DNA from: a phage
DNA: 64,000 nucleotides
Sequence record: PZ386977.1
Reading direction: 5' to 3' (one strand)
The position numbers were made by a program, and so were the translations under genes. The notes under the pieces were generated by a model that did not search any database, had not been told where the DNA came from, and saw only the letters and a program-made list of their open reading frames with translations. Numbering within the stretch: the first letter of the stretch is position 1; every line of letters begins with the position of its first letter. This document shows, in pieces, positions 1 through 64,000 of the stretch.

Positions 1-936
1 CTCGGTCTCGTTTTCAAGAGTGAAAATGGTCTCTAAAGGCTTCCACAGTTCTAACAAATTACCTTCAAACTTTTCAGAAGCATAAGCTTCAAGAACTTTC
101 AAAATGTAGTCGGTGCTACCTGTACGTCCTGAAACTTTGAATTGAGTGATACCAATATCATTATAAAGTTTCAAATCTTGAGGACGAACAAAACGAGTTC
201 TCAACCAGTTAAATGGGTCTGTATCACGAGCTTTAATACAGTGCTGCATTGGATATCCGTTTAAGGATTTAGCATCATCAGCTGTAACATCAGTACTATG
301 GAAAATATAGCAAGAGTCACGATAGCTACAATGTGTTGTATACCCTTTACCAGCATTAGAACAGAACTCATTTACAAGAACTTCAAATATTATATTGTTC
401 TTATTGCAAAACTCTGCTGCACGCTTCAGGAAAGAAACTGAACGGTTCTTATGAATTCCGCAACAGACTTTTTTGATGTTATATTGGTCGTGCAAGTATT
501 TGATTTGAGTTACAGCATCGACATGTAGAATTGTTGAAACTTCAATCTCAATGTCTTTATTGACTTCACGAACAATTTCCATAACAACAGGGTTAGCGAT
601 AGTAATACGCCATACGCCTATTGACCAAAGATACTGAACATAATCCTGAATAGCTTTCTTCTTCCACTCGACTAGTTCTCTTTTTGAACCAGGATTTATC
701 GTGTTGAGTGTATAGTTAAAGCAAATACCTAATTCGTTACAACGTTTAACGTAATCTTCTAACATCTTTTTGTCAACGTCAGGAAGCCTAAAATCAGGTC
801 TGGCTGCTACAAAAGCCATTTCTCTTGTAGAGCCATATACTTCGTTTATCAAGCTATTAGGATAGGTTTTATTGAGCTCTACGATTTTATCAAGAAGAGC
901 TAAATCAAAATTCGTTCCGATTTTAAAAGTATTCAT
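1..936 (-). CDS. hypothetical Cys-rich enzyme, 3' end beyond window edge (possibly U32-like TIM-barrel/Fe-S protein; tentative)
   Basis: Minus-strand reading frame from ATG at 936 runs off the window start; translation MNTFKIGTNFDL...; clustered Cys FCSNAGKGYTTHCSYRDSC; absent from ORF track because no stop in window. Confidence 0.35.
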   Translation of the reverse strand, partial: MNTFKIGTNFDLALLDKIVELNKTYPNSLINEVYGSTREMAFVAARPDFRLPDVDKKMLEDYVKRCNELGICFNYTLNTINPGSKRELVEWKKKAIQDYVQYLWSIGVWRITIANPVVMEIVREVNKDIEIEVSTILHVDAVTQIKYLHDQYNIKKVCCGIHKNRSVSFLKRAAEFCNKNNIIFEVLVNEFCSNAGKGYTTHCSYRDSCYIFHSTDVTADDAKSLNGYPMQHCIKARDTDPFNWLRTRFVRPQDLKLYNDIGITQFKVSGRTGSTDYILKVLEAYASEKFEGNLLELWKPLETIFTLENETE

Positions 937-993
937 TTTTTTGCATCTCGCGTTAATTGATGCGATGGTTTTTTGCAGGTCTTACTTAAATTA

Positions 994-1380
994 TTATAGA
1001 TTCGGTTTATATGATTTAAATGTTTCGAATTCGCCTTTATTCATAAGAGCTTTGAATTCGTCAGGACGCATAGCTTTGTCGTCGATAATCCAATCATATA
1101 CTGGTTTATGTGTTAGCAAATTATGGTACTTCAAGCCAATGTTTGCCAAGTTCTGAATCAGACTTGGGAGAATGTCAATTGCTATACGTCCAGGACCTAC
1201 TGACTTCATACCACGAGCAGTGTAAAGCGTTATGGTGTGCCCTGCATCATACAGGGCATTAATGGCGGACACCATTTCGACGTCTGGTTTGAAGTTCACA
1301 TAATCACGATTGTTATTCCATTCCGTGATGCAATCATCGACATCAAAACAAAGATTAAGCATGTTTTCTACACGGTGCAT
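994..1380 (-). CDS. HAD-superfamily phosphatase-like protein
   Basis: FDVDDCIT (motif I-like) and WIIDDK (motif IV-like); ATG at 1380 overlaps upstream stop (TAATG); track ORF 994..1395. Confidence 0.5.
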   Translation of the reverse strand: MHRVENMLNLCFDVDDCITEWNNNRDYVNFKPDVEMVSAINALYDAGHTITLYTARGMKSVGPGRIAIDILPSLIQNLANIGLKYHNLLTHKPVYDWIIDDKAMRPDEFKALMNKGEFETFKSYKPNL

Positions 1381-3065
1381 TAGATTCGTTCCCATTGATG
1401 AGTGATATCGCCACCGATTGGACGATAGGAAACACCAGTTTCTTTATCAGTTAGTACCCATTTACCAGGATTTTTTGTAATCAGAGTAGCCGTTACAGGT
1501 TCTGCTACGTCATAACTAATAGAGCCATCTTGAAGTACACGGCCCATGTTACGTAATTGCTTAGTCAGAAGTTCCATACCTTTATAATATGCGGCTACCG
1601 CTTTAAGTGGATTATTCTTGAAATAACCACCTAATGCAATCCAGATAATTGCTACTGCCAAATGATGATACTCGTTAAACGAACTCATCTTTCCATATTT
1701 GTAAACTAATGGATTGATGTTAATAGTCACATTACAAGTTGTTTCATCAATAATAAACTGACCCCAGGTCGGATTAGCATTGAATTCATCATAACCTGAA
1801 ACAGCATAAAGCACTTTAGCTTCATCATACAATTTTGGCCCGTAAATCTTGGTTTCACCAAAATATCCACGAGGGTCGATAAACTTGACTTCGCCGTTAT
1901 CAGTAATCATAGTATTACTGAAGTTCGGGTCACCATGAATAACAGAGTACTGTCCCTGAGAACGGTTATGATAACGAATAAGATGTTCTAAAGCTTGTTT
2001 CAACATTGGCTTCAGACGTCCAATCTTAGTGTAGTTCACGTGTGTGATTTTACCAAATGAATCAATCAATGGCTGAATGCTTTCACAACGATCAATAACT
2101 TTCGTATAGAACTCTTTAGTGAAATCACGGCGAACAGTTTCAGGACTTACAAAATAAGTGTCTGTGCTGAATTTCAGTGCATCTAAAATTGCATCAACAA
2201 TTTGTGGACGAGCAAGACTTGATTTGGATTTAATATATTCAAATGCCGGCTTACCTTTAATACGTTCCATTTCAAAGTTATTTTCATTAACAGAAACTAA
2301 CTGAGGGACTGAATCTGATTTCACTTTCAAATACCATGAAATCTCATCTTTCTGAAGAGCTCGACCCTGTTCGGTTAATGCGAATTTAGTTACAGTTTCT
2401 TCACCAATTTCAACTGCATTAAAACTACGATTAAGTTCACGAACTTCATGAGCTTTTTCAAGTTTAGGCATATCACCTAAATCAATTATATTCATAAGCT
2501 CTGATTTATTGAATGCGCCGCTGTAAAGGAATTCTACGAAATCACGTCCTTTGCAGTATTCATGAATTTCCTCATCAGTAGAACCCATATAGAATTCCCA
2601 GTCTTTGAACTGATAAATTCCTACAACATTACCACCTGTTGAACCTACGTTAGTGATATTTTCACCATCGAAATTATATCGACATTCATCACCCTTAACA
2701 TAGATTGCGTTAACATTCCAAGACCATGAACCAAAGTCAGGAATAATATCACACCAGTTAACAATTACGTTATGGCCATCTAAATCTTTGTATAATTTAG
2801 CAAGAGCATAAGCAGAACCATACGCTTCATCAACTGTACGAATAGTCACATTGAACCCTTCTTGCTCGCAATAAGCTCGAACAGTTTCAGCAAATTTTGA
2901 ATGAACTACTACAATAATTTCATCTGCGCCAAGGTCAGAATAAATTGTATACAAATTGCTCAGAATAGTGTCTTGTTTATAGTTAACAAGCACCTTAGGA
3001 ATATGGTGCGTTATTGGATACAAACGAGTTGCCAGTCCAGCACCAAGAATAACAGCTTTTTTCAT
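1380..3065 (-). CDS. bifunctional sugar-1-phosphate nucleotidyltransferase / sugar kinase
   Basis: 561 aa; N-terminal ILGAGLATRLYP nucleotidyltransferase G-loop; C-terminal HGDPNFSN and IDPRG kinase motifs (APH/anomeric-kinase type). Confidence 0.7.
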   Translation of the reverse strand: MKKAVILGAGLATRLYPITHHIPKVLVNYKQDTILSNLYTIYSDLGADEIIVVVHSKFAETVRAYCEQEGFNVTIRTVDEAYGSAYALAKLYKDLDGHNVIVNWCDIIPDFGSWSWNVNAIYVKGDECRYNFDGENITNVGSTGGNVVGIYQFKDWEFYMGSTDEEIHEYCKGRDFVEFLYSGAFNKSELMNIIDLGDMPKLEKAHEVRELNRSFNAVEIGEETVTKFALTEQGRALQKDEISWYLKVKSDSVPQLVSVNENNFEMERIKGKPAFEYIKSKSSLARPQIVDAILDALKFSTDTYFVSPETVRRDFTKEFYTKVIDRCESIQPLIDSFGKITHVNYTKIGRLKPMLKQALEHLIRYHNRSQGQYSVIHGDPNFSNTMITDNGEVKFIDPRGYFGETKIYGPKLYDEAKVLYAVSGYDEFNANPTWGQFIIDETTCNVTININPLVYKYGKMSSFNEYHHLAVAIIWIALGGYFKNNPLKAVAAYYKGMELLTKQLRNMGRVLQDGSISYDVAEPVTATLITKNPGKWVLTDKETGVSYRPIGGDITHQWERI

Positions 3066-3106
3066 GTTGTGGTCCTCATTGGTAAGTAGGTGTATTGTAC
3101 ACTATT

Positions 3107-3250
3107 CTAGTTAAAGCATTCATACTTTGCTTGTAGCCCAATCATAATCCATCCGATTATAAGAGTCGGAATCATTACTGGAGCCGTTAAGCTCCAGTAG
3201 ATAGTCATGACAAGCATCAATAGTAAAAGTCCTATTGTTATTGCTTTCAT
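3107..3250 (-). CDS. small hydrophobic membrane peptide (47 aa)
   Basis: ATG at 3250 overlaps TGA of upstream gene (ATGA); MKAITIGLLLLMLVMTIYWSLTAPVMIPTLIIGWIMIGLQAKYECFN; below ORF-track size cutoff. Confidence 0.35.
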   Translation of the reverse strand: MKAITIGLLLLMLVMTIYWSLTAPVMIPTLIIGWIMIGLQAKYECFN

Positions 3251-3882
3251 TGTTCGCCTCGTAACATGGCACCTAGTGAACCGCCTGGATGGAACTTAAG
3301 GAAGTCATTAGAGGTAAATCCACGTTCAGACGAAAGGTTGATAGCGAACGTATCGATAAGCGCTAACAACAATGTAGTGGACATGGTCGGAGCCAGAGAA
3401 TTCTCATCAACCTCTACCGCGATGCCTGTACAGAACGTATAATCAAAAAGAGCTTCGTATTCTTGCGGAATGTCAGGGTTACAATGTAACAGAATCTGTT
3501 TAACCTGAGGACGAATCATACGAAGATGTTTAGCAACACCTATCATTTCTTCAGTCTTACCAGAACGACTGATGTGAACTAATACATCATTAGGTGCAAT
3601 AAATCCTGCGTCGCCATGAGAATAATGCCCGGTGTTCAAATACATGCTAGGAATACCTAGTGAAGCAAAAGTCTCGGAAGCTTTAGTTGCGATATTAGCG
3701 TTCTTACCAACACCTGTAATAATTACTCGGCTTTCATAATTACTCAGTCCAGGGCGACGAAGAGTTTCAAGAATAGCATTATATCGGGCAGAGTTTTGAC
3801 TAATTACTTTAGCCATAGTGGCAAGAGATGAAGCTTGTTTTACGATTGCGTCAATAGCGATAGTGATTGGTGTAGTTTTCAT
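3247..3882 (-). CDS. SIS-domain sugar-phosphate isomerase (GmhA/KdsD-like)
   Basis: 211 aa; ITGVGKNANIA and HISRSGKTEE SIS-type motifs. Confidence 0.7.
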   Translation of the reverse strand: MKTTPITIAIDAIVKQASSLATMAKVISQNSARYNAILETLRRPGLSNYESRVIITGVGKNANIATKASETFASLGIPSMYLNTGHYSHGDAGFIAPNDVLVHISRSGKTEEMIGVAKHLRMIRPQVKQILLHCNPDIPQEYEALFDYTFCTGIAVEVDENSLAPTMSTTLLLALIDTFAINLSSERGFTSNDFLKFHPGGSLGAMLRGEQ

Positions 3883-3922
3883 ATTTCTCTCATTTAATTA
3901 GTTTACCGTCCATGGCATTATA

Positions 3923-6634
3923 TCAAAAATCGAACATATCGAACAGAGATGCTTTCTTCTCGTAATCGAGTTTCGCTGCTGATGTGAATCCTTCAAGTGG
4001 TTTAATAAATGTCTTCTCAAGGAGAACAGTGTAGTCCATCCAATGAAGTACGTCGTCTTTAATTAAATCTGTGATTTCAGTACCAGAAGGCCATGCGATA
4101 CATTTATCACCGAATGGGTTTCCTTCACGTAAAGGCAGAACATATACCTTTTCGCCTTCTACAACTTGTGGAGCATCAATATTACCTTTGATAGCCCGGT
4201 TATACGTCAGAATTCCACGAATATGGAACGGACATTTTGGACCAGGGAATCCACCTACATCATATTTAGCAATGTTATTCGCAGAAGATACCGACGCGAT
4301 GCTAATATAATTCAATTGACGGAATTCTTTTTCAAACTCTTTAAAATATTCTTGTAATGATTCTTCACCTTCTTGAAGCATACGACGAATACATTCTTTA
4401 AGAGCTTTCTGTACCGCTTTAGGAGTTGAAGATTTCTGTGTTTCGAGACCCATGATTTTGAGTTTAGGCTCAGCGTAACGAGTACCTTCCATATCCCACA
4501 CGTTTAATGCGTAACGTTTCTTACCAGTCCAGAATCCACCAATACCTTTAGAGCCAAGTGGAGGACCAGCGATAGCTTCTCGGTCCATGAACATTAAGTG
4601 TTGTTTATTGTTCATGTATTCACACATTTCACGGAAACCTCTATCAATAGCAGGTTCCATACGTTCACGAGCGAACTTATCTAAGAAGTCCACCCAATGG
4701 TTGGTATCACGGAATTTAGATTCACCAACCTTATCAATAATTTTATCAGCAGATACGTAAATAGAGTCTGTATCACCATATAGAACGAAAGCTTCACCTT
4801 CTGTACCACAAACTTCATTCAGATATTCATTAACTTTACGTTCAATCCACTGTAAAGCCATTTGCCCGAATGTTGTGATTGCAGTAGCATTACGCAAATC
4901 ATAATAACGGAACCAAACGTTGCCAAGTGCACCATAAAGTGAGTTGATAAGCAATTTACGGTTAATTTGTGCAGTCATACCTGCAACTTCAGTACGTTGA
5001 GCTCTAAACAACATTTCATTAAGAGATTTAGCAGACAACTTTTTAATCTTTTCTTTAATCTCATCGCTGAAGTCGAAACGATAATCAACATCTAACGGTT
5101 CGTCAACAGAAAGATTAGGATTATGCAATGCCTCTTTAATTATTTCACCATTACGTTGAGCTGCAAGCATGTAACCTTTATGTTCTTTACGTTGATTAAA
5201 GACCTTAGTGATTTCAGTTGGAACTACACCATCACGGTCTTTATAATACATCATGCCATTAGGAGAGCAGCTGTACACATCTGAAGGACGTTCAGCGATT
5301 GCGTTAATATAATCATGCAATGGAGCTACTTTAAACGTTCCTGCTATTGTTTCTGGGCTAATATTCACTTGGCGAATAATACTTGGATACAGAGATGTAA
5401 GGTCGAAACTCATTACATATTTGTATCGATTTGGAATAGGTTCCTTAACAAAAGCGCCAGGATAAGGTTGAACCGGGTGAGAACGACCTTGTGGAATCAC
5501 CTTGTTCTGCTCTTTAAGGCTATTAAAAATAATAGCATCCCATGTTTTAATTGGGCTGAACACAGATTGAATCTGTATCTTAGCATAATAACCCATGTCC
5601 AAACTCAAGTTGATGAACTGGCGCTTAGCATCAATTTGCAATACACGATACACGTCGATGATGTTATAAGAAATATATCGTTGGTGATTGCTTTCACGAA
5701 GCTTAGAAATAGGGCCGTCATATTTCAGTTTACCAACGTTCAATTCAAATTCTGAAATGTAATCCAGAGAATACGACGGTTGATTAGTAAAAGAGAATTT
5801 TTTGTAAAGGTCAATGTAATCAAGAACAGAGATACCGAACAATGTAATGATTTCACGAGAACCATACATGTTTTCGATAACTTTAACACGAGTTTTACGA
5901 TGTGGTGATAAACGTTTCGCAGTAGATTCACCAAAAATATTCTTGATTCTGTTATACACATATGGAATATCAAATGACTCAACGTTCCATCCAGTCAAAA
6001 TGACAGGAGTTTTCTGTTGCCAGAAGTTGAGATATTCCATCAACAATTCTTTTTCGTTATCGAACGGCATATAAATGATTTTATCGATAATTTCAGATGG
6101 AACTTCATCACCACCTTGTTCTTGAAGCTTAGCAGCGATTTCAATAGACCATTCTTCCACATTGCCGTATGGAGAATTCAATAGATCAAATACATAGAAC
6201 CTGTCGTCAATTGAGTCATAATGGGTGATAGCATCAATCGGATGTTTTGCTTGTGACGGCTCAGGGAACCCATCCGGAGATGTTACTTCGATGTCGAAGT
6301 TAGCCACACGAATTTTTGTATGGTCGTATTTGATTTCATAGTTATAAGTGTCAGACAAATACGCCAATTTGAAATCGTCCATGCCAAGTGCTTCAAGTCC
6401 GATATCTTCCATGCGTTTAATCCATTGGGAGGCATCACGCATATTAGCGAACAACTTACGAGTACACGGCTTACCGTAGATATCGAAATATTTCGTGGCC
6501 TGACTTTCTGGACAATGAGCAAACAATGATGGTTTATATTCTACTTCACGAGTACGTTCACGGCCATTAGAATCGATGTAACGTTCAAAAATTGAATCAC
6601 CAATCTGTTCAACCGTTAAGTAAAATTCTTTCAT
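3923..6634 (-). CDS. 43: DNA polymerase, family B (gp43)
   Basis: 903 aa; exo motif FDIEV; polymerase motifs SLYPS, KILINSLYG, YGDTDS, KKRY; N-terminus MKEFYLTVEQIGDSIFERYID matches my recollection of RB69 gp43. Confidence 0.97.
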   Translation of the reverse strand: MKEFYLTVEQIGDSIFERYIDSNGRERTREVEYKPSLFAHCPESQATKYFDIYGKPCTRKLFANMRDASQWIKRMEDIGLEALGMDDFKLAYLSDTYNYEIKYDHTKIRVANFDIEVTSPDGFPEPSQAKHPIDAITHYDSIDDRFYVFDLLNSPYGNVEEWSIEIAAKLQEQGGDEVPSEIIDKIIYMPFDNEKELLMEYLNFWQQKTPVILTGWNVESFDIPYVYNRIKNIFGESTAKRLSPHRKTRVKVIENMYGSREIITLFGISVLDYIDLYKKFSFTNQPSYSLDYISEFELNVGKLKYDGPISKLRESNHQRYISYNIIDVYRVLQIDAKRQFINLSLDMGYYAKIQIQSVFSPIKTWDAIIFNSLKEQNKVIPQGRSHPVQPYPGAFVKEPIPNRYKYVMSFDLTSLYPSIIRQVNISPETIAGTFKVAPLHDYINAIAERPSDVYSCSPNGMMYYKDRDGVVPTEITKVFNQRKEHKGYMLAAQRNGEIIKEALHNPNLSVDEPLDVDYRFDFSDEIKEKIKKLSAKSLNEMLFRAQRTEVAGMTAQINRKLLINSLYGALGNVWFRYYDLRNATAITTFGQMALQWIERKVNEYLNEVCGTEGEAFVLYGDTDSIYVSADKIIDKVGESKFRDTNHWVDFLDKFARERMEPAIDRGFREMCEYMNNKQHLMFMDREAIAGPPLGSKGIGGFWTGKKRYALNVWDMEGTRYAEPKLKIMGLETQKSSTPKAVQKALKECIRRMLQEGEESLQEYFKEFEKEFRQLNYISIASVSSANNIAKYDVGGFPGPKCPFHIRGILTYNRAIKGNIDAPQVVEGEKVYVLPLREGNPFGDKCIAWPSGTEITDLIKDDVLHWMDYTVLLEKTFIKPLEGFTSAAKLDYEKKASLFDMFDF

Positions 6635-6715
6635 TTAATTTCCTTTAGACGAGTTATTGTCTTTTGTTTGTTGATGAACTTATTATACTCCAAATGGGAC
6701 CGGAGTCCCATTGCT

Positions 6716-7084
6716 TTAATTACCAATTGTATATTTTGCTTTCAAAGTCCAGTCATCTTTCTGTTTAAAAGAGATAACACGGAAGTTATTAGTCAGGCCA
6801 AACAGATCTTCACGAGCAGAGTCTTCAATAACAATTAATCCCCAGTCTTCAAGCAACTGAGCAATCGAATCACGTCGCTGATAGTCTTCACCATCAATAT
6901 CAACCTGACGTCCGTCCATACGCAGCATTTCTTTAAAGTGGACGATGTAATATTTACCTTGCTTTTGGAGGATATGACAAGACTGGTAAAGGACTTTATC
7001 TTTGTTATTAGCGATGCCCATACGTGTTAGAGTCTCTTTGACTTTCAGAAAATCTTCAGGGTTCTTCAATTTAATTTCAATCAT
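6716..7084 (-). CDS. regA: translational repressor RegA
   Basis: MIEIKLKNPEDFLKVKETLTRMGIANNKDKVLYQSCHIL matches T4 RegA; start moved to 4th codon of track ORF. Confidence 0.85.
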   Translation of the reverse strand: MIEIKLKNPEDFLKVKETLTRMGIANNKDKVLYQSCHILQKQGKYYIVHFKEMLRMDGRQVDIDGEDYQRRDSIAQLLEDWGLIVIEDSAREDLFGLTNNFRVISFKQKDDWTLKAKYTIGN

Positions 7085-7086
7085 TT

Positions 7087-7650
7087 TTACCATTCCAATG
7101 CTAATTTTTTAAATTGTTTTTGTTCTTTTACGTTTTTAGTAACTTCTTTGAGAAATTCATCAGTGACCATGGCCTTCAGTTCTTTAAGGACTATTGGCAA
7201 CTTGTTATTTTTTTCAAGGAGCCGCTTATACTCGGTAGCATCATTCATGTTGATTGTGTAATGTTTCATCAACAGTTTGATAACTAGTAACTCTGAAGTG
7301 TCTTCGACTAGTTTAGCCCATTTAGAGAATCGACGACCACGAGGAATTGCCGCCATCATATAGTTGAAGTGCGCTTCATCACTTAATTCAGAACCGACTA
7401 AGTTCATCATGTAAACGGCTGGCATACATTCTGGGAACTGGGATAATGAGTTCTCAACCATAAATTTTGAGTAGTCGACCTGAGCAATTGACATAGATTT
7501 CTTTTCATTAATAGCATTAATGATTTTAAAGAATTCATTCTCAGGTTTTTCTTTAAACATATCAGCACATTTTTGAATCGCATCAGCGTCATTAGACTTC
7601 CATGCAATTTGGTGCTCGTTAAGCTGGACGTCATCATCGAATAAGTTCAT
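7087..7650 (-). CDS. 62: clamp-loader small subunit gp62
   Basis: 187 aa, position between regA and 44 as in T4. Confidence 0.85.
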
Positions 7651-7651
7651 A

Positions 7652-8614
7652 TTATTTCCAAGTCAGTTCACAGGTCAGTTGAAGAAGCATATACATAACA
7701 TGTAATTCAATATTACTTGCTAGTCCATGAAACTTATTATTTTCGCCTGCAATTTCGTAAAGCGAAATAATACTTTTACCAGGTGCAACTTGGTCATAAC
7801 ATTCTGAAACTAATTTATCGATGAACCACGAATAATCTGCAGCATATTTTGGAGCTAATGCACGAAGCTGTTTGATATCTTTGTTCTTCATTGCTTCGAT
7901 AACATCAGAGACTGTGCCACGGTCATTAGTTACGATAGACAGAATACCTGCATCAAGAACACCTTTAGACGAGTACTGGTCTAATTGACCAATTGTGCGA
8001 CGAAAGTCTGGGAAGTTCTTTTTAACCAGAGCTGCAACAACTTTCATATCAGCGATTTCGATATTTTCGTTCTTACAGATTTCAACCATACGATGAATCA
8101 TTTTCTTCATCATCGAGATTTTATCTTCTTCAGTCGGTCGACCGAATTCGATAACTCGACAACGGCTACGTAATGGTTCAATAATTCCATCAATATTGTT
8201 AGCAGTGATAATAATAGAGCAGTTACTAGAGAATTCTTCCATAAACGTACGAAGGTGACGTTGTGATTCGGCGAGGCCACTACGGTCAAATTCATCAATA
8301 ACAATAACTTTAGGCTTGCCTTCCATTGAGACTGAACGAGCGAATGCAGTTAACGGACCACGCACAAAATCAATCTTACAATCAGAACCGTTGACGAACA
8401 TCATTTCGGCATTGATATCATTACATAATGCTTTTGCTACGGTTGTTTTACCGGTACCAGGAGAAGGAGAGTGCAAAATAATATGAGGAAGTTTTCCTTT
8501 AGATACTAAAGACTTGAATGTTTCATGGTCATACGCAGGCAGAATACATTCGTCAATGGAAGAAGGACGATATTTCTGTTCTAGAATGTGTTCTTTGGAA
8601 TTGATAGTAATCAT
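7652..8614 (-). CDS. 44: clamp-loader ATPase gp44
   Basis: 320 aa; Walker [19 protein letters not shown] motif; T4 gp44-like N-terminus [17 protein letters not shown]. Confidence 0.95.
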
Positions 8615-8689
8615 GTAATTTTCCTCATTATCATTAATCTGGAGGATTTCTCCTCCATAATCGTACTACATTAAACGTAAAGCTTTGAC

Positions 8690-9376
8690 TTAGAAGTCGT
8701 GAGTAGAATCGGCTTCCATTGCAATAACATAACTTACTTGAGAGCTTTCAAACTTGGCTGCAACTTTATCACCAGCTCCCCACAACATTACTTTATAGTT
8801 ACCTGGCTGGATTTTCATATTAGCCATATTGATTACGAAGTTAAAGTTATTAGAACCATCATAATCGGTAAGAGTCAAAGAATACTTAGGACGAGTCAAG
8901 CCAGAATCTTCAACTTTATTGTAACCATTGATAACAATTTTACCATCTTTATTTGTAATAGCAATTGTATCAATCTGGAGACCACGTGAAACTCGAAGCA
9001 ATTGTTGAAGGTCTTCAGCTTTAATTTCAGTAATCACAGAAGCCACTGGGAATTGAATTGGCTTATTAGGAAAAACAATGGTGCTCTTGTCGGCAGCAGG
9101 CCAATAAACTGTGGAACGTGTATCTGCAATTTTAATATTGCCGTCAGTGTGCATTGAAATTTCAGCATCATCAGACACTAGACTCAAAATGCTTAAGAAG
9201 CTATTCAAATCATAAAGTGCTACGTCAAAATCAATTTCATCAGAGATATTTGCTTCCGCATAAGTGGTGCCATTAACTGCACGAGTCATAATAAATTTAC
9301 CTTGACTCAACAGAATGCCGGAGTTAATAGAGGCAAAGTTTTTCAGAATAGCGATAGTATCTTTAGACAGTTTCAT
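8690..9376 (-). CDS. 45: sliding clamp gp45
   Basis: MKLSKDTIAILKNFASINSGILL; 228 aa from internal ATG, T4 gp45-like. Confidence 0.9.
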   Translation of the reverse strand: MKLSKDTIAILKNFASINSGILLSQGKFIMTRAVNGTTYAEANISDEIDFDVALYDLNSFLSILSLVSDDAEISMHTDGNIKIADTRSTVYWPAADKSTIVFPNKPIQFPVASVITEIKAEDLQQLLRVSRGLQIDTIAITNKDGKIVINGYNKVEDSGLTRPKYSLTLTDYDGSNNFNFVINMANMKIQPGNYKVMLWGAGDKVAAKFESSQVSYVIAMEADSTHDF

Positions 9377-9417
9377 TTTATTTCCTTTCAAGACAATTCA
9401 AAGTTTAAAAAAATTTA

Positions 9418-9834
9418 TTATGCAGCAACCATCTGCTTTTTAATAGCTTCAGGCAGTGATTCAATATATTCTGGAATTTTAGAAGCAACAATTTCGCCAG
9501 CTGCAATTAGTTGTTCGTCGGCATCAACACAATAGAAATCTTCCAGGCGCTCAGAACCATCTTTATCAAGAACGATTTTTCCACCAGCTTCAATAGAATC
9601 TTTATAGTGCTTACGCATCAGATGAATCCACATATCAGATACATCGTTATCAATAAAACCATAAATCATAAAACGAGTTTCTTGTGGCAAAGATTGAAGC
9701 TTTTTAGCACTTGCGTCATCACAATGCAGGACCCATGCTTTACGAACACGATTATGGTTATGCGGGTTAGCGTCAGTACGGATAGAAGTAACTTTCAGAT
9801 CAGCAGCAGTGAAACCTTTAGCAGTAGTAAACAT
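9418..9834 (-). CDS. rpbA: RNA polymerase binding protein RpbA-like
   Basis: 138-aa ORF in rpbA position between 45 and 46. Confidence 0.55.
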   Translation of the reverse strand: MFTTAKGFTAADLKVTSIRTDANPHNHNRVRKAWVLHCDDASAKKLQSLPQETRFMIYGFIDNDVSDMWIHLMRKHYKDSIEAGGKIVLDKDGSERLEDFYCVDADEQLIAAGEIVASKIPEYIESLPEAIKKQMVAA

Positions 9835-9846
9835 ATTATTTCTCTC

Positions 9847-10038
9847 TTATTCGTAGAAGTCAGTAACTGTCCATGCGGAATTGCGATTAGACATTATTTT
9901 ATTATACTCATCTTTAAAAGCAGATTTGAGCATTTGTTCAGTAACAATATGTTCTTCACCTGAAAACGTATTGGTCAAAACATATTTTTTAATTTCAGGA
10001 ACAACGAGAAGATGTTGTCCGGTTGAATACTCCGCCAT
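9847..10038 (-). CDS. hypothetical protein (45.2-like)
   Basis: 63-aa ORF, syntenic small gene. Confidence 0.5.
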   Translation of the reverse strand: MAEYSTGQHLLVVPEIKKYVLTNTFSGEEHIVTEQMLKSAFKDEYNKIMSNRNSAWTVTDFYE

Positions 10039-10115
10039 TATAAATCTCCGTGTTTAAAGCAATATAAATAGGTTTATCAATTTATCTGTTGCTGTATCAA
10101 ATAAGGATTTAGTAA

Positions 10116-10832
10116 ATGAATTATAACTCAATATACGAAAAGCTTATCACCAATGCTAAATCAAGAAGTTTAGATGGTTATACAGAACGTCATCACATTA
10201 TACCACAATGTTTAGGTGGAAGTGATGATGCTTTAAACTTAGTAGACTTAACACCAGAAGAACATTATTTGGCACATCAACTGTTGGTAAAAATCCATCC
10301 AGATAATGCCTCTTTAATATATGCTGCTCGTATGATGACCATATCATCTCCTAAAGCAGATAGAAGCAAAAACAAATTATTTGGATGGCTTCGACGTAAG
10401 AATCAGGAAGTTCAAAAGAATAAAGAATTCACTGCTGAAACCCGTAAGAAAATGTCCGAGTCTGCAAAAAATAAACCAAAGATTACCTGTCCACATTGTG
10501 GTTTAACTGGAACTGAAGGAAACATGCGACGTTGGCATTTTGATAATTGTAAACAAGGTCCAACGCCTAAAATAGTAAAATTATCTGATGATGAAAAACA
10601 GAGGATAAGTTCTAAACTTAAAACAATAGAGTGGAAACTCCACACATGTGTACACTGTGGTCTAGAAGGAAAAGCTTGCAATATAGTTCCTCATGAGAAA
10701 AACTGTAAACTTAATCCTAATAGAATAAAACCTAATGTAACAATAGTGGAATGTCCATACTGCTCTAAAAGTGGTTCTATATCAAATATGAAAAGATGGC
10801 ATTTCGATAATTGTAAATATAAGCCTCATTAA
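10116..10832 (+). CDS. HNH homing endonuclease with triplicated zinc-finger motif
   Basis: ERHHIIPQCLGGSDDALNLVDLTPEEHYLAHQ HNH core; three CPHCG/CVHCG/CPYCS...RWHFDNCK repeats; AAGGA SD before ATG; only plus-strand gene in a minus-strand block. Confidence 0.85.
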   Translation: MNYNSIYEKLITNAKSRSLDGYTERHHIIPQCLGGSDDALNLVDLTPEEHYLAHQLLVKIHPDNASLIYAARMMTISSPKADRSKNKLFGWLRRKNQEVQKNKEFTAETRKKMSESAKNKPKITCPHCGLTGTEGNMRRWHFDNCKQGPTPKIVKLSDDEKQRISSKLKTIEWKLHTCVHCGLEGKACNIVPHEKNCKLNPNRIKPNVTIVECPYCSKSGSISNMKRWHFDNCKYKPH

Positions 10833-12517
10833 GAGGCTTTCATTACAGTAAATCGTCCAACTTTACTCATCTGAAGATGTTGTCCATACGCTTGTGGGTC
10901 ATGGTCTCTGTGACTAATTATAAACACGTTTGCATCGGTTAGAGAGTTAAGAATTGTTGAAATAGCTTTAATACCTTCAGAATCAGTCGCGGAATCCATG
11001 ACTTCGTCCATAATTAATGTATTGATTCTAACACCAGAGACCTTTTCAGCAATATCTCGCCATGTAAACAACAATGCGATATCGATACGTGCCTTTTCAC
11101 CTTGACTAAATGAAGCATAACTAAAATCTTCACGACCACGTGATTTTATAGATTCATTGAATTCTTCGTCAATAGAAAACACATAATCAGCTTCCATGAT
11201 TTTAAGGTAATGGTTAATCTGCTTGTTGAACAGAGGCACATATTTTTTAATGATAGCACCTTTAATACCAGAATCTTTTAACATATCTGTGATAATACCA
11301 CGATGGTATTTTTCAAGAACGATATCTGATTTTGTTTTAATGATTTTATCAAGTTCTTTTTGAAGCAAAGCTATCTCATCGGCATGGTCGATAAATTCAG
11401 CTGAGGCTTGTTCTATTGCAGCTTTAACTTTCTTAGCTTTATCAATAGTGGCAATCATTGCTTGTTTCTTGGTACGAATATCAGATGCAAGGTCCTGTTT
11501 AGTCTTAACATTAGCTCTATATTCGTCCACTAGGACACTCAGATTATCTCTGTGAGAGGTAAGTTGCTCGAATGAGTGATTACATTCATGAAGCTTATCG
11601 GTAATCTTAGAGACAATAGGATCACCCTGGTGCAACTGTGATGCACAAGTAGGACATGTGCCACCGTCATGATACATCTTAATAACTTTGTTATATGAGT
11701 CGATTTTAGATTTAATCAAGAATGCTTCTTGTCCGATCTTGTTGAATGCCTCAGTAGGGTCTTCGTCAAGAACGATATTAAGTAGACGCTCGTTAGCTTC
11801 TTCAATTTCTGCTTTTAATGACCGAGCTTCTTTGGCTAGGTCGTCATACATATTCTGTAGACGCGCTACATTATCACCAGATAATTTCTTTTGACGTTCG
11901 ATATTCTCATTATAAATCTTAATTTGTTGGATAACACCATCTTTCTTGGCATCGAGAACTTGTCCCTGGGAATTAAGTTCTCGAACTTGAGACTTATTGA
12001 TTTTATCCATTTCGGCAAGTGTTCCAACTTCTAATAAGTCTTCAACAAGCTTTCTGCGAGCAGGGGTGCTAAGAGCCATGAAAGGGGTATACCCTGCCGT
12101 CCCAAGCACAACGATCTGTTTAAAAGACGCGTATGACATTCCGATGCTACGTTCAAATTCTTCTTGGAAGTCGCGACTGCTGGCAGATTCATCAAGACGA
12201 ACACCGTCAACGGAGATTTCGAAAATATTGGGCTTTTGGCCACGTTTAATGAAGTATTTTTTATCATCGAATTCCATCCAAAGCTCAACTAAGAGCTCTT
12301 TCTTGTTCGTGCTATTAATGATTTGTCCTTTCTTAACATCACGAAATGGTTTACCGAAAAGTCCGAAAGTAATGGCTTCTAACATCGTAGATTTACCACC
12401 GCCATTTTTACCAGTGATTAATGTCTTTTGGACTTTATCTAATTGGATATCAATAGGATTCCCACCTACCGACATGATGTTTTGATAACGAACACGATTT
12501 AATTTAAATGATTTCAT
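10829..12517 (-). CDS. 46: recombination endonuclease subunit gp46 (Rad50/SbcC-like)
   Basis: 562 aa; Walker A GKNGGGKST, long coiled coil, C-terminal signature/D-loop LIMDEV. Confidence 0.95.
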   Translation of the reverse strand: MKSFKLNRVRYQNIMSVGGNPIDIQLDKVQKTLITGKNGGGKSTMLEAITFGLFGKPFRDVKKGQIINSTNKKELLVELWMEFDDKKYFIKRGQKPNIFEISVDGVRLDESASSRDFQEEFERSIGMSYASFKQIVVLGTAGYTPFMALSTPARRKLVEDLLEVGTLAEMDKINKSQVRELNSQGQVLDAKKDGVIQQIKIYNENIERQKKLSGDNVARLQNMYDDLAKEARSLKAEIEEANERLLNIVLDEDPTEAFNKIGQEAFLIKSKIDSYNKVIKMYHDGGTCPTCASQLHQGDPIVSKITDKLHECNHSFEQLTSHRDNLSVLVDEYRANVKTKQDLASDIRTKKQAMIATIDKAKKVKAAIEQASAEFIDHADEIALLQKELDKIIKTKSDIVLEKYHRGIITDMLKDSGIKGAIIKKYVPLFNKQINHYLKIMEADYVFSIDEEFNESIKSRGREDFSYASFSQGEKARIDIALLFTWRDIAEKVSGVRINTLIMDEVMDSATDSEGIKAISTILNSLTDANVFIISHRDHDPQAYGQHLQMSKVGRFTVMKAS

Positions 12518-12768
12518 ATGTATTCTCTTCGAATGAAGTCCTCTACATATTTTAACATGTCATCTCTATCAGCAAAATATTCATCTAGTTCTGCATACAT
12601 AACAACACCTGGTGCGTACTCACAGGTAACATACATTGTTCCAAAGAAACGAGGAGTTGATTCCTCGTAATTCTCAGTCCATTCAACGATACCAATATAA
12701 CCGTCACCAATACTAAATTCATGACGATGGATTTCATAATCAGTCTTCGTCATTATACGCATCCTCAA
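12514..12768 (-). CDS. hypothetical protein (46.1-like)
   Basis: 84-aa ORF, ATGA overlap with 46. Confidence 0.5.
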   Translation of the reverse strand: MRMRIMTKTDYEIHRHEFSIGDGYIGIVEWTENYEESTPRFFGTMYVTCEYAPGVVMYAELDEYFADRDDMLKYVEDFIRREYI

Positions 12769-12997
12769 TACACGCTTCGGCCATTTTAAGAATAGAGCCA
12801 GGAGTATCGTTGTCCATTATATTAAAGCTAAATTCAATAGCCCAGTCGGTACAGACATGAACGGCTTTAACTTCATTGCCTTCAACGCGTAATGGCTCAA
12901 TCCAATACTTGATAGTGTTCTCGAATCCATCATCATCTTTAACGTCCATTTCAACTTCAAGCCTGAGTCCAGCATTGTTAAATTCATCTAAAGTCAT
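12740..12997 (-). CDS. hypothetical protein (46.2-like)
   Basis: 85-aa acidic ORF. Confidence 0.5.
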   Translation of the reverse strand: MTLDEFNNAGLRLEVEMDVKDDDGFENTIKYWIEPLRVEGNEVKAVHVCTDWAIEFSFNIMDNDTPGSILKMAEACIEDAYNDED

Positions 12998-14013
12998 TGT
13001 GTTGCCTCAATATAAAGTTCGTTGGAATATTTGACCAGCGCTTCTCTGTCTTCGTCTGAGATATCTGGAATCGCGTCAATATATTCTTTAATGATATCTT
13101 GAAGTGATTTAATCTCGATTTCCTGGTCGTCATCAGATTCAACACTGTTATCAACTTTAGAAACCATACGAAGAGAGTGAACTACTTTTTCAAGTTCAGA
13201 TTCAAACTTAGTCAACTCTGAATCAATTTCTGATACTATAACACGTACGGCTAGATTAGTATAATCAGAATAATTGATTTTGCCTTTAAACGGATAAGTG
13301 ATTCGTCGATGCCATGTTGTTTCATTAGGAATAAATTCCATACGTTCAACATCGGTGTCAAATACCCAGAATCCTCGAGGGTCGTTTTCATCACCTGCAG
13401 TAAGGGTCCATGGTGTCCCAATATATTTGACATTAGCAGCTTCAGAGATTGTGTGGAAGTGGCCAGACCAGACTTGTTTATAGGTCTTTAAAAAATCAGG
13501 TTCAAGCCCATGAGACTTCATTCCTTTATAGAAATAAAAACCATTCAGTTCCCAGTGCCCAACACAAAAAGAAGCAGATGAAGTTTTGATATGTTCAAGA
13601 ATTTCACCAGTATTTTCTTCGCACATCCAAGGAATTAAATCAATCAAACATCCGTCAAAATCTACTGTAGTAGGCTTATCATATACTTTAACATTAGGAT
13701 ATTTAGCTAAAAGCTCAGTAGAAGCGTTTGGAGTTAAAGTATTTTTAAAGTGCATATCATGGTTTCCTACAACAGTATGTAGGGTAATACCAGCATCATC
13801 AAGCATTTGAACTATTTCACGTGCGAACTCCATAGTTTTATGCGTGATTGCTTTTCGCACATCAAAAATATCGCCGTATTGAATCCATGTAGTAATTCCA
13901 TTTTTCTTAGAATATTCTATCGCCTGCTTAATTCCATCCAACTGAATGGATTGAACCCACTCATCATCGGCTTTAACACCTAAATGCCAATCACCTAAAT
14001 TTAAAATTTTCAT
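12994..14013 (-). CDS. 47: recombination nuclease subunit gp47 (Mre11/SbcD-like)
   Basis: 339 aa; phosphoesterase motifs LGDWH, GDIFD, GNHD, GHFH. Confidence 0.95.
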   Translation of the reverse strand: MKILNLGDWHLGVKADDEWVQSIQLDGIKQAIEYSKKNGITTWIQYGDIFDVRKAITHKTMEFAREIVQMLDDAGITLHTVVGNHDMHFKNTLTPNASTELLAKYPNVKVYDKPTTVDFDGCLIDLIPWMCEENTGEILEHIKTSSASFCVGHWELNGFYFYKGMKSHGLEPDFLKTYKQVWSGHFHTISEAANVKYIGTPWTLTAGDENDPRGFWVFDTDVERMEFIPNETTWHRRITYPFKGKINYSDYTNLAVRVIVSEIDSELTKFESELEKVVHSLRMVSKVDNSVESDDDQEIEIKSLQDIIKEYIDAIPDISDEDREALVKYSNELYIEATQ

Positions 14014-14059
14014 ATTATTTCCTCATTAGTTAATTCATTCTATCATCCGTTTATAAAGC

Positions 14060-14083
14060 AAAAAAGGAACTCCGAAGAGTTCC
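14060..14083 (-). terminator. intrinsic terminator hairpin (UUCG loop) plus U-tract
   Basis: minus-strand GGAACUC-UUCG-GAGUUCC followed by UUUUUU. Confidence 0.6.
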
Positions 14084-14256
14084 TATCCACATAGTACACC
14101 GTACAGAGGCTCATTTGAACTTTTAAATCGAATGGGCTTGTATGTAATAGTTCCTTCGGCTTTAGCTTTATCATAAGACTCTTTAAAACGTCTCATTCTT
14201 TCTGCTTTGCCTTTACGGATTTTATCGAAATTTTCAGAAGTCGGGATGTTCGTCAT
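14083..14256 (-). CDS. small basic hypothetical protein (57 aa)
   Basis: GAGGTG SD then ATG at 14256; MTNIPTSENFDKIRKGKAERMRRFKESYDKAKAEG...; not in ORF track. Confidence 0.3.
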   Translation of the reverse strand: MTNIPTSENFDKIRKGKAERMRRFKESYDKAKAEGTITYKPIRFKSSNEPLYGVLCG

Positions 14257-14295
14257 GCATAAGCACCTCTCAGAAAATGCCTAAATCGATTTCTC

Positions 14296-14517
14296 TCATC
14301 GTTTCCACCATTTCTTAACTTGAAATGAATCAACCCACACGAGTTGTTTTGGGTCTGCCTTTACAATAGGCGGACAAATTTCTGTAATAGAACCGTCGTG
14401 ATATTCCTTTTCAGAGATTTTAACGCAAAGAGGACCTCCCAATTTAAGGGTGAACCCTGCGTTCAGCTTCAGACGTTTAAACTTTGTTTGAACTAGCGCC
14501 ATTAATGATGTCCTCAA
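14296..14517 (-). CDS. hypothetical protein
   Basis: 73-aa ORF in minus-strand array. Confidence 0.45.
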   Translation of the reverse strand: MRTSLMALVQTKFKRLKLNAGFTLKLGGPLCVKISEKEYHDGSITEICPPIVKADPKQLVWVDSFQVKKWWKR

Positions 14518-14800
14518 TAGCCTGACGAGTAGTAACCCATTGGATTTTAATTAACTTGTCGTTATATGGTTGTCGTAGAATATCCCGAGATTTCTTAATA
14601 GCATATTCGTAAGCTTCGAAGTTGTTTTGAATTGCTGCTTCTTGAGCATGAGCATAAAGACGGTTTAGTTCAAAACGATTCTTTTTAAGAATCTTTTCGG
14701 ATTTTTTACGTGCTTCAGCTTCATTTTTCTTTTGGATTTCTTGTAGCATTTTAGCTACTGCATCTTCTGCTTCTTTATTTTCAATAATCTCGGTAGTCAT
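14477..14800 (-). CDS. hypothetical protein
   Basis: 107-aa ORF in minus-strand array. Confidence 0.5.
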   Translation of the reverse strand: MTTEIIENKEAEDAVAKMLQEIQKKNEAEARKKSEKILKKNRFELNRLYAHAQEAAIQNNFEAYEYAIKKSRDILRQPYNDKLIKIQWVTTRQAIEDIINGASSNKV

Positions 14801-14801
14801 A

Positions 14802-15017
14802 TTATCTCATTAAATTAAAATAAAAACGTCCATCCTCTTCAATACAGAACTCATACTCAACCGGAGTCCCATTTATCGAAAATGACACGTCATGTGGGTT
14901 CAAAGGGTCGATGTCAAAATTAATTTTAAATTCACGACCCAACAGTTTTACCAAATAAGGGATTGCTTCGTCAAAAGGTTCTTCTAAGTAGTTAGAGATG
15001 TCAATTGTCATCCTCAT
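14802..15017 (-). CDS. hypothetical protein
   Basis: track ORF 14802..15095 trimmed to internal ATG because the 5' part overlaps gene 55. Confidence 0.4.
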
Positions 15018-15558
15018 ATAAAAAATCCAAACTAGGCGAATCGCTAACAACTTCCTTCTTTTCAGCCCCAGGAGCTTTATAAGCGGATTCTTCATAATGC
15101 GTCATTTTATCGTAGATGTCTTGAATAAACGTTTCATCTACCAACGCTACCATATCATCGTCATGACTGTCGTAGACGTTATGAACGAAGTAACTATATT
15201 TCTTTGCAACTTCCTTACGTTCTTTTTTGATACGTTGGACAAAAGCATTAAAACAAGCTCGAGTTATGTATGCATGTGGGTTATTGTACTTAGTTTCGTC
15301 GAAATTATGAAGTCCCTTAATAGAGGCTTCAATCCCATCTGCAATCATCTCCTGCTTCCAAGACTGGGTATATCCTGAAAAGTTGAAACGTTTGGACAGG
15401 CCTTCGGCGATAAGCATAATTGCTAAACCGATGGTATCATTCTGACGAATAATTTTGTTTGGGTCTTTATTATTTAAGAGCTCCTTTTTCCACTCGATTA
15501 TAGCGGCGAGAAGCTCTTTATTATTCACATAGTTATTTTTAGGTTTTTGTTCAGTCAT
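15001..15558 (-). CDS. 55: late-transcription sigma factor gp55
   Basis: 185 aa; [26 protein letters not shown]4 gp55-like. Confidence 0.9.
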
Positions 15559-15630
15559 AAGTACCTCTTAGCTCAATTCATAGGTCTATTATATCATAAT
15601 ATTTAGAGACCTATCTTAAAGCACGAGATA

Positions 15631-15900
15631 CTATCGGAGCAAACAATAAGCCTGAAACACTTTTTCCATTAAACGTTTGAACTCATGGATATCGATATAA
15701 AGCTCAGTAAGACCGGCATTATAAAGAAAATCTAAAAAGTTCTCATGTGTTTCGTTATAGTCGCCTTCGTTTAATTGAGATACATGAGTTTCCCAAAAAC
15801 CAACACCTTTAACGAATGGAAAATACGTGACTTTCATGTATTCGTCAACATAAAATTCGCCCAGCTTTTCTTCAGTTATACTGATTCGAGTTAATTTCAT
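15631..15900 (-). CDS. hypothetical protein
   Basis: 89-aa ORF. Confidence 0.45.
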   Translation of the reverse strand: MKLTRISITEEKLGEFYVDEYMKVTYFPFVKGVGFWETHVSQLNEGDYNETHENFLDFLYNAGLTELYIDIHEFKRLMEKVFQAYCLLR

Positions 15901-16124
15901 TCTAGTTCCTTTGCTGCTTCAAGAGCATCATCCAACGAATCAAATTGGTCAACGAAATCGATATTCAACGCATCGTCAGCCGTAGCATATAGCCACCATT
16001 GTTTGAATTCATATTCTAGGATAAATCCAAGCCCTTCAATCTGAGAAAGACCTAGGCTATTTGTACCAACTTCGTAACCAGCTAGACGCAGGTCATTAAT
16101 CAAAGATTCTGTTAATACACTCAT
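15897..16124 (-). CDS. hypothetical protein
   Basis: 75-aa acidic ORF, ATGA overlap. Confidence 0.45.
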   Translation of the reverse strand: MSVLTESLINDLRLAGYEVGTNSLGLSQIEGLGFILEYEFKQWWLYATADDALNIDFVDQFDSLDDALEAAKELE

Positions 16125-16453
16125 TTTACCGCCTTAACAATTTTCAGGTCAACGAATTTTTTCTTACGTTGATTTTTCATACGACGGATAGTCTTTTCAG
16201 AGATTTCATGTTTCTGATAAGCTTTAGATTCAACACCAAATGCAGCAACGTCAAATTCAGAAAGAATATATTGTACTAGAATTTCACGAATAGAATTACG
16301 TCCAATTTTCTGGTCGTGTTTTTGCATGATTTCATAAAGACGGAATTCCCACGCGTCAAGGACTTGAGGAGTAACAATATTGCCGGATTCCAGAAGAGCA
16401 ACAACTTTATCGAAAGCGAAAGAATTAACTACATTTTTGATTTTAGTAGACAT
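16121..16453 (-). CDS. hypothetical protein
   Basis: track ORF 16121..16492 trimmed to ATG with GAGGAAAA SD; upstream part lies inside a promoter repeat. Confidence 0.45.
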   Translation of the reverse strand: MSTKIKNVVNSFAFDKVVALLESGNIVTPQVLDAWEFRLYEIMQKHDQKIGRNSIREILVQYILSEFDVAAFGVESKAYQKHEISEKTIRRMKNQRKKKFVDLKIVKAVK

Positions 16454-16519
16454 ATTATTTTCCTCTGTTATTTTATTATCCAATGAGAGCATTATACTCT
16501 GCTCTCAAGAGTTTGTGCA

Positions 16520-16759
16520 TTATTCCGTGATAAGATAATGTAAATAGTTTGCTTGACGAACACTGATATCAACACCCATATCAAAGATACCTTTATAGAA
16601 CGGGTATTTGTTTTCAGTAGAATCTAGACTAAAAGCCTTTCCACCACAACTAACGGTAATAGCATCAGTTAAAGTGTCATATACAAACTTAATAGTTGAG
16701 CCATTCACTACGACTTCAAGACGTTTTTTCGATGTAATAACGTCTAATTCTTGTTCCAT
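16520..16759 (-). CDS. hypothetical protein
   Basis: 79-aa ORF. Confidence 0.45.
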   Translation of the reverse strand: MEQELDVITSKKRLEVVVNGSTIKFVYDTLTDAITVSCGGKAFSLDSTENKYPFYKGIFDMGVDISVRQANYLHYLITE

Positions 16760-16822
16760 GATATTTTCCTCATTTTAAGACGATAGGAAGATAATAACAC
16801 GTCTTCCTATCGTTGTACATTA

Positions 16823-17035
16823 TTAACCGAACTTTTTAGCGCCTTTCCAGCCTTCATACATAGCTGCACAAGTCAGTAGTACAGCGTGCTGGCATTCTTT
16901 GTATTTGTAAATCCAGAACCAACGTAAAAAGTCTTCGTCCTCAACGCCGTTGAGTTTCATATTGGCAAAGAATTCGGCACGTTCTTCACGAAGTTGCCAT
17001 GACACAATATTTTCAGGATTCATTTTGTGTTCCAC
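16823..17035 (-). CDS. hypothetical protein
   Basis: 70-aa ORF. Confidence 0.45.
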   Translation of the reverse strand: MEHKMNPENIVSWQLREERAEFFANMKLNGVEDEDFLRWFWIYKYKECQHAVLLTCAAMYEGWKGAKKFG

Positions 17036-17247
17036 GTCCCATTTTCATCGATGAACTTAATCCAGTCATTTACAGACCATTTAGTTGTATCACCCTTTGG
17101 ATTAACATTTAAAGTATATAATCCCTGCTTAAAAAGCATTCGTTTGATATTCATAATTTCCTCAACTGTAACGATAACATTCATTAGCTTTACGTTTGGC
17201 TTCAGTATGAGAAGTATTATAATCATAATCTTCTTTACTGTAAACAT
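17020..17247 (-). CDS. hypothetical protein (start uncertain)
   Basis: 75-aa ORF; 5' part overlaps neighbour in another frame, true start probably an internal ATG. Confidence 0.35.
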   Translation of the reverse strand: MFTVKKIMIIILLILKPNVKLMNVIVTVEEIMNIKRMLFKQGLYTLNVNPKGDTTKWSVNDWIKFIDENGTWNTK

Positions 17248-17482
17248 CTTTTTTCAACTTACGAACTTCTTTGCGGAGTTGTCGATTCATTTCGTTCTTG
17301 ACTTCAGAATCAACGCCTTTCATACGTTTCCATTTATCTGAGCGGAAAATGTTTTCAACCATGTCTTTGTGGCTAACACCGTCAGGAGCTTTACGTTTAC
17401 CAAAATAGTCGTAATCACGAACTTTCAAATCTTTACGACGATACGTTTTACCCATAAGTACCTCAGAGGTTGATTGATACAA
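17162..17482 (-). CDS. hypothetical basic protein
   Basis: 106-aa Lys/Arg-rich ORF. Confidence 0.45.
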   Translation of the reverse strand: MYQSTSEVLMGKTYRRKDLKVRDYDYFGKRKAPDGVSHKDMVENIFRSDKWKRMKGVDSEVKNEMNRQLRKEVRKLKKDVYSKEDYDYNTSHTEAKRKANECYRYS

Positions 17483-17711
17483 TGCGTTTGATAAAATTCA
17501 CTTCACTTACTGAAAGGTCTTTAAGACCAATTGATTCTAAACGCTGAGTAAGCGTCAACATTGGGATATAGTCCCAATGTGTTTTAGACGTTTGATAAGT
17601 ATGGACGCCATTAGCAATTTCAACGTTCAAATCAGAAATGGTAACGAATACTGGACGCTCATCATTAACTTTAAGGGTTAGAACAACTTTCTTTGAATCT
17701 AAACTAATCAT
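17463..17711 (-). CDS. hypothetical protein
   Basis: 82-aa ORF. Confidence 0.45.
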   Translation of the reverse strand: MISLDSKKVVLTLKVNDERPVFVTISDLNVEIANGVHTYQTSKTHWDYIPMLTLTQRLESIGLKDLSVSEVNFIKRIVSINL

Positions 17712-17983
17712 GGCTTAATTTCCTTCGCAATTGAACAGAAGATACCACGGTCACAAATCATTTCACCAATTTCTGGATATTTGATCGAACGGTACCAAAC
17801 ATCCAGGCTTGAAACTCTGGTTATCTGTACTGCATTACCATTGACAGAATAGTACTGGTCAACCTTAATTTCTTTATCTTCAATTGTCATTTTATTTTCC
17901 TCTATAGCAGTTTGTTTAATCTTAACACATCTATCGAGGATGTAAACTGTTTTATGAAAATATTTTTGATTTGAGAGGGGCAC
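17708..17983 (-). CDS. hypothetical protein
   Basis: 91-aa ORF. Confidence 0.45.
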   Translation of the reverse strand: MPLSNQKYFHKTVYILDRCVKIKQTAIEENKMTIEDKEIKVDQYYSVNGNAVQITRVSSLDVWYRSIKYPEIGEMICDRGIFCSIAKEIKP

Positions 17984-18055
17984 AAGGAGATAGTGAAGTG
18001 AAGATTCTAATGGATTATATTAGAAATAGGATAAAGAAGACCAGGCGGCACCTGG

Positions 18056-18379
18056 TCAATCTTCTATGATATCAGAGTCGTATCCTAATGAAATCAAGGA
18101 CTTTTTAAACTCTGCAATATTCTTTTGTTTCTTATCATTTAAAAATATGACAGGATAACGAATATTAAGTGAAGTGAATCCTGCACGTTTAGCAAGAGAT
18201 ACGATTAAAGGACGATCATATTCAATCTTACCATTATTAGTGAGGACTTTATAAAATGTATAAGGAGCATTGAGCTCCTTTAAAAGTTTTGTAACAGTAT
18301 AACATCCTGGACAACGTCCAACTTCTTCAGGGATGCCATAAATTTCAATCTTGTTCTTTAAGTTCGAGTTTTGTTCCAC
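18056..18379 (-). CDS. thioredoxin/glutaredoxin-fold protein (CPGC), possible NrdH-like redoxin
   Basis: GRCPGCYTVTKLL CxxC motif; proposed GTG start with AAGGA SD; track ORF 18056..18508 has a 5' extension overlapping the upstream gene. Confidence 0.45.
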   Translation of the reverse strand: MEQNSNLKNKIEIYGIPEEVGRCPGCYTVTKLLKELNAPYTFYKVLTNNGKIEYDRPLIVSLAKRAGFTSLNIRYPVIFLNDKKQKNIAEFKKSLISLGYDSDIIED

Positions 18380-18662
18380 GAGAAATAATTCCTTGGTAAG
18401 CCCAATAAGGAGGATTAACAGAATCCTCACCAGAGTTTTCTTCAGGAAAATAAACCTGGATAACAAATCCAGATGCATCAAATGTAAAATAAACTGTAGG
18501 CAGTTCACCTAACAATTCGGCACGAGCATTAATTTCTTCGAGATCTCGTTCACGTCCAGCCCAAAAACTAGGATTTAGACTACATTCATAGAAATAATAG
18601 TCATTACCGAACATATCAAACCCCTTCCAACTCTCTACCACGTACTGCTCAAAACTAATCAT
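18345..18662 (-). CDS. hypothetical protein
   Basis: 105-aa ORF. Confidence 0.5.
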   Translation of the reverse strand: MISFEQYVVESWKGFDMFGNDYYFYECSLNPSFWAGRERDLEEINARAELLGELPTVYFTFDASGFVIQVYFPEENSGEDSVNPPYWAYQGIISRGTKLELKEQD

Positions 18663-18664
18663 AA

Positions 18665-18880
18665 TTAAGCCTTTTTATCAAGAACAGAATTCAGTTTGTT
18701 AGTAATTTTATCCAGACGCTCATTGAACTCACTAGAAGATAAGCCCTTTTCTGGAGAAATTAAACTAATCACGAAAAATACACCAGTAAAAGGAATAAGA
18801 AAAATAGCTCCAACTGCCATAAACAAAAAGAACGTTACAGTTGTAAGAAAATCAGCTAAACCTTTACGAAATTTATACAT
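18665..18880 (-). CDS. small membrane protein
   Basis: 71 aa, hydrophobic stretch FLTTVTFFLFMAVGAIFLIPFTGVFFVISLI. Confidence 0.45.
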   Translation of the reverse strand: MYKFRKGLADFLTTVTFFLFMAVGAIFLIPFTGVFFVISLISPEKGLSSSEFNERLDKITNKLNSVLDKKA

Positions 18881-18991
18881 ATTTACCCTTAATTAATTAA
18901 CCAAGCGTTGATAAGCAAACAATATTGCGAATAAAATTCTGGACCAAAATGAAAAATCATATCATTTATAGTATCCATAATGTAGTTCAAT

Positions 18992-19462
18992 TTAATCATG
19001 TTTCCACACCCCATCGGTATTTGACCAAAGTCGCTGATTATCTGATCCTCGCCACAGCTTTTTGGTCGGAAGACTTTTCTCATACTTCCCATCAATAATA
19101 ACATCAACATATTTAAGCATTTCTAGTTGTTTAATATCTTCAAACTTATATCCTGTCCACAACCAAATGCTTTTATTGGGATAAAGATTTTTTACTGTTT
19201 GAACAATGCAATGAACAACATCTCGGTTATCAGGATAGAGAGGGTCTCCTCCGGTTATAGTAAATCCTTCTATATAATCATTATTCAAACATTCAATTAA
19301 TTGTTCTAGTGTCTCTCCAGTGAATGGAGCACCATTTCTAGCGTTCCATGTTGATTTATTATAACACCCTTCACATTTATGCAAACAACCTGTAACGAAA
19401 AGAACGACCCTACAACCAGGGCCATTCACAAAATCGCAAGGATAAAATCTATCATAATTCAT
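18992..19462 (-). CDS. nrdG: anaerobic ribonucleotide reductase activating protein NrdG (radical SAM)
   Basis: 156 aa; GCLHKCEGCYN cysteine motif. Confidence 0.9.
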   Translation of the reverse strand: MNYDRFYPCDFVNGPGCRVVLFVTGCLHKCEGCYNKSTWNARNGAPFTGETLEQLIECLNNDYIEGFTITGGDPLYPDNRDVVHCIVQTVKNLYPNKSIWLWTGYKFEDIKQLEMLKYVDVIIDGKYEKSLPTKKLWRGSDNQRLWSNTDGVWKHD

Positions 19463-21276
19463 TGGTGTTTAACCCTATGCATGATTTCTTTATTTTTACC
19501 GAGATTAAATCCGCGCTCGTTCGGATTTCCAAGATAACCGCATGTTCTTCTTATGGTGTTCATCTTTTTAGGATCAGTTTCTCCGCAAACTGAACAAACA
19601 AATCCATTTTCGGTAGGAGTCATTTCATGGGTACTTCCACATGTAAAACATTTATCTACTGGCATATTAACACCAAAATAATCTAAATGTTGTGCAGCAT
19701 AATCCCAGACAGCCTCAAGACCTTTTAGGTTATTTTTCATATCAGGAAGTTCAACATAAGAAATGTGACCACCTGTCGCAATGAAATGATATGGCGCTTC
19801 ACGAGAAATCTTTTCAAACGGAGTAATATTTTCTTCTACTGAAACGTGGAAACTGTTAGTGTACCAGCCTTTATCGGTAACATCCTTTACACTTCCATAT
19901 TTTTCTGTATCGAGTTTACAGAAGCGATAACAAAGGTTTTCAGCAGGAGTCGAATATAAACTAAAAGCAAATCCAGTTCTTTCGGTCCACTGTTTAAGAT
20001 GAGCATTCATTTTAGTTAAAATTTCCTGTCCAATATCACGACCGACAAGAATATTCAATTCATGAATACCAATGTATCCTAAAGACACTGAACTTCTACC
20101 GTTTTTAAATAACTCAATTATATCATCATCAGGTTTAAGACGAACCCCGAATGCACCTTCTTGGTAAAGAATAGGAGCAACAGTCGCTTTAACACCCTTT
20201 AAAGAACTAATTCTACACATCAAGGCTTCAAAACACAGATCCATTCGTTCATTAAACAACTCGATAAATTTCTGTTCATTGAACTGTGTTCCAATATAAG
20301 AATCTAATGCGATGCGAGGAAGATTCAGCGTTACAACACCGAGATTATTACGTCCATCAAGAATTTCATTACCAGTCGAATCTTTCCATACGCTCAAGAA
20401 ACTACGGCAACCCATTGGAGAAACTGGAACTGAAGAACCGGTAATAGCTTTATTATTCTTAACCGAAATAATGTCAGGATACATTCTTTTGCTTGCGCAT
20501 TCTAACGCAAGTTGTTTAATATCATAGTTCGGATCATCTTTATAAAGATTAACACCTTCTTCAACAAACATAACAAGTTTAGGAAAAATAGGAGTTATTC
20601 CATCACGACCAAGACCTTTAATGCGGTTTTTAAGAATTGCCTTCTGAATAATTCGTTCAGTCCAGTCAATTCCCGTACCAAATGTAATTGTTACAAAAGG
20701 CGTTTGTCCGTTTGAACTAAAGAGAGTATTTACTTCGTATTCATAAGCTTGGAATGCGTCATAGACATCTTTTTCTGTTTTAGATTGAGCATAATTCAAC
20801 GCATCAGCGATTTGCCATTTTTCTGCATCTTCAACATGTTTAGCGTATGTGCGTTTAACATAAGGAGAAAGTACTTTATCTACATTAGCAAAAGTCGTTC
20901 CGCCATACTGGTGTGAAGCAACTTGTGCGGTAATTTGTGCCATAATTGCAGTAGCAACTCCAATTGATTTAGGAGTTTCAATTTGAGCATTACCTAGCTT
21001 AAATCCGTTCTCAAGCATTCCTTTTAAATCTACTAAACAACAATTAGTAAATGGAAGAGCAGGAGAATAATCAATATCATGAAAATGAATAATTCCGCTT
21101 TCATGCGCTTTCATAATAAAAGACGGGACCATATTTTTGGCAATGTGTTTAGACACAATACCAGCCATAAGGTCCCGTTGAGTTGGAAAAACACGAGAAT
21201 CTTTATTAGCATTCTCGTTTAAAAGGTCTTTATTAGTTTTATGAATCAATCCTTCAATTTCTTTTTCAATTGTCAT
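19459..21276 (-). CDS. nrdD: anaerobic ribonucleoside-triphosphate reductase NrdD
   Basis: 605 aa; C-terminal Zn-ribbon CFTCGSTHEM...CSVCG and glycyl-radical region RRTCGYLG. Confidence 0.95.
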   Translation of the reverse strand: MTIEKEIEGLIHKTNKDLLNENANKDSRVFPTQRDLMAGIVSKHIAKNMVPSFIMKAHESGIIHFHDIDYSPALPFTNCCLVDLKGMLENGFKLGNAQIETPKSIGVATAIMAQITAQVASHQYGGTTFANVDKVLSPYVKRTYAKHVEDAEKWQIADALNYAQSKTEKDVYDAFQAYEYEVNTLFSSNGQTPFVTITFGTGIDWTERIIQKAILKNRIKGLGRDGITPIFPKLVMFVEEGVNLYKDDPNYDIKQLALECASKRMYPDIISVKNNKAITGSSVPVSPMGCRSFLSVWKDSTGNEILDGRNNLGVVTLNLPRIALDSYIGTQFNEQKFIELFNERMDLCFEALMCRISSLKGVKATVAPILYQEGAFGVRLKPDDDIIELFKNGRSSVSLGYIGIHELNILVGRDIGQEILTKMNAHLKQWTERTGFAFSLYSTPAENLCYRFCKLDTEKYGSVKDVTDKGWYTNSFHVSVEENITPFEKISREAPYHFIATGGHISYVELPDMKNNLKGLEAVWDYAAQHLDYFGVNMPVDKCFTCGSTHEMTPTENGFVCSVCGETDPKKMNTIRRTCGYLGNPNERGFNLGKNKEIMHRVKHQ

Positions 21277-21746
21277 TTTAAACTCTTTCTAAGCTGCTTT
21301 TTGAATGAAGCTATTAATTGCGTTTTAGTATCAGATTCATTATATTCAAATCCTCTTTGAAGCATCTCAGCCATCATTTCCTCTTTACCTAGTCTTGAGA
21401 ACTCTTTAGTTTTGTCTGGAACAAAATTAGGATGGATATTATTATCAGAATAATCTTGTTTCAAATAAGCAAGAAGAGATTCAAGCCATTCGAGGTAATC
21501 AACGTTTTGACCTTTAAGACCAGAACGGTTGAACTTATGCTTCATTTGACCTTCTGCTGCGTTGCACAGATTACAGAGTAACCCACGAACTCTACCTGCT
21601 TTTGGCCCGTTTAATTCGTGGTCGTGGTCAAGATGGTTACCTTGAACATCAGGGTCTAATTCACGGTGGCAAATAGGACACTTACCGTTCTGTGCATCAT
21701 AAAATTTTTGTTTTTCTTCTTTATATTTTGCGCCTGACAATAACAT
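21273..21746 (-). CDS. 49: endonuclease VII (gp49), Holliday-junction resolvase
   Basis: 157 aa; CPICHRELD...HLDHDHELNGPKAGRVRGLLCNLCNAAEG as in T4 gp49. Confidence 0.9.
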   Translation of the reverse strand: MLLSGAKYKEEKQKFYDAQNGKCPICHRELDPDVQGNHLDHDHELNGPKAGRVRGLLCNLCNAAEGQMKHKFNRSGLKGQNVDYLEWLESLLAYLKQDYSDNNIHPNFVPDKTKEFSRLGKEEMMAEMLQRGFEYNESDTKTQLIASFKKQLRKSLK

Positions 21747-21781
21747 GATAAACCCTTACCTTAAATAGATAAGGGTATTTA

Positions 21782-22195
21782 TTAACTTAAACGTCTTTCT
21801 AAATATTCAATGTATTCTGCGGCTGCTTGCATCAGGTTACCTTCATAGCCGTCGTTATTTTCTTGTCCGGCTAATTTAGCTAAAGCATAAGAAATACGTT
21901 CACCTTCGAATTCGCCAAGTTCACCATCACAAACTACTTGGTCAATTTCTTCGAGTTCATCTATTGAATGGGATTCCCAGAAGCACCAAAGAGAAGTATC
22001 ACGGTCATAGATGCAAAGTTTCTCACCTGTGTTCAACATCACTTCGTTAATGCCATGGTCGCCATAACCATCTTCGGTAGTAGTACCAATTACCTTGATG
22101 ATTGTGCCTTTCTTTAATTCAGGAAACTTGACTTGTAGTTCTTCATCTTCTTTAACAATCTTGAACCATTTACCGCGAGTTTCAGAAATATTCAT
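21782..22195 (-). CDS. hypothetical acidic protein
   Basis: 137-aa ORF. Confidence 0.5.
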   Translation of the reverse strand: MNISETRGKWFKIVKEDEELQVKFPELKKGTIIKVIGTTTEDGYGDHGINEVMLNTGEKLCIYDRDTSLWCFWESHSIDELEEIDQVVCDGELGEFEGERISYALAKLAGQENNDGYEGNLMQAAAEYIEYLERRLS

Positions 22196-22196
22196 A

Positions 22197-22394
22197 TCAA
22201 TATTCTCTATAAAAGTTACGATGAGAACGTTTAGCTTTGCGAAGCTGACGTTTAGTAGGACGAACCGTAAAAGGTTTACCGGAGAAAAAATTCGGTTCAG
22301 TTTTAATTAACAAATACCATCCTTTTTTGCCACTTTTGAATGAACGATACCTCAATTCAACTTGCATAATAATCTCTTCCCATTTCCATATCAA
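22197..22394 (-). CDS. hypothetical basic protein
   Basis: 65-aa ORF. Confidence 0.4.
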   Translation of the reverse strand: MIWKWEEIIMQVELRYRSFKSGKKGWYLLIKTEPNFFSGKPFTVRPTKRQLRKAKRSHRNFYREY

Positions 22395-22495
22395 TTAATT
22401 CATTTATTGAAGGTTCATCATAACACGTTTCTTCGTCGTTGTAAACTGTTTCGACGTCTGGCTCGACAGTTTCCCATCGAGCCGAATACCATGGC

Positions 22496-22852
22496 TTAAC
22501 CCCGGAGTTTATTGAGCTCTTCATAATCAATCCAGGATTCTAGCCCTGACGGCAGATCACATTCAATGTTCCACAGAAGCTCTTCAATGGCTTGCAGGCG
22601 ATTATATTCTTCAACAGTAATGGTAACCATTGGTGCAACCGGTTCTGCCTTTTTAATCATCATGTCATTCATCAGGACGTAAAGGTCATCACGAACGTCA
22701 GTGTCGTTCCAACCCCATGATTTGGCTTCATAAGCTAATGATGAAGGGAGCACATTTAAAACTTCAATAATAGTTGGAGCATCAGGACCAAGTTCATTGG
22801 CACAAACTTCGTATGCATCTTGGAAATCTTTAAGATTTAATGAATATGTCAT
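22496..22852 (-). CDS. hypothetical protein
   Basis: 118-aa ORF. Confidence 0.5.
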   Translation of the reverse strand: MTYSLNLKDFQDAYEVCANELGPDAPTIIEVLNVLPSSLAYEAKSWGWNDTDVRDDLYVLMNDMMIKKAEPVAPMVTITVEEYNRLQAIEELLWNIECDLPSGLESWIDYEELNKLRG

Positions 22853-22870
22853 TTAAAATTTTCTCGCAGG

Positions 22871-23167
22871 TTATTGTTCTACCCATGAACAAGAGACTTC
22901 AAAATCAGGACCACCGTATTCCCAGTGATATTCACCAACAGGAATCCAGTCACCGTGCTCGTTTTCTTCATAGTCCTCAGGCTCAAGGCCAACGAATCGC
23001 CATTGGACACCGATGATTCGATTACCCATTAATATACGAAATTCACCCCATGGATTATCGATAGCATACTGAATATCGTTCTTGGCACGAGAGCACATTT
23101 CTTGATATAATAAAGCTTCTAATTCACCCTGGTCATAAGGGCCAGGGAAAGTTAAATCAATACTCAT
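22871..23167 (-). CDS. hypothetical protein
   Basis: 98-aa ORF. Confidence 0.5.
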   Translation of the reverse strand: MSIDLTFPGPYDQGELEALLYQEMCSRAKNDIQYAIDNPWGEFRILMGNRIIGVQWRFVGLEPEDYEENEHGDWIPVGEYHWEYGGPDFEVSCSWVEQ

Positions 23168-23427
23168 TTAAAATATTCTCGCAGTTGGTCAAATCCACCA
23201 ATATGACTTCCATCAGGAGCAAATACCTGAGGCATAGTCAATCCAACTTGTGATTCACGTCCTAGTTTATTCAGAAGCTCGTCAATTTTTTCTTCATCAA
23301 ATACACCTTTCTCTGGCATCACGTTAATGAATTCGAACGGCTGTTTCTTAACAGTCAGCAATCGTTTCGCATTATCACAATAAATGCATTTATGAATAGT
23401 AGAGTCATACCCGTACACTTTAAACAT
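23164..23427 (-). CDS. nrdC: thioredoxin NrdC
   Basis: MFKVYGYDSTIHKCIYCDNAKRLL...GLTMPQVFAPDGSHIGGFDQLREYFK matches T4 NrdC; start at internal ATG. Confidence 0.9.
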   Translation of the reverse strand: MFKVYGYDSTIHKCIYCDNAKRLLTVKKQPFEFINVMPEKGVFDEEKIDELLNKLGRESQVGLTMPQVFAPDGSHIGGFDQLREYFK

Positions 23428-23833
23428 TATTTTTCCTTTCATCAATTAAATATGCAATGCCAAATACAATACATGTAATAAAACCTGTGATACAGATAGA
23501 AACCAACAACACTGTACCAAAGAACCAAATCAAGTTATCTTTAGTAGTTTGTTTGATATCCATCTCACGAATTTCTATAGCTATCGTATCACCTTTATTC
23601 AGAAGCGTATAAAACGATGGCGATACACGCCTGTCAAAAACTCGTCCTTGCTCATCTTTATAGACTGCAATAAATTCTAAATTAGAATATTTTCCTGTAG
23701 ATTGGCCTGAGATTAATTCCACTACCTCCACAGGAATTACTTTAGTTTCCATGTAAGTATTCTGGCTGTTCCAAATGAATGGAATAACGGCAAAAACTAA
23801 AGCTGCGATAAAACAACGAAGGCTATATCTCAT
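23420..23833 (-). CDS. membrane protein
   Basis: 137 aa with N- and C-terminal hydrophobic helices. Confidence 0.5.
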   Translation of the reverse strand: MRYSLRCFIAALVFAVIPFIWNSQNTYMETKVIPVEVVELISGQSTGKYSNLEFIAVYKDEQGRVFDRRVSPSFYTLLNKGDTIAIEIREMDIKQTTKDNLIWFFGTVLLVSICITGFITCIVFGIAYLIDERKNNV

Positions 23834-24138
23834 TATAATGTTCTCTCAAATTTGTGGAAGCATTTACGACATTTCAATTTCAAGTTATCAGTGGTCCAGT
23901 TAACCAGTTGGACTTGGATAGTTCCACATTCCGGGCATGGATGTTTTGCTGCCGATTTGGCAGCATTTTCACGTCGTTCAACCATTTTCATTATTTCGTT
24001 CCATGCCGGAGGAACGAACTCTTCTTCACCGTGGATTTTATCTCGCTGAACAAATTCAATCTTTGAACTATCGTCAATAAACTTAACCAAGCCATGATTA
24101 GTGCTCATATCAATATCCTCTAAAAGACGTAGTTTCAT
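23833..24138 (-). CDS. zinc-ribbon protein
   Basis: 101 aa; CPECG...CRKC. Confidence 0.5.
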   Translation of the reverse strand: MKLRLLEDIDMSTNHGLVKFIDDSSKIEFVQRDKIHGEEEFVPPAWNEIMKMVERRENAAKSAAKHPCPECGTIQVQLVNWTTDNLKLKCRKCFHKFERTL

Positions 24139-25088
24139 TATAACACCTCAATGGCATTTCGTAAACCGTCCGCTTTCGCATTCAGAGCTTTTAACGATTT
24201 AGTTTGTTCTTTAATCTGGGCTTCGACTTCTTTCAGACGAGATTTGAGGTACTCACGTTCTTCGCTCAAGTTGTCAACTTTTTCTACTTTAGGTTCTTTA
24301 ATAGTCTTAAGTTTATACTCGTTAGGGTTCTTCAACTTAATTCGGGTACGAGAACTATATAACATTGAACCGTTATCTTCGGATTCGTCGAACGTTTCAA
24401 CAACATCCATAGTCTCTAACAATGTAATAAGTTTATAAGACAACGAACGAATAGTTTTGTTGTGCTTATTAATTTCTTCGGCTTTCATGGTACCGAGATT
24501 ACGTGAGTAGTAATAAGGAACCTGGATATCAATTGATAATGATGCGTTACCATTACCAGTTGGTTTGAATACTGCAGTAACCCAATCTTTAACATGAACT
24601 TTATTTGTACGGCCATCACCGCCAGTGAATAATTTACGAGAATGTTTAAAAAGCATATTCACTTGTTTATTGAATTCACAAGCAAATTTATCAGCAAATT
24701 TAGTTTCAGGAATGGTAGATAACCAATCAGCCAAATGAGTCTTTTTAACATCATTAACAATAGTGAATTCAACCAAATCGGTTTTAGATGTCACAGATTT
24801 AATAAAGCTCGGCTTCATAAAGTTTTTAATGTTATCGCGAGCTACAGTAGAAGATAATAAACGAGAACGTTTGAACCATTGAAGCAGGGTCCCTAATGAA
24901 TGAGAATACGCATTCTGAGTATCTTTACAGATATGATTTTCTTGGCCTGTGTATGTACCAAAATCGCGAAGAATACCACTTACTACATCTCGGTGCGGAA
25001 CATCAAATCCTAGTGCACCAGAAGCGCGCTGAGCATGAACGTTAGCGATAAGACCGGCAAAGTATTCAATGTAATGTGAACGTGTCAT
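24138..25088 (-). CDS. hypothetical protein with C-terminal coiled coil
   Basis: 316-aa ORF with own early promoter. Confidence 0.55.
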   Translation of the reverse strand: MTRSHYIEYFAGLIANVHAQRASGALGFDVPHRDVVSGILRDFGTYTGQENHICKDTQNAYSHSLGTLLQWFKRSRLLSSTVARDNIKNFMKPSFIKSVTSKTDLVEFTIVNDVKKTHLADWLSTIPETKFADKFACEFNKQVNMLFKHSRKLFTGGDGRTNKVHVKDWVTAVFKPTGNGNASLSIDIQVPYYYSRNLGTMKAEEINKHNKTIRSLSYKLITLLETMDVVETFDESEDNGSMLYSSRTRIKLKNPNEYKLKTIKEPKVEKVDNLSEEREYLKSRLKEVEAQIKEQTKSLKALNAKADGLRNAIEVL

Positions 25089-25116
25089 AATATTTTCCTC
25101 TCGTTAAGATAGATTC

Positions 25117-25146
25117 ATTATACTCCGACCATCCTTGGTTGTAAAC
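25117..25146 (-). promoter_or_regulatory. early promoter GTTTACA-N17-TATAAT
   Basis: minus-strand GTTTACAACCAAGGATGGTCGGAGTATAAT upstream of 25088 start. Confidence 0.55.
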
Positions 25147-25150
25147 TATT

Positions 25151-26110
25151 TTATGATTTTAATGCATTCATTGCGTTAAAAAGTTTAGAATACTGCAACT
25201 GGAGATTCGTTACAACACTTTGAGCATCACGAAGCTTAGCTTGTGCTTTGTCAAGTTCAACAGACAGTTGGTCCATAGTGACCTTGATTTGATTGTAATG
25301 GTAATCTTCGACCGGAAGAAGGTCATTAGAAACATTTAGTTTTACTGCAGACAGTTTGCACACATTTGGCGAACCTTTAAACATTGATTTACCCGAAGTA
25401 GAATAAGCACTTAGGACTTCGGCCTGTTCAATTGGGGTCCCAGTAAGCGATGCTTCAAACAATGCATTTTCCTTTTTAAGATTTTGATAGTATTCAGAGT
25501 CTTTGTGCCACCATGGCGCAGGAACCTTTTTACCAATAGATACACGAGCCTGGATAGCGATATGGCCCTTATTCTTGATAGGGTCGACAATATTAAGCTC
25601 ACGAGAATAAATTGCTTTAATCTGGTGGATATTATCACCTAAAACTTCCAACGCTTGGTGGAATACACGAGCAACGTTATCATTCTTAGGTTTATACGTA
25701 AGAGTGAACTCATTCTCACTGATAACCATGATTTCCAACTTATCGTAAGTATATTTCAAATGTTTCATGTTAATTGCTTGAGGACGAATACGAGAAGCAA
25801 TGGCCATCAGATTGTTAAGGTTATTCCGGAACTGCTTAGCGAAATATTGTCCTTCACCGCCAATACAAAAATTACGAAGTTTCTGTTTGGCTAGTAAACG
25901 GCTGAACTCACCATTTTTAATGAACTCTTTAACGGGTGTGTTAGTAACGCATTCAAATTGAGTAAACGTACGAGAATTAATCCCATAATACGAACAGATT
26001 TCCTCAATCTCTTCAGGAGTCTTTACAGGCATACGGATAGGATTAGGTTCTGGGGTATATGCGTTCGAGGTAAATTCTTTGATAAGTTCTCTACGTGTAA
26101 TAAAAGCCAT
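25151..26110 (-). CDS. hypothetical protein with C-terminal coiled coil
   Basis: 319-aa ORF. Confidence 0.55.
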   Translation of the reverse strand: MAFITRRELIKEFTSNAYTPEPNPIRMPVKTPEEIEEICSYYGINSRTFTQFECVTNTPVKEFIKNGEFSRLLAKQKLRNFCIGGEGQYFAKQFRNNLNNLMAIASRIRPQAINMKHLKYTYDKLEIMVISENEFTLTYKPKNDNVARVFHQALEVLGDNIHQIKAIYSRELNIVDPIKNKGHIAIQARVSIGKKVPAPWWHKDSEYYQNLKKENALFEASLTGTPIEQAEVLSAYSTSGKSMFKGSPNVCKLSAVKLNVSNDLLPVEDYHYNQIKVTMDQLSVELDKAQAKLRDAQSVVTNLQLQYSKLFNAMNALKS

Positions 26111-26136
26111 TTTATATTCCTCATGTTGAAAAATTT

Positions 26137-26165
26137 ATTATACTCCAACCATCCTTGGTTGTACA
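26137..26165 (-). promoter_or_regulatory. early promoter TGTACA-N17-TATAAT (duplicate of the 25117 cassette)
   Basis: spacer ACCAAGGATGGTTGGAG differs by 1 nt from the 25117-25146 copy. Confidence 0.5.
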
Positions 26166-27161
26166 TCATTCCTTAAGAAGTTTTACTACCTGAATAAGAT
26201 TAGCTCGTTCTGTTTTATTTTTACCGTTTAAGCCTGCTAATCGTGAGATTTCATCGTCAGTTTGTTGAATAGTTACATTAAGTTCATTAATCAAAGCTTC
26301 AAAGTATTTGATTTGCTCAGCATGTTTTGATTCAAATTTCTGAACCGGAATAACGTCTTGGTTTAGTTCGTCAATAAGGTCTTTAAGAGCATCTTCTTGG
26401 TTGATATCATATTCAACTTCTTTTATTTCTTCAACGAGCTCGTCTTTATATCTAACGTCTTTTAGTCCTGGTGCTGGTCCTGAAATCTCTTCTTTAAGAG
26501 TACAAACATACCCAATACGGTATCCAGTGCCGTCTCGCTTGATATCAACTTCGTCGATAAATCCACAATGTTTAAGTCCAGAGCCGATTATGTCAAAATA
26601 TCCTTGACGTCGTCCTTCAAACGTTACACGAACTACTAAGATAGTTTTGCCACCAACCTTTTGAAGCTCACATTTATAAAAGTTTGTTGAACCTGAATAA
26701 CGTGGATGAGTTTTAAAGTTCATCTGACGATCTAGGCCCATTTGTAAACGCGCTGTTACAGCCATAAAACGTGTTTGGTTCTCGTTAAGATGAGCAACGA
26801 TCCATTTCAAAGGCATTTTACACTGTTCACGACCGAACAAATCAGTACGTCCTAGATTACGCAGGATGTTGTTAGAGTTAATCATCGACAGAACGTTAAG
26901 TTTATTCAGCGCGCTGAAGATTCCATCAGCCATTGATTTTCCATAACCTTTACACGCTTTAATAAGTGCTCGTGGCAGATTAGTATAGATTTCAGACGGC
27001 ATATGAAAATCAAATTTACTAGTCAGTAATTGATGAACTTGGATAGCAATTTGCTCATAATTAAGTGCTCTGCGATCGTTATGGTCTTTAAACCACACTT
27101 TAATCTGTGAAGCACATAAACCGTTAATTTCATGTTTTACCGCATCAGATGTAATGCTCAT
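26166..27161 (-). CDS. hypothetical protein with C-terminal coiled coil
   Basis: 331-aa ORF. Confidence 0.55.
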   Translation of the reverse strand: MSITSDAVKHEINGLCASQIKVWFKDHNDRRALNYEQIAIQVHQLLTSKFDFHMPSEIYTNLPRALIKACKGYGKSMADGIFSALNKLNVLSMINSNNILRNLGRTDLFGREQCKMPLKWIVAHLNENQTRFMAVTARLQMGLDRQMNFKTHPRYSGSTNFYKCELQKVGGKTILVVRVTFEGRRQGYFDIIGSGLKHCGFIDEVDIKRDGTGYRIGYVCTLKEEISGPAPGLKDVRYKDELVEEIKEVEYDINQEDALKDLIDELNQDVIPVQKFESKHAEQIKYFEALINELNVTIQQTDDEISRLAGLNGKNKTERANLIQVVKLLKE

Positions 27162-27223
27162 AACTATTTCCTCAGATTGAATTGGAACTCAAAACCATTA
27201 TAACCCGTCCTTGGGTAAAGCGT

Positions 27224-27751
27224 TTATGCGTGAACCGTCTTTAAACGTTCTTCAAATTTCCGAAGAGTACTAATACGTTCTGCTTTCTGTTTTGTATAGT
27301 TTGCAATACGTTCTGAAGTGAGAGCGTATCGTTCGTTTACTGTTTCTTTCATGAAGTCAGGGATTTCACGAGAAGCTTTAATTTCATCAAACTTATCGAG
27401 TACTGCCTGGTCTTCAGCGATTAAATTTTCGTACATCTCGATATCTTTCTTGATAAACTCGATATCTTCCTGGGTTACTTTGGATAAACGAGATGCTTTA
27501 TCCTTTTTGTACTGCTCGTTAGTTTCACGAGACCAGAATAATGTACGTTTTTTGTTAGTGTTTTTGTAGACTTCCACAATTCCAACTGAATCGATGATAA
27601 CAATCCAATTCCAGTGAGATTTGAAAATCTGACCTCCGTCCACGGTAATCTCGTTACCATAAGCAACATCGTTAAAGAACTTGCTTTGTGCTTCAGATTT
27701 AAATTTACCGTCGTTATAATTTACCAGGTTGAAAATATCTTTAGCGTTCAT
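27224..27751 (-). CDS. hypothetical protein
   Basis: 175-aa ORF. Confidence 0.5.
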   Translation of the reverse strand: MNAKDIFNLVNYNDGKFKSEAQSKFFNDVAYGNEITVDGGQIFKSHWNWIVIIDSVGIVEVYKNTNKKRTLFWSRETNEQYKKDKASRLSKVTQEDIEFIKKDIEMYENLIAEDQAVLDKFDEIKASREIPDFMKETVNERYALTSERIANYTKQKAERISTLRKFEERLKTVHA

Positions 27752-27809
27752 GTTTTACCTCCAGTAGTTGATAGGTCTATAATAACATAACCATAGACCT
27801 TGTAAACAA

Positions 27810-28097
27810 CTAAAAGAAACTTTTTTCGGTATTTTTTCCACTGAACCAAACAGACTTCGGGGTTTTTTGTAATTTTTCAGATTTAAGTTTCTCTTCCTGT
27901 TCTTTCTTATATACACTCTTGTCGTACTGGAGCATCTCTATGGCATTCTTTTGCAAATGATCTAAGGTAATTAAGGCTTTAGTTTTTCCTTTCAAGGAAG
28001 AGTCCTGGCGAACTTCCTCGCTATATTGCATCGTAGAACTAACCATACGATGTGCATACAGTTCGAATGCGGCTTTGATTTTTTGCATAAAATCCAT
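27810..28097 (-). CDS. hypothetical protein
   Basis: 95-aa ORF. Confidence 0.45.
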   Translation of the reverse strand: MDFMQKIKAAFELYAHRMVSSTMQYSEEVRQDSSLKGKTKALITLDHLQKNAIEMLQYDKSVYKKEQEEKLKSEKLQKTPKSVWFSGKNTEKSFF

Positions 28098-28235
28098 AAC
28101 ATATCCTCTTTGATTTGTACATCATTATTTTTAAATATTTCTATGCCCTCAGTAGGTTCCTGGTGTCCTTCTTTGAGGTAAGCCATATGATTATTCATCT
28201 TTATGGCTTTTGTTACCTCAGGACTTCCTGTAAGC

Positions 28236-29237
28236 TTATTTCAGTAAAGTTACTTCAGAGATTTCCTCCCAACCATCTTTATCAGTTGAAATAAAATCTG
28301 CTACATAAAGAGCCGTACGTAATGATACATTGCGAAGACGAGATACGTTAGCCTTCATCCAGGACAATGCTTTGTACGTTTCAGCATCAGTCAAGCCACG
28401 TTTCTGCATCATGTCAGTAGATAATATTACATCTTCAACTCGAACCATAATCTCTTCATTAGAGTGTACTCCAAGATCGAGATATACTGAACGAGATACT
28501 AAAGCTTGAAGGTGAGGAGCAAGTTTCGAACCACGTTCTAACTCTTTATCGATATCAACGTTTGTAATGAAAACGATAGTACCTTCAAACTCAAATTCTT
28601 TATCGATACCCTTATCATCAAGATAAGATGATGCAGTGCTCCAGCAAACTTTGCGTTTATCACCGGTATCTAATGCGGCTTTAAGAAGGTTCAGGATGTC
28701 CATATCCGAGAATACGTCAACGTCGTCGATTAAGAGAACGCTGTCTGCATCACGGTTGAGCCAAAGTTGTTCGTAAAGGCCAATACCAGAGATTTTACCA
28801 TTAATGCTTTTGTATTTGATGAAACCATTATCATTAGCACTATTAAGTGCTTTATCCAGAGAATACGTCTTACCAATACCGGCTGCACCTGAAATAATGA
28901 GTGAACGAATTTTGCCATCGATAATGCCATTCGTCATCATGTTCATTACTTTAAAGCGTTTGTTGATACGAGTTTTCATATCTTCAGTGCTTTCAACAAC
29001 TGCAACTGGTGTTGTCTCAACTCCTTCCATTACGATGTCTGATTTGAAGACCCATACTCCACGTTCAGAACCATCAATCATAACGAAAATTTTACCATCA
29101 CCTAAGTGGGAACATTCAGGATTAAGCTTTGCTGGGAACCAGGTCTTTGTGGCAACATAAGATCCAGAGATTTCGTTATTACGATAGATACCTTTTTTGA
29201 TTTGAACGTTGAACATTTTATTCTCCAATTTACTCAT
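28236..29237 (-). CDS. P-loop NTPase
   Basis: 333 aa; Walker A SGAAGIGKTYS, Walker B VLLIDDVD. Confidence 0.6.
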   Translation of the reverse strand: MSKLENKMFNVQIKKGIYRNNEISGSYVATKTWFPAKLNPECSHLGDGKIFVMIDGSERGVWVFKSDIVMEGVETTPVAVVESTEDMKTRINKRFKVMNMMTNGIIDGKIRSLIISGAAGIGKTYSLDKALNSANDNGFIKYKSINGKISGIGLYEQLWLNRDADSVLLIDDVDVFSDMDILNLLKAALDTGDKRKVCWSTASSYLDDKGIDKEFEFEGTIVFITNVDIDKELERGSKLAPHLQALVSRSVYLDLGVHSNEEIMVRVEDVILSTDMMQKRGLTDAETYKALSWMKANVSRLRNVSLRTALYVADFISTDKDGWEEISEVTLLK

Positions 29238-29305
29238 TTCGTTTCGATAGGTCTATAATAACATATCCTAAAAGCATGTACACTACTTTTTTTAAAATAT
29301 TTTAA

Positions 29306-29332
29306 CCCCCTAAAGGGACCCGAAGGTCCCCA
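29306..29332 (-). terminator. stem-loop module (GGGACC-UUCG-GGUCCC) after stop codon
   Basis: 27-mer identical to 47507..47533; no clean U-tract, so may be a processing/stability hairpin rather than a terminator. Confidence 0.4.
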
Positions 29333-29335
29333 CAT

Positions 29336-29602
29336 TTACTTATCGCACTTAGCAACATAATTAGGCATATCACAGAATACAGAGTGAGTAACTACTCTGC
29401 CCTTTGACCATGCTTCAGTTGCTTGTCCAGCCGTGCTATTAATATAGCTTGATTTGATATTCTCAATACCCTGAGAATGTGAAGCATTTACCGAACCATT
29501 GGAAGGCCCAGAAGACTGGTTACCACCAGCTCCTGCACCCGTGGTAGCACCAACAGAGAACGCCATCATTACTGCGAATAAACCAATTACTAATTTTTTC
29601 AT
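29336..29602 (-). CDS. small secreted protein
   Basis: 88 aa; signal peptide MKKLVIGLFAVMMAFSVGA; minus-strand TATAAATA late-promoter motif about 25 nt upstream of the ATG. Confidence 0.5.
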   Translation of the reverse strand: MKKLVIGLFAVMMAFSVGATTGAGAGGNQSSGPSNGSVNASHSQGIENIKSSYINSTAGQATEAWSKGRVVTHSVFCDMPNYVAKCDK

Positions 29603-29633
29603 ATTTACCTCAAGTGAATGGTTATTTATCTAT

Positions 29634-30623
29634 TTATTTATAGTAAGAATTATGATTTTCGAGATAGACTTGCTCAAGGAAATCATCCCAGAAACTCATA
29701 TCTACTTTTTGTTGCATACCGTTCTTAGCGGCTTGTTCTGATGCTTGTTCAACTTGGTCAACGATATCTTCTAGGAATTCTTGTACAGTTTTAAACGTAT
29801 GTTTACCAAGCTTAACATCGAGAATAAATGGAGCATCCTGAAGCGGGTAAACCAGGTCGCCGGTTTTGTAAATTTCCAATAATTGAAGTCCACCACGACA
29901 TGCATGACTCAATGCTTTCCAGTCAATACCTTCGTTAGCTTCCGCCTTACGAGCACGTTCACCATAGTTCTCTTCCAGTTTAACCAGGATGGCATTGAAC
30001 TCTTTATTGGTTAACGTGTCTTGGAATTTACGGTCTAACAGATTATAGAATGTTTGCTTACCTGTTTTCTCGTTTTCGGTTTCAACCCATGAAGCAAATT
30101 CACCTACAGGCAGAACATTCTTCATATGTGATAAACGAATTACTGCACCATTATCAAAGTATTGTCCCCATTCATTAGAACGTTTAAGGGCTTGACGAAG
30201 AACAGCCAGTCGAGAACCCTTGACACCGTATTTAGAAGCTTGCTTACGGACATACCCTAAATAAGATTTCATGTTAGTGGTATAGAAACGAGACCTGTTA
30301 TCTTGAATATACTTCCATACATCAGGCAAATCAGATTTAACTACTAGACTTGGTGGAGTGTGAAGCATATCTAATGCAACAGTTTCACCATCCGCAGCTA
30401 GTTTAAAGAAATATTTGAGACTATACAACTCATGGTCCACGTCGTCTTTTGTGTTCTTAGAAGATGTGTTATTCGTGTTCTTGCTCATATGTTCTTTAAC
30501 GTTACCTGTCAAGATATCACGAGCATGAGGGACATAAATTTCTTTAAAATCAACGTCAGATTCAGGAGTAGATGTTCCATAAAGGTGGCTACCAAAGTAG
30601 CTTTTCATAATTGTTTTCATCAT
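29634..30623 (-). CDS. Pol-beta-superfamily nucleotidyltransferase
   Basis: 329 aa; YFGSHLYGTSTPESDVDF = G[S]x10DxD motif, downstream LDML acidic motif. Confidence 0.55.
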   Translation of the reverse strand: MMKTIMKSYFGSHLYGTSTPESDVDFKEIYVPHARDILTGNVKEHMSKNTNNTSSKNTKDDVDHELYSLKYFFKLAADGETVALDMLHTPPSLVVKSDLPDVWKYIQDNRSRFYTTNMKSYLGYVRKQASKYGVKGSRLAVLRQALKRSNEWGQYFDNGAVIRLSHMKNVLPVGEFASWVETENEKTGKQTFYNLLDRKFQDTLTNKEFNAILVKLEENYGERARKAEANEGIDWKALSHACRGGLQLLEIYKTGDLVYPLQDAPFILDVKLGKHTFKTVQEFLEDIVDQVEQASEQAAKNGMQQKVDMSFWDDFLEQVYLENHNSYYK

Positions 30624-31093
30624 TTAGCCTTATATTCAAGAGTAGGACAGACTTTTTCTTTACGAGCTTTAAGGTATTCACTTATTAATGATTTCTTACG
30701 TTCAATAGGCTCAAGTCCATTTTTAATTCGTTCTTGGTTTTGCGCAATGAGCTCAATTTCTTTATAATATTTTCTGTCGTTATATTTGTCTAACAACCAA
30801 GACGGACCAATTACCAACCCGGTAGCAATAAAAGCCATGACTGCTACAATTAAAATGCCTACACCAATTGAGGCTGGAACTAATGTCCATAGACTGCTAA
30901 AAACAAAGAATTTAGTTAAAATTTCGTGGCCAAAGATTGTGACTGCTGCTAAAATCGCAAATCCAATAATTGAAACAGCCAATACCGGGATTAACGTTTT
31001 CCAAAAATAAGCACACAACGTTTTCGGACGATTCCATGTACTATTGAACGCGGCATAAATTTTAAAGTGCCAAGAGTTTTCATTGATAATCAT
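30620..31093 (-). CDS. membrane protein
   Basis: 157 aa with three hydrophobic helices. Confidence 0.5.
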   Translation of the reverse strand: MIINENSWHFKIYAAFNSTWNRPKTLCAYFWKTLIPVLAVSIIGFAILAAVTIFGHEILTKFFVFSSLWTLVPASIGVGILIVAVMAFIATGLVIGPSWLLDKYNDRKYYKEIELIAQNQERIKNGLEPIERKKSLISEYLKARKEKVCPTLEYKAK

Positions 31094-31102
31094 AATAATT
31101 CC

Positions 31103-31645
31103 TTATTTCAAAGTTGGGATAATAGAATCGAGATAAGCTTTAAGAGCAACTGCTTCATCTTTGTCTAATGTAACGATATGTTGACGAAGGTCATCAATTT
31201 GACGAATAACTACAACATCGCCATCTTCATAAGAAGGATTAACGCCTAGGACTGTTGTATAGTCAGGGCGGTCCTGATTTGTAATAAAAGCATTACGGCA
31301 TTTAGCCCATTGAAGTTTGGCCTTTTTGGCTATTTCAGATTCCATTAATTCTTTCACCTTAGTGACGAATGTTTTCCAATTATTGATAGAAAGGCATTCA
31401 TCTTCTGTTTCGATATTAACCCCACTATAAAGACCGTGATAAAAACGAACTTGAAGGTCTTCATCGATGTTAATTACAGATGCATGGCCTGGCGGATTGA
31501 GTTTCAAAATCTTGTCCAGTTCCATAGGAAGAATAGTAACAGAATCATCTTCTTGTGTCAGAACATACACATAACCACGTTTTTCGATACATAAATCACC
31601 AAACAACTCGGTTGTTTCAATTACAATTTTCATATTATTCACCAA
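31103..31645 (-). CDS. hypothetical protein
   Basis: 180-aa ORF. Confidence 0.5.
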   Translation of the reverse strand: MVNNMKIVIETTELFGDLCIEKRGYVYVLTQEDDSVTILPMELDKILKLNPPGHASVINIDEDLQVRFYHGLYSGVNIETEDECLSINNWKTFVTKVKELMESEIAKKAKLQWAKCRNAFITNQDRPDYTTVLGVNPSYEDGDVVVIRQIDDLRQHIVTLDKDEAVALKAYLDSIIPTLK

Positions 31646-31978
31646 TTAAAGTTTCAACAAAATTCACCAAATCATTCAGACAAGCATCAACCTGTTTTTC
31701 ATAAAAGTCTTCGTTATCATTTACTGCATGATAAGCTACATCATTCAAATCTGAATCGGCTTCACGTAAGTTACGGATAAGTTCCATCAATTTATTAGCT
31801 TGTTCACGGGTCATTTTACCATACTCGTTTCAATAAGATTCACTATGCCGTTTACCATGTTATAAGTAAACATCGGATAATTGTATTGTACTACAACATA
31901 AGCGATAAGCAAAAGTTTCATTTTGTTCTCCATTCGTTTTGGTAGGACTACTATAACATAATCCTACCAAGATGTAAA

Positions 31979-32212
31979 CTACCGATTGTGTTTTAAATGT
32001 TGATAAAGTTCTTCAACTTGTTTTGGGTCCAAAACAATTAGGTCATTTTCTTGACGAAGATAAATCCATCCCTTATCCCCAGGACCATTTTTACAAAACA
32101 TTGCCACCATATCATCATCTTCAGCGCTTTCAGGTAAAAGTTCAACCACACCGTCTTCAGATTTTCCAGTATAATCGTAAAGCATAATATCCTCACATAA
32201 TCTCGTTAACAT
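31979..32212 (-). CDS. hypothetical protein
   Basis: 77-aa acidic ORF. Confidence 0.45.
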   Translation of the reverse strand: MLTRLCEDIMLYDYTGKSEDGVVELLPESAEDDDMVAMFCKNGPGDKGWIYLRQENDLIVLDPKQVEELYQHLKHNR

Positions 32213-32372
32213 ACATTTGCAATTCGGTGTGAGCGTCGGCCATCTTTTTCATAGCTCTGTTAATGTCGATGTCTCCATCTTCGCAACCATGAGCATTTTC
32301 CCAATCAGATACCGCATTAGCGTACTCTTCAATCAAAAACATCAACTTAGAAATCTTTTCTTTACGTGTCAT
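32193..32372 (-). CDS. hypothetical protein (59 aa)
   Basis: track ORF starts at TTG inside the promoter; trimmed to ATG preceded by GAGGAG SD. Confidence 0.4.
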   Translation of the reverse strand: MTRKEKISKLMFLIEEYANAVSDWENAHGCEDGDIDINRAMKKMADAHTELQMYVNEIM

Positions 32373-32399
32373 AACGTTCTCCTCTAGTAAGTAAGAACT

Positions 32400-32428
32400 A
32401 CTATAACACAACCTGAGGAGAAGTAAAC
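32400..32428 (-). promoter_or_regulatory. early promoter GTTTAC-N17-TATAGT
   Basis: minus-strand GTTTACTTCTCCTCAGGTTGTGTTATAGT. Confidence 0.5.
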
Positions 32429-32439
32429 TGATAGATGCC

Positions 32440-32466
32440 AAAAAGCCCCAACCATAAGGAAGGGGC
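32440..32466 (-). terminator. intrinsic terminator after rI
   Basis: minus-strand AGCCCCUUCCUUAUGGUUGGGGCU followed by UUUUU; near-copy of the 48203..48230 terminator. Confidence 0.55.
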
Positions 32467-32473
32467 TATTAAA

Positions 32474-32776
32474 TTAGATAGATGTAGGCTCTAATTTTAT
32501 TTTCATGAACTCAGCAAATTGTCTGGCGGTTTTTATGCCTTGTTCATGACATTCAAATGCATCATCACAGGGACTATTTTTGTAATGCTTTGCCATATAC
32601 TTATAGAATTTTTCAGAATTCTCGACATTTTGAATTTCAAACAAAGTATATACGTTTTTAATCCCTGATTCCATAAAGTTATCAAAATATGGGTCGATAT
32701 GTGCAGTACCAACGATAGGAGTTGTTGCTGCAAAAAACCCCAGCATCGCTATGACAGCTATCGCTCTTAAGGCCAT
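32474..32776 (-). CDS. rI: lysis-inhibition regulator rI
   Basis: MALRAIAVIAMLGFFA...HIDPYFDNFMESGIKNVYTLFE...PCDDAFECHEQG matches T4 RI. Confidence 0.8.
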   Translation of the reverse strand: MALRAIAVIAMLGFFAATTPIVGTAHIDPYFDNFMESGIKNVYTLFEIQNVENSEKFYKYMAKHYKNSPCDDAFECHEQGIKTARQFAEFMKIKLEPTSI

Positions 32777-32788
32777 ATAGGCCTCCTG

Positions 32789-33001
32789 TTAATTTTGGCC
32801 AGTATTTATTTTTCGCCTTTGGACGGCCTTAACATCTGTGAGGTATTTTTCCAGCTTGCGCTTGCGTGTATAATCAGCTTTAGAACCAGTTTGACGGATA
32901 TCCTCATTTAAATGAGAAATAGAATGTCCTAATTCTCTTCGGATTTCGTCTAATTGGGTTACAGTAAGATTACGAAGTTGTCTTTCGTTTAATTGCTGCA
33001 T
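32789..33001 (-). CDS. hypothetical basic protein
   Basis: 70-aa ORF. Confidence 0.45.
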
Positions 33002-33028
33002 ATATACCTCTTGGTTAGATATTAGTAT

Positions 33029-33610
33029 TTATAACAACCCTGTCAAATCATTCCAATGCTTCCGGCATAATGACACGTATCTATCTGTATCGCCAATTTC
33101 AATTTGACTGCCATCTGTAATTGGAAGTCCGTCTTCCGTGACTCTAGCTACCATTGTGGCCTTTTTACCGCAATGACAGACACCTTTAAGTTCAACAAGC
33201 TTATCGGCAATAGCCATTAATGCTTGAGAACCTTCAAATAGATTACCTTTAAAATCTGTTCGTAGTCCATATGCCATTACTGGCACATTGTATACGTCAA
33301 CAATACGACTAAGTTGATACACCTTTTCAGTAGTTAAGAACTGAGCTTCGTCAACAAATACACAGTGAATATCCTTTTGTGCTGCAGCCCATTTATAAAA
33401 TTCAAAGATATCCATGTCTTTTGTAATTATATTGGCATCCTGACGAATACCAATACGAGAGACTATTTCACCTTTTGAATCGCGAGTATCAATAGCCGGT
33501 TTAAGAACTAATACACCCATGCCACGTTCTTTATAGTTATGTGCGGCAGTAAGTAATGAAGCAGACTTACCAGCGTTCATAGCGGCATAGGTAAAAATTA
33601 AACTAGCCAT
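33029..33610 (-). CDS. tk: thymidine kinase
   Basis: 193 aa; Walker A AAMNAGKSA; C-terminal Zn motif CHCGKKA...CRKH. Confidence 0.92.
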   Translation of the reverse strand: MASLIFTYAAMNAGKSASLLTAAHNYKERGMGVLVLKPAIDTRDSKGEIVSRIGIRQDANIITKDMDIFEFYKWAAAQKDIHCVFVDEAQFLTTEKVYQLSRIVDVYNVPVMAYGLRTDFKGNLFEGSQALMAIADKLVELKGVCHCGKKATMVARVTEDGLPITDGSQIEIGDTDRYVSLCRKHWNDLTGLL

Positions 33611-33619
33611 AAGAGTCCC

Positions 33620-33802
33620 TTATAGTGAATTCACGTAGTCAATGAGTTCTTGTTCTTTCCTGTCAAATGATTCCATCAATGCTTGATATTCTTCGTCTGT
33701 TAAAGGAGCATATTCATCGTACGCATTGGTGGCTGCTTGTTCATCCAATAGGTCATGGATAAGTTCGAACAGTTTAGCTTTCTCTTCTTTAGTTAATTTC
33801 AT
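33620..33802 (-). CDS. hypothetical protein
   Basis: 60-aa acidic ORF. Confidence 0.4.
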   Translation of the reverse strand: MKLTKEEKAKLFELIHDLLDEQAATNAYDEYAPLTDEEYQALMESFDRKEQELIDYVNSL

Positions 33803-34011
33803 TTAGGTTCACCTTCTTTAACGAAATCTGGGTAAGGGTAAAATCCTGAGTAAAATCCTTCACCTTTATGATTGCTACAACCTTTGTTCGAACAGTAACA
33901 CCAATAATCAAAATCACAAGCCATTTCGTCATTGCATAAAGCAAAAACTACAGGCCATTCGCATTTTTCGCATTTAGCACCTGTAAGAATTTTTGTTTGG
34001 CTCATAACCAT
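33799..34011 (-). CDS. Cys-rich small protein
   Basis: 70 aa with 9 Cys (CEKCEW, CNDEMACDFDYWCYCSNKGC). Confidence 0.45.
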   Translation of the reverse strand: MVMSQTKILTGAKCEKCEWPVVFALCNDEMACDFDYWCYCSNKGCSNHKGEGFYSGFYPYPDFVKEGEPK

Positions 34012-34229
34012 GTCACCTTTAAACAGTATTCTTCTACATGCTGTTTACGACCTTTCTTATCAATAAAGGTATATTCAACGAATGTTCCAATGTAGTCTTT
34101 ATCTACATCATGTGGACTATTAATTGGACATTTAGTACGACAAATGAGTTCCCATTGACGAATAATTACTGCCTTATTCTTTGGGTCGTATGGATGTGGA
34201 TAATGTATATTCATAATAATGGTTCCCAA
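34002..34229 (-). CDS. hypothetical protein
   Basis: 75-aa ORF. Confidence 0.4.
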   Translation of the reverse strand: MGTIIMNIHYPHPYDPKNKAVIIRQWELICRTKCPINSPHDVDKDYIGTFVEYTFIDKKGRKQHVEEYCLKVTWL

Positions 34230-34678
34230 TCAACAATCACAATTTCTAGTTTAGTGGAATATGTATCAAGAATTTCTTCAATGATATCCCAGTTTCCACC
34301 ACCTATACCTGCACCAATTCTTGGCATATAAATTACAGGCTTTGTTATCTTATTTTTTCCGAATTCATTTAATTCTATTATACAATTCATTAAAGCATAG
34401 TACTCAAAATTAGGTCCCGGCTCAAACTGTGTATAAAGATTAAAGCAATAAGCTTTATGGGTCTTAAAATATTTTTCATAAACCGAATAAGTCCCGAGTT
34501 TAGACTCGTCTCCTAATTCGGTTTGAAGTTTATCGGCTTCTAAAATTTTTGGATAAGCCTTTGCCAATTGACCTGCTACACCGGCGCCCATTGTATGAAA
34601 ACAATTGCACCCATGAGCAATATTATTACCTTTAGAAAACAGGGCGACAATATCGCCCTTGATATAGTTTTTAATCAC
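34211..34678 (-). CDS. macro-domain (ADP-ribose-binding/processing) protein
   Basis: 155 aa; NIAHGCNCFHTMGAGVAGQL and PRIGAGIGGGNW glycine-rich loops typical of macro domains. Confidence 0.55.
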   Translation of the reverse strand: MIKNYIKGDIVALFSKGNNIAHGCNCFHTMGAGVAGQLAKAYPKILEADKLQTELGDESKLGTYSVYEKYFKTHKAYCFNLYTQFEPGPNFEYYALMNCIIELNEFGKNKITKPVIYMPRIGAGIGGGNWDIIEEILDTYSTKLEIVIVDWEPLL

Positions 34679-35018
34679 TTGCTACAAGTCCTCTAGTATA
34701 AGAGTCAACTAGACGGTCCACCATAGAATTGCATGCTGCCTTATCTTTAGGTTCCGCCACCGAGCATTCTAATATTTGCCATTTTTTATAGTATCTTTTA
34801 ATTAAGGTAGACGCCTTGAACCTACTAGACGCCCCATCTTTTTCTCCGTCTTTATACGCATATAACAATTTTTGTGAAAAATCTACTTTACACTCTTGAC
34901 TTTTACCACAATAATCAGACGCCGTTCTGTTTGTATACTCCGTTACATCAGTATATGTAGTATTAGCAAGAGCGTTAAATGAAACCAAGCCAACTATTAA
35001 AGCCAACATTTTGGTCAT
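34671..35018 (-). CDS. secreted protein
   Basis: 115 aa; signal peptide MTKMLALIVGLVSFNALA. Confidence 0.5.
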   Translation of the reverse strand: MTKMLALIVGLVSFNALANTTYTDVTEYTNRTASDYCGKSQECKVDFSQKLLYAYKDGEKDGASSRFKASTLIKRYYKKWQILECSVAEPKDKAACNSMVDRLVDSYTRGLVASD

Positions 35019-35557
35019 TCTTTTATTTCCAGTAGTTTATTTGATTTAAGGTAATTAGCCTTTTCTAGGACTTCAGAAGCATATTTACTTCCAGCACTTG
35101 TCTTCCATCCCGCATTGTATGAGGATATAGCTTTTCTTATATCCCCATTATGTATATTTAACCAATAAGAAAATTCGATATAAGCCCATCTGGTTGAATT
35201 AGACCGCTTAGATAGCATTTTCTTAATTTGGGCATCAGTCATATTATAACCAAGCTGGTTAATTCTTGCCCTCATTGTTGGTAGATAATTTTGGAACATT
35301 CCATACGCATGGTGACCTTTCTTATCTTTAAGATTAATACCAGCAGATGATTCCTGCCATAGTATTGCGGCCATTATGTATCCAAGTCCTTTCTTATGCA
35401 TATTTTCATGCGTTTTAAATTTTCCATCCTTAGAAAACTGTTCCCCAAACTGATAAGCATAATTCAAGTTATCGAGTTGGACATTACTAAAAGTATGCTC
35501 GGAGCTATGTGCTGATAATGAAAGAGCAAATAGACCAGCGAGTAGTGCTTTTCTCAT
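35015..35557 (-). CDS. secreted lytic transglycosylase-like protein (SLT domain)
   Basis: signal peptide MRKALLAGLFALSLSAHS; WQESS catalytic-Glu motif, GMFQ, YNAG. Confidence 0.55.
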   Translation of the reverse strand: MRKALLAGLFALSLSAHSSEHTFSNVQLDNLNYAYQFGEQFSKDGKFKTHENMHKKGLGYIMAAILWQESSAGINLKDKKGHHAYGMFQNYLPTMRARINQLGYNMTDAQIKKMLSKRSNSTRWAYIEFSYWLNIHNGDIRKAISSYNAGWKTSAGSKYASEVLEKANYLKSNKLLEIKE

Positions 35558-35565
35558 GTTTACCT

Positions 35566-36024
35566 CTAGATTTTAATCACTGCTTTAGAAGCTTTTCCTG
35601 GTAGTCGTTTACTGTTAATAATAGCCATTCTGCATTGAAGAGTCTTCATTTTGAATGCCGGATTTTCGCGACAAACTGTAAGTCCTAACCAAAGATTTCC
35701 ATCAGTTATTTCTAAACGGCCTGGACGATACTCGACACCTTCGTCAAAATCTTCATCAACATCTGGACGTGCCGGCATTGATAAAAATTCTGCAACTTCT
35801 TTAACATGATTTTTTACTTTATGAAATAATTCAAAAACGTAATTCTCATCTATTTCTCTCTGGATGGCACGATCTAAGAGATGTTGAGAATACTTGATAT
35901 GAAAGCCTGGTAGTCCAAGAGACTTTGCAGCATCTTTTATACCGGCATTTATTTTGCGGAACTCCGTTTCAAAGATTCGACGGAGTTTATTACGGCGGAT
36001 AAAAACGTCTGAATTGATAGTCAT
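35566..36024 (-). CDS. regB: endoribonuclease RegB
   Basis: MTINSDVFIRRNKLRRIFETEFRKINAGIKD...LDRAIQREIDENYVFELFHKVK matches T4 RegB. Confidence 0.85.
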   Translation of the reverse strand: MTINSDVFIRRNKLRRIFETEFRKINAGIKDAAKSLGLPGFHIKYSQHLLDRAIQREIDENYVFELFHKVKNHVKEVAEFLSMPARPDVDEDFDEGVEYRPGRLEITDGNLWLGLTVCRENPAFKMKTLQCRMAIINSKRLPGKASKAVIKI

Positions 36025-36086
36025 TTTTGATTTCTCCTCTAGTTGACAGGTCTATAGTAACACAACTAGAGGAGAAGTAAACTACT

Positions 36087-36302
36087 TTATTGATAAAATG
36101 GAGTTAAAGCCCAAGATTCTTTAGATACTATATTGGCGAAATGCCTCATCTCTTCGATTTGGCGGCGGCGCTGGTCGGCATAATCTTCTTCGCCTTCTTC
36201 CTTACAATCTTCAAGGTCTTCTTCAAGATACTTTAAGTATTCACTACAAATTTTGTTGACCTTTTCTTGAAAGTCCAATAACCCAGTAATAGTAGAAGCC
36301 AT
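36087..36302 (-). CDS. hypothetical acidic protein
   Basis: 71-aa ORF. Confidence 0.45.
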   Translation of the reverse strand: MASTITGLLDFQEKVNKICSEYLKYLEEDLEDCKEEGEEDYADQRRRQIEEMRHFANIVSKESWALTPFYQ

Positions 36303-36568
36303 TAGTATTTTTCCTCAGGTCGAAATACTGCACGACACGCCCACATGCTGGCTTCTTTTAGATGTTGCTTAGCATACTTAAGAGCCTGCACTGCATCCAT
36401 ATCTTCTTTGGTTTGTTGCTCTGTTTCATTTTCTTTCAAGATATATGCTTCTTCAATCAGAGCATCAAACATCAATCCAAGACGGACTTCTGCATCTTTA
36501 ATAGCGTTAACTTTGCTGATTTTGTCATCGGTGTGCGGTTTGTAACCTTTAATATCTTCAATCGACAT
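36302..36568 (-). CDS. hypothetical helical protein (88 aa)
   Basis: track ORF 36302..36736 trimmed to internal ATG; 5' extension overlaps next ORF. Confidence 0.4.
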   Translation of the reverse strand: MSIEDIKGYKPHTDDKISKVNAIKDAEVRLGLMFDALIEEAYILKENETEQQTKEDMDAVQALKYAKQHLKEASMWACRAVFRPEEKY

Positions 36569-36782
36569 AAGGAATTTCCTCATCGGTAGCAAGGTCGTAT
36601 TCGACCAATTGGATAGGCTCATTAATACCATATCCACGTACAGTGATATCAGTTGTCGGATAGTTTCCAGTAATATCACCCATTCTAAATGCTTCAGTGA
36701 ATGATTGCTCGCCTGAGCAACTAAACCAGGCGGCAAAGCATTTTAAAACATCTTCAGACCCTTCTATAATCAATTTAGCCAT
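36558..36782 (-). CDS. hypothetical protein
   Basis: 74-aa ORF. Confidence 0.45.
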   Translation of the reverse strand: MAKLIIEGSEDVLKCFAAWFSCSGEQSFTEAFRMGDITGNYPTTDITVRGYGINEPIQLVEYDLATDEEIPYVD

Positions 36783-37144
36783 TATAGACTCTCAGTAAAG
36801 GTACGAGCGATAACGTCGCGTTGCTGTTCTGGAGTCAGAGAGTTAAAGCGAACTGCATAACCGGATACACGGATGGTCAGCTGCGGATATTTTTCCGGAT
36901 GCTTAACTGCATCTTCCAGAGTTTCACGACGCAGAACATTAACGTTCAGGTGTTGACCACCTTCAATTTTAACTTTAGGTTGATGTTCAATTTCAATTTC
37001 ACGGGCATTCAAACCGTAGAAAATTTCCGGGTCTACAATAGCGTCTTCTTTAAAAGACTTAGAGACAATAATCCGGGCCTGAGTACCGTCTTCAAAATAA
37101 ATAGTGCCTTTATGTGCACCTTCAAGAATTTGATATGCTTTCAT
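36782..37144 (-). CDS. autonomous glycyl-radical cofactor (GrcA/YfiD-like)
   Basis: 120 aa; C-terminal RVSGYAV glycyl-radical motif. Confidence 0.8.
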
Positions 37145-37150
37145 ATAACC

Positions 37151-37459
37151 TCAATTAGAAAATAAATTTATCCAAGATTTTTCTTTAATCAAAAATGGGT
37201 CGGAATTAAACGCCATTAAACTTTGAGTGATTAATCCCTTAAATGGCCCGTCAATAAATTCCATTTTGAAATGCGGAATACTAGTCATCAACCGTGCATT
37301 AGGAGCAGTACAAAGAACCTGCTGCCCTGCAAACGGCCCTTTAGTCAAACGGTATCGTTTAGGTTTAAAATGGTAAATCTCGTAATTTTCTACAAGAGCC
37401 CTTTTATTGCATACTGGGCTGTTATAACAATACTCGAAAACTTCAATAGTGGTCATCAT
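37151..37459 (-). CDS. hypothetical protein
   Basis: 102-aa ORF. Confidence 0.5.
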   Translation of the reverse strand: MMTTIEVFEYCYNSPVCNKRALVENYEIYHFKPKRYRLTKGPFAGQQVLCTAPNARLMTSIPHFKMEFIDGPFKGLITQSLMAFNSDPFLIKEKSWINLFSN

Positions 37460-37995
37460 TGCATTCCAATCACAAAAAATTGAGGACGAGCATTACCGCC
37501 GATGCAATATTTGCTTTTGCAGCAGTGCTGTACTGTTTTAATGTGGACATTGTAAATCTTATCCATATCAGGAGCTTTAATAGGCTCGTCAATTATATAC
37601 AGAATACGAGAAAGCGTTAATCCACGGAATTTAGAACCTTCATTGCCAATAAAACTACGAACAGAATCAGTAAATAAACGGAATCGAATATCGTCGCTAG
37701 AATAACGAGAAAATTCTTTTTCAATGTTGCCAGCAGAAATTTTAGCATAAGCTGAAGTATTAGAAAGAACAATAACTGTTCCGCCATCATACAGCCAATT
37801 AGCAGCAAAGTTAGTCACAGCAATTGATTTACCTGATTGTCGGCCGCCGTCTAAACGAAGTGTACAGTACTGCTTGAGTACGTCTTCAAATGGTGGGACA
37901 TAACCGTTCTTACAAATTTCTTCTACTCTAGCATCAGAATGGTGTGTAAAAGCATTCATCAGGGATAGATAAGGTCCGGTTAAAAATGTTCTCAT
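37456..37995 (-). CDS. hypothetical protein (possible P-loop GGRQSGKS)
   Basis: 179-aa ORF. Confidence 0.5.
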   Translation of the reverse strand: MRTFLTGPYLSLMNAFTHHSDARVEEICKNGYVPPFEDVLKQYCTLRLDGGRQSGKSIAVTNFAANWLYDGGTVIVLSNTSAYAKISAGNIEKEFSRYSSDDIRFRLFTDSVRSFIGNEGSKFRGLTLSRILYIIDEPIKAPDMDKIYNVHIKTVQHCCKSKYCIGGNARPQFFVIGMQ

Positions 37996-38173
37996 TTAGT
38001 TTCTCTTAAGGTTGGGGCCATTCCGTGGCACATGAATTGTCCATTTCTGTATTTACCCATTACCGCACTTGGGCTCGACCTTATTACAGGTTGGCGGGAA
38101 TCCCTCATAGAATCATGAGGTCCAGGTTGTTCCCATGTTATTTAAATGTAAATATGCCTAAGTATAGGCCTTA

Positions 38174-38752
38174 TTAATTACCACGGGCTGCATTAGCAAC
38201 GGCGTAAGCGTACTGAACATTAGCGTCTTTAAATGTACCTTTAGAGGTATCTATTTCTGCCTTAAAGCCGCCTTTAGCCATAACATCGGCAAATTCTTTA
38301 CGGAAAGCCATTGCATCAAGACCTTTCCATGATGATTTATGCTTGGCAAATTCAAGACCAGCGAAATTGACCGCTTTAGCCAGTTTATTATCAATAACCC
38401 ATTTACCGGCTTTAGGCACAAACTTCGGGCCTTTTTGTTTAGAGAATAGTTTTAAATTCCATCGACGAAGGTCACTGTCTGCTTTAACAAAAGCTGCGTC
38501 TAAGTTACTAGCAACAACATCTTCAATATGGGCAAATTTAAGTCCGTCAACTTCAATATTTAGATCGTTACGCCAGCGAAGTCCTTCCCAAGCGAAGGCT
38601 TTAAAGTCGGAAGCCTTTGTAGCTAAGTACCGTTCAATAGGAGCTGTTTTAGGGTCAAAGCCGTTTCCGCCACGATAAGTCCACTCGTCCTTATTAATGC
38701 CTTGAGCTTTTCCTGCAAAGGCTTCGGCGATAAATTCTTTATACGTTTTCAT
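38174..38752 (-). CDS. internal head protein (IPIII-like) with capsid-targeting leader
   Basis: 192 aa; starts MKTYKEFIAE| (prohead-protease LxE-type site). Confidence 0.75.
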   Translation of the reverse strand: MKTYKEFIAEAFAGKAQGINKDEWTYRGGNGFDPKTAPIERYLATKASDFKAFAWEGLRWRNDLNIEVDGLKFAHIEDVVASNLDAAFVKADSDLRRWNLKLFSKQKGPKFVPKAGKWVIDNKLAKAVNFAGLEFAKHKSSWKGLDAMAFRKEFADVMAKGGFKAEIDTSKGTFKDANVQYAYAVANAARGN

Positions 38753-38777
38753 TTTGTTCCTATTTATTTAATTTATG

Positions 38778-39092
38778 TTATTCTTTAGGGAAGTTTTTAG
38801 AGTATGCGTCATAAAGTTTATTACCAATACGACGGAAGACTTTAGCTGCAAAACGGTTTTCAGGGTTTTTAATCATGATTTGCATCATGTAAGTTCCTGC
38901 ATCCGAAAGAGCTTCTTCGTAGTACCCATTAATTTCTTTAAGAGTCCTACGTTTACCGCCAGGACCATCAACGGTAATTTTCCATTTACCTGTAGAAGTG
39001 CGGCTCGGTGGCTCAACTTGTTCAATCCAAATATAACCACCTTCAACGCGTTGGTTGGCGGATTCTGCAATAAATTCTTTATACGTTTTCAT
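38778..39092 (-). CDS. internal head protein (IPII-like) with capsid-targeting leader
   Basis: 104 aa; starts MKTYKEFIAE. Confidence 0.75.
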   Translation of the reverse strand: MKTYKEFIAESANQRVEGGYIWIEQVEPPSRTSTGKWKITVDGPGGKRRTLKEINGYYEEALSDAGTYMMQIMIKNPENRFAAKVFRRIGNKLYDAYSKNFPKE

Positions 39093-39257
39093 TTTTGTTT
39101 CCTTGTTTGTTTTGATAGAGTAATTATACCATATTAATACTTAAGCGTAAACAATTTAAGCTTTACCGCCAGAAATAATTCCAAAGTTGTTAAAATCGTA
39201 TCCAATATCGTCAACATCCACTTTAGGGATAAATTCTTGATACATTTTCATTTTTCC

Positions 39258-39671
39258 TTAGTAAATTGATTTACCATAGTATTTGTACCAAGTCGGACGT
39301 TGAGCAATTTTTTCATCTAAGCGTGCTTGACTTATCGCAATGGACGCTTCGGACGGGACATAATTATTACGAAATTCGGCAGGGATGTCGGAAATATCCT
39401 GGACAGTCGTGTCCTTGATTTTGAAACCACGTTTCAAGCATTCAGCGATTAACTCGATTTGTCGTAAACGTAAAAATTCAAGTTTGTCGTAAAAGAATGT
39501 TACGTGACCTGTGCCTAAGATAAATGTTGGAGAGATTTTAAAATCCTTTACACGTTTACCGTTTTGAACATGTTTACGGACCGCACCAAATACGCGTGGT
39601 AATTCACGATACTCAGCCATAAGATGTTGGTCGGTCAGTTCAGAAACAAGTGTTAAATTGATACGGGTCAT
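39258..39671 (-). CDS. denV: endonuclease V (pyrimidine-dimer DNA glycosylase) DenV
   Basis: [34 protein letters not shown] matches T4 DenV; ATG after GGAGG SD (track ORF starts at upstream TTG). Confidence 0.92.
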
Positions 39672-39729
39672 AATTTCCTCCAAGTAGTTGATGAATGTAT
39701 AGTATCAAAACCCTTGGAGGAAGTAAACA

Positions 39730-40026
39730 CTATTTTTCTGAAGCGCCTGAAATATATTTTTCAAGACGTTGTTTCATCAGAGAGCCGTTCTTAGCGATTT
39801 CTTCCGGCTTATCGCACATACGTAACAAGGCTTCAAGCTTAGCGATATCACTGGTGCGCTCAAATTTGCGAGTATCTATCTTACTAGCAAGTTCAGAAAT
39901 ACGTGCTAATAGACTTTCGGCTTCAACCAAAGCTGCACCTAGCTTAGTTGCAAATGTGTCAGTAGCTTCGTTAAGAATAGATTCTGATAAAAATTCATTA
40001 TATGTTTTCATATATACGCTTTCCAA
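39730..40026 (-). CDS. internal-protein-like protein with capsid-targeting leader
   Basis: 98 aa; starts [10 protein letters not shown]. Confidence 0.7.
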
Positions 40027-40496
40027 GTTCCTGTTTTAAATGTTGAGATTACGCGTTTCGCGCGATTAGGTGTCTGACGATACCATTTAGATTGGGCTAG
40101 ATTTACTGCCGCTTCATCCCAACGTTTCTGCTGAAGCATACGAAGAGAATTAGTAAAACCGGCGACGCCTGCTACACCCATTTGGAAGACCATATTGACC
40201 AATGCACACCGACGAACTGCATCTAAAGAATCATATACCGGTTTAAGTTTAGCATTACCCAAGATTCCGCGAACGGCTTTATCAACGTCTTCATTAAATA
40301 GCTTTTCAGCCTCATCAAGGGTAATTGTACCGTTGCATTTACGACCGATCATTCTGTCAAGTTCAGCTTTAGCTACGGCTAAAGACGGGTTCTTTGTTAC
40401 TAAATGGCCTATGCCAATCGTCCAAAAGCCTTCAGTGTCTTTGTATAAAGTCAGTCTAAGACCTTCGTCATTACGAAGCATTTCAAATATATTCAT
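40008..40496 (-). CDS. e: lysozyme (endolysin) e
   Basis: [32 protein letters not shown], 162 aa from internal ATG, T4 lysozyme-like. Confidence 0.95.
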
Positions 40497-40530
40497 AATA
40501 CCTCCCACGTTTATAGGAGGTATTTATTAC
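40497..40530 (-). promoter_or_regulatory. SD-sequestering hairpin plus late-promoter-like AATAAATA upstream of e
   Basis: mRNA ACCUCC-N10-GGAGGU places the GGAGG SD in the 3' arm; AATAAATA lies just 5' of the hairpin. Confidence 0.55.
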
Positions 40531-40989
40531 TTATAGGAGTGTAGTGAGCACCTTATATAATGATTTGCCCATTACATATTCCCATTGAGAAGGTTTAATT
40601 AAAGCGAATGCATCAAATTCAGGAATCTGTCGTCCGTCTGGGAATGTATGATATGAATTACAAACACTGTTTCTGAATTGCTCGTGCTCTACAGGGATGG
40701 TATATAGGAACAGATGAATATTCTTATTGTCTGAGTAATGATGTTCACCTAGGTCTTTCAGGAAGGCAGGGTCATATTGTGTAAACCCGGTTTCTTCTTC
40801 GCATTCGCGAATAGCGGCTTCAATAGGAGATTCGCCAGGCTCGACACGTCCTTTAGGAATATCCCACCGATGAGCTAAAGAACCTTTAGGACGAGAACCA
40901 GTTACACGCCCCATGAATAATTCTTTATCTTCGGTAAGGAAAATAATACCGGCTGATAGTTCTTTCACTTTATTTTTCTTACTCATCAT
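40531..40989 (-). CDS. nudE: Nudix hydrolase NudE
   Basis: 152 aa; Nudix box GRVEPGESPIEAAIRECEEETG. Confidence 0.85.
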   Translation of the reverse strand: MMSKKNKVKELSAGIIFLTEDKELFMGRVTGSRPKGSLAHRWDIPKGRVEPGESPIEAAIRECEEETGFTQYDPAFLKDLGEHHYSDNKNIHLFLYTIPVEHEQFRNSVCNSYHTFPDGRQIPEFDAFALIKPSQWEYVMGKSLYKVLTTLL

Positions 40990-41230
40990 CTCGGTCCCAT
41001 GATTTGGCCATTAATTCGGACATAAATTCTTCAATGCGCGTTTCTTTAGATGGGCTTTCACTATTAGAGACCGCAAGTTTGTAATCTGCAATAGGACAGA
41101 ACATATCAAAGTCCATATTAAGGTCGTCTTTGATTTTTTCTTCTGACACATCTTTATCGTATGTGTACAGATAACTATCACATGATTCTGATTTAATGTA
41201 AATTGCTATACTCATCTCAAATTCCTGCAT
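40979..41230 (-). CDS. hypothetical acidic protein
   Basis: 83-aa ORF. Confidence 0.45.
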   Translation of the reverse strand: MQEFEMSIAIYIKSESCDSYLYTYDKDVSEEKIKDDLNMDFDMFCPIADYKLAVSNSESPSKETRIEEFMSELMAKSWDRDDE

Positions 41231-41703
41231 TCGGTAATAAAACGTTCAACTTCATTATTCTTGGCTTTTATCTTGTCTTTACGTTCCTGTAAACTACTTT
41301 TAACAAGATTAATAATGATACCTATAGTACCTCCACCAATTATACCACCAATTATACTTACGATAGTAGATGCCAATAAGATAGCGATAATATCTGGTAT
41401 GGCAAAGGCACTTACTTTAGTACTAAAAAACCATACCGACGGTACAAATATAATCCATCCTGTTATCCATTGGCACTTATTGAAAAACTTTTCAAGCTCA
41501 GCTTGAGTTGTTCGTATTACTTCATCGATAGGTTGATATCCATTAATGTATCTGTTCACGATAATACCTGCTGGCTGGTCGATTTTAAATTCTTGGCAAA
41601 TACGTTTCACTAAGTAGGATGGACATCCTGTCCAATCCACTGAATAGTATGAAATACCTTCATTACCGTCGTCAATATTAGACCAATATGTTTTGTTAAT
41701 CAT
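41212..41703 (-). CDS. membrane protein
   Basis: 163 aa; hydrophobic WITGWIIFVPSVWFF and AILLASTIVSIIGGIIGGGTIGIIINL. Confidence 0.5.
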   Translation of the reverse strand: MINKTYWSNIDDGNEGISYYSVDWTGCPSYLVKRICQEFKIDQPAGIIVNRYINGYQPIDEVIRTTQAELEKFFNKCQWITGWIIFVPSVWFFSTKVSAFAIPDIIAILLASTIVSIIGGIIGGGTIGIIINLVKSSLQERKDKIKAKNNEVERFITECRNLR

Positions 41704-42389
41704 TACCAGCCTTCCATAGGGAATTCTAGATAAACTTGAGCGTTGACACGAATTTCATTGGTAATCTTTTTAACTCGGTCTGTATTACGAGATACACGTC
41801 CGAACCAACGCCATCCATTACTAATTGCACGAGAACCAGTGTGCCATGTTTGCCAATCAAACTGAAGAAGAGTACGGTCCGGAGCTTCCCATTTCTCTAG
41901 TTCGCCTTTTTCGATTTTTTCGAGGACTTCTTTGTGCCACTGGCGATAGATAAGTTCGCCATCAGGAATCTGACTGAACTCTGCAGTTCCTGTTGCAAAA
42001 TGAGTAGGACACACGTCAGCGTTAACAAGACCAAGAATATGTTCAGAATGGTAACGAGGGTTATCATAGTCAGGTTGTCCTGCAGTAATAAAGTGTTGGC
42101 CGACTGGAATATCAGGGCGAGGAACATCGTCATGGTGGTATCCAGGAATAGCAGGATACCAACCAGGCATAAGCATATGAACACGTGAATCGAATACTAC
42201 TTCATTAGTGTTCCAGTCATCAGGCAGATTCATGATGAAAGAACGAGTGATAGGACCGCCGTTATCAAAAGCAAACTTCAGGTCGCAGTTGAAGAACATA
42301 GGCTCATTTTTAATTTTATCATTACTGATACGGCCAGCGAAACCACCTACTGCACGAGCTTGACTATTAAACACTTTAGAACTATTCAT
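41703..42389 (-). CDS. hypothetical protein (His/Asp-rich, possible metal-dependent enzyme)
   Basis: 228 aa; GYHHDD...HSEH. Confidence 0.5.
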   Translation of the reverse strand: MNSSKVFNSQARAVGGFAGRISNDKIKNEPMFFNCDLKFAFDNGGPITRSFIMNLPDDWNTNEVVFDSRVHMLMPGWYPAIPGYHHDDVPRPDIPVGQHFITAGQPDYDNPRYHSEHILGLVNADVCPTHFATGTAEFSQIPDGELIYRQWHKEVLEKIEKGELEKWEAPDRTLLQFDWQTWHTGSRAISNGWRWFGRVSRNTDRVKKITNEIRVNAQVYLEFPMEGW

Positions 42390-42390
42390 A

Positions 42391-42696
42391 TTATTTTCCT
42401 CGACATTCTTTAATGAAATTTTCTAGATGGGTAGATTCAATAGCTTTTTTACGAGCTTCTGCGTGTTCTTCTTCAGACAATTTACATTTATAATTAACCC
42501 AGACATTATGGTCGAAACTAGTCGTGGCGTATAATAGCAGTGCTCCAACGAATAACAAAAATGGTGATAAAAATATACAACCAGGAACACCATCCATATC
42601 GTAAGCCTTTTGTAATACTGCAACAGAAAGAGCTGCGTAAAAAGGTGATGCAAATATTGTTAAAAGACCAATTCGGTTGGTTTCGCCTAATTTCAT
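42391..42696 (-). CDS. membrane protein
   Basis: 101 aa, two hydrophobic helices. Confidence 0.5.
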   Translation of the reverse strand: MKLGETNRIGLLTIFASPFYAALSVAVLQKAYDMDGVPGCIFLSPFLLFVGALLLYATTSFDHNVWVNYKCKLSEEEHAEARKKAIESTHLENFIKECRGK

Positions 42697-42724
42697 AATA
42701 TTCTCCTCATGTTTTAATAGGACT

Positions 42725-42754
42725 ACTATAACATAGTCCTATAATTGTGTAAAC
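42725..42754 (-). promoter_or_regulatory. early promoter GTTTACA-N17-TATAGT embedded in ATAGGACT/AGTCCTAT palindrome
   Basis: minus-strand GTTTACACAATTATAGGACTATGTTATAGT. Confidence 0.55.
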
Positions 42755-42766
42755 AGTTTTGTGAAG

Positions 42767-43723
42767 TTATTTGAAAGGTTTTACCATATGGAAATTTTGT
42801 TTGAAACGTTTGACGTAATCGTCGTGTCCTAAGCTTTGATACATACTTACTACTTTACCATAGTTCTCCCAGGCATACTCACGGAACCATCCTGACGTGA
42901 TTGATGTACAGACCTTTTCAAGGGCCATCATAAAACTATCACGTGGATGGATTTTAAAGTCATTAGGAATCTGAGAACGTTCAAGAGCTAGTACACATGC
43001 TTCTTCGTATACACCGGCCAATTTGACCATTTCAGGTAATGATTCGAACTTCTCACGAGACGTCATGACTTCAGAACCATCTTTCATGTAAAATGTATAA
43101 GCCGGACGGTCTGTTAGTGCAATGGCTTCATGAATAGTATCATGGTCATATGTATAAATGTCATCTTTAAAGAACGCACTTTTAGAAGTGTCAAGAACTG
43201 GGTGAGCATAGTTCAAGGTTTCTTTCTGGCGTTTCAGCATAATTTCAGTAAGTTCATCGTTCAGTGTAACACCTTTACCACGAAGATACTGAATATGGTT
43301 CATAGTCTTTAAAAAGAATGGATTATTTTTCTTGAAACGATGAGACATCTTAATTGCAAGGCATACATCAGGAGTTGCCCAGTAAAATCCATTTAAACGG
43401 TCTTTAGACAAATTTTTCTCGGCATATTTTAAAAGGTCATAAGAAGACGTGAAATCTTCAGGAGTGAGTTCACCGACTAATTCACGGACATTAGTGATTG
43501 CCGGAACAATATATGCTTCAAAATGAGTTTCGCGTCCGTTATGGAAGCATTTGAAAACTTGGACACCAGGGTTATCTTGGTGAACATATACACCCATCAT
43601 TTGATTTTTGAATGCATTCCAAGAACATTGGTCCGCAATAAAGTCCCAATCGCTATTTTTGATAGCGCTAGAATCAATAAGACCGTGATAGTGAAGTGCA
43701 CGAGAACCAATAACTAACATCAT
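42767..43723 (-). CDS. hypothetical protein
   Basis: 318-aa ORF. Confidence 0.55.
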   Translation of the reverse strand: MMLVIGSRALHYHGLIDSSAIKNSDWDFIADQCSWNAFKNQMMGVYVHQDNPGVQVFKCFHNGRETHFEAYIVPAITNVRELVGELTPEDFTSSYDLLKYAEKNLSKDRLNGFYWATPDVCLAIKMSHRFKKNNPFFLKTMNHIQYLRGKGVTLNDELTEIMLKRQKETLNYAHPVLDTSKSAFFKDDIYTYDHDTIHEAIALTDRPAYTFYMKDGSEVMTSREKFESLPEMVKLAGVYEEACVLALERSQIPNDFKIHPRDSFMMALEKVCTSITSGWFREYAWENYGKVVSMYQSLGHDDYVKRFKQNFHMVKPFK

Positions 43724-43748
43724 AATAATTTCCTCAAATTTAGATTAC

Positions 43749-44000
43749 TTAAATTTCGCGACATGCGATATTATATTCATCCCAGAGGTCATCATGTGAA
43801 GCCTCTACCAATGGAACTATTGTACCGTTTATGTCTTCATTATAAGGGCAAATTGTACAGTGCGCATCTTCGAATCGGATGCCTTTGTGTTCAGATTTTT
43901 TATAACGCATATCGAATATCTTTGCAAACTTTTCACGACTAATAGTTTTAGCAACTACTTCAGTTCCGATACTTTCGTAATAAATCATTGTGGACTCCAT
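43749..44000 (-). CDS. hypothetical protein
   Basis: 83-aa ORF. Confidence 0.45.
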   Translation of the reverse strand: MESTMIYYESIGTEVVAKTISREKFAKIFDMRYKKSEHKGIRFEDAHCTICPYNEDINGTIVPLVEASHDDLWDEYNIACREI

Positions 44001-44016
44001 TTGTTTTGATAGGACT

Positions 44017-44046
44017 ACTATAACATAGCCCTATCTTGTTGTAAAC
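44017..44046 (-). promoter_or_regulatory. early promoter GTTTACA-N17-TATAGT in palindrome (near-copy of 42725 and 50722 cassettes)
   Basis: GATAGGACTACTATAACATAGCCCTATC element. Confidence 0.55.
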
Positions 44047-44050
44047 TGTT

Positions 44051-44248
44051 TTAGCAAGAATAACTAGATGATACCCAGCCTTGAACAGTAATACTATTAT
44101 TTGATAACGAGATTGCGTCCTGGAGATTAAGACCTGCGTTATCTTCAATCCACAATGTAACTTCTTCACGCTCTTCGGTTGCAATCTGGAACAGGTTTTC
44201 TAGGGCAGCTACTGCTGTACGTACAGCACAATCTAATTCACGAGACAT
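44051..44248 (-). CDS. small protein, WVSSS-x2-C C-terminus family
   Basis: 65 aa ending QGWVSSSYSC. Confidence 0.45.
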   Translation of the reverse strand: MSRELDCAVRTAVAALENLFQIATEEREEVTLWIEDNAGLNLQDAISLSNNSITVQGWVSSSYSC

Positions 44249-44257
44249 ATGATTTCC

Positions 44258-44530
44258 TTAACAAGTGTGAGAAGATGCAACCCAACCGCCATCTTCAAGG
44301 CTCAAGTTGTAGTCGTATTGGTAAACGTCAGCCCATTCAGCATAGCCGTTTTTTATACAACGTTCAAGATCGGCTTTAAGATGTCCTGGTGAATGATAGG
44401 TTCCACCCATGCCATAAGCTGGATACAAGTCGAATGTTGTGTTTTGTTTATTAGCAATTTCTTTGGCAGCCTCAATAGCTGCATAGATTTTTGCTACGGC
44501 TTCAGCCAGTTCGGTTTGTTCTTTAGACAT
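44258..44530 (-). CDS. small protein, WVSSS-x2-C C-terminus family
   Basis: 90 aa ending GGWVASSHTC. Confidence 0.45.
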   Translation of the reverse strand: MSKEQTELAEAVAKIYAAIEAAKEIANKQNTTFDLYPAYGMGGTYHSPGHLKADLERCIKNGYAEWADVYQYDYNLSLEDGGWVASSHTC

Positions 44531-44539
44531 AATGATTCC

Positions 44540-44845
44540 TTAGCACAACGCAGAAGACGAAACCCAAGCACCTTCAGTAATAACGTAACCATTACCTTCA
44601 CGCTTAACGTCGCCACCATTATTTTCAATTTCATTTTTCATCCACTGGGATACGATTTCACCCTTAGGATAATAAGTACGACCGCTACCATAATCACCTA
44701 CAGAAAACGATACAGCGTATTGGTCTGCGATCTTTGTTGCTTCTTCTTCGATACGTTCAGCTTGATTCAGAAGTTTATAAATTGCATCTGAAGCGGATTT
44801 GGCATCATTAAACTCTGGTACTTTAATTTCAATAATCTTACTCAT
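44540..44845 (-). CDS. small protein, WVSSS-x2-C C-terminus family
   Basis: 101 aa ending GAWVSSSALC. Confidence 0.45.
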   Translation of the reverse strand: MSKIIEIKVPEFNDAKSASDAIYKLLNQAERIEEEATKIADQYAVSFSVGDYGSGRTYYPKGEIVSQWMKNEIENNGGDVKREGNGYVITEGAWVSSSALC

Positions 44846-44943
44846 TTTCTACATTCCTTAATAAAGTTTTCGATTGTTTCATTTTCACGTTTAGCTAGGA
44901 GTTCATTATAACTAATCATTTGAGAAGCGTAAACAGCATAAAT

Positions 44944-45315
44944 TCAGTTAAGGCTTTTGCATCTTATTTCCTTAACGAATTCCATAGCTTCTTCATATTC
45001 ATACTTTTTAACAGCTTCATCATACTGAGCTTGGGCTTTTGCGCACTGAACTTTCCATTCTCTTAATCGGGCTCTGTGATGACGTCCTTGGTACCAATAT
45101 CCCATCCAGTTAATAGGCATTAATAAAAACGGTACAATAAGTGGTGCGACGAACATTAATGAAAATGCTGCATCAGACGATATAACTTCACTAGAATCTA
45201 AAACAGCTCCTATAATCATAAAGATTAAAAATGCTAAAGCTAAAATAGGGCCAAATAGTACTTCATTTGGGATTAATTTACGCTTATATTCGTATGCCCA
45301 GGGCTTAATTGGCAT
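44944..45315 (-). CDS. membrane protein (start uncertain)
   Basis: track ORF 44944..45366; trimmed to internal ATG to limit overlap with upstream gene. Confidence 0.4.
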   Translation of the reverse strand: MPIKPWAYEYKRKLIPNEVLFGPILALAFLIFMIIGAVLDSSEVISSDAAFSLMFVAPLIVPFLLMPINWMGYWYQGRHHRARLREWKVQCAKAQAQYDEAVKKYEYEEAMEFVKEIRCKSLN

Positions 45316-45922
45316 GTACAGGGTTGGCTTTGACATATTCTCTACATTCCATAATAAATTGCTCAAGGATTAAATTGTTAGTGAAATTAGGACTAGCAAC
45401 CATAGTTTCATAAAGCGCATCAATAGCACTTAAAGCATCAACTCTTTTAAGCAAAGGCTTGCCTTCATACATAGTTTCAGAATCGACGATTAACGTAAAG
45501 TAGTATTTTTTATTATCGACTAGAACTTCTGTATCGATATAAAACATATTAGACCTCAGAAGTTTATCTCTAAAACCATAATAATCTTCAGAGCGTTCGC
45601 TGATATATTCCAATTCAGTGTTTAAACAACAAACAGACCACGTAGGAGCAACGAAATCAGTGAATCTAATATCATGGTCTGCAACTAGTTTAGCAATAGC
45701 TCCGATATCATGAATCATAATACCCGGGGCTAATAAAGATTTTCGGTTATTTGCATATTCAGTTGTCTCATAAGAAGCTGACCAGTACCATTTACGTCCG
45801 GTTGCAACATATCGTAATGAATCAACTAAAGACGTAGGTGGATTTACCTTATCTCGGAACTCTTCGAACATTGAGTCAATATCATTATTTTGGTTTCGCA
45901 TGTTAACTCCTTTATTATCCAA
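45305..45922 (-). CDS. hypothetical protein
   Basis: 205-aa ORF. Confidence 0.5.
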   Translation of the reverse strand: MDNKGVNMRNQNNDIDSMFEEFRDKVNPPTSLVDSLRYVATGRKWYWSASYETTEYANNRKSLLAPGIMIHDIGAIAKLVADHDIRFTDFVAPTWSVCCLNTELEYISERSEDYYGFRDKLLRSNMFYIDTEVLVDNKKYYFTLIVDSETMYEGKPLLKRVDALSAIDALYETMVASPNFTNNLILEQFIMECREYVKANPVHAN

Positions 45923-45950
45923 AAGGAGGACCGGAGTCCTCCGTATTATT

Positions 45951-46559
45951 TTATTTCAAAGAGTTAATATATTCTTGTACATCAGCAGAAGTGGTTTCGA
46001 CACCGGCTGGAGTGCCATTGAACGTTTCAACACGAGTCAGAGTGTCTTCGATATCAACCTTAGTCAGTGCAGCGATTTCAATTACATCATCAGCCGTAGA
46101 GATACCAAGGGCATTAGCTGCTCGAGTTTCACGAATGTATTCGAGTTTGATTGCCAGATTCTGACGAGCATCGTCAAGTTCAACCACCTTACGAGCAATT
46201 TCAATTCGCATAGCGGCATAACCGTCAGCTTTTGTATTAAGTTGTTCGGCAGTTCGACGATACAGAAGACCAAGCTTAGCATGCATGGTAACATCTTGTC
46301 CTTCAGCCAGGAGCTTACGAATTTCACGTTCCTTAGAAGCGGCTTGCTTGTTCTTTTCATTAACAAGTTCGCGAATACGTTTTTCTTCATTAATGGATTT
46401 AACAGAAGCCGTTTTTAGTTCTTTGATTTGGGTAATCAACTTATCTGCAGCTGCGTTATACTGTTCTTCGACAGTCAGATTTTTAGCCATAGCAGTACCC
46501 AGTTTAGTGCGGATGAATTCAACAAGTTTCTTCAGTGTGTTCATATTATTACCTTTCAA
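45951..46559 (-). CDS. coiled-coil protein (PspA/IM30-like?; tentative)
   Basis: 202 aa, heptad-rich helical sequence. Confidence 0.45.
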
Positions 46560-46614
46560 TTGGTTGTTTATTATCCAACGAGAGCATTATACTCTGCTCT
46601 CAAGAGTTTGTAAA

Positions 46615-46842
46615 TTATTTTTTAATCAAATTGACATAAAACTTGGCGTCTTCTGGGTGCATGCCTTCGCAGTATTCTTCAACCATGAACTTCTTAACAG
46701 CTTCATAAGGACCACTCAGATTAAGCTCAGTTGTCCAGAACTTGGAATCTTGGACTGAATCGATACGAACCTCAGGGTGTCGGTTGCGAATAACTTCTTC
46801 GGTGTATTCATAATCAACTACATCAATACTAACTTTAGCCAT
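46615..46842 (-). CDS. hypothetical protein
   Basis: 75-aa ORF. Confidence 0.45.
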   Translation of the reverse strand: MAKVSIDVVDYEYTEEVIRNRHPEVRIDSVQDSKFWTTELNLSGPYEAVKKFMVEEYCEGMHPEDAKFYVNLIKK

Positions 46843-47121
46843 TTTGTTTTCCTCTTGATTTGATGTGATTACTATAACATAAACTTACTTAGATGTAAAT
46901 TATTTCTACGTCACCTTTAGCTGCTTTATAACCTTCAGCCCAAGATACAACAGAGTTTTTATCTGAGGATTCAAATTCAGGCATTGGACTTTCACCAATA
47001 TTCACACAGTATGTTTCTTCATTTTCATCGAACCAAATAATTAAAGTAGTCATTTTGTTTACTCCTCTGTAGTTGATAAGTCTATAGTATCACCATCCTT
47101 GGTGTTTGTACATCATTATTT

Positions 47122-47427
47122 TTAATTTTTCCAACTTAACAACTTGTAGTATCCTTCATTCATACGTGGTTTATCCCAAGAAATACTAATATATGATTCG
47201 CCATCAATAGAAGTCGCCGGGTTTTTCTCTACCGTAAGACCTTCACTTTCCAACCATTCAATAGTATTTGCGCATAAATCTGAAGAACACCTCATCGGAA
47301 ACTGGCAAGATTTTTCACCTTTAGATGCAGTGTTATACATCTTTTCTAAAATACGCTTTTGCACGTTTTTAAAAATAGTTTCAGCAGATTCTTCAGATTT
47401 TTTATTCAGTTCAGTGTAAAGACTCAT
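47122..47427 (-). CDS. hypothetical protein
   Basis: 101-aa ORF. Confidence 0.5.
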   Translation of the reverse strand: MSLYTELNKKSEESAETIFKNVQKRILEKMYNTASKGEKSCQFPMRCSSDLCANTIEWLESEGLTVEKNPATSIDGESYISISWDKPRMNEGYYKLLSWKN

Positions 47428-47506
47428 AATATTCTCCTCATGTTTTTATAGGTCTATAATAACACATCTAGGGAAGAAGTAAACAACTTTTTCAGTAAGT
47501 TATAGA

Positions 47507-47533
47507 CCCCCTAAAGGGACCCGAAGGTCCCCA
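47507..47533 (-). terminator. stem-loop module (GGGACC-UUCG-GGUCCC) after stop codon
   Basis: identical 27-mer to 29306..29332. Confidence 0.4.
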
Positions 47534-47537
47534 TTCT

Positions 47538-48158
47538 TTACTTACGAGTTTTTGCATACTGAGCAGCGTCAGCAGCCAAACGACCTGCCTGACGAAGTTT
47601 TTCTTTAATCGCATCGTGAAGTGGTTGAGTATACTTCAAACCTTCGATAGTCAAATAAAGACGATAAAGGTCTGGGGTATCAAGGTTGTTGATATGTTGG
47701 CCATTACGAAGACTGTTGAATTCACGAACGAGTGAAGATGTATCGGATTCAATATCACGAACAAGCGAAGATAGTTGTTTATATTTTTTTTCCAGGCTAG
47801 AAGTATCAAACTTAAGAGCAGGAGCTTTAGGAGTTGCTTTTACTTCCGGCTTAGGCTCAGGTTTTGCTTTAGGGGCCGCAGGTTTAGGAACGGTAGGAGC
47901 AGGTTTTACTTTAGGCGAACCCGATTTAGCAGAAACACCACCACTAACAATATCTTTGAATGCTTTAGAAGCTCTGTAATATTCTTTTTGGGTGGAAGTG
48001 TCGATACCGTACATGGCTTGAACGTTTTTGAAAAACTCTGTACTAGTTTTTGTACCAGAAATAGCATCGTAAGCAGCTTGCCATTTCTCTTTTGTCATAC
48101 GTACACCGGCTTCGGTGATTACTTCCGTTTCGGCTAAAAATTCATTAAAAGTATACAT
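47538..48158 (-). CDS. internal-protein-like protein with capsid-targeting leader and Pro/Ala/Lys-rich segment
   Basis: 206 aa; starts MYTFNEFLAE; KVKPAPTVPKPAAPKAKPEPKPEVKATPKAPALK low-complexity block. Confidence 0.65.
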   Translation of the reverse strand: MYTFNEFLAETEVITEAGVRMTKEKWQAAYDAISGTKTSTEFFKNVQAMYGIDTSTQKEYYRASKAFKDIVSGGVSAKSGSPKVKPAPTVPKPAAPKAKPEPKPEVKATPKAPALKFDTSSLEKKYKQLSSLVRDIESDTSSLVREFNSLRNGQHINNLDTPDLYRLYLTIEGLKYTQPLHDAIKEKLRQAGRLAADAAQYAKTRK

Positions 48159-48193
48159 TGATGGTCCTTAGAAAGTGGGTTTATTGTTTACTA

Positions 48194-48201
48194 TATTTAT
48201 A
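48194..48201 (-). promoter_or_regulatory. late promoter TATAAATA
   Basis: minus-strand TATAAATA between tRNA-cluster terminator and the 48158 start. Confidence 0.5.
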
Positions 48202-48202
48202 C

Positions 48203-48230
48203 AAAAAAGCCCCAACCTTTCGGAAGGGGC
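48203..48230 (-). terminator. intrinsic terminator ending the tRNA operon
   Basis: minus-strand GCCCCUUCCGAAAGGUUGGGGC followed by UUUUUU. Confidence 0.6.
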
Positions 48231-48239
48231 TATATACCT

Positions 48240-48420
48240 TGTCGGGGTTTCCACCTACTAAGGCAAGTGTTTGTACGAAACGCCGGGATTCGAACCCGGT
48301 TATTAAGCAGTTGACGCTACTCAATATTTTTAAAAGGCCATATCTCGACCATATCCGAACGTTCCGTCAAAAACGCTACTCGGCCTACGGCAAAGATATT
48401 TCCTCGAATCGATAATTATG
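48240..48420 (-). ncRNA. possible small stable RNA with tRNA-like 3' end (cf. T4 species 1/2 RNAs)
   Basis: canonical T-arm CCGGGUUCGAAUCCCGG at 48283..48299 followed by acceptor-like CGUUUCG, but no cloverleaf could be drawn by hand. Confidence 0.3.
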
Positions 48421-48534
48421 TGCGCCGTTTCTGCTGTGATGTAAGGGGATATTAACGAATCATAAAGATTTATTAAGACCAGTCCTTACTCAGGGAACAT
48501 CAGTCCGACGACTTGCCGGTAGCGACCCGGCTTC

Positions 48535-48879
48535 TTATTTTGACATATCATCAATTTGTTCTCTACGTCTACGCCATAGATTAATTACTTCATCAACACA
48601 TTCGGCGTTTGATATATGACGGCAATAATATAATGATTCGCGTTTCTGGAATCGATGTTGCAATGGGATTTCGTTTAAAAGGTCTTTACGGTCAAAGTAT
48701 TCAAAACTAGTTAACCCAGAACGGTTTTTAAGGAACTTCCAATGACCAAATTCATTTTGAACATAGACGTAATCGGCATGCTGATACAGCGAATTAATTA
48801 ACCTATCGGAAATAACTGTTTCACGTTCGTTAAAATAAAACGTTAAATCATGAACTACCAGATAAACATTGCCTTTCAT
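48535..48879 (-). CDS. hypothetical protein inside tRNA cluster
   Basis: 114 aa from ATG with GAGGAAA SD; track ORF 48535..48927 starts at TTG overlapping tRNA-Arg. Confidence 0.5.
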   Translation of the reverse strand: MKGNVYLVVHDLTFYFNERETVISDRLINSLYQHADYVYVQNEFGHWKFLKNRSGLTSFEYFDRKDLLNEIPLQHRFQKRESLYYCRHISNAECVDEVINLWRRRREQIDDMSK

Positions 48880-48897
48880 ATTTTCCTCACTTAAAGT

Positions 48898-48974
<77 letters not shown>

Positions 48975-48978
48975 TATT

Positions 48979-49053
48979 TGGCGGACGTGATAGGATTCGA
49001 ACCTATAACCAATCGCTTAACAGGCGATCGCTCTGCCATTGAGCTACACATCC
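48979..49053 (-). tRNA. tRNA-Asn (anticodon GUU), CCA encoded
   Basis: anticodon loop CUGUUAA; T-arm AUAGG-UUCGAAU-CCUAU. Confidence 0.8.
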
Positions 49054-49057
49054 AAAT

Positions 49058-49144
49058 TGGTGGGGAGTGATGGAGTCGAACCACCCGAGTCGCAATGACA
49101 ATGGATTTACAGTCCACACCGCTACCTCTACGGGATAACTCCCC
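49058..49144 (-). tRNA. tRNA-Tyr (anticodon GUA), long variable arm, CCA encoded
   Basis: anticodon loop CUGUAAA; 87 nt; T-arm GGUGG-UUCGACU-CCAUC. Confidence 0.7.
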
Positions 49145-49156
49145 TAATTCATAATT

Positions 49157-49231
49157 TGGTGGCCCTGGGTGGAATTGAACCACCATCTGGCGATTATGAG
49201 TCGCTTGCTTGAACCTTCCAGCTACAGGGCC
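49157..49231 (-). tRNA. tRNA-Ile (anticodon CAU, lysidine-type) or elongator tRNA-Met, CCA encoded
   Basis: anticodon loop CUCAUAA; sits at the T4 tRNA-Ile position. Confidence 0.7.
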
Positions 49232-49232
49232 T

Positions 49233-49308
49233 TGGTGCTGATTGACGGAATCGAACCGCCGACCTTCTCATTACAAGTGAGTTGCTCTACCTACTGAGCT
49301 AAATCAGC
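49233..49308 (-). tRNA. tRNA-Thr (anticodon UGU), CCA encoded
   Basis: anticodon loop CUUGUAA; acceptor GCUGAUU/AAUCAGC. Confidence 0.8.
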
Positions 49309-49313
49309 AAAAC

Positions 49314-49403
49314 TGGCGGAGGCGATAGGATTTGAACCTATGAGTCGCCGGAGCGACTGCCGGTTTTCAAGACCGGTGCATTAAACCACTCTGCCACGCC
49401 TCC
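49314..49403 (-). tRNA. tRNA-Ser (anticodon UGA), long variable arm, CCA encoded
   Basis: anticodon loop CUUGAAA; 90 nt. Confidence 0.8.
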
Positions 49404-49405
49404 AG

Positions 49406-49479
49406 TCTCCATACAAGGATTTGAACCTTGGGCCTCCTGATCCCAAATCAGGCGCTCTACCAAACTGAGCTACACGGAG
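49406..49479 (-). tRNA. tRNA-Pro (anticodon UGG)
   Basis: anticodon loop UUUGGGA; T-arm CAAGG-UUCAAAU-CCUUG; no encoded CCA. Confidence 0.75.
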
Positions 49480-49489
49480 TAAATTAAAT

Positions 49490-49563
<74 letters not shown>

Positions 49564-49568
49564 AAATT

Positions 49569-49655
49569 TGGTGCGAGAAGTGGGACTCGAACCCACAAGG
49601 AAATCATTCCGCAGCATTTTAAGTGCTGTGCCTTTACCAATTTGGCCATTCTCGC
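49569..49655 (-). tRNA. tRNA-Leu (anticodon UAA), long variable arm, CCA encoded
   Basis: anticodon loop CUUAAAA; 87 nt. Confidence 0.8.
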
Positions 49656-49656
49656 G

Positions 49657-49729
49657 CTGGGAATAAAGGACTCGAACCTTTGCATCCTGGAATCAAAATC
49701 CAGTGCCTTACCAACTTGGCTAATTCCCA
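49657..49729 (-). tRNA. tRNA-Gln (anticodon UUG)
   Basis: anticodon loop UUUUGAU; acceptor UGGGAAU/AUUCCCA; abuts tRNA-Leu (dimeric precursor as in T4). Confidence 0.8.
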
Positions 49730-49826
49730 ATTATTAACAAAGGCTCTCTAACAAGAACCCTTGATGATAGAGGGTGTTAATCAGTGCGATATGAGTTAAT
49801 AATAACAAATAATTCTTAAAGCATAT

Positions 49827-50120
49827 TTACCATTTATGATAATACATATTTACGATGCAGTCAAGACCCAAAGGATTCTTGAAAATATCATATTCAAGAG
49901 GACCTTTTTCCGTTTCAATAAAGAAATCAAAATTTACTGTATTAAATTTACGGTCTTCCTTCACTAATTTAACTTGAGAAGATGAACGGTCAATGTAAAC
50001 CTTTTCAACTTCAAAACATGTTAAAATGCCATAATCATCAATCAAGGCTTTAGCCGCGTCTTGATCATATTTATATCCATTTTCAATAGACGATACTTTA
50101 GCATAAAGAATCATTATCAA
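49827..50120 (-). CDS. hypothetical protein
   Basis: 97-aa ORF. Confidence 0.5.
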   Translation of the reverse strand: MIMILYAKVSSIENGYKYDQDAAKALIDDYGILTCFEVEKVYIDRSSSQVKLVKEDRKFNTVNFDFFIETEKGPLEYDIFKNPLGLDCIVNMYYHKW

Positions 50121-50530
50121 CCTTCATCAACAATAGTATGAGTATGGGCATTTACAATTTGCCACCAATCAAAGCGATTAGAACCATACATCAGGTTGTT
50201 CTCATTTTCTTTGATAATGTCACGGAGTTCATCTTCAGTAGCGGCTTTCGCGATTAAATCAGCATATCCACCGCGAGGATAATAATTATCACCTGCAAAA
50301 AGTAAAAAGTTCGGTTTAATATTATTGAACTCTTCAAGAGTAATAACTTTTCCTGTCGGTTGAACAATCTCTACATATTTATATCCTAATTTTTGAGCAG
50401 CATCTACTGCTTCAAGCAAAGTATCATGAGCCCATCCAATTTGACAACCTGGCTTTTCAGATGGATTAGCCTGATAATCCGCGTACACTTTATACATTCT
50501 ATTCACCTTTTGCAATTTTATCCATAACAA
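50117..50530 (-). CDS. hypothetical protein
   Basis: 137-aa ORF (possible internal start at 50497). Confidence 0.5.
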   Translation of the reverse strand: MLWIKLQKVNRMYKVYADYQANPSEKPGCQIGWAHDTLLEAVDAAQKLGYKYVEIVQPTGKVITLEEFNNIKPNFLLFAGDNYYPRGGYADLIAKAATEDELRDIIKENENNLMYGSNRFDWWQIVNAHTHTIVDEG

Positions 50531-50705
50531 TAGCGATTAAGCCGATTAGAAATGCTACTACCAATGAGATAGAATTTTCGGTTGTTGTCAGTAGTCCGCA
50601 AATGAATCCTACAAACATCGAAAAACTAAAAGCCATTGAAGCAATTACTACAGCAACATTACGAATCAGTTCAGCGCGTTTCATTTTATTTCTCCATTTA
50701 CTCAT
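50499..50705 (-). CDS. small membrane protein
   Basis: 68 aa with two hydrophobic helices. Confidence 0.45.
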   Translation of the reverse strand: MSKWRNKMKRAELIRNVAVVIASMAFSFSMFVGFICGLLTTTENSISLVVAFLIGLIAIVMDKIAKGE

Positions 50706-50721
50706 TTGTTTTGATAGGACT

Positions 50722-50751
50722 ACTATAACATAGTCCTATCGGCATGTAAAC
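50722..50751 (-). promoter_or_regulatory. early promoter GTTTACA-N17-TATAGT embedded in perfect 10-bp-arm palindrome
   Basis: GATAGGACTACTATAACATAGTCCTATC at 50713..50740; the -35 overlaps the upstream stop codon. Confidence 0.55.
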
Positions 50752-51062
50752 TATTTTATGCCTTTAGATGAAATAGTATTCTGGCGTTTGACCCCTGTTT
50801 GTGAAAAATCGTGGTTATCGATTTGGTCGACTCGCATAACACCAAATGCAGATTTAATTTTAGCCTTTGAACCTTTTTTGATACTAATTACCATATAAGT
50901 ATCATTTTTCTTATATTCGAAATTTGTTACTTCAACGCCTTGATTAGAAATTGACTTAATAATAGCATTAGCGTATTCATCATCTAACGGGCCGTTAGTG
51001 TTAATAACAAAATTTTTATCCGCTTTAGTAGCTTCCGCGATAAACTCTTGATACGTTTTCAT
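50751..51062 (-). CDS. internal protein I-like protein with capsid-targeting leader
   Basis: 103 aa; starts MKTYQEFIAE; position next to 57B as T4 ipI. Confidence 0.7.
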   Translation of the reverse strand: MKTYQEFIAEATKADKNFVINTNGPLDDEYANAIIKSISNQGVEVTNFEYKKNDTYMVISIKKGSKAKIKSAFGVMRVDQIDNHDFSQTGVKRQNTISSKGIK

Positions 51063-51096
51063 TTTATTTCCTTGAGGTTGTTTATTTGATAGGATG

Positions 51097-51126
51097 ATAG
51101 TATCACACCATCATCCTTATGTAAAC
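51097..51126 (-). promoter_or_regulatory. early promoter GTTTACA-N17-TACTAT
   Basis: minus-strand GTTTACATAAGGATGATGGTGTGATACTAT upstream of 51062 start. Confidence 0.5.
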
Positions 51127-51139
51127 TGTTTTGTGAAAA

Positions 51140-51825
<686 letters not shown>

Positions 51826-51829
51826 TTTA

Positions 51830-52564
51830 TTACCTTAAGATTGTTTCAATTTTAGAATAAAGCTCTTCTAAAGAGCCGTCGTTTGTAATAACTAAATCGC
51901 CTTCTTCAATAGGCAACCCAGCTTCTGTAATATGTTTATCGGTGGATTCCGTACCAGAGCGAACCACATGAATAACTGTAGCACCCATCGCTCTAGCAGT
52001 TTCCATTTCATGGACTTGGCGTGTATCTGTTACAACATAGTAATCGAAATCACTTCCAATATAATCCATATAGTTTAATGCAAAAAGTTTAACCCAATAC
52101 ATACGGTCAAATAAATTAACGACAACATCCGTACCGAGGGCTTGCATAAGACGGCGGATTGACCATGTGTCGTTGATATTATTTATAGCTTCACGCAGGG
52201 CTTCATATGGTTTAATATCTAGATACGAATATCCACCTTCTAACGATGATAATACTTTAACATTATTAATTGGTAAATATTGACTTTGTAAATAAATTAG
52301 CGCTTCTTCCAATAATTCAATAACATCTAACTTATTGAGATTTAATGGTGTTTCACGGTCGTATCCAATGCCTTCAAAGTATTCGTATTTCAACTCTGTG
52401 AATACATCAGGATTTTCAGCATGCCTACGTCCCCAGGCTATTGCTAGAGCGTCTTTAATTGGATATGCCAATTGATATTTTACGGATTTAAAGTTTGAAT
52501 TGATGTAATCAGCGGTGGTGTCTTTACCACTACGTTTGATGCCGCTTAAAAAGATTAGCTCCAT
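51830..52564 (-). CDS. 1: deoxynucleoside monophosphate kinase gp1
   Basis: 244 aa; MELIFLSGIKRSGKDTTADYI P-loop; T4 gp1-like throughout. Confidence 0.95.
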   Translation of the reverse strand: MELIFLSGIKRSGKDTTADYINSNFKSVKYQLAYPIKDALAIAWGRRHAENPDVFTELKYEYFEGIGYDRETPLNLNKLDVIELLEEALIYLQSQYLPINNVKVLSSLEGGYSYLDIKPYEALREAINNINDTWSIRRLMQALGTDVVVNLFDRMYWVKLFALNYMDYIGSDFDYYVVTDTRQVHEMETARAMGATVIHVVRSGTESTDKHITEAGLPIEEGDLVITNDGSLEELYSKIETILR

Positions 52565-52617
52565 AAGTTTTCCTCATATAATTTATGAGTGATTATAACA
52601 TACGGAGCTAGAAGCGA

Positions 52618-53208
52618 TTAACGCAAGGAAGGGTGTCTAGAAATGGATTTAGATTCGACGGCTTGGCGTGGTTGTTGAGATACAATGACTTCGCCATCTT
52701 TTTCTATCGTCATATACGCGTAGTGAATAGTTGCTACGCACGTAACGGCAGGGTCAGAGTCTTCAGTGTAACTAAATTCAATTTCACTCAAATCAGAAAT
52801 CCATGGTTTATAGAAATTTGCTGTCAAAACTACTTCTGTCTTATTGTTGTTTAAAATGTGCAAAGTAACAAACTCAGGACCATCAGAGTGGGCCGTATTA
52901 TGTCCGGTTATATAGTTATTAGTGCTGAGCATCCATTTATACATGTTCATCCAGGACGTCATGTCTTCATCAACTATAAATCGTACAATAAAAGGGTCAT
53001 ATTCAAATGTGGTGCCTGCACGCATTGCACGACCTAGCCCCATTGTGCCTGTCACAGTTTCAACAACAGGAATTCTCACACCTGGCAGTGGAGCCGTTTG
53101 GGCATTGAGCACAAAACCTGAAGTTCGTGTACTATCCGGGATATCCACAACAAAGTTTGTTATATTTGTTTGGTTAAAAATCTGTCTCGCTGGACGAGTC
53201 ATAAGCAC
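52618..53208 (-). CDS. 3: tail completion / sheath stabiliser gp3
   Basis: 196-aa ORF, ITNFVVDIPDS...FVLNAQTAPLPG; synteny. Confidence 0.8.
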   Translation of the reverse strand: MLMTRPARQIFNQTNITNFVVDIPDSTRTSGFVLNAQTAPLPGVRIPVVETVTGTMGLGRAMRAGTTFEYDPFIVRFIVDEDMTSWMNMYKWMLSTNNYITGHNTAHSDGPEFVTLHILNNNKTEVVLTANFYKPWISDLSEIEFSYTEDSDPAVTCVATIHYAYMTIEKDGEVIVSQQPRQAVESKSISRHPSLR

Positions 53209-53304
53209 CTCAAAAACGCTTTAATAAAAATGCAGTATAATGGTTTTAGGTCTCTTCCATTAATCCGGTTCAACAGAATATCAGAAGAACGGAAGAGAAT
53301 AGAA

Positions 53305-54126
53305 TTAAGATTTCCAAACGGTATTCGCAGAGAAACGTTTTCCTTTTGACATAAACTGCTGAGTAGGTAACATGATTATGTTAGCCCAGTCTTTAGGAGC
53401 GATTTCTGTTATTGTTCCTCTAATGTGGCCTGGCAGGTATGCTTTAATCATTTTGTCTGCACCTTGAAATCCTTTCACCTTGCTCCAGTCTATTTTCAAC
53501 TTTGTGTTATTAGTAATAGTAGTTGTGCTAGCATATTGCTTCAGCAATTCTTCAAGAAACTGTTGGCGTGCTTTAGGTGGGATATAGTGCAAGTTTAACC
53601 CATACATCAAATTATGTTTACCTAATCCTAAATAAATAATCAAAGGATATCTGTCCCAATACGGCAGAGTATCTTTATGTTTGGCATCATACACGTAAGT
53701 ATAAATTTTGCCTGGCGTAGGCTTGACTACTTTATGACCTTTTACACTTTTCTTAATTGTTTCAACAAACCACTTAGATGATTTGTTGTTTACTGCTGCG
53801 CCTTCATTTCTAATCTTTTCTCGTATTGAACTGCGAAACGAGTTTATCATCAGAAGTTGACGTTCTTGCTTATTGAGTTTATTTTTAGGTTTAGATTCAA
53901 GCGTTTCAATTTTCTGTGCAGTCTTAATAGATGATGCATATCTAGACATTGCAGATGTAAACGACGAGTATTTTATTCCTTTTGATTCTGCAAATGCTTT
54001 TGCAGTGATTCCTTTCTCTTTAGCTTTCTTGTATTCTAATCCTATCTCAATCCATTTTCTTTCATTCATAGACTGAGCAATCTTAGGGGCTTGTACGCCT
54101 TCAGATATAATTTGGAATATGCTCAT
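53305..54126 (-). CDS. 2: DNA-end protector gp2
   Basis: 273-aa ORF; synteny between 3 and 4. Confidence 0.8.
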
Positions 54127-54128
54127 AA

Positions 54129-54578
54129 TTACCCCTTGTATCCGAGTTTTCTAAGTCCGTCTTCGGTTAGAACTCGAAATTTTATATTTCTCTTTTCAGC
54201 AACAGCTGAGGCAGCTTTCCATTTGTCACAGTTCACAGACCACGTGTAGATTTCATTCATATAACGTTTCTTAGCCGCAGTTGTAAGATTCACCGGTTTA
54301 ATAGGTGGCTGAGTTTCTTTCTTTGGTTTTATTTCTACAAAGAACTCTTGACCTGATGCATCTTTCATCCATATATCCATATAGTATCGACGTTTCTTAC
54401 CTTCAGCATTACAAAAATATGGAATTACTGCCGTTTCGCTGCCCCATGCAATAATTTCTGGATTTTTATCCAACCATTCGAAAAAGAATTTTTCCCAGTT
54501 TGAACGATACATTATTTTGGTATGGTCTCCACGGTATTTTTTTAAATTTTTCGGGACCCATTTACCAGAGTAGGCCAT
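54129..54578 (-). CDS. 4: head completion protein gp4
   Basis: [35 protein letters not shown] matches T4 gp4; AAGGAGG SD before internal ATG. Confidence 0.9.
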
Positions 54579-54589
54579 GTTGTCCTCCT

Positions 54590-54597
54590 TATAAATA
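54590..54597 (+). promoter_or_regulatory. late promoter TATAAATA for gene 53
   Basis: exact TATAAATA 43 nt upstream of gene 53 start. Confidence 0.55.
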
Positions 54598-54604
54598 GTA
54601 TTAT

Positions 54605-54612
54605 TATTTATA
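54605..54612 (-). promoter_or_regulatory. late promoter TATAAATA for gene 4 (divergent)
   Basis: exact TATAAATA on minus strand 27 nt upstream of gene 4 ATG. Confidence 0.55.
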
Positions 54613-54639
54613 CCAATTTCATATTGGAAGGAGACTATT

Positions 54640-55215
54640 TTGTTATTTACATTCTTCGACCCAATAGGATATAGTGCTAAAACAGTTGATAAGAATGCAC
54701 CTACTATTCCTATGACAGACATATTTCGTAACTATAAAGAGTACTTTAAACGTGTTGCTGCCAATTATAGATTACGTTCTTATTACATTAAAGGCTCTCC
54801 ACGTCCTGAAGAACTAGCAAACATAATTTATGGCAACCCTCAATTATACTGGGTCCTTTTGATGTGTAATGATAACTACGACCCGTATTATGGTTGGATT
54901 ACATCTCAGGAAGCAGCGTATCAAGCGTCTATTCAGAAATATGCAAATGCTGGCGGAGACCAAATTCTTTACCATATTAACGAGAACCGTGAGAAATTTT
55001 ACAATTTAGTTTCATATCCAGACGAGCCTTTAGTGTGGTATGATAAAGGTGACGAAGCTCGTAAGTATCCGCAATATAAAGGGCCTTTAGCCGCTGTAGA
55101 TACTTATGAAGCGGCAGTATTAGATAATGAAAAACTTCGTAAAATAAAAATTGTTGCAAAAGAAGATATAAACTCGTTTATCACAGATTTGATTCGAGAG
55201 ATGGAGATTGCATAA
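54640..55215 (+). CDS. 53: baseplate wedge protein gp53
   Basis: (M)LFTFFDPIGYSAKTVDKNAPTIPMTDIF matches T4 gp53; initiates at TTG with AAGGAG SD. Confidence 0.9.
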   Translation: MLFTFFDPIGYSAKTVDKNAPTIPMTDIFRNYKEYFKRVAANYRLRSYYIKGSPRPEELANIIYGNPQLYWVLLMCNDNYDPYYGWITSQEAAYQASIQKYANAGGDQILYHINENREKFYNLVSYPDEPLVWYDKGDEARKYPQYKGPLAAVDTYEAAVLDNEKLRKIKIVAKEDINSFITDLIREMEIA

Positions 55216-56948
55216 TGGAAATGATTAGCAGTAGCCTTAATTGGTTCGTGGGTGTTGTCGAGGACAGAATGGACCCATTAAAACAAGGGCGAGTTCGAGT
55301 TCGAGTCGTTGGTCTTCATCCGGCACAGAGGGCACAAGGTGATGTACAAGGTATTCCTACAGAAAAACTTCCGTGGATGACTGTTATTCAACCTATTACG
55401 TCTGCATCAATGTCAGGTATTGGTGGTTCTGTTACAGGTCCTGTTGAAGGAACTCGAGTATATGGTCATTTCTTAGACAAATGGAAAACAAACGGGATTG
55501 TACTTGGTACATACGGCGGAATAGTACGTGAAAAGCCTAATAGACTTGAAGGTTTTTCAGACCCGACAGGCCAGTATCCGCGACGTTTAGGTAATGATAC
55601 GAACGTATTAAACCAAGGTGGTGAAGCTGGTTATTATTCAAACTCTAACGTAATTCAAGATAACAACTTGGATTATGGTATAAACCCAGATGATACAGAT
55701 TTAGCAAATATTCCAGAAGATGATGACCCTAATTTTACAATAACAGAAATGTTACGTCGTGACGAAGGTCTTCGTGATAAAGTGTATTGGGACCATCTCG
55801 GATATCCTACCGTAGGTATTGGACACCTTATCGTAATGGAAAAGACCCGAGATATGTCTCGAATTAATAAATTGTTATCCGATCAAGTAGGGCGTGAAGT
55901 AACAGGAAATCCCGGGACTATTACATTAGAAGAAGCAACAGCGTTATTTGAGAAAGACCTTGCTAAGATGCAGAAAGACATTCGTTCTAATTCTAAAGTA
56001 GGTCCTGTTTATGCTAAAATGAACAGGTCTCGTCAAATGGCATTAGAAAACATGTGTTTCCAAATGGGCGTTGGTGGTGTAGCAAAATTCAATACTATGC
56101 TTAAAGCAATGGCCACAGGTGATTGGAAAACCGCATACAAATCTGGGCGCGATTCATTATGGTTCCAACAGACTAAAGGACGCGCTTCACGTGTAACAAC
56201 AATTATTTTAACCGGTAACATGGAATCATACGGCGTTCCTGTTAAAACGCCGCCTTCACCAGGAGTTGGTGCCGATTTAGTTACTAGAAATACCGATCCG
56301 GAAGACCCGGCTGGTCCTCCTGTTCCATTAGATTCACGTATACTTTTTAAAGAACCGGAATCAAGTTATCGTGGTGAGTATCCATACGTTCATGCTATGG
56401 AAACAGAAAGTGGTCATATCCAAGAATTTGACGATACTCCAGGTAATGAACGTTATCGATTAGTTCATCCAACAGGGTCATATGAGGAAGTTTCTCCGGC
56501 AGGCCGTCGTACTCGTAAAACCGTAGAAGACCTTTTTGACATCACTAATGGCGATGGGAACTTCTTGATTTCTGGCGATAAGCTTGTTAACGTTGGTGCT
56601 AATGAAATATATTATAACATGGCAGACCGCCTCCATCAAATAGACGGCAATGACACAATCTTTATTCGTGGTAACCAATCTAAAACTGTTGAAGGCGATG
56701 GAACTCTTTATGTTAAGGGTAATATCAAAATAGTTGTTGACGGAAATGCAGATATTCTTGTTAAAGGTGATGCTAAAACTCAGGTCGAAGGGAATCATGA
56801 TTACACCGTCAACGGAAACGTTAAATGGACTGTTAATGGTAATGTTGATATGACTGTTGCCGGGGATTGGGCAGAAACAATGTCTACAATGAGCTCAGTA
56901 GCTTCAGGACAATACACTGTTGACGGATCTCGTATTGATATTGGGTAA
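55215..56948 (+). CDS. 5: baseplate hub / tail lysozyme gp5
   Basis: 577 aa; OB-fold N-terminus, lysozyme domain ITEMLRRDEGLRDKVYWDHLGYPTVGIGHL, C-terminal VxGxxxxx beta-helix repeats. Confidence 0.95.
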   Translation: MEMISSSLNWFVGVVEDRMDPLKQGRVRVRVVGLHPAQRAQGDVQGIPTEKLPWMTVIQPITSASMSGIGGSVTGPVEGTRVYGHFLDKWKTNGIVLGTYGGIVREKPNRLEGFSDPTGQYPRRLGNDTNVLNQGGEAGYYSNSNVIQDNNLDYGINPDDTDLANIPEDDDPNFTITEMLRRDEGLRDKVYWDHLGYPTVGIGHLIVMEKTRDMSRINKLLSDQVGREVTGNPGTITLEEATALFEKDLAKMQKDIRSNSKVGPVYAKMNRSRQMALENMCFQMGVGGVAKFNTMLKAMATGDWKTAYKSGRDSLWFQQTKGRASRVTTIILTGNMESYGVPVKTPPSPGVGADLVTRNTDPEDPAGPPVPLDSRILFKEPESSYRGEYPYVHAMETESGHIQEFDDTPGNERYRLVHPTGSYEEVSPAGRRTRKTVEDLFDITNGDGNFLISGDKLVNVGANEIYYNMADRLHQIDGNDTIFIRGNQSKTVEGDGTLYVKGNIKIVVDGNADILVKGDAKTQVEGNHDYTVNGNVKWTVNGNVDMTVAGDWAETMSTMSSVASGQYTVDGSRIDIG

Positions 56949-56951
56949 TAT

Positions 56952-57467
56952 ATGGCACAAATACTTCCTTTAAATACCGACTTAGGAGAAGACATGGAAG
57001 GGGCGTCTATTGACGTCCTTTTTACTCCACAGTTAGAAACAACCGAAACTTTAGTGTCAATAAATATAACAGATTATGAACCGACACAAGGCATTACGGT
57101 AGATGGTAATCGTTTATATGGAACATATGAAAGTGTGTTTAGCTTTTCTTCGGACGCATTGAAATACCGATTAAATGATGATTTTGAAACCGCATCTTCA
57201 TGGGATGATTTACCAAAAGATGAGTCCACACAGTTATATTTGTGGAGAGCTCCTCAGAATCTTCGTAAAGTGTTTAGTTATACGGTTGAAATGATTTATA
57301 ACTACCAAGAAGAAAGTTCATCAGGCGGTTCTAGAAGTGACTCTGGCACAGAACCTCCACCAGCTCCAGTACAAAAAACTCTTACTAAGGTTTATACAAA
57401 AACTATAGTAGGAAATTGGAGCAAATGGGCTCATCAATTACGAAACTATGTTTATGTGAGGCCGTGA
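56952..57467 (+). CDS. 5.1: gp5.1-like protein
   Basis: 171-aa ORF between 5 and 5.4. Confidence 0.6.
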
Positions 57468-57469
57468 AA

Positions 57470-57763
57470 ATGTCTGGCTTAAGTTACGACAAGTGCGTTA
57501 CAGCAGGTCATGAAGCATGGCCTCCTACTGTAATAAATGCTTCCCAATCTAAAGTGTTCACCGGTGGTATTCCTGTTCTTGTGGCAGGAGATCAAATAAC
57601 ACCTCATACAGAAATTAAAAAACCATACGAGACACATGGAGGTGTTACTGAACCTCGTACATCTAAAGTATACGTCACCGGTAAAAAAGCCGTTCAAATG
57701 GCTGACCCAATTTCATGCGGGGATACTGTTTCTCAGGCCTCGTCAAAAGTCTTTATCAAATAG
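57470..57763 (+). CDS. 5.4: PAAR-repeat spike-tip protein gp5.4
   Basis: 97 aa from ATG after GAGG SD; [14 protein letters not shown]... Confidence 0.8.
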
Positions 57764-57771
57764 GAATTAAA

Positions 57772-59745
57772 ATGGCAAACACTCCTGTAAATTATCAATT
57801 AACCCGAACAGCGAATGCTATTCCCGAGATTTTTATCGGGGGCACATTTGCCGAAATCAAACAGAACATTATCGAATGGCTCCATGGACAGAATGAATTT
57901 CTTGATTATGATTTTGAAGGTTCACGCTTAAACGTATTGTGTGACCTTTTAGCATATAACACTCTTTACATCCAACAGTTCAGTAATAGTGCAGTGTATG
58001 AAAGTTTTATGCGTACTGCAAACTTGCGTAGTTCTGTTGTACAAGCGGCTCAAGATAACGGATATCTGCCTTCATCTAAATCAGCAGCACAAACAGAAAT
58101 TATGCTCACATGTACGGATGCATTAAATAGAAACTATATCACCATTCCGCGTGGCACTCGTTTCTTAGCATACGCTAAAGATACTTCTGTTAACCCGTAT
58201 AACTTTGTTTCTACTGAAGATGTCATTGTAGTTAAAGACAAAAATAACCAATATTTCCCACGTCTTCGATTAGCTCAGGGACGTATTGTTCGTACTGAAT
58301 TAACATTTGATAAATTAAAACCTATCATTATTCGTGATAAGAACATTGACCGTAATTTAGTTAAGTTGTACGTTGATGGAGCAGAATGGATTAACTGGAC
58401 ACGTAAGTCGATGGTTCACGCTGGTTCTACGTCAACGATCTATTATATGCGTGAAACAGTTGATGGGAACACCGAATTTTATTTTGGTGAAGGCGAAATC
58501 TCTATTAACACGTCAGAAGGTGCGTTAACGTCTAACTATATTGGTGGCCTTAAACCTGTTCAGGGTTCTAAAATCGTAATTGAGTATATTTCTACTAATG
58601 GCGCAGATGCTAACGGTGCTGTAGGATTTTCTTATGCTGATACATTAGCTAATATCACGGTAATCGATATTAACGAGAACCCTAGCAATAACCCAGACTT
58701 TGTTGGGGCCGACGGCGGTGGTGACCCTGAAGATATTGAACGTATCCGCGAATTAGGCACAATTAAACGCGAAACTCAACAACGTTGTGTAACCGCTTCC
58801 GACTATGACACATTCGTCTCTGAGCGGTTTGGTTCTATTATTCAAGCAGTTCAAACATTCACAGATTCGTCTAAACCTGGGTATGCATACATTGCTGCTA
58901 AGCCTAAATCTGGATTGTATTTGACTTCTGTCCAACGTGATGATATCAAAAACTATTTGAATGATTATAACTTAGGGACTATTACACCTGTTGTTATTTC
59001 GCCTGATTATTTGTTTATCAAAATGAATATCAAAGTTACATACGCGTTGAATAAACTCCAAGAATCAGAACAATATCTTGAAGGGCAGATTATTAATAAA
59101 ATTGACCGTTATTATATTGAAGATGTAGAAATTTTTAACTCATCGTTTGCAAAATCTAAAATGCTAACTTATGTCGATGATGCAGATATTTCTATTATTG
59201 GTTCTTCAGCTACTATTCAAATGGTTCGCGAAGTACAAAACTTCTATAAAACGCCTGAGGCCGGTATTAAATACAATAATCAGATTAAAGATAGATCGAT
59301 GGAATCTAATATATTCTCGTTTGATTCGCACAGACCTAATCCAGAAAATGCAAACGAAACTATTAAATATGGTGTTCGCATAGTATCTTCTGACCGTAAT
59401 GACCGTGGCATAGGTCAAGTTATTATTGGTCCATTTGCAGATGGCGATGTTGTTGAAAACGAAAATATACAACCTTATACAGGTAATGATTTTAATAAAC
59501 TTACTGTTACTGACGGACGAAACAAATACTATTCAATTGGTGAAGTGAATTATCCTGCCGATTCGATTTATTGGAACATTGCTAAAATTGACCTCACTTC
59601 AGACCGTTTTGAAGTTCAAACAATTGAACTTTATTCCGACCCTGCAGATGATATTATTTTTACAAAGGACGGTTCTTTAATCGTATTTGAAAATGACTTA
59701 CGTCCTCAGTACTTAACTATAGATTTGGAGCCTATTTCACAATGA
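57772..59745 (+). CDS. 6: baseplate wedge protein gp6
   Basis: 657 aa from internal ATG MANTPVNYQLTRTANAIPEIF. Confidence 0.9.
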   Translation: MANTPVNYQLTRTANAIPEIFIGGTFAEIKQNIIEWLHGQNEFLDYDFEGSRLNVLCDLLAYNTLYIQQFSNSAVYESFMRTANLRSSVVQAAQDNGYLPSSKSAAQTEIMLTCTDALNRNYITIPRGTRFLAYAKDTSVNPYNFVSTEDVIVVKDKNNQYFPRLRLAQGRIVRTELTFDKLKPIIIRDKNIDRNLVKLYVDGAEWINWTRKSMVHAGSTSTIYYMRETVDGNTEFYFGEGEISINTSEGALTSNYIGGLKPVQGSKIVIEYISTNGADANGAVGFSYADTLANITVIDINENPSNNPDFVGADGGGDPEDIERIRELGTIKRETQQRCVTASDYDTFVSERFGSIIQAVQTFTDSSKPGYAYIAAKPKSGLYLTSVQRDDIKNYLNDYNLGTITPVVISPDYLFIKMNIKVTYALNKLQESEQYLEGQIINKIDRYYIEDVEIFNSSFAKSKMLTYVDDADISIIGSSATIQMVREVQNFYKTPEAGIKYNNQIKDRSMESNIFSFDSHRPNPENANETIKYGVRIVSSDRNDRGIGQVIIGPFADGDVVENENIQPYTGNDFNKLTVTDGRNKYYSIGEVNYPADSIYWNIAKIDLTSDRFEVQTIELYSDPADDIIFTKDGSLIVFENDLRPQYLTIDLEPISQ

Positions 59746-62700
59746 CAGTAAAAGCGCCAGCAGTCACAAGTCTCAGAATATCCAAGTTGTCCGCTAACCA
59801 AGTTCAAATACGCTGGGATGACGTTGGTGCTAATTTCTACTATTTCGTAGAAATCGCTGAGACTAAAACGGCGGATGGGGAAATAATTCCACCTGCCAGC
59901 TACAGATGGATAAATTTAGGATATACTCCTAATAGCAACTGGTTCGAAAGTAGCTTAGACCCATTAACTTCTTATATTATTCGTGTATCAACTGCCGCTG
60001 AAGGCTTCGAGAGATCTGATTGGGTATATACCGAAATATTTGAATCATTTCAGACTAACGCATATACATTTCAACATATGATTGAAATGCAATTGGCTAA
60101 CACTTTTATTAGAGAAAAATTTACAAATAACAACATGGCTTATGTCGATTTTAATAAAGACACTATAATGGCAGCTCTAATGAATGAATCATTCCAATTT
60201 AGCCCTGCTTATGCGGATATTTCATCTATTAAAAATTTCATTATTGGTGAAAATGAGTATCATGAAATTCAAGGTTCGATTCAACAGGTGTGTCATGATA
60301 TAAACCGTGTTTATTTGATGGAATCTGAAGGAATTCTTTATTTGTTTGAACGGTATCAGCCTGTGGTTAAAGTCTCTAATGATAAGGGACAAACCTGGAA
60401 ATCGGTTAAATTGTTTAATGACCGTGTAGGGTACCCTGTATCAAGAACAGTGTATTACCAGACAGATTACACCACGTATGTTCTTGGGTATGATAAATTA
60501 TTTTACGGCCGTAAATCAACTGACGTTCGTTGGTCTGCTAATGATGTGAGATTTAGTTCTCAAGATATAACATTTGCTAAAATTGGGGACCAGTTAAATT
60601 TAGGATTTGATGTAGAAATATTTGGTAACTACGCATCATTACCTGCTAACGTATCACGTATTGCAGAAGCTATTGTTTGCAATGACGATTATGTATACGT
60701 TGCTGCTCGAGATAAAGTTCGTTTTATTAAAACTAGTAATGCCCCTATTGATTCAGACCCGTTATCTCCGACATATTCCGAACGTTTGTTTGAACAAGAA
60801 ACATTTAACATCACAGGTAACCCTAAGGCAGTTTGCTATAAAATGGATTCTGTCGGTGGTAAAATATTTGCACTGATTATCGGTGAAGTTGTTAATCTTA
60901 ATGACGACCCGAGGACCACTCCTATTGTTGATTCTGCTGATAAGGGTGTTTACGTTCTAGACCATGATGCTGGCACATTTAAACGTGTGTTTGGTAATAC
61001 TGAAGAAGAACGCCGTCGTATTGAACCAGGGTACACCAGTATGTCTACTGATGGTGTTGAGTTATCTATTTCATCTAGTAATTTTAAATTTCTAGAATCG
61101 GATATTGTTGGTGACCCAAAAACACAAGTCAAGTATGGTTTAATCGGTGCTGTTAAATATGAGTATCCTCGTGAATGGCTGGCTGATAAACATTATCATA
61201 TGATGGCATTTATTTCAACTGAAGACTCTCAATGGGAATCGTTCACTCCCCAACCAATGGAATACTATGCTGAGCCATTCTTTAGTTATTCTAGAAAGTC
61301 TGGTACTCGTTGTTGGATTAATAACTCAGACAAGGCCGTTGTAATTTATTCTGATTTGCTTTACACTAAAGTTATTGAGAATCGTCCGCTTAGTTCTTCA
61401 GATCGAGAAGTTCATGAATATTGGAAGGATGGCGACTGTACAATAGTGATGCCTAACGTAGATTTCACCGGATTTAAAAAATATGCATCCGGCATGATTT
61501 TCTATAAAGCATCAGGTGAGATTATTTCTTATTATGATTTTAGTTATCGTGTTAGAGATAATGTTTCTATAATTTGGAAGCCTACTAATATATTCTTAAC
61601 AGCATCGTTACAAAACCAAGAAAAAGATACCACATGGACTCCTGTAGAAGAGAACGGTATTGCAGACCCAGATTTACGACCATTGCTCACTACAATGATG
61701 CCAGAGTCTTATCTTTTAGATAATACAAACTTCGAAGCATTTTGCGAGGCTTATATTCAGTATCTTTCTGACGGTTATGGGACCCATTATAACAACCTTT
61801 TGAATCTTATTAAAAATCAATATCCGCGAGAAGAACATGCGTGGGAATATTTATGGTCCGAGATTTATAAACGAAACATTTACTTAAACGCCGAAAAACG
61901 CGATTTAGTGTCTCGTTTCTTTGAATCAAGAAGTTATGACTTCTATTCAACTAAAGGAACTGAAGCATCATATAAATTCTTGTTTAAAGTGCTTTATAAC
62001 GAAGATGTTGAAATTGAAATTGAATCTAGTTCCGGGACTGAATATGATATCATCATTGAATCTGATTCGTTGACAGAAGATTTGGTCGGACAGACCATAT
62101 ACACCGCGACAGGACGTTGTAATGTGACGTATATCGAGAGAAGTTACTCTAAAGGTAAATTACAATGGACCGTAACAATTCACAACCTATTAGGTCGTTT
62201 AATCCAAGGACAGGAAGTTAAAGCTGAAAGACTCCCTGGTTTTGAAGGTGAAATTGTTCGTGGTATTAAAGGTAAAGAGCTTTCTCAGAACAACATCGAT
62301 TACATAAATCGTGGTAGAGCATACTACGTAATGAAGATTAAATCTAAACTTCCATCATCTCGTTGGAAATCAGACGTATTACGTTTTGTTCATCCGGTTG
62401 GATTTGGATTTATCGCAATTACCCTTCTCACAATGTTTATTAACACCGGATTAACACTTAAACATGTTGAAACCATTATTAATAAATACAAAAACTATAA
62501 GTGGGATTCTGGATTACCGACTAAATATGCAGACCGAGTGGCTAAATTAGACCCACAAGGAAATGTTGAGTTTGACCCTATTACAGGTAAAGCGATATAT
62601 GAAATAGGCCCTATGGCTGGACAAGATTATCCATTGCCTGAAGATTATAACGCTGAAAACAATAACTCTATATTTCAAGGTCAACTTCCATCGGAACGAC

Positions 62701-62840
62701 GTAAACTGATGAGCCCATTATTTGATGCGTCCGGAACAACATTCTCTAGATTTAGAGATTTGGTTGAACAACGGTTAATCGATAATGTAGGAAATCCAAG
62801 AGACCCCGTGAATCCACCACAGGTTAAATTAGATGAATGA
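59742..62840 (+). CDS. 7: baseplate wedge protein gp7
   Basis: 1032 aa, same length as T4 gp7; ATGA overlap with 6. Confidence 0.9.
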   Translation: MTVKAPAVTSLRISKLSANQVQIRWDDVGANFYYFVEIAETKTADGEIIPPASYRWINLGYTPNSNWFESSLDPLTSYIIRVSTAAEGFERSDWVYTEIFESFQTNAYTFQHMIEMQLANTFIREKFTNNNMAYVDFNKDTIMAALMNESFQFSPAYADISSIKNFIIGENEYHEIQGSIQQVCHDINRVYLMESEGILYLFERYQPVVKVSNDKGQTWKSVKLFNDRVGYPVSRTVYYQTDYTTYVLGYDKLFYGRKSTDVRWSANDVRFSSQDITFAKIGDQLNLGFDVEIFGNYASLPANVSRIAEAIVCNDDYVYVAARDKVRFIKTSNAPIDSDPLSPTYSERLFEQETFNITGNPKAVCYKMDSVGGKIFALIIGEVVNLNDDPRTTPIVDSADKGVYVLDHDAGTFKRVFGNTEEERRRIEPGYTSMSTDGVELSISSSNFKFLESDIVGDPKTQVKYGLIGAVKYEYPREWLADKHYHMMAFISTEDSQWESFTPQPMEYYAEPFFSYSRKSGTRCWINNSDKAVVIYSDLLYTKVIENRPLSSSDREVHEYWKDGDCTIVMPNVDFTGFKKYASGMIFYKASGEIISYYDFSYRVRDNVSIIWKPTNIFLTASLQNQEKDTTWTPVEENGIADPDLRPLLTTMMPESYLLDNTNFEAFCEAYIQYLSDGYGTHYNNLLNLIKNQYPREEHAWEYLWSEIYKRNIYLNAEKRDLVSRFFESRSYDFYSTKGTEASYKFLFKVLYNEDVEIEIESSSGTEYDIIIESDSLTEDLVGQTIYTATGRCNVTYIERSYSKGKLQWTVTIHNLLGRLIQGQEVKAERLPGFEGEIVRGIKGKELSQNNIDYINRGRAYYVMKIKSKLPSSRWKSDVLRFVHPVGFGFIAITLLTMFINTGLTLKHVETIINKYKNYKWDSGLPTKYADRVAKLDPQGNVEFDPITGKAIYEIGPMAGQDYPLPEDYNAENNNSIFQGQLPSERRKLMSPLFDASGTTFSRFRDLVEQRLIDNVGNPRDPVNPPQVKLDE

Positions 62841-63837
62841 TTCAAGTGTTATCTATCGTGCAATAGTTACATCAAAATTTAGAACAGAGAAAATGCTGAA
62901 TTTTTATAATTCAGTTGGGGATGGAGATGATAAGAACTCCATTTATATTACGTTTGGACGTTCAGAGCCTTGGGCGTCAAATGAAAATGAGGTGGGCTTC
63001 GCCCCACCTTATCCTACAGATTCTGTTCTTGGTGTTACCGATATGTGGACCCATATGATGGGTACCGTTAAAGTTTTACCTTCAATGTTAGATTCTGTTA
63101 TTCCTAGGCGTGATTGGGGAGATGTGCGATATCCAGACCCTTACACGTTTAGAATTAACGATATAGTCGCATGTAATACTGCTCCGTACAACGCGACAGA
63201 AGTTGGGGCCGGTTGGTTAATTTACCGTTGTTTAGACGTCCCTGACGTAGGGCTCTGTTCAATAGAATCTTTAGATAATAAAGATGAATGTCTTAAATTA
63301 GGTGGTAAATGGACCCCGTCTGTTCGTTCTATGTCTCCTCCTGAAGGCAGAGGCGATGCTAATGGGGTTATCGAAACCGGTGATGGATATATTTGGGAAT
63401 ATCTTTATGAGATTCCTGCCGATGTGTCAATTAACCGTTGCACTAACGAATATCTTGTAGTTCCATGGCCGGAAGAAATTAAAGAAGACCCCACCCGTTG
63501 GGGATATGAAAATAACTTAACTTGGCAACAAGATGACTACGGTTTGATTTACCGTGTTAAAGCCAATACGATGCGGTTTAAAGCATATTTTGATTCTGTT
63601 TATTTCCCTGAGGCAGCTTTGCCCGGTAACAAGGGGTTTAGACAGATATCAATTATCGCAAACCCGTTAGAAGCTAAGAAAAATCCAAATGACCCTAATG
63701 TTAAAGCAGAAAAGGATTATTACGACCCTAGAGACCTGCAACGTCATTCTGGTGAAATGATTTATATGGAAAACCGACCACCTGTTATTATGGCAATGGA
63801 CCAAACAGAAGAAATTAACATTTTGTTTATGTTTTAA
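62833..63837 (+). CDS. 8: baseplate wedge protein gp8
   Basis: 334 aa, same length as T4 gp8. Confidence 0.9.
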   Translation: MNDSSVIYRAIVTSKFRTEKMLNFYNSVGDGDDKNSIYITFGRSEPWASNENEVGFAPPYPTDSVLGVTDMWTHMMGTVKVLPSMLDSVIPRRDWGDVRYPDPYTFRINDIVACNTAPYNATEVGAGWLIYRCLDVPDVGLCSIESLDNKDECLKLGGKWTPSVRSMSPPEGRGDANGVIETGDGYIWEYLYEIPADVSINRCTNEYLVVPWPEEIKEDPTRWGYENNLTWQQDDYGLIYRVKANTMRFKAYFDSVYFPEAALPGNKGFRQISIIANPLEAKKNPNDPNVKAEKDYYDPRDLQRHSGEMIYMENRPPVIMAMDQTEEINILFMF

Positions 63838-63840
63838 TTA

Positions 63841-63865
63841 GGGAGCCTTCGGGCTCCCATTTTTG
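63841..63865 (+). terminator. intrinsic terminator after gene 8
   Basis: GGGAGCC-TTCG-GGCTCCC followed by ATTTTTG. Confidence 0.7.
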
Positions 63866-63869
63866 TATC

Positions 63870-63877
63870 TATAAATA
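63870..63877 (+). promoter_or_regulatory. late promoter TATAAATA for gene 9
   Basis: exact TATAAATA 33 nt upstream of the gene 9 ATG. Confidence 0.6.
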
Positions 63878-63909
63878 GAATATAATATCGGACAACAAAA
63901 GGCAGAATT

Positions 63910-64000
63910 ATGGCATTTTTTAAGCAAACTCCTAAACAATTAATCGATACCGGCGAAATTGGTAATGCCTCAACAGGTGATATCTTATTCGACGGTGGTA
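63910..64000 (+). CDS. 9: baseplate wedge / tail-fibre socket gp9 (5' part, runs off window)
   Basis: MAFFKQTPKQLIDTGEIGNASTGDILFDGG T4 gp9-like N-terminus. Confidence 0.8.
   Translation, partial: MAFFKQTPKQLIDTGEIGNASTGDILFDGG

Follow-up and report, generated by a model that had tools for sequence, protein, structure and literature searches.

The window, by which we mean the whole 64-kb stretch of DNA analyzed here, comes from an RB69-group T4-like Mosigvirus (arabinosyl-hmC group). All six reading frames were scanned for M-started peptides with no more than four mismatches to MKTYKEFIAE, and six such ORFs were found, every one of them on the minus strand. The initial annotation had listed five leader genes, all of which were recovered, and had missed the sixth, ip31. 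It had also extended one gene, ip93, to position 40026; this is an upstream TTG, and relatives annotate an ATG at 40011. Five of the six ORFs lie within the two hyperplastic internal protein (IP) loci, either between e and vs.8, where the gene order is e-ip93-denV-ip31-ip104-ip192-vs.8, or adjoining 57B. The remaining one, ip206, sits between these loci and adjoins the tRNA cluster (Table 1).

Table 1. Positions of the leader ORFs, denV, and conserved elements in the window
Feature	Coordinates	Strand	Basis or remark
ip192, T4 IPIII (Ip3) ortholog, 192 aa	38174..38752	-	Homology, phrog_5341
ip192 leader block, 30 nt, codons 1-10	38723..38752	-	Direct repeat of 39063..39092
ip104, Ip10-family internal protein, 104 aa	38778..39092	-	tblastn, phrog_3966
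Early-promoter-like element (GTTTAC ... TATAAT ... CTATCAAAAC) upstream of ip104	39096..39152	-	Consensus and pattern scan
ip31, remnant of an 86-aa CTS-bearing internal protein, 31 aa	39156..39251	-	Alignment to full-length genes
denV, endonuclease V	39258..39671	-	Annotated in relatives; leader-less, within IP array
Early-promoter-like element, ip93 stop codon to denV start	39672..39728	-	GTTTAC ... GATACTAT pattern
ip93, Ip5-like internal protein, 93 aa	39730..40011	-	phrog_3499, ipV homology
ip206, CTS-like protein, 206 aa	47538..48158	-	Leader MYTFNEFLAE...ITE/AG
Early-promoter and inverted-repeat element directly downstream of ip103	50690..50751	-	Cassette 3' boundary
ip103, Ip7-family internal protein, 103 aa	50751..51062	-	Classical ipI locus, adjoins 57B
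Early-promoter and inverted-repeat element upstream of ip103	51063..51126	-	GTTTAC ... GATACT pattern

The ORFs share an N-terminal capsid targeting sequence (CTS), MKTY.EF(I/L).E, and the rest of each protein is unrelated to the others. A full match to M-K-T-Y/F-x-E-F-(I/L)-x-E is present in four of the six; the departures are at residues 2 and 4 in ip206 (Y2, F4) and at residues 3, 9, and 10 in ip31. For IPIII, the N-terminal 10 residues are enough for packaging, and within the CTS, residues 4 and 7 control targeting while residues 8 and 10 control processing by gp21 (PMC9026906). An aromatic residue 4 and Phe7 are kept in all six window ORFs, and (I/L)8 and Glu10 in every one except ip31, which has Lys10; the leader was thus correctly recognized at the outset as the T4 CTS. 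In the DNA, the copies agree with one another at 18 to 28 of the first 30 nt, compared to 8 to 13 of 30 for nt 31 to 60 and 8 to 18 of 30 for the 30 nt upstream. The leader of ip192 matches that of ip104 at 28/30 positions and that of ip103 at 27/30, and a 30-mer leader query allowing three mismatches gave 3 matches versus 0.00 expected. The description of the leader DNA as nearly identical therefore holds for three copies, and the other three are related but more diverged. Divergence past the leader, also claimed initially, was evident from the mature parts, between which no pairwise BLASTP similarity was detected at E<=1. The proteins fall in separate PHROG families, with cross-matches confined to about residues 1 to 20. 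Pfam yielded no family above threshold for any leader protein, and a PDB sequence search with the five full-length proteins found no relatives.

Four of these proteins could be assigned to named families by homology: Ip3 (95%), Ip10 (97%), Ip7 (68%), and Ip5-like (47%); ip206 matched none. The mature part of ip192 (CTS MKTYKEFIAE; predicted 182 aa, pI 9.6) has 95% amino acid and 91% nucleotide identity to T4 ipIII, matches the "internal virion protein" family phrog_5341 at an E value of 9e-118, and is labelled ipIII or internal virion protein in relatives. ip104 has the same CTS and a mature protein of 94 aa (pI 9.6). By tblastn, its identity is 96.8% to the "Ip10 internal head protein" of PP01 and 72% to ip10 of VR25, with matches in 190 phage records, and its SP18 homolog is named Ip10 in one source. 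Its AlphaFold2 model (pLDDT 48), built from three homologs only, was unusable. ip93 starts within the stop of the lysozyme gene e, the two overlapping as ATGA, and has no promoter of its own. Its mature protein of 83 aa is not basic (pI 6.3), matches phrog_3499 "internal head protein" (E 2e-46), is 47 to 48% identical to GiZh proteins annotated ipV and to bas37_0261, and is found at 98 to 100% identity in many Mosigvirus records. At the other locus, ip103 (CTS MKTYQEFIAE; mature protein of 93 aa, pI 9.5) is 68 to 69% identical to RB15 ip7 (GenBank Z35082) and T2 "internal head protein 7" and matches phrog_2667 (E 7e-39). We also considered recent cross-genus transfer as an explanation for the T4-like Ip genes. 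Nucleotide identity to T4 is 91% for ipIII with flanks at 71 to 81%, and is 86% for ip10 and 80 to 92% for the moha IPI; these elevations are too small to distinguish transfer from purifying selection, and the explanation was set aside.

The two remaining genes of the e to vs.8 locus are of a different kind. ip31 has a degenerate leader, MKMYQEFIPK, and arose by an in-frame internal deletion of 165 nt, as revealed by alignment to the genes of p000v, S143_2, moha, and phi25-307; the same deletion was seen in none of the records listed. It matches phrog_35655, and the full-length form also matches phrog_2667. Since Glu10 and most of the body are lost, ip31 is probably nonfunctional. The same gene underwent a separate, independent deletion in PhAPEC2, and in p000v, the first ATG of the full-length homolog is mutated to ACG. 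These features raise the question of whether some leader ORFs are decaying remnants or miscalled, nonfunctional ORFs, a reading that we regard as very improbable for the set. The decay applies to ip31 only, whereas the other five are full length and 93 to 100% conserved in many genomes. In addition, Ip10 has 97% amino acid identity at 86% nucleotide identity between genera, a pattern indicating that it is under strong purifying selection. denV, which has no leader, shares 77.5% nucleotide identity with T4 denV. Phages differ in where it sits among the IP genes, and PP01 lacks it at this locus.

The arrangement of these genes was compared across 42 denV loci, comprising the window, five GenBank relatives, and 36 IMG/VR contigs. 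All 94 leader ORFs in these loci are on the denV strand, and clustering of their mature parts gave 15 unrelated groups, which occur in shuffled order. Close relatives allowed individual exchanges to be located at base level. The ip104 cassette is missing in moha, PhAPEC2, L006, and L007. In PhAPEC2 and moha, the upstream region of ip104 is fused to the ip192 body, the indel is exactly one leader-to-leader unit of 340 nt, and the crossover interval for this loss or gain falls in the leader block at 38723..38752. Similarly, when S143_2 was compared to phi25-307, the upstream region of an IPII-like gene was joined, within the leader, to the ip109 body. For both of these cassette gains or losses, the junction must fall within the approximately 27-nt leader repeat. 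A replacement was found at the ipI locus, where moha, p000y, and typing phage 6 carry a T4-IPI homolog in place of ip103. Homology stops at 51040 (codon 8), which puts the 5' boundary in the leader, and returns at 50756 (the stop codon), with the stop codon and promoter element marking the 3' boundary; the crossover itself could lie anywhere upstream of the leader. The breakpoint mapping in related phages that the initial annotation had proposed thus gave two junctions inside the leader and one 5' homology boundary in it, and the junctions in close relatives support recombination at the leader. T4 itself is known to recombine at homologies of 2 to 10 bp (PMC9391042).

The leader is not the only sequence that recurs between cassettes. 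The element upstream of ip104 scores 10/12 against the promoter consensus, with a TG extension, and elements of its type also flank IP genes in relatives and T4. The element found between ip93 and denV has a counterpart of homologous type ahead of denV in T4. The element upstream of ip103, which contains an inverted repeat (51091-51101/51107-51117), is conserved in moha, LF82-35, typing phage 6, and T4. The one downstream of ip103 has a perfect 10-nt inverted repeat (50713-50722/50731-50740), and in LF82-35 and typing phage 6, whose IP genes are arrayed in tandem, an element of this type comes after each of them. The early-promoter/inverted-repeat element is a second conserved block between cassettes besides the leader. 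The leader had been described initially as the recombination block; the junctions in relatives bear this out, with the qualification that the early-promoter/inverted-repeat element is a substrate as well.

These elements also provide the basis for an alternative that we consider unlikely, although less so than decay: that the leader is conserved solely for capsid targeting, shuffling is driven by intergenic elements and random microhomology, and junctions in the leader are incidental. The elements flank cassettes and set the 3' boundary of the ip103 replacement, the leader-less denV also shifts position and is absent from the locus in PP01, and the deletions in ip31 and its PhAPEC2 counterpart used little or no homology. 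Plasticity of IP loci has been ascribed to promoter/stem-loop elements (Arbiol 2010, PMC2839356). However, two independent indels each join the upstream-specific sequence of one gene to the body of the next, with the junction only inside the leader. Codon usage in the leader is also distinctive, with TAT at 92%, TTT at 98%, and ATC at 65%, versus 68%, 67%, and 20% in codons 2 to 10 of other genes, and synonymous identity in the leader was 0.75 versus 0.60 expected. Both comparisons leave shared descent and gene conversion uncontrolled, and they are at most a hint of selection on the leader DNA beyond the needs of the peptide. The leader (approximately 27 to 30 nt) and the promoter/inverted-repeat element recur between unrelated cassettes, and homologous recombination therefore shuffles the cassettes. 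Taken together, the genes are very likely T4-type IP cassettes in an RB69-group phage, encoding CTS-led, mostly basic proteins that are shuffled at the leader and at promoter/inverted-repeat elements.

By analogy with T4, each protein would be anchored by its leader to the prohead scaffolding core, the gp21 prohead protease would cleave after Glu10, and the mature protein would be retained in the head with the DNA and then injected into the next host, where it would act ahead of all phage gene expression. Recombination at the leader or the promoter-repeat elements would add, delete, and replace cassettes, giving each phage a different repertoire. The motif, the family assignments, the cassette polymorphism, and the junction positions were observed directly, and we infer packaging, cleavage, and injection of the window proteins from their resemblance to the T4 proteins. 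Both gp21 and gp22 are absent from the 64-kb window; the gp21 prohead protease and gp22 scaffold are core genes of the Straboviridae. A literature search found no virion proteome for a Mosigvirus or for these protein families.

What such proteins do after injection is best indicated by T4, in which Ip1, Ip2, and Ip3 act as inhibitors of different GmrSD type IV enzymes, one each (Silas 2025, PMC12373910), and IPIII is required for infection of ECOR17 (PMC9391042). An inhibitor of McrBC has also been found among CTS proteins at the ipI locus (bioRxiv 10.1101/2025.11.20.689424). Among the window proteins, ip192 alone has an experimentally characterized ortholog, the GmrSD-ECOR17 inhibitor T4 Ip3, and by analogy its most probable role is to block a modification-dependent nuclease of the GmrSD type. 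Other first-line defenses may be the targets of the Ip10, Ip5-like, and Ip7 proteins, and we infer an anti-defense activity for the non-Ip3 proteins generally. No similarity beyond the leader was found between ip104, ip93, ip103, or ip206 and Ip1, Ip2, Ip3, or Bas37_0260. Transfer of function from Bas37_0260, the McrBC inhibitor of phage KarlGJung, was rejected, as the window has no homolog of it. It is quite improbable that the proteins are instead mainly structural or DNA-condensing head components, serving as scaffold helpers or charge neutralizers. The mature proteins of four of the six leader ORFs are basic (pI 9.5 to 9.8), head assembly is aberrant in T4 IPIII- and triple-IP mutants, and each T4 IP is present at about 300 copies per head (PMC9026906); ip206 has a histone-tail-like linker and a late promoter motif. 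Conversely, each of the three T4 IPs inhibits a GmrSD enzyme specifically and, when produced inside the host, does so even in a form lacking the CTS (PMC12373910, PMC9391042). The IP genes are dispensable and patchily distributed, with 144 to 497 matching records per protein versus 916 for the locus, and their rapid turnover is atypical for structural proteins. The anti-defense reading put forward in the initial annotation is thus supported by the inhibition of distinct GmrSD enzymes by all three T4 IPs and by the ip192 orthology.

ip206 stands apart from the other leader ORFs. It matched 144 phage records; all among the matches listed are annotated "hypothetical protein," and an internal-protein annotation appeared in none of the records listed. 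In homologs from JS98-like phages, F7 and E16 are invariant. A TATAAATA late-promoter motif lies nearby at 48194..48201, the only one near any leader gene. The AlphaFold2 model (pLDDT 71) has two helical domains separated by a disordered Pro/Ala/Lys linker. Foldseek found no match to this model in the PDB at E<=0.001 and only uncharacterized proteins in BFVD, and a search for distant relatives in IMG/VR returned three close loci only. Its fixed position, late promoter, occurrence in at least six Tevenvirinae genera, IPI-style extended leader with a putative cut after the invariant Glu16, and histone-tail-like linker lead us to propose, tentatively and at somewhat less than even odds, that ip206 represents an unrecognized class of capsid-targeted internal protein. 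If so, CTS-dependent packaging would reach beyond the two hyperplastic loci and the fast-evolving anti-restriction cassettes. This unannotated 206-aa CTS-like family is the sole modest lead from the analysis.

The T4 IPs are the closest known counterparts of the window proteins. They have the same N-terminal leader, with the same residues for targeting and gp21 cleavage, and the same small basic character, and they occupy the same two loci, one between e and vs.8 and the other between 57B and the tRNA-side genes. In contrast to T4, the window encodes neither an IPI nor an IPII homolog, and its e to vs.8 order differs from the T4 order e-ipIII-ipII-denV-vs.8. Hyperplastic IP loci and their shuffling in T-even phages were reportedly described by Repoila in 1994 (EMBO J 13:4181), when ip4 to ip10 were named, and CTS function is said to have been the subject of Mullaney and Black in 1996. 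Those loci, like the ones in the window, reportedly vary in the number, order, and identity of CTS ORFs, and the named Ip7 and Ip10 are matched by ip103 and ip104, including through the 1994 GenBank entry Z35082. Unlike in that work, the phage here is a Mosigvirus, ip206 lies outside the two classical loci, and base-level junctions among close relatives are added. More than 30 IP variants are credited to Comeau 2007, and conserved early-promoter/stem-loop elements between IP ORFs to Repoila 1994, both as cited in Arbiol 2010 (PMC2839356). The PeSL cassettes of RB49 and phi1 described in that paper are similar in that short conserved regulatory motifs flank small nonessential ORFs, which are gained, lost, and replaced through them. 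The window elements differ in being based on the T4 early promoter with AT-rich inverted repeats, making them analogs rather than homologs, and the window additionally uses a coding repeat, the leader, as a junction. The GmrSD inhibitors Ip1 to Ip3 and the McrBC inhibitor Bas37_0260 (HIDEN-SEQ preprint) are injected CTS proteins from the same loci, of which the window has an Ip3 ortholog. A published hypothesis that all genes of the two Ip loci target type IV restriction variants is directly applicable here. The DNA modification of RB69-group phages differs (PMC6024577), and the targets of their IPs may therefore differ as well.

The finding of IP cassettes is correct, well supported, and already described, the idea dating from 1994. 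Its value for the window is practical rather than conceptual: it gives the names Ip3, Ip10, Ip5-like, and Ip7 to mostly "hypothetical" genes, predicts one target class (GmrSD of the ECOR17 type), supplies base-level examples for the cassette exchange proposed in 1994, and flags one unannotated candidate family, ip206. Internal proteins act before phage gene expression, so the range of restriction-armed hosts open to a phage depends in part on its repertoire, which bears on the choice and engineering of therapeutic T4-like phages.

The region spanning 37400-41000 matched 916 phage records, and the best matches (96-97% identity) were to phiEC1, p000v, phi25-307, and PhAPEC2, all of which fall in the RB69 group (Mosigvirus) among the T4-like phages. 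Nearly all genes of the window are carried on the minus strand. A six-frame scan for M-started ORFs with no more than four mismatches to MKTYKEFIAE, a form of the capsid-targeting sequence (CTS), or leader, of T4 internal proteins (IPs), produced exactly six ORFs, which we named by their length in amino acids. The five genes listed in the initial annotation were real, but a sixth, of 31 aa, had been overlooked, and the gene end placed at 40026 corresponds to an upstream TTG; relatives annotate the ATG at 40011. Copies of the leader were identical at 18 to 28 of 30 positions over nucleotides 1-30 and at 8 to 13 of 30 over nucleotides 31-60, and a search with the leader 30-mer allowing up to three mismatches gave 3 matches versus 0.00 expected. 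Past the leader, no pairwise similarity was found among the window's leader proteins, which belong to different PHROG families whose cross-matches were confined to approximately residues 1-20. These results confirm that the genes have a common leader and then diverge completely.

Leader-bearing ORFs from the six-frame scan and what each matched
ORF	Coordinates	Strand	Length (aa)	Identity
ip192	38174..38752	-	192	Ortholog of T4 IPIII/Ip3 (mature part 95% aa identity)
ip104	38778..39092	-	104	Ip10 (96.8% to the Tequatrovirus PP01 protein bearing this name; 72% to its VR25 and SP18 counterparts)
ip31	39156..39251	-	31	Remnant of an 86-aa internal protein
ip93	39730..40011	-	93	47-48% to Tequatrovirus proteins annotated ipV/internal head protein, including bas37_0261
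ip206	47538..48158	-	206	144 matching records, 'hypothetical' in all among the matches listed
ip103	50751..51062	-	103	Ip7 (68-69% to RB15 ip7, GenBank Z35082, and T2 Ip7)

Pfam and PDB sequence searches with the leader proteins gave no match, and the predicted structure of ip104 was unusable. Functional transfer from Bas37_0260, an McrBC inhibitor, was rejected, as it has no homolog in the window. The ip93 start codon overlaps the stop codon of the lysozyme gene e as ATGA (40008..40011) and no promoter-like element of its own was found, which suggests that ip93 translation is coupled to e. At the DNA level, ipIII was 91% identical to T4 (38157..38761 versus 3818..4425 of locus L086) and neighbouring genes were 71-81% identical; this high identity could stem from a stronger constraint, or from exchange at a more recent date between genera that reportedly do not recombine. 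Across genera, the identity of Ip genes just modestly exceeded that of their flanks.

The proposal that these genes are swapped by recombination at the leader was supported by breakpoints mapped in relatives. The ip104 cassette, carried by the window, p000v, S143_2, and phi25-307, is missing from moha and PhAPEC2, the indel being 340 nt, exactly one leader-to-leader unit. In PhAPEC2, upstream sequence specific to ip104 is fused to ip192-specific codons, which places the crossover within the common 27 nt, CAAAATGAAAACGTATAAAGAATTTAT. In phi25-307, ip109 and an IPII-like gene (93% identity to T4 IPII) lie between ipIII and vs.8; S143_2 is without the IPII-like gene, and the junction lies inside the leader. 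At the ipI locus, a T4-IPI homolog replaces Ip7 in moha, p000y, and typing phage 6 between flanks that are 98% identical, with homology stopping at 51040 (codon 8) and restarting at 50756 (stop codon), and LF82-35 carries Ip7 and the IPI homolog in tandem. The ip104 and IPII-like events require a junction inside the leader regardless of event direction, and the Ip7/IPI replacement is compatible with such a junction without requiring one. T4 is known to recombine at homologies of 2-10 bp (PMC9391042), so leader homology of approximately 27 nt is ample.

Codon use within the leaders of 94 IP genes (window and loci L001-L041) was unusually uniform, with TAT at 85/92 (92%), TTT at 91/93 (98%), and ATC at 47/72 (65%), compared to 0.68, 0.67, and 0.20, respectively, for codons 2-10 of other window genes, whose N-termini have no such uniformity. 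For Ile, the leader favoured ATC over the more usual ATT. This excess synonymous identity fits shared descent or homogenisation and does not prove selection for recombination.

The ip31 ORF originated by a 165-nt in-frame internal deletion, with loss of the cleavage Glu, in a gene whose intact form is found in p000v (where the first ATG is ACG), S143_2, moha, and phi25-307; this deletion was found in no other record among the matches listed. PhAPEC2 carries an independent 144-nt in-frame deletion in the same gene, at the short microhomology GKCCTAAA, and the leader together with the same 21-23 residues of the C-terminus is retained in both deletions.

The gene order in the window was e-ip93-denV-ip31-ip104-ip192-vs.8, compared to e-ipIII-ipII-denV-vs.8 in T4 and e-ip10-ipIV-vs.8 in PP01 (L102), where the endonuclease V gene denV is absent from this locus. 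A survey covered 42 denV loci, of which 36 came from IMG/VR contigs and five from GenBank relatives, the remaining one being that of the window. All 94 leader-bearing ORFs in these loci were on the denV strand, and their mature parts formed 15 unrelated clusters in many orders, with IPIII found on either side of denV. Cassettes were separated by a conserved element in which a GTTTAC -35 hexamer is followed by a -10 hexamer of the T4 early type, in many cases by an inverted repeat, and then by CTATCAAAAC. This element occurred on both sides of ip103, upstream of both ip104 and denV, and downstream of ip206. The same element flanks IP genes in relatives and in T4, and it is the one that Arbiol 2010 credits Repoila 1994 with seeing at the IP loci. 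The denV stretch (39258..39728) has no leader yet lies between the same early-promoter-type elements, and its place in the array varies between phages, so denV behaves as a cassette too.

In the intergenic region 37996..38173, between ip192 and vs.8, relatives hold additional IP genes, either ip109 alone or ip109 together with the IPII-like gene, and a 46-nt segment with a small stem-loop (38095..38140) is private to the window. The stretch of approximately 70 nt upstream of vs.8 resembles the phi25-307 region upstream of ip109, another repeated block. Downstream of ip103, a small membrane-protein ORF (50499..50705) has an ambiguous start: it encodes 68 aa from the first ATG, which lies inside the promoter/inverted-repeat element, and the form annotated in relatives starts at MKRAEL and has 61 aa.

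The ip206 protein has a CTS-like N-terminus, and its gene position is conserved in at least six Tevenvirinae genera; homologs include those of JS98-like phages, and F7 and E16 were invariant across genera. The sole late-promoter motif near any leader gene, TATAAATA, lies at 48194..48201, approximately 40 nt upstream of the ip206 ATG. The structure model had two helical domains joined by a disordered Pro/Ala/Lys-rich linker (residues 74-111), and no informative structural neighbour of the model was found. Between ip206 and the ipI-type locus are ten tRNA genes (48898..49729; Arg, Asn, Tyr, Met, Thr, Ser, Pro, Gly, Leu, and Gln), compared to eight at this place in T4.

In T4, the first ten residues of IPIII are sufficient for packaging, residues 4 and 7 of the CTS set targeting and residues 8 and 10 set gp21 processing, and internal proteins are present at about 300 copies each per head and leave it with the DNA (PMC9026906; PMC3012670). 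The targeting residues were kept in all six window ORFs and the cleavage site in five, and four of the mature proteins had a pI of 9.5-9.8. T4 Ip1, Ip2, and Ip3 act against GmrSD type IV enzymes, each inhibiting a different one (PMC12373910), infection of ECOR17 requires IPIII, which works without its CTS when host-expressed (PMC9391042), and another CTS protein from the ipI locus inhibits McrBC (bioRxiv 10.1101/2025.11.20.689424). Because of its orthology to Ip3, ip192 is predicted to inhibit a GmrSD of the ECOR17 type, and the other leader proteins are predicted to be injected effectors. Since the DNA of RB69-group phages contains arabinosyl-hmC (PMC6024577), the targets of these other proteins may differ from those of T4. 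The retained CTS residues, the Ip3 ortholog, and the GmrSD inhibition by T4 Ip1 to Ip3 support the earlier reading of an injected, plausibly anti-defence set.

The initial observation is correct and its interpretation supported, for a system that is already known, having been described in 1994, with biochemistry in 1996 and function extended in 2022-2025. The present analysis adds the assignment of the genes to named families, the ip31 remnant, three mapped junctions, a second conserved block in the form of the promoter/inverted-repeat element, and one unannotated CTS-like family (ip206).

Follow-up and report, generated by a model that had tools for sequence, protein, structure and literature searches.

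Early promoters embedded in stem-loops in an RB69-like phage, and the level at which their pairing may be selected

On the minus strand of a phage DNA, near position 42.7 kb, most of the extended -10 element of an early promoter lies in the loop of an inverted repeat, and inverted repeats with other arm sequences are found at further promoters of the same region. This raises the question of whether the complementarity of the arms is maintained by selection and, if it is, whether the structure that matters is an operator, a DNA cruciform or an RNA helix. Early promoters fused to stem-loops, the promoter-early-stem-loop (PeSL) cassettes, were described by Arbiol et al. 2010 in RB49/phi1 (PMC2839356), and Comeau et al. 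2014 (PMC4122927) added those of PST/T4 and nt-1/KVP40. The analysis reported here was performed on a stretch of 64,000 nucleotides (sequence record PZ386977.1), which is referred to as the window.

Early promoters of the window and two hairpin geometries

The window belongs to an RB69-like Mosigvirus (Tevenvirinae), as two stretches of 8 kb and 25 kb around the 42.7-kb site were 95-97% identical to Mosigvirus genomes. Matches to the window were obtained in roughly 1,200 genomes of the Tevenvirinae. Synteny with annotated relatives gave the gene order 55, nrdD, 49, nrdC, tk, vs, regB, denV and e, followed by a tRNA and internal-protein region and then by genes 57, 1, 3, 2 and baseplate genes; the identities of regB and denV were taken from the S143_2 annotation. 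The early genes of the window are on the minus strand. A database search of IMG/VR with the 101-aa ORF downstream of the site matched only two close relatives, and pattern scans and INPHARED records were used instead. With GTTTAC-N15-TGTTATAGT as the initial pattern, most matches were chance ones in unrelated contigs, and the conserved ATCAA start motif was added to the pattern later.

Scanning the window for GTTTACA-N17-TATART with at most one mismatch returned 12 matches, all of them on the minus strand, where 0.46 were expected; 12 or more were reached in 0 of 100 shuffles. The T4-type GTTTACA-N17-TATA(A/G)T early promoters that had been proposed for this strand were thereby confirmed, and a relaxed scan extended the set to 26 early-promoter-like sites on the minus strand. 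These are strong sigma-70-type early promoters of the T4 type, with an A-rich UP region, GTTTAC, TGn, TAnnnT and a start at ATCAA. The transcription start (+1) is probably the A of the conserved ATCAA in TATAGT AGTCCT ATCAA, judging from the promoter geometry and the published RB69 logo, which has C at -3 to -1 and agrees with the CCT of the 3' arm (PMC1524935). The same study tabulated 57 RB69 early promoters and left hairpins unmentioned (Nolan et al. 2006, PMC1524935).

All the arm pairs of the original prediction, near 42.7, 44.0, 50.7, 31.9, 36.0, 46.6, 16.5 and 15.6 kb, were found at the places given, but the single palindrome type into which they had been gathered merged two geometries, termed class A and class B here (Table 1). 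In class A, the 3' arm runs from the last bases of the -10 box (-7) to +2/+5, the stem has 7-12 bp and the loop mostly 6-12 nt, and the hairpin starts ~10-25 nt past the upstream stop codon. The loop of the 42.7-kb cassette has 8 nt and contains most of the extended -10 (TGT TATAGT), with the -10 hexamer spanning the loop and the 3' arm. The register varies, the cassettes at 51.1 and 27.8 kb being offset by a few bases. Several cassettes fall into repeat families (D1, D2, D4, D5 and D8); among the three copies that were predicted to be near-identical, the same 26-mer occurs at 42.7 and 50.7 kb, and the 44.0-kb copy deviates from it by one base (D1, D2). The prediction held in part at two further sites. 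At 16.5 kb the hairpin is present but the -35 box of the supposed promoter is degenerate, and the retention of the hairpin despite this decay fits a function independent of local initiation. At 15.6 kb the palindrome ATAGGTCT/AGACCTAT is present but lacks a GTTTAC box, and the spacing of a MotA-box-like TGCTTTA misfits the TATAAT; the site was set aside as an early-promoter candidate.

Table 1. Early-promoter cassettes of the window, with the pairing of their arms and the predicted RNA folds (SD, Shine-Dalgarno sequence)
Feature	Position	Strand	Class	Elements and pairing	RNA fold	Remarks
42.7-kb cassette	42717..42754	-	A	GTTTAC-ACAATT-ATAGGACTA-TGT-TATAGT-AGTCCTAT; 9-bp inverted repeat ATAGGACTA/TAGTCCTAT	-15.2 kcal/mol, z -3.05	
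42.7 kb, -35 box	42749-42754	-	A	GTTTAC		
42.7 kb, 5' arm	42734-42742	-	A	ATAGGACTA		
42.7 kb, -10 box	42725-42730	-	A	TATAGT		
42.7 kb, 3' arm	42717-42725	-	A	TAGTCCTAT		
42.7 kb, putative +1	42718	-	A	A		
44.0-kb cassette	44008..44046	-	A	GATAGGGCTA/TAGTCCTATC, 10 bp with one G·T (G·U as RNA)	z -3.31	
50.7-kb cassette	50713..50751	-	A	GATAGGACTA/TAGTCCTATC, 10 bp, perfect	z -3.93	
31.9-kb cassette	31939..31979	-	A	TTGGTAGGATTA/TAGTCCTACCAA, 12 bp with one T·G	z -3.99	
46.6-kb cassette	46580..46615	-	A	GAGAGCA/TGCTCTC around TATAAT	z -2.81	Family D8
16.5-kb cassette	16485..16520	-	A	GAGAGCA/TGCTCTC, intact; -35 degenerate (ATGCAC)		Duplicate of the 46.6-kb cassette; D8, 86% over 66 nt
51.1-kb cassette	51091..51126	-	A	AGGATGAT/ATCATCCT around TACTAT	z -3.58	Shifted register
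27.8-kb cassette	27773..27807	-	A	AGGTCTAT/ATAGACCT around TATTAT	z -1.8	Upstream of the nrdC.8 ortholog
36.0-kb cassette	36032..36082	-	B	Spacer TTCTCCTCTAGTTG pairs with CAACTAGAGGAGAA (holds the regB SD), 14 bp	-21.6 kcal/mol, z -4.11	Upstream of regB
39.7-kb cassette	39675..39728	-	B	TTCCTCCAAG pairs with CTTGGAGGAA (SD), 10 bp	-19.1 kcal/mol, z -3.31	Upstream of denV
32.4-kb cassette	32377..32428	-	B-like, weaker	TTCTCCTC complementary to GAGGAGAA (SD), 8 bp	z -0.99	
17.9-kb cassette	17898..17947	-	B	TCCTCGATAG pairs with CTATAGAGGA, 9/10 positions	-10.9 kcal/mol, z -2.17	

In class B, the 5' arm directly follows GTTTAC and carries an anti-SD stretch (TTCTCCTC or TTCCTCC) that pairs with the SD of the downstream gene across a loop of 17-30 nt. 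The 36.0-kb site, described beforehand as a palindrome centred on the -10 box, proved to be of this kind, with a helix that buries the regB SD. The SD is predicted to be sequestered in an RNA helix at 36.0, 39.7 and 17.9 kb, whereas it is not in the class A cassettes, that at 42.7 kb included. At 32.4 kb the minimum-energy RNA fold did not use the SD-masking helix and preferred another structure. Anti-SD tetramers were found in 4 of 22 promoter spacers, with 5% expected (p = 0.02). Pooling of stems gave 83 of class A, 25 of class B (SD inside the stem) and 35 others, some of which are probably chance (143 in total). Class B is not universal, because the regB promoter of VR7 has no anti-SD spacer.

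Pairing of the arms beyond chance

Each site was split at the -10 box, and the pairing of the spacer with its own downstream region was compared with its pairing to the downstream regions of other promoters. Opposite-strand motif matches were dropped as a negative control and replaced by these swapped promoter halves, because palindromes read alike on both strands and such a control is not independent. The mean energy of the upstream/downstream duplex was -11.2 kcal/mol for native and -7.9 kcal/mol for swapped halves (22 curated promoters; permutation p ~5e-5). Using a Watson-Crick-only score with at most one mismatch, an inverted repeat scoring at least 7 enclosed the -10 box at 11 of the 26 window promoters (42%), compared with 9.5% of the swapped pairs; the frequency of palindromes around the -10 boxes is thus above control. 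The corresponding counts in relatives were 13/26 in S143_2 and 11/24 in ZQ3 (both Mosigvirus), 7/23 in PST (Tequatrovirus) and 6/19 in VR7 (Gaprivervirus), with swapped rates of 8-16% across these genomes, and 462 unique cassettes pooled with IMG/VR contigs gave 31% native against 11% swapped.

The RNA folds, calculated from the -35 box to the start codon, pointed in the same direction. Most hairpin cassettes folded with -14 to -21.6 kcal/mol (z -2.8 to -4.1), and weaker folds were obtained for the cassettes ending at 27807 (z -1.8), 17947 (z -2.2) and 32428 (z -1.0); promoters with no hairpin had z values near 0. The hairpin is missing at about half of the early promoters and is therefore not required for promoter function or at every gene junction. 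At most hairpin promoters, 0-13 nt separate the stop codon of the upstream gene from the -35 box and the ATG follows the -10 box after 16-41 nt, while hairpin-less promoters are mostly located within upstream ORFs.

Covariation was analysed in 47 distinct cassettes that were picked blind to the arms, by their -35 box, TGn and TATAGT, by AT-rich sequence upstream and by an SD and ATG downstream. For a fixed-register helix of 12 pairs, the covariation was 0.325, compared with 0.197 +/- 0.018 in shuffles, and was reached in 0 of 500 shuffles; sliding the partner by 1-3 columns gave 0.11-0.18. Paired cells amounted to 63.7%, against 54.3% in shuffled and 32-49% in slid alignments. Together with the swap test, these values uphold the claim that the arms co-vary and that selection acts on their pairing beyond the promoter sequence.

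The palindromes were likewise kept in relatives with different yet complementary arms. The 50.7-kb cassette has GATAGGACTA/TAGTCCTATC and its S143_2 ortholog GATAGGGTA/TACCCTATC, with pairing kept; the regB promoter has TTCTCCTCTAGTTG/CAACTAGAGGAGAA in the window and TCCTCTTGACTG/CAGTTAAGAGGA in PST. Unrelated arm pairs at the same position in relatives included TAGGGTCA/TGACCCTA, TGTAGGAGTA/TACTCCTACA, GATAGGGCTA/TAGCCCTATC and AAGGCTAT/ATAGCCTT. Within the window, a compensatory change from A-T to G-C distinguishes the 31.9-kb from the 50.7-kb cassette. At nrdC.8, the class A hairpin of the window corresponds to a class B helix, GTTCCTCTGT/ACGGAGGAAC, in the PST ortholog.

Selection on RNA, selection on DNA or no selection

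Mismatches within the stems bear on the level at which selection acts. A DNA palindrome is symmetric, so that G·T and A·C mismatches are expected equally, whereas a helix of the sense-strand RNA tolerates only G·U. Unique stems were selected with the Watson-Crick-only score, exactly one internal mismatch and at least 3 GC pairs. These comprised 32 stems with G·T/T·G, 6 with A·C/C·A and 14 with other mismatches, the respective numbers for swapped controls being 90, 85 and 256 (Fisher p = 2e-4 for GU vs AC and 4e-9 for GU vs the rest); A·C was not enriched. Earlier, smaller counts of G·T against A·C (18 vs 5, then 25 vs 9) had the same direction with a Fisher p of ~0.1 vs control, and the excess became clear only after more cassettes and the filter of at least 3 GC pairs were added. 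In principle, common descent of the stems or a strand-biased mutation spectrum could have raised the G·U excess; against this, the composition-matched swapped controls were unbiased and the genome skews small.

As DNA, each strand of the hairpins folded with -3.8 to -7 kcal/mol, loops of 8-14 nt and z ~-4 to -5. A weak hairpin with a loop of this size is unfavourable for cruciform extrusion. Because G·T mismatches far outnumber A·C mismatches, the DNA hairpins are weak and the arms differ between promoters, selection appears to act on the sense-strand RNA, rather than on the operator or cruciform of the original prediction. We assign a probability of roughly 0.65 to the reading that these are PeSL-type cassettes in which the stem-loop harbouring the early promoter works as RNA.

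It is unlikely that the cassettes are instead DNA-level elements, namely cruciforms or single-stranded DNA hairpins that modulate promoter melting or are targeted by a recombination or structure-specific protein, e.g., endonuclease VII. The palindromes are real and both strands fold as DNA, but only weakly; furthermore, a G·T to A·C ratio of 32:6 burdens the complementary strand with destabilising C·A mismatches, as in the plus strand at 44.0 kb, which as DNA reached -3.8 kcal/mol. Such a role would agree with the coincidence of breakpoints in relatives with cassettes (see below) and with the stem-loop-binding recombination protein on which the PeSL authors speculated (PMC2839356), yet the 17-30-nt loops of class B, whose helices target the SD, have no rationale at the level of DNA. 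The cruciform in particular was not borne out by the loops of 6-12 nt, the weak DNA folds and the mismatch counts.

That the complementarity arose with no structural selection, from duplicated cassettes, a self-complementary consensus (ACTAT..ATAGT) or templated mutation of quasi-palindromes, is quite improbable. Several cassettes are clearly paralogous (D1, D2, D4 and D8) and the TGTTATAGT consensus has an intrinsic dyad symmetry (CTAT/ATAG), but the swap tests control for symmetry at the level of the consensus, and the only effect of identical paralogs is to render these tests more conservative. In T4, mutation by quasi-palindrome correction is known, which speaks for this explanation; templated correction would, however, give perfect Watson-Crick repeats with no preference of G·T over A·C. 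The covariation also exceeded both the shuffled and the slid controls, and orthologous sites in different genera carry unrelated arms.

An operator is very improbable. On this reading, a dimeric phage or host regulator bound to the palindrome over the -10 box would shut off the early promoters. The dyad has its centre close to the -10 box, and how T4 shuts off its early promoters is incompletely understood (PMC3014915). However, the arms differ from promoter to promoter (ATAGGACT, GGTAGGA, GAGAGCA, AGGATGAT and AGGTCTAT, with TGTAGGAG in relatives) with no shared half-site, so that no single sequence-specific dimer could read them; their register varies by several bases, a palindrome is missing from half of the early promoters, and strand-asymmetric wobble pairs would not matter to a protein recognising double-stranded DNA.

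Known systems, recombination and proposed function

At the sequence level, the cassettes of the window have the promoter, the stem-loop and the intergenic repetition of PeSL cassettes, and the kinship with these T4-type elements that had been suggested is upheld. In both, a stem-loop is fused to a strong, sigma-70-like early promoter that has AT-rich sequence upstream, seen here as A-rich tracts; both are intergenic, extending from an upstream stop codon to the next SD and ATG, and occur in many copies in plastic early regions. The published cassettes are further tied to the insertion, deletion and replacement of small ORFs among close relatives, an association that may also hold for the window (see below). 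The published stem-loops lie mostly in the interval from the -35 to the -10 box or over the -10 box and were drawn with G-T pairs (PMC2839356), and stem-loops over the -10 box with G-T pairs are also found here. The differences are the genus (Mosigvirus), the AT-richer stems (e.g., ATAGGACTA) in place of the GGGG...CCCC stems of RB49, and the position of the hairpin, which in the window mostly encloses the -10 box and reaches the start site, whereas the stem-loop of PST/T4 was described just upstream of the promoter. Relative to the PeSL papers, the division of the hairpins into classes A and B and the G·U-over-A·C asymmetry, which places selection on the RNA, are new; promoter-specific swap statistics in three genera and the predicted masking of the SD at the early promoters of regB and denV are also added.

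Class B resembles a second known arrangement. In T4 e, soc, 49 and I-TevI, SD-masking helices contain a promoter inside their 5' strand; mRNA from the proximal promoter is translatable and longer transcripts are masked (PMC3014915). The cassettes at regB, denV, 17.9 kb and 32.4 kb likewise pair the SD with an upstream segment and hold the promoter within the 5'-strand/loop region, and long transcripts would be masked and proximal ones open. The embedded promoter is an early one here (GTTTAC/TAnnnT) and a gp55 late one (TATAAATA) there, so that the logic of class B would restrict translation to the time when the early promoter of the gene itself is firing, as opposed to late-only translation.

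Intrinsic terminators share with the cassettes a stem-loop soon after a stop codon, but cassette stems of either class are shorter and richer in AT, and their tails (AUCAAAAC/ATCAAAAC) have no U tract. A terminator scan made no call at any class A or class B cassette, and class A was rejected as a classical terminator on these two grounds. True intrinsic terminators, with a GC-rich stem followed by TTTTT, are located on the minus strand of the window at 32435-32469 and 48199-48233.

At every cassette examined the 5' arm lies within the -35/-10 spacer. Because it is upstream of the putative start site, the 5' arm would be absent from the promoter's own transcript, which would contain at most 2-5 nt of the class A 3' arm. 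A locally started transcript would thus be unfolded, whereas a readthrough transcript from an upstream promoter would contain both arms and may fold in vivo. By their position, class A hairpins could serve the upstream message as attenuator, processing landmark or 3'-end protector; they would most likely end, attenuate or 3'-stabilise this message and so insulate the downstream gene from readthrough. The suggested attenuation draws on one reporter experiment in another phage, phi1, where a PeSL stem-loop lowered expression as much as rrnB T1 (PMC2839356). A search within the accessible literature for genome-wide maps of T4 or RB69 transcript 5' and 3' ends gave none that was usable.

In class B, the anti-SD spacer would mask the downstream SD in readthrough RNA (regB, denV and others), and translation of the gene as well as its exposure to RegB cleavage would come only from its own early promoter. 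The regB gene is tightly controlled, its product cuts its own SD, and RNA structure shields GGAG from RegB (PMC3014915); masking of the regB SD in readthrough RNA would be a coherent extension of this control by analogy.

The repeated cassettes may also double as homology patches for the gain and loss of small ORFs. When S143_2, ZQ3 and two Mosigvirus contigs from IMG/VR were aligned with the window, 35 homology breakpoints were obtained between 15.3 and 52.5 kb, and 8 of these were within 10 nt of a cassette, compared with 1.6 at random positions (P = 3e-4). Against a gene-junction null, the association was marginal (8/19 promoter-bearing junctions vs 12/61 others; odds ratio ~3, p = 0.07). 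ZQ3 has an extra 66-aa ORF at 42.7 kb between two cassettes, AGGTCTGTA/TATAGACCT and ATAGGGCTA/TAGTCCTAT, and the 42.7-kb cassette of the window is chimeric, with its upstream half matching the first ZQ3 cassette and its downstream half the second. This difference corresponds to the exchange of a PeSL plus an ORFan as proposed by Arbiol et al. Mini-circles arising from exchange between two cassettes have been shown for phi1/RB49 only (PMC2839356). A further difference between relatives, at 44.9 kb, was not cassette-to-cassette. The idea that the identical copies are recombination sites is therefore plausible, with the excess over random positions and one clean example at ZQ3 in its favour, but it is not established statistically, given p = 0.07 against gene junctions.

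A wider reading, that the early promoters of the Tevenvirinae are systematically built into RNA switches which report the origin of a transcript, open when local and folded when derived from upstream, is offered tentatively and is at present doubtful. If true, class B would tie the translation and RegB exposure of dosage-sensitive early genes such as regB and denV to the firing window of their own promoter, an arrangement that would be kept across genera with different sequences, and class A would constitute processing or 3'-end sites at which long readthrough RNAs are turned into units the size of a gene. Such a scheme would amount to a general grammar of early-gene insulation, so far undescribed as such, and would explain why the whole cassette recombines, beyond the promoter alone.

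The results extend the PeSL idea to RB69-like phages, which find wide use in phage therapy and in studies of polymerases. The tolerance of G·U, the compensatory changes and the cross-genus conservation with unrelated arms provide sequence evidence for selection on the sense-strand RNA, and regB and denV are concrete, testable cases of an early promoter inside a predicted hairpin that masks its own ribosome-binding site. When genomes of T4-type phages are engineered or annotated, promoter, hairpin and gene junction should be handled together, since downstream expression may change if a promoter is moved and its arms are left behind, or if an adjacent ORF is removed.

Divergent copies and stem-loop positions

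Locations of the repeats and stem-loops are collected in the table. In the 16.5-kb paralog of the 46.6-kb cassette, the -35 box has degenerated to ATGCAC, while TATAAT and the hairpin GAGAGCA/TGCTCTC are unbroken. This copy may be a degraded promoter-early stem-loop (PeSL) cassette in which the RNA element alone was retained. A MotA-box-like TGCTTTA precedes the 15.6-kb palindrome, and the GTTTAC box is absent there; this site may represent a middle promoter, a late promoter or no promoter.

Stem-loops were also observed at other positions relative to the promoter. The GC-rich D9 hairpins, each running into a stretch of Ts, have the appearance of genuine intrinsic terminators, and the 32435-32469 copy immediately precedes the early promoter at 32428, the same layout as in the PST/T4 PeSLs, where the stem-loop is found just upstream of the promoter (Comeau et al., 2014; PMC4122927). 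Two further stem-loops occupy a third position, which agrees with another PeSL subclass; the paralog at 25146 carries one mismatch (TGGTCG).

Repeats and stem-loops in the window
Feature	Coordinates	Strand	Details
Paralog of 46.6-kb cassette	16485-16520	minus	86% over 66 nt
Palindrome	15587-15621	minus	ATAGGTCT/AGACCTAT; 19-nt loop containing TATTAT and TATAAT
D3 conserved gene start (6 copies)	38721-38758; 39061-39098; 39220-39257; 39980-40017; 48127-48164; 51031-51068	minus	
D9 GC-rich hairpin and T run (2 copies)	32435-32469; 48199-48233	minus	AGCCCCTTCC-TTAT-GGTTGGGGCT-TTTTT
Stem-loops in third position	26128-26170; 25108-25150	minus	

Gene junctions and a possible ORF exchange

The junctions with -35 boxes at 50751, 46615, 31979 and 26166 (minus strand) are extremely compact: the upstream gene's stop codon overlaps the box by its first base, as in ...ATAGTTTAC, where the last G of TAG doubles as the G of GTTTAC. 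In the related Mosigvirus phage ZQ3, positions 26964-27238 hold an additional 66-aa ORF between two early-promoter cassettes with unlike arm pairs; this segment corresponds to 42742-42748 of the window, where a single chimeric cassette is found.

Internal-protein-like gene starts

The D3 gene starts encode MKTYKEFIAEA-like peptides, and several of these genes adjoin early-promoter cassettes. Because the peptide resembles the leader that targets T4 internal proteins to the capsid, the D3 copies point to a dispersed internal-protein gene family.

Follow-up and report, generated by a model that had tools for sequence, protein, structure and literature searches.

The locus and its three small genes

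The 64-kb window, i.e., the whole stretch of DNA that was analyzed, belongs by its sequence to a T4-type phage of the genus Mosigvirus (RB69/p000v-like). Over bases 43000–46000, it shares 97.5% identity with Escherichia phage p000v and about 97% with RB69-like phages. On the minus strand of this region lie three tandem genes for small proteins, here referred to as P1, P2 and P3. P1 (type C, corresponding to RB69 ORF136c) spans 44051..44248 and encodes 65 aa ending in TVQGWVSSSYSC; P2 (type B, RB69 ORF137c) spans 44258..44530 and encodes 90 aa ending in EDGGWVASSHTC; P3 (type A, RB69 ORF139c plus ORF138c) spans 44540..44845 and encodes 101 aa ending in TEGAWVSSSALC. The original prediction of three tandem ORFs with the C-termini QGWVSSSYSC (P1), GGWVASSHTC (P2) and GAWVSSSALC (P3) agrees with the ORF list to the base. 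In the RB69 record, the counterpart of P3 is broken by a frameshift into ORF138c and ORF139c, while p000v carries all three genes as annotated CDSs. The genes are spaced by gaps of 9 nt, and in each case the TAA stop overlaps an AAGGA Shine–Dalgarno sequence.

On the T4 map, the locus lies between e.2 and e.4. T4 itself has neither a gene of this family nor the nucleotidyltransferase gene described below, and its e.2 is directly followed by e.3. In the window, the neighbors are nudE, e and the tRNA region. A sigma-70/T4-early-type promoter-like site (TTTACG-17-TATAAT, minus strand, 44905..44933), found as a pattern match in a consensus scan with 10/12 matching positions, is located directly upstream of P3 and is the likely start of a three-gene transcription unit. 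A second early-type promoter-like site, again a pattern match (TTTACA-17-TG-TATAGT, minus strand, 44017..44045), is placed between P1 and a small gene resembling RB69 ORF135c (minus strand, 43749..44000), identified as an ORF of 83 aa with a match to PHROG 3723. This ORF135c-like gene is not a member of the tail family, and homologs of it were present in only 4/11 of the first loci examined. It separates the array from the gene for an ORF134c-like protein of 318 aa (minus strand, 42767..43723; RB69 ORF134c), which carries the Pfam domains DUF7277 and DUF7275 and starts about 0.3 kb downstream of P1. This protein is a nucleotidyltransferase (NTase) by the evidence given below.

P3 consists of an N-terminal helix, a GDYGSGRTYYP loop, a small beta-sheet and the tail AWVSSSALC. 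P2 has a similar order of helix, AYGMGGTYHSPG loop and tail (GWVASSHTC). P1 begins with MSRELDCAxRTA, an N-terminus that is invariant, ends in the tail GWVSSSYSC and lacks the YGxGG loop. The AF2 model of P3 (pLDDT 90.7) predicts a confident fold that has no known relative. In this model, the tail is partly within the fold, with some of the motif forming a strand.

Homology between P2 and P3 extends over about 72 residues (BLASTP, E = 6e-6), so the earlier claim that the three proteins share nothing but a C-terminal motif does not hold for this pair. It does hold for P1. When profiles built from 24 P1-type and 49 P2/P3-type sequences were compared with hhalign, only the last 14 columns aligned (E = 2.6e-6, probability 88.6%). 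Because P1 has just these last 14 positions in common with P2 and P3, the tail appears to be a portable module, and instead of being a simple duplicate, P1 may combine a different body with the same tail. Searches of P1, P2 and P3 against Pfam, NCBIfam, PADLOC and PDB sequences gave no significant match; weak matches to Peptidase_S78_2 and E217_Gp32 fell under the curated cut-offs and were rejected. P3 and P2 match PHROG 899 (E = 1.8e-22 and 2.7e-18, respectively), and P1 matches PHROG 4882 (E = 1.1e-36). Both PHROGs are unannotated. They divide what is one family when defined by its tail, and neither the motif nor the linkage to the NTase gene is recorded there.

Conservation of the tail motif

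By ORF and alignment, the tail runs from W94 to C101 in P3 (WVSSSALC, 44543..44566), from W83 to C90 in P2 (WVASSHTC, 44261..44284) and from W58 to C65 in P1 (WVSSSYSC, 44054..44077), all on the minus strand. It was searched for with the pattern W..[ST][ST].{0,3}C.{0,1}$. In the window, this pattern is matched by P1, P2 and P3 and by no other ORF. In 30 related loci, it occurs in 83 of 2,199 same-strand ORFs and in none of 3,095 opposite-strand ORFs. The W, both S and the C are invariant in an alignment of 20 sequences with a mean identity of about 30%. In two sets of database homologs, W(-8), S(-5), S(-4) and C(-1) were found in 96/107 and 126/140 sequences, the exceptions being truncated or frameshifted sequences, S-to-T variants and proteins with one extra terminal residue (e.g., ‘...ECN’). 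The test that had been set beforehand for the motif, its conservation in homologs, thus came out in its favor, and the similarity is not due to chance.

The overlap of the stop codon with the Shine–Dalgarno sequence of the next gene could have meant that the shared tail is a coincidence or a signal at the DNA level, such as the RBS or promoter of the following gene. This explanation is refuted. In 66 distinct tails, the serines at -5 and -4 are encoded by all six Ser codons (TCN as well as AGY), the cysteine is encoded by TGT as well as TGC, and each of the three stop codons is found, while the motif recurs in hundreds of divergent homologs against the background of 0/3,095 ORFs. Since all six Ser codons occur, selection acts on the peptide. 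As to the role of the terminal cysteine, 28 of 96 members of the family have a single Cys, which makes a conserved intramolecular disulfide unlikely for the family as a whole. In 14 of 247 proteins, the tail unit is present in two to three copies in an acidic linker. Judged from these sequences, the tail behaves as a module that is able to sit on different bodies.

A widespread phage family

Members of the tail family are defined here as acidic phage proteins of about 65–175 aa that end in W..[ST][ST].{0,3}C followed by at most one further residue, a definition that includes P1, P2 and P3. The family consensus comprises an N-terminal amphipathic helix ending in ‘..h-A-D-x-x-G-h-x-F’, a ‘YGMGGTYYP’ loop, an acidic variable segment and the end G-W-h-S-S-S-x-x-C; the median pI is 4.5. 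Besides types A to C, there is a type D with the end GFW[YF]SSSM..C, and a type E in which the unit is present twice, as an internal DW-x-S-S-C-YGEG and as a terminal W-x-x-S-S-C that has no spacer before the C.

By tblastn, relatives of P3 were found in 390 phage records and relatives of P1 in 252. A word-seeded search with the single P3 sequence found 6 proteins only, so a profile is required to reach the wider family. Searching a collection of 5.8 billion proteins with the family profile retrieved 106 proteins, none of them named, and when 1.84 billion cluster representatives were searched exhaustively with HMMER, 762 clusters (at 50% identity) had E <= 1e-3, and 124 of these had E <= 1e-10. 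The end of the HMMER profile nearly always coincided with the final residue of the protein. The copy number in relatives, which had been proposed as a check, ranges from one to five per phage, with three in the window phage and none in T4. These numbers bear out the earlier idea of a tandemly expanded family, with the reservation that P1 shares just the tail and is perhaps not a simple duplicate. There is no Pfam family for the small proteins and no solved structure of a relative, and literature searches by ORF names, DUF/PHROG accessions and descriptive terms returned nothing on the tail family, with neither the ORFs nor the DUFs or PHROGs being mentioned by any paper of the library that was searched.

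A scan of 185,579 species genomes of bacteria and archaea, seeded with a pattern and able to reach close relatives only, gave just five loci, all on MAG contigs and most of them with tail-family members. The pair of small protein and NTase is therefore restricted to phages in the data examined.

The neighboring nucleotidyltransferase

At 90% identity, the NTase family falls into more than 2,200 clusters. Across 48 diverse sequences, G6, S7, D25, D27 and E69 are invariant, and the same is true for K125, H128, H194, D195, H198, E240, E241, E248 and R249. By its sequence pattern, the first group of residues is the Pol-beta nucleotidyltransferase signature. The AF2 model of the protein (pLDDT 92.8) has a predicted Pol-beta fold with a MenT/AbiEii-like structure. 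Its best PDB neighbor is MenT1 (score 10.0), and ANT(2'') (8.6), TglT/MenT3 (8.6) and MenT4 (7.9) were also found, as were other small NTases, with LnuA among the matches. Because the GS...DxD...E residues are invariant and MenT toxins are the top structural matches, it is credible that the protein is active as an enzyme.

A Pfam scan at E <= 1 detected DUF7275 and DUF7277 and nothing else, DUF7275 being the conserved C-terminal helical domain of the NTase itself, and a PADLOC search gave no match. Two other identities were considered and rejected. An HD domain is ruled out, since the PDB structural neighbors include no HD-domain protein. RlaP was suggested by the RNA-ligase context, and no PF10127 match was obtained at E <= 1. 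This context is found in jumbo phages and several metagenomic contigs, where the NTase gene has genes for RNA ligase and polynucleotide kinase nearby. RNA ligase and/or Pnk genes occur within about 5–8 kb in Hallingskeid, Munch, DSS3_VP1, BillNye, CC2, L052 and L056, but not around the NTase gene of the window, where nudE, e and the tRNA region are the neighbors.

Linkage of the small proteins to the NTase gene

Tail-family members are situated upstream of the NTase gene in every one of the T4-like loci that were examined first, and the NTase gene is found about 0.3–1.3 kb downstream. Within the Straboviridae, the pair is present in phages of Escherichia, Klebsiella, Enterobacter, Edwardsiella, Yersinia, Aeromonas and Acinetobacter. 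In the Aeromonas phages, it has been relocated next to nrdD. The pair is also present in phAPEC8, in Pseudomonas Otagovirus, in Stenotrophomonas Menderavirus and in the jumbo phage Munch, i.e., in unrelated lineages in which the remaining neighbor genes differ. Among phages that are not T4-like, there are three copies upstream of the NTase gene in phAPEC8 (Stephanstirmvirinae), two in Acinetobacter phage Lazarus, four in Pseudomonas phage phiPsa267 and one in Salmonella phage Munch, whereas the two copies in Stenotrophomonas phage Mendera are located downstream.

The association was also found when starting from either partner. Thirty IMG/VR loci were retrieved with the 318-aa NTase as the only query. 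In 29 of them, one or more tail-motif ORFs lie no more than 5 kb upstream on the same strand, with CC31 as the sole exception. In the reverse look-up, four divergent metagenomic members of the small-protein family (P0064, P0062, P0074 and P0085) were taken, and all of them lie 5–730 nt upstream of a DUF7275(/DUF7277) gene. The linkage between the tail family and the NTase is thus near-obligatory in both directions. No recognizable partner was present for the remote or partial NTase homologs of DSS3_VP1, BillNye, ClubL and KVP40. The small proteins probably work together with the NTase. This linkage, the most informative feature of the locus, had not been mentioned in the original prediction.

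Comparison with known systems

The closest known kind of system is MenAT1 of Mycobacterium tuberculosis, which consists of the 68-aa MenA1 and the NTase MenT1, together with the wider MenAT/AbiE (DUF1814) group. MenT/AbiEii toxins add nucleotides to tRNA acceptor ends, and their antitoxins are diverse and encoded upstream (PMC10435456, PMC11375011). Their signature consists of motifs I and II, which form the Pol-beta metal site, motif III, which is tRNA-NTase-like, and motif IV, which is DUF1814-specific (PMC10435456). MenA1, with 68 aa, exerts its effect via the N-terminal helix; it obstructs the active site and brings about auto-phosphorylation of the Thr/Ser in motif I (PMC10435456, PMC11375011). 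In the phage NTase, the MenT-type fold is predicted by the model, G6-S7...D25-x-D27 and E69 are the equivalents of motifs I and II, and K125/R129 and D193/D195 are candidates for motifs III and IV. The gene order is MenAT-like as well, as the partner gene is immediately upstream in the same orientation in the 29/30 IMG/VR loci and the 4/4 reverse look-ups, with Mendera having it downstream.

There are also clear differences from MenAT/AbiE. The phage NTase has no DUF1814/AbiEii sequence match (Pfam, E <= 1), and the pair resides in virulent phages instead of bacterial chromosomes, where the scan of 185,579 species genomes gave the five MAG contigs. Moreover, one phage enzyme is accompanied by one to five paralogs. 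These carry the W..SS..C C-terminal tag, which MenA1 and AbiEi lack, show no sequence or fold likeness to either protein and are not members of the MenA/AbiEi families (COG5340 or MenA1-like). What is new compared to MenAT/AbiE is therefore the combination of lytic phages, multi-copy arrays, a Cys-terminal tag, a predicted partner fold that is unrelated, and an enzyme outside DUF1814.

Other systems are more distant. Like RlaP (PF10127), the phage enzyme is a Pol-beta-type NTase that in some phages has genes for RNA ligase and polynucleotide kinase nearby; unlike RlaP, it does not match PF10127 at E <= 1. In excerpts of the RlaP literature, the enzyme adds one to two NMPs to damaged RNA 3′ ends, the genomic context of such NTases is likewise RNA ligase/polynucleotide kinase, and a small Cys-tailed partner is not described (PMC12776372, PMC7824862). 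With type VII toxin-antitoxin systems (MNT-HEPN AMPylation; TakA/TglT phosphorylation), there is an analogy only, in that an NTase-fold enzyme adjoins the gene of a small partner, and the phage pair differs by having no HEPN domain. MNT-HEPN is controlled by AMPylation of a hydroxyl residue. In TakA/TglT, control is exerted through covalent phosphorylation of a hydroxyl residue (PMC11375011). The small proteins have neither the beta-grasp with C-terminal Gly-Gly nor the DsrC fold with a Cys on its C-terminal arm that characterize sulfur carriers. Likewise, dehydratase, cyclase and HFCD decarboxylase genes and a leader-core peptide, as in lanthipeptide/AviCys systems, were not found in the scanned neighborhoods.

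Possible modes of action

The reading that we prefer, with a probability of roughly 40%, is that the small proteins control the NTase by binding to it, either as a pseudo-substrate block or by targeting the enzyme. By analogy with the 68-aa MenA1 acting on MenT1, each small protein would bind the NTase via its N-terminal amphipathic helix and/or the Ser-Ser...Cys tail, and once bound would govern nucleotide transfer by plugging the active site as a pseudo-substrate. Alternatively, the bound protein might steer the NTase to certain ends of RNA or tRNA. Differences in specificity or timing would come from the variable bodies of the one to five paralogs. What we infer in this model is that the proteins interact physically, which way the regulation goes and how the tail works chemically.

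Several observations are in favor of such a partner role: the linkage seen from both directions, its recurrence across unrelated lineages, the credible NTase and the MenA1 precedent. To these can be added the tail, which is common to bodies that cannot otherwise be aligned, is repeated inside some members and is kept at the level of the peptide with all six Ser codons in use, and the early-type promoter-like sites before the array. Other observations are against a simple antitoxin, namely the presence of several paralogs per enzyme, the occurrence of the enzyme without partners in remote lineages, and the fact that the motif is partly a strand of the predicted fold.

The same enzyme could also act on the small proteins. 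In this alternative, they would be substrates of the NTase, which would put a nucleotide or phosphate on the Ser hydroxyl or Cys thiol of the tag, giving modified effector or carrier proteins, and one enzyme would have the several paralogs as its substrates, as in multi-precursor RiPP clusters and type VII MNT-HEPN. The pairing of a single conserved enzyme with one to five small proteins that have diverged except for the tag fits with this, and so does the repetition of the tag two to three times in the acidic linkers of some members, which is what one would expect if the tag were modified. The two invariant serines provide hydroxyl groups of the type that Pol-beta-fold NTases use as acceptors, the structural matches include ANT(2'') and LnuA, and the NTase is found without the family in remote lineages, while the family was never seen without the NTase. 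On the other hand, the tag is partly within the fold in the AF2 model, and the nearest structural relatives, MenT1, MenT3 and MenT4, target tRNA 3′ ends instead of proteins (PMC10435456, PMC11375011). Taken together, we consider a substrate role rather improbable. A slightly less probable option is that the small proteins act independently of the enzyme as early host-takeover or anti-defense proteins, e.g., inhibitors of host tRNA-targeting toxins or nucleases, with a tail that binds a host target or a metal, and merely have their genomic island in common with the NTase. Their acidity (median pI 4.5), their position behind early-type promoter-like sites in the hyperplastic e.2–e.4 region by the tRNA cluster, and paralog diversification compatible with an arms race would suit this role, and genes that are typical of counter-defense islands, i.e., those for RNA ligase, polynucleotide kinase, Sir2, Nampt and ART, are frequent in the neighborhoods. 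However, linkage to the NTase, gene order and strand are kept across lineages whose other neighbors all differ, and since the linkage persists there, residence in a common island is hard to accept as the sole explanation.

Two further alternatives concern the chemistry of the tail. It could be a redox, metal or sulfur-carrier site, in which the terminal Cys on a short arm forms a persulfide or a metal bridge in an oligomer, comparable to the arms of DsrC/TusE, and may feed the modification of tRNA or other nucleic acids. The strictly terminal or near-terminal position of the Cys, the tRNA and RNA-repair context and the additional Cys-containing repeats in some members are compatible with this, but there is no fold likeness to DsrC/TusE or ThiS/MoaD, the scanned neighbors do not include a PP-loop ATPase, cysteine desulfurase or rhodanese, and only one Cys is conserved, which leaves the idea with a small probability. 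The small proteins might also be RiPP-like precursors, in which Ser(-4) and the C-terminal Cys would give a lanthionine/aminovinyl-cysteine-type ring after Ser activation and Cys decarboxylation. The S-x-x-C-COOH spacing is that of the AviCys-forming end of epidermin-type peptides, and several ‘precursors’ adjoin one enzyme. Against this, LanB, LanM, LanKC and HFCD/LanD-type enzymes were not found in the scanned neighborhood, the proteins are predicted to be confidently folded domains of 65–100 aa instead of leader-core peptides, and the S-S-C end of type E, which has no spacer, breaks the ring geometry. A precursor function is accordingly very improbable.

In a more far-reaching version, the W-x-x-S-S...Cys tail would be a tag recognized by the enzyme, and a MenT-like phage NTase would act on protein tails and not only on tRNA 3′ ends, either by nucleotidylylating the Ser or Cys of tagged effectors, or by being plugged by a tail that mimics tRNA-CCA. 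As a mimic of the CCA end, the Trp could represent a stacked base and the Ser hydroxyl a ribose hydroxyl, whereas the Cys thiolate and carboxylate could chelate the catalytic metals. We regard this version as doubtful. If true, it would constitute a protein-tag/NTase system that was not known before and that many virulent phages employ in early infection. It is equally doubtful that the relationship between tag and NTase is categorically new.

Occurrence and relevance of the module

These data point to an enzyme-plus-partner module in phages that has hitherto been uncharacterized. MenT/AbiEii enzymes are known from bacteria as toxins and as effectors of abortive infection, which disable tRNA. 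The presence in lytic phages of a structurally related enzyme with its own set of tagged small proteins, often close to genes for RNA repair, would be relevant to the question of how the tRNA pool is manipulated or protected by phages, and the invariant C-terminal Cys tag offers a testable handle. The module is common, with its 762 small-protein clusters (50% identity) and more than 2,200 enzyme clusters (90% identity), and it is present in genera of therapy and model phages, including Mosigvirus, Dhakavirus, Karamvirus, Phapecoctavirus and the Acinetobacter and Pseudomonas myoviruses.

Genes Accompanying the Nucleotidyltransferase

Among the neighbors of the NTase, the MenT-like nucleotidyltransferase encoded downstream of the array, is an ORF132c-like protein of 228 aa belonging to PHROG 1843 (window 41703–42389, minus strand), for which no match was found in Pfam or the PDB. 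This protein is 82% identical between the coliphage of the window and Aeromonas phage CC2, compared to only 46% for the adjoining NTase, and such conservation is unusually strong for a gene of an accessory region. The NTase is accompanied by the ORF132c-like gene in six of the 10 loci first examined, T4 being left out of this count.

In jumbo phages and in several metagenomic contigs, the pair of small protein and NTase is located within a few kb of genes for a T4-type RNA ligase 1 and a polynucleotide kinase-phosphatase (L010 1176–4207, L046 1–5630, L056 341–9893, L052 424–5910, L047 and L048). Genes encoding Nampt, Sir2 or ART are sometimes close by as well. The surroundings of the pair in these loci constitute an RNA-repair or counter-defense neighborhood.

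The ‘Type E’ Subfamily

Some members of the small-protein family, which we refer to as ‘type E’ (approximately 72–77 aa), contain the tail motif twice, i.e., as an internal DW-x-S-S-C-YGEG and as a terminal W-x-x-S-S-C. They were located in six related loci (L004 ~4995–5234, L006 4294–4527, L007 4576–4806, L008 4250–4477, L009 4287–4505, and L012 3413–3631), and the gene usually lies between the NTase and the other family members. The phage of the window has no ‘type E’ member. In Enterobacter phage CC31 (L027 4300–4998), the NTase is present and an intact ORF with the tail motif is absent. Upstream of this NTase, a fragment of 45 codons, delimited by stop codons, ends in RYTSSC and is possibly left over from a ‘type E’ gene that has decayed.

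The Upstream Edge of the Array

P3, the 101-aa protein encoded by the first gene of the array, is a single intact ORF in the window (44540–44845) as well as in approximately 130 other Mosigviruses. In the RB69 record NC_004928, a frameshift in its orthologue (L003 4001–4307) leaves two ORFs, ORF139c of 71 aa and ORF138c of 33 aa, with WVSSPALC as the tail. Either an error in sequencing or genuine pseudogenization in RB69 may account for this split. RB69 additionally has an e.3 gene (120 aa; L003 3645–4004), flanked by e.4 and the orthologue of P3. Neither phage p000v nor the window possesses e.3, and both instead have only a 98-nt spacer (window 44846–44943) with a promoter-like site. Many relatives carry approximately 240 additional bases at this position, and their alignments fall into two pieces. 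The difference is an insertion/deletion polymorphism at the array edge.

Next to the spacer is an e.4-like ORF (44944–45366, minus strand), taken from its first possible start, a TTG. From this candidate start, the ORF shares 62 nt with the 3′ end of the e.5-like gene (45305–45922, minus strand). In p000v, e.4 is annotated from a start further downstream (393 nt), and the start in the window is putative. Between the e.5-like and e.6-like genes, a GC-rich hairpin with a perfect 7-bp stem, GGAGGAC-CGGA-GTCCTCC (45925–45942), has a terminator-like score on both strands.

Promoter-Like Sites

Pattern matching located five minus-strand sites of the form TTTAC(A/G)-17-TATA(A/G)T, which resemble T4 early promoters (44905–44933, 44017–44045, 42725–42753, 46586–46614, and 46871–46899). 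Every one of them sits in an intergenic gap of the minus-strand gene run, and the series suggests several short early transcription units. The same strand encodes a clear 75-aa Frd.3 homologue (46615–46842; Pfam Phage_FRD3, E = 1.3e-38), which is found among the e.x genes in the window, whereas in T4 it lies near frd.

Follow-up and report, generated by a model that had tools for sequence, protein, structure and literature searches.

A disordered Pro/Ala/Lys-rich linker in a candidate internal head protein of a Mosigvirus phage

We analysed a 64,000-nucleotide stretch of phage DNA (sequence record PZ386977.1; hereafter, the window) and found in the minus-strand gene 47538..48158 a good candidate for a previously unnamed internal head protein of the T4 type. 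The features that argue for this are a capsid-targeting leader, prohead-protease sites, a positionally conserved late-promoter motif, a basic isoelectric point (pI) and the location of the gene within the tRNA/ip hyperplastic region. Its 206-aa product contains a Pro/Ala/Lys-rich tract, which is likely a basic disordered linker that touches DNA electrostatically, and neither a repeat, a tail nor a coat.

Genomic context of the gene

The 1.1-kb region around the gene is 97–99% identical to the Mosigvirus phages ECCR664, ESh15, SSE1, JS09 and HX01, and the local gene order of the window is T4-like. We assign the window to Mosigvirus, i.e., to an RB69/JS09-like T4-type phage. The existence of the gene was confirmed, and the indels that separate it from its relatives come in multiples of 3 nt. 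It is labeled "hypothetical protein" in every GenBank record examined, and the JS09 annotation relates it solely to JS98 gp135.

The window encodes ten tRNA genes on the minus strand (48898–49729), with the IPI-locus gene, 57B, 57A and gene 1 located above this cluster. Between the cluster and the 206-aa gene, at ~48274–48535 on the minus strand, there are unannotated homologs of the T4 stable RNAs D and C (species 2 and 1), which include a tRNA-like GGTTCGAATCC T-arm and were reported in the window by neither Rfam nor ARAGORN. The 206-aa gene is directly downstream of rnaC, between rnaC and the e.8-side genes, and the corresponding interval of T4 holds no gene. In Marfa, PG7 and Kosakonia phage 305, a gene of the same family likewise follows closely downstream of the tRNA cluster.

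A second gene absent from T4 was observed between tRNA-Arg and rnaD. The mechanical ORF at this position (48535–48927, minus strand; 130 aa) uses a TTG start and overlaps the 3' end of tRNA-Arg (48898–48974); the real gene is RB69ORF150c-like (345 nt in JS09) and probably starts at an internal ATG (MKGNVYLVV...).

Distribution and relatives of the family

PHROGs assigned the protein to phrog_2280, the function class of which is unassigned. An exhaustive profile search against 1.84 billion representative proteins returned 14 matches only, and of 50,697 phage records, 139 contained the gene by tblastn. The carriers are all T4-like Enterobacterales phages, including Mosigvirus, Dhakavirus, Winklervirus, Kanagawavirus, Karamvirus, Marfavirus and fHe-Yen9-01. 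Only six loci were recovered by a scan of IMG/VR, and the survey of length variation in the population was therefore based on GenBank phage matches.

Scans of the 206-aa protein against Pfam, NCBIfam and PADLOC gave nothing above noise, a sequence search of the PDB found no relative, and Foldseek against BFVD retrieved the protein's own family only. Fold searches with the C-terminal domain (C-domain) gave generic helical-bundle matches only. Conservation within the family is highest in this domain (FDTS...KKY.QL...NNL[DE]TPDLY...YTQP...), with 64–77% identity across genera.

Membership in the IPIII family (phrog_5341) was considered and rejected, as BLASTP aligned residues 1–26 only and hhalign gave a probability of 6.9% over 24 columns. 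The 206-aa protein is not IPI, IPII or IPIII. Beyond residues 1–26 it has no homology to the T4 internal proteins, and the window phage already has an IPIII ortholog. The architecture is different as well: the two domains joined by a long disordered basic linker are unlike IPI, which is compact (76 residues), and neither IPII nor IPIII has a comparable Pro/Ala/Lys segment. In size the protein is near IPIII (193 aa).

A candidate capsid-targeting leader with two protease sites

[quoted passage not shown] Mutagenesis of IPIII linked positions 4 and 7 to targeting, and positions 8 and 10 to processing by gp21 (PMC9026906). The predicted leader of the 206-aa protein (residues 1–16; 48111..48158, minus strand) consists of the decapeptide MYTFNEFLAE, with F4, F7, L8 and E10, followed by a second protease site, the two sites being LAE10↓T and ITE16↓A. 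All four residues match the IPIII determinants, i.e., an aromatic residue at position 4 (F here and Y in IPIII), Phe at 7, Leu/Ile at 8 and Glu at 10. The targeting determinants are kept in most family members, with a one-residue register shift in some and a loose fit in two distant ones.

At least one [LIV]-x-E site was found at residues 9–19 in all 20 family members examined, including those with ~30% identity and unrelated N-terminal domains (N-domains). In T4, this site is at residue 10 of IPII and IPIII and at residue 19 of IPI. Of the two sites in the 206-aa protein, the [LI]-x-E at residue 10 has the position seen in IPII and IPIII, and ITE↓A resembles the site of IPI. These key leader positions are shared with the T4 internal proteins together with a putative late promoter, the basic pI and the location in the tRNA/ip hyperplastic region.

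The leader pattern is matched by 5 of the 157 ORFs in the window, the 206-aa gene included, and three of the other four are named internal head or virion proteins by PHROGs. These four, all on the minus strand, carry an MKTY.EF[IL].E leader (38174–38752, 38778–39092, 39730–40011 and 50751–51062). The product of 38174..38752 is the IPIII ortholog, which is 93% identical to that of T4; a 93-aa protein (39730–40011) belongs to phrog_3499 (internal head protein), a 103-aa protein encoded at the IPI locus (50751–51062) to phrog_2667, and a 104-aa protein (38778–39092) to phrog_3966, to which PHROGs assigns no function.

The precursor of the 206-aa protein (estimated from its length at ~22 kDa) has a pI of 9.5, which would become 9.8 after cleavage at E16, and removal of the acidic leader would raise its net charge from +10 to +14. 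The IPIII ortholog of the window and two other CTS proteins have a similarly basic pI, so that three of the other four proteins with a leader are basic. The exception is the 93-aa CTS protein, with a pI of 5.5–6.3, which shows that CTS proteins need not be basic. The literature was searched for virion proteomics or other experimental data on family members (fHe-Yen9-01, JS98, Mosigvirus and Kosakonia phage 305), with nothing usable obtained.

Transcription signals and cassette boundaries

An exact match to the T4-type late promoter, TATAAATA (48194..48201, minus strand), starts 43 nt upstream of the ATG, and a Shine-Dalgarno sequence (AAGGA; 48165..48169, minus strand) is located 6 nt before the start codon and kept as AAGGA or GGAA in the orthologs. 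The TATAAATA motif is not enriched in the window (10 observed vs 8.1 expected by chance), and the evidence for a late promoter is the motif and its positional conservation in orthologs rather than the motif count. An (N)ATAAATA element starts 35–50 nt upstream of the ATG in 14 of 14 orthologous loci, including phages with ~30% protein identity, and is regarded here as a putative late promoter. The sequence-only reading had described a leader-bearing, internal-protein-like gene with a late promoter, and the description is supported: the leader and the promoter motif are both in place, the leader agrees with what is known of capsid targeting, protease sites accompany it, and the promoter position is kept in the 14 orthologs.

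Next to the promoter, a stem-loop followed by a T6 run (AGCCCCTTCCGAAAGGTTGGGGCTTTTTT; 48203..48232, minus strand) was read from the sequence and the orthologs. This terminator-like element appears to close the upstream tRNA/rnaD/rnaC transcription unit. The hairpin is also present in JS09, EQ1, CAU_ECP01 and an IMG/VR contig (L005), and in a variant form in JS98 and IME281. It is omitted by a simple stem-loop scan because of a 2-nt internal mismatch in the stem.

Directly after the stop codon there is a palindromic GC-rich stem-loop (GGGACCTTCGGGTCCC) and then TTT (47516..47531, minus strand). Among the 14 orthologs, only fHe-Yen9-01 lacks a comparable hairpin after the stop codon; the other 13 have one. 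The promoter scan predicted a sigma-70/early-type promoter for the next gene (TTTACT-16-TATTAT with TG; 47456..47483, minus strand), and GTTTAC is kept downstream of the gene in most orthologs. Together, the stem-loop and the early promoter (47456–47531) resemble a PeSL-like cassette boundary. PeSLs are mobile regulatory cassettes proposed as mediators of gene shuffling in T4-type hyperplastic regions (PMC2839356), and a boundary of this kind may explain the patchy distribution of the gene. Internal proteins are not discussed in Petrov 2010.

A disordered tract predicted between two helical domains

The full low-complexity stretch covers V71–K116 (47811..47948), of which the peptide KVKPAPTVPKPAAPKAKPEPKPEVKATPKAPALK makes up residues 83–116 (47811..47912). 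Among the 157 ATG-initiated ORFs of at least 60 aa in the window, it is the 46-mer richest in Pro, Ala and Lys (30/46, vs 19/46 for the runner-up). Proline accounts for 11 of the 46 residues against a background of 3.6% (p = 5e-7 per segment; 0.008 when corrected for 16,459 segments), and the local GC content is 48.6% vs 37.3% for the window. The tract is 25% Lys, 31% Pro and 19% Ala, and V71–K116 has a net charge of +8, of the net +10 of the precursor.

The sequence-only reading had placed a repeat tract of the KPAP/PKAK type at 47831..47945 (codons 72–109). This interval overlaps that of the peptide with an upstream shift of ~20–30 nt, and the peptide is there and strongly Pro/Ala/Lys-rich, but it is not a tandem repeat. 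Tandem Repeats Finder detected no array in the tract DNA even at a score of 30, and the only repeated elements are two degenerate copies, one of 36 nt at 75% identity and the other of 31 nt at 74%. The tract is thus a compositionally biased segment and not a periodic array. Motifs of the (S/T)PKK type are a feature of histone H1 tails. None of the form (S/T)P(K/R)(K/R) was found in the tracts of 12 family members (19–46 aa long), each of which has zero or one adjacent basic pair. There is one lysine every 2–7 residues.

An AlphaFold model built with a 17-sequence alignment predicted two helical domains. The N-terminal one (residues 17–72; 47943..48110, minus strand) has helices at residues 23–31, 39–50 and 57–72, and block-mean pLDDT of 81–88 over residues ~20–72. 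The C-terminal one (residues 117–206; 47541..47810, minus strand) is a three-helix domain with block-mean pLDDT mostly of 81–94, and of 77 for the last six residues. The Pro/Ala/Lys-rich disordered basic tract (residues 73–116; 47811..47942, minus strand) connects the two; residues 74–111 all have pLDDT <50, with block means of 31–37 over residues 81–110. The model therefore depicts the tract as an intrinsically disordered interdomain segment, flanked on both sides by helical domains and not terminal.

Immediately after the tract there is a homopolymer (47784–47791; T8 on the plus strand and A8 in the gene). A frameshift at this position in one IMG/VR contig (L005, 3001–3622) and in a five-member protein cluster (P0013) yields a 126-aa form that retains only the leader, the N-domain and the tract. 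Either a sequencing error or a genuine truncation allele could account for this form. The GenBank matches in ECCR664, TB004 and SHP1 align in two or three pieces.

The tract keeps its charge while sequence and domains change

The flanking domains of the window and JS98 proteins are 76–77% identical, and the identity of the tract (37%) is that of a control of composition-preserving shuffles (33±5%). Tract identity is also indistinguishable from shuffles in CHI14 and Marfa, and is two to three standard deviations above their own shuffles in Kosakonia phage 305 and PG7. The net charge of the tract is positive in 23 of 23 members (+3 to +10, ~+0.17 per residue, with 0–3 acidic residues), and remains so down to 30% identity and in domain-swapped architectures. 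Across the family, the tracts are 19–52 aa long and consist of ~20–35% Lys, 15–31% Pro and 15–42% Ala, with Lys at 20–27% in most of them and up to 35% in the two shortest. These comparisons suggest that selection maintains the composition, approximate length and positive charge of the tract, and not its residue order. Composition that is kept, sequence that is not and length that varies fit the profile of a flexible interdomain linker.

At least two types of N-domain and three types of C-domain were identified in the family. Members P0026 and P0028 combine an unrelated N-domain with the standard C-domain. In contrast, Enterobacter phage CIP9 (L012, 1501–2127) and member P0024 retain the leader, the N-domain and a basic tract, followed by an unrelated C-domain, and a third C-domain type is found in P0027. 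The swaps break at the boundary of the N-domain and the tract, as seen for P0020 vs P0024 (nearly identical N-domains, then divergence) and for PG7 vs CIP9. Given that the charge and composition of the tract are kept while the N- or C-domain is swapped, the basic disordered segment is what stays constant in this modular two-domain protein.

Every relative that was found has the tract; the sequence-only reading had named its absence from all relatives as a refutation. That reading had also proposed length polymorphism among isolates, which was observed. Close isolates carry alleles of 206, 208 and 210 aa, with 208 aa the commonest, and they differ by two tandem 6-nt duplications, AGCAAT·AGCAAA (+Ile-Ala) and CCTAAG·CCTAAG (+Lys-Pro). 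Dhakavirus proteins are 202, 205 and 207 aa long. The suspected proneness to slippage is borne out to a small degree only, by the two 6-nt events, and there is no hypervariable array; the variation looks like ordinary small-scale slippage in low-complexity DNA.

What the tract may do in the virion

On balance, we lean towards an internal head protein in which the Pro/Ala/Lys segment serves as a flexible tether and makes non-specific contacts with DNA phosphates. The elements from which this reading starts, i.e., the gene, leader, cleavage motifs, promoter, disorder, and conserved charge and composition, are seen in the sequence. The protein would be transcribed late from its own TATAAATA promoter and enter the prohead scaffolding core via its leader, where the gp21 prohead protease would trim it after LAE10 and/or ITE16. 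The mature protein (~190 aa) would then remain in the DNA-filled head and enter the cell when the genome is ejected. The steps inferred here are packaging, cleavage, injection and contact with DNA. The disordered segment of ~40 residues would be the flexible tether between exchangeable domains, its lysines would contact DNA phosphates non-specifically, holding the protein in the packaged DNA and leaving with it, and the two small domains would each be compact enough to pass through the portal and the tail channel.

Several observations on T4 are relevant here. Its heads hold ~1000 or more internal protein molecules, embedded in DNA at ~500 mg/ml (PMC3012670; PMC7697877), and these proteins are basic and described as embedded in the packaged DNA (PMC3012670, PMC9026906). 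By solid-state NMR, lysine side chains were the only ones of the T4 internal proteins detected in contact with DNA phosphates (reviewed in PMC3012670). A cationic tether is favoured because the tract is flexible and has a lysine every 2–7 residues, which would suit lysine contacts of the kind revealed by NMR, and its conserved positive charge is compatible with electrostatic contact with DNA.

As for the helical domains, they may act as an anti-defence or takeover effector in the host. This is a guess by analogy, made because IPI inhibits GmrSD and IPIII is needed for ECOR17; the protection conferred by IPI* is inhibition of the GmrSD nuclease and not DNA coating (PMC3012670), and IPIII is required for infecting ECOR17 (bioRxiv 10.1101/2022.04.14.488369). 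Several considerations count against the favoured explanation. The literature search gave no experimental data on any family member, CTS proteins need not be basic, and TATAAATA by itself is not enriched in the window. The strong conservation of the C-domain is unlike the fast-evolving, arms-race picture of IPI-type proteins, and the charge of the tract could serve solubility or extension, as there are many Ala/Pro-rich linkers without a DNA role.

The last of these leads to the most serious rival, although we hold it to be unlikely: a passive flexible spacer between independently folding domains, with lysines that provide solubility or extension and have no role on DNA, in what could nonetheless be an internal protein. 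The tract lies inside the chain, flanked by two confident helical domains, its residue order has been scrambled from one genus to another, its length ranges over 19–52 aa, domain swaps occur at its N-terminal boundary (P0020/P0024 and PG7/CIP9), and SPKK-type motifs are absent, all as a spacer would have it. Such linkers are familiar from the lipoyl domains of E. coli pyruvate dehydrogenase E2 and from the (EP)n(KP)n spacer of TonB. Like them, the tract is an extended, flexible, low-complexity Pro/Ala segment that joins folded domains, with free residue order and variable length, and its KPEPKPE motif resembles TonB. It differs in being strongly cationic in all members and, if the protein is packaged, in working inside a DNA-filled capsid. 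A spacer free of such constraints does not readily account for a net charge that stays positive in all 23 members, with no more than three acidic residues, despite sequence turnover and three C-domain types, nor for the tract being the source of most of the protein's positive charge. Moreover, a flexible segment of charge +8 would hardly escape DNA in a head filled at ~500 mg/ml (PMC3012670).

A bolder extension of the tether idea, to which we give still less credence, is a modular platform for DNA-hitched cargo, in which the leader and the polycationic tether keep interchangeable helical effector domains on the packaged genome. Strung out like beads, these domains would pass through the tail and be delivered where the DNA enters, and there they could neutralise the first-response defences of the host. 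The conserved functional core would then be the tether rather than one or another of the domains.

The sequence-only reading had likened the tract to a histone-H1-like DNA-binding repeat tail and proposed that the protein coats and shields incoming DNA, which we consider improbable. The resemblance is real in some respects. Like AlgP and PhaF of Pseudomonas, Hc2 and BpH1, the phage protein has a K/A/P-rich segment of predicted disorder with ~25% Lys and an attached alpha-helical domain; its Lys content is close to the 25% of the AlgP/PhaF KPAA repeats (PMC9239181), its positive charge is kept, and its length polymorphism arises by tandem duplication, as in algP and hctB (PMC9239181, PMC2848022). 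The KPAA tails of AlgP and PhaF are DNA-binding and anchor granules to the nucleoid (PMC9239181), and non-specific binding of a polyanion that tethers a cargo is likewise plausible here, alongside the shared polymorphism among isolates (PMC9239181, PMC2848022). By analogy, AlgP and PhaF may be the closest functional counterparts of a helical domain joined to a K/A/P polycation. The phage tract would not be a member of their group, because theirs are C-terminal tandem arrays of 154 aa, and no homology links it to AlgP, PhaF, Hc2 or BpH1.

More generally, the bacterial H1-like tails are true tandem C-terminal arrays of 72–154 aa (154 aa in AlgP and 72–144 aa in Hc2), built of KPAA repeats in AlgP and PhaF and of lysine-rich pentamers in Hc2 and BpH1, whereas the phage tract is short (35–46 aa), non-periodic and placed between folded domains, without any (S/T)PKK motif and with no more than one KK pair in each tract. 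Nor does a protective coat appear feasible on quantitative grounds. With 370 copies, an assumed IPIII-like copy number, the charges would match ~1.5% of the DNA phosphates; an extended tract of ~110–140 Å corresponds to 32–42 bp, and 370 × 42 bp is ~15.5 kb of 169 kb, i.e., at most ~9% of the DNA. The known case of protection by an internal protein, that of IPI*, is nuclease inhibition (PMC3012670).

A similarly improbable alternative is an accessory of the prohead core or scaffold, like gp67, gp68 or the proposed morphogenetic role of IPIII, which binds the gp22 core and acts in assembly rather than after injection. The all-helical, coiled-coil-like C-domain, the CTS leader with its protease sites, a C-domain conservation unusual for an accessory gene, and the head-assembly aberrations of IPIII mutants (PMC9026906) would agree with this. 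Nevertheless, the gene is accessory, being missing from the T4 interval and present in only 139 of 50,697 records, whereas essential morphogenetic functions are those of core genes, and CIP9, P0024 and P0027 have unrelated C-domains. Furthermore, gp22-type scaffolds are acidic and the 206-aa protein is basic.

Finally, it is likewise improbable that the gene encodes an unpackaged cytoplasmic late protein with a leader likeness that is a by-product of 5'-end cassette recombination in the hyperplastic region: stem-loop/promoter cassette boundaries of the kind that mediates shuffling (PMC2839356) do flank the gene, but the aromatic residue at position 4, Phe/Ile at position 7 and the protease motifs are kept in members with 30% identity and different N-domains, which argues for selection on the leader itself.

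Implications for T4-like phages

T4-like internal proteins are injected ahead of gene expression and, where studied, disarm host defences. Most of them escape identification because only the 10-residue leader is shared. The family described here is "hypothetical" in all 139 carrier phage records and is now a strong candidate for internal proteins. Current concepts are unchanged by this candidacy. If confirmed, the family would add one more injected protein to the therapeutic Mosigvirus and Dhakavirus phages, and the tract would illustrate from nature how a disordered polycation can mediate co-packaging with DNA.
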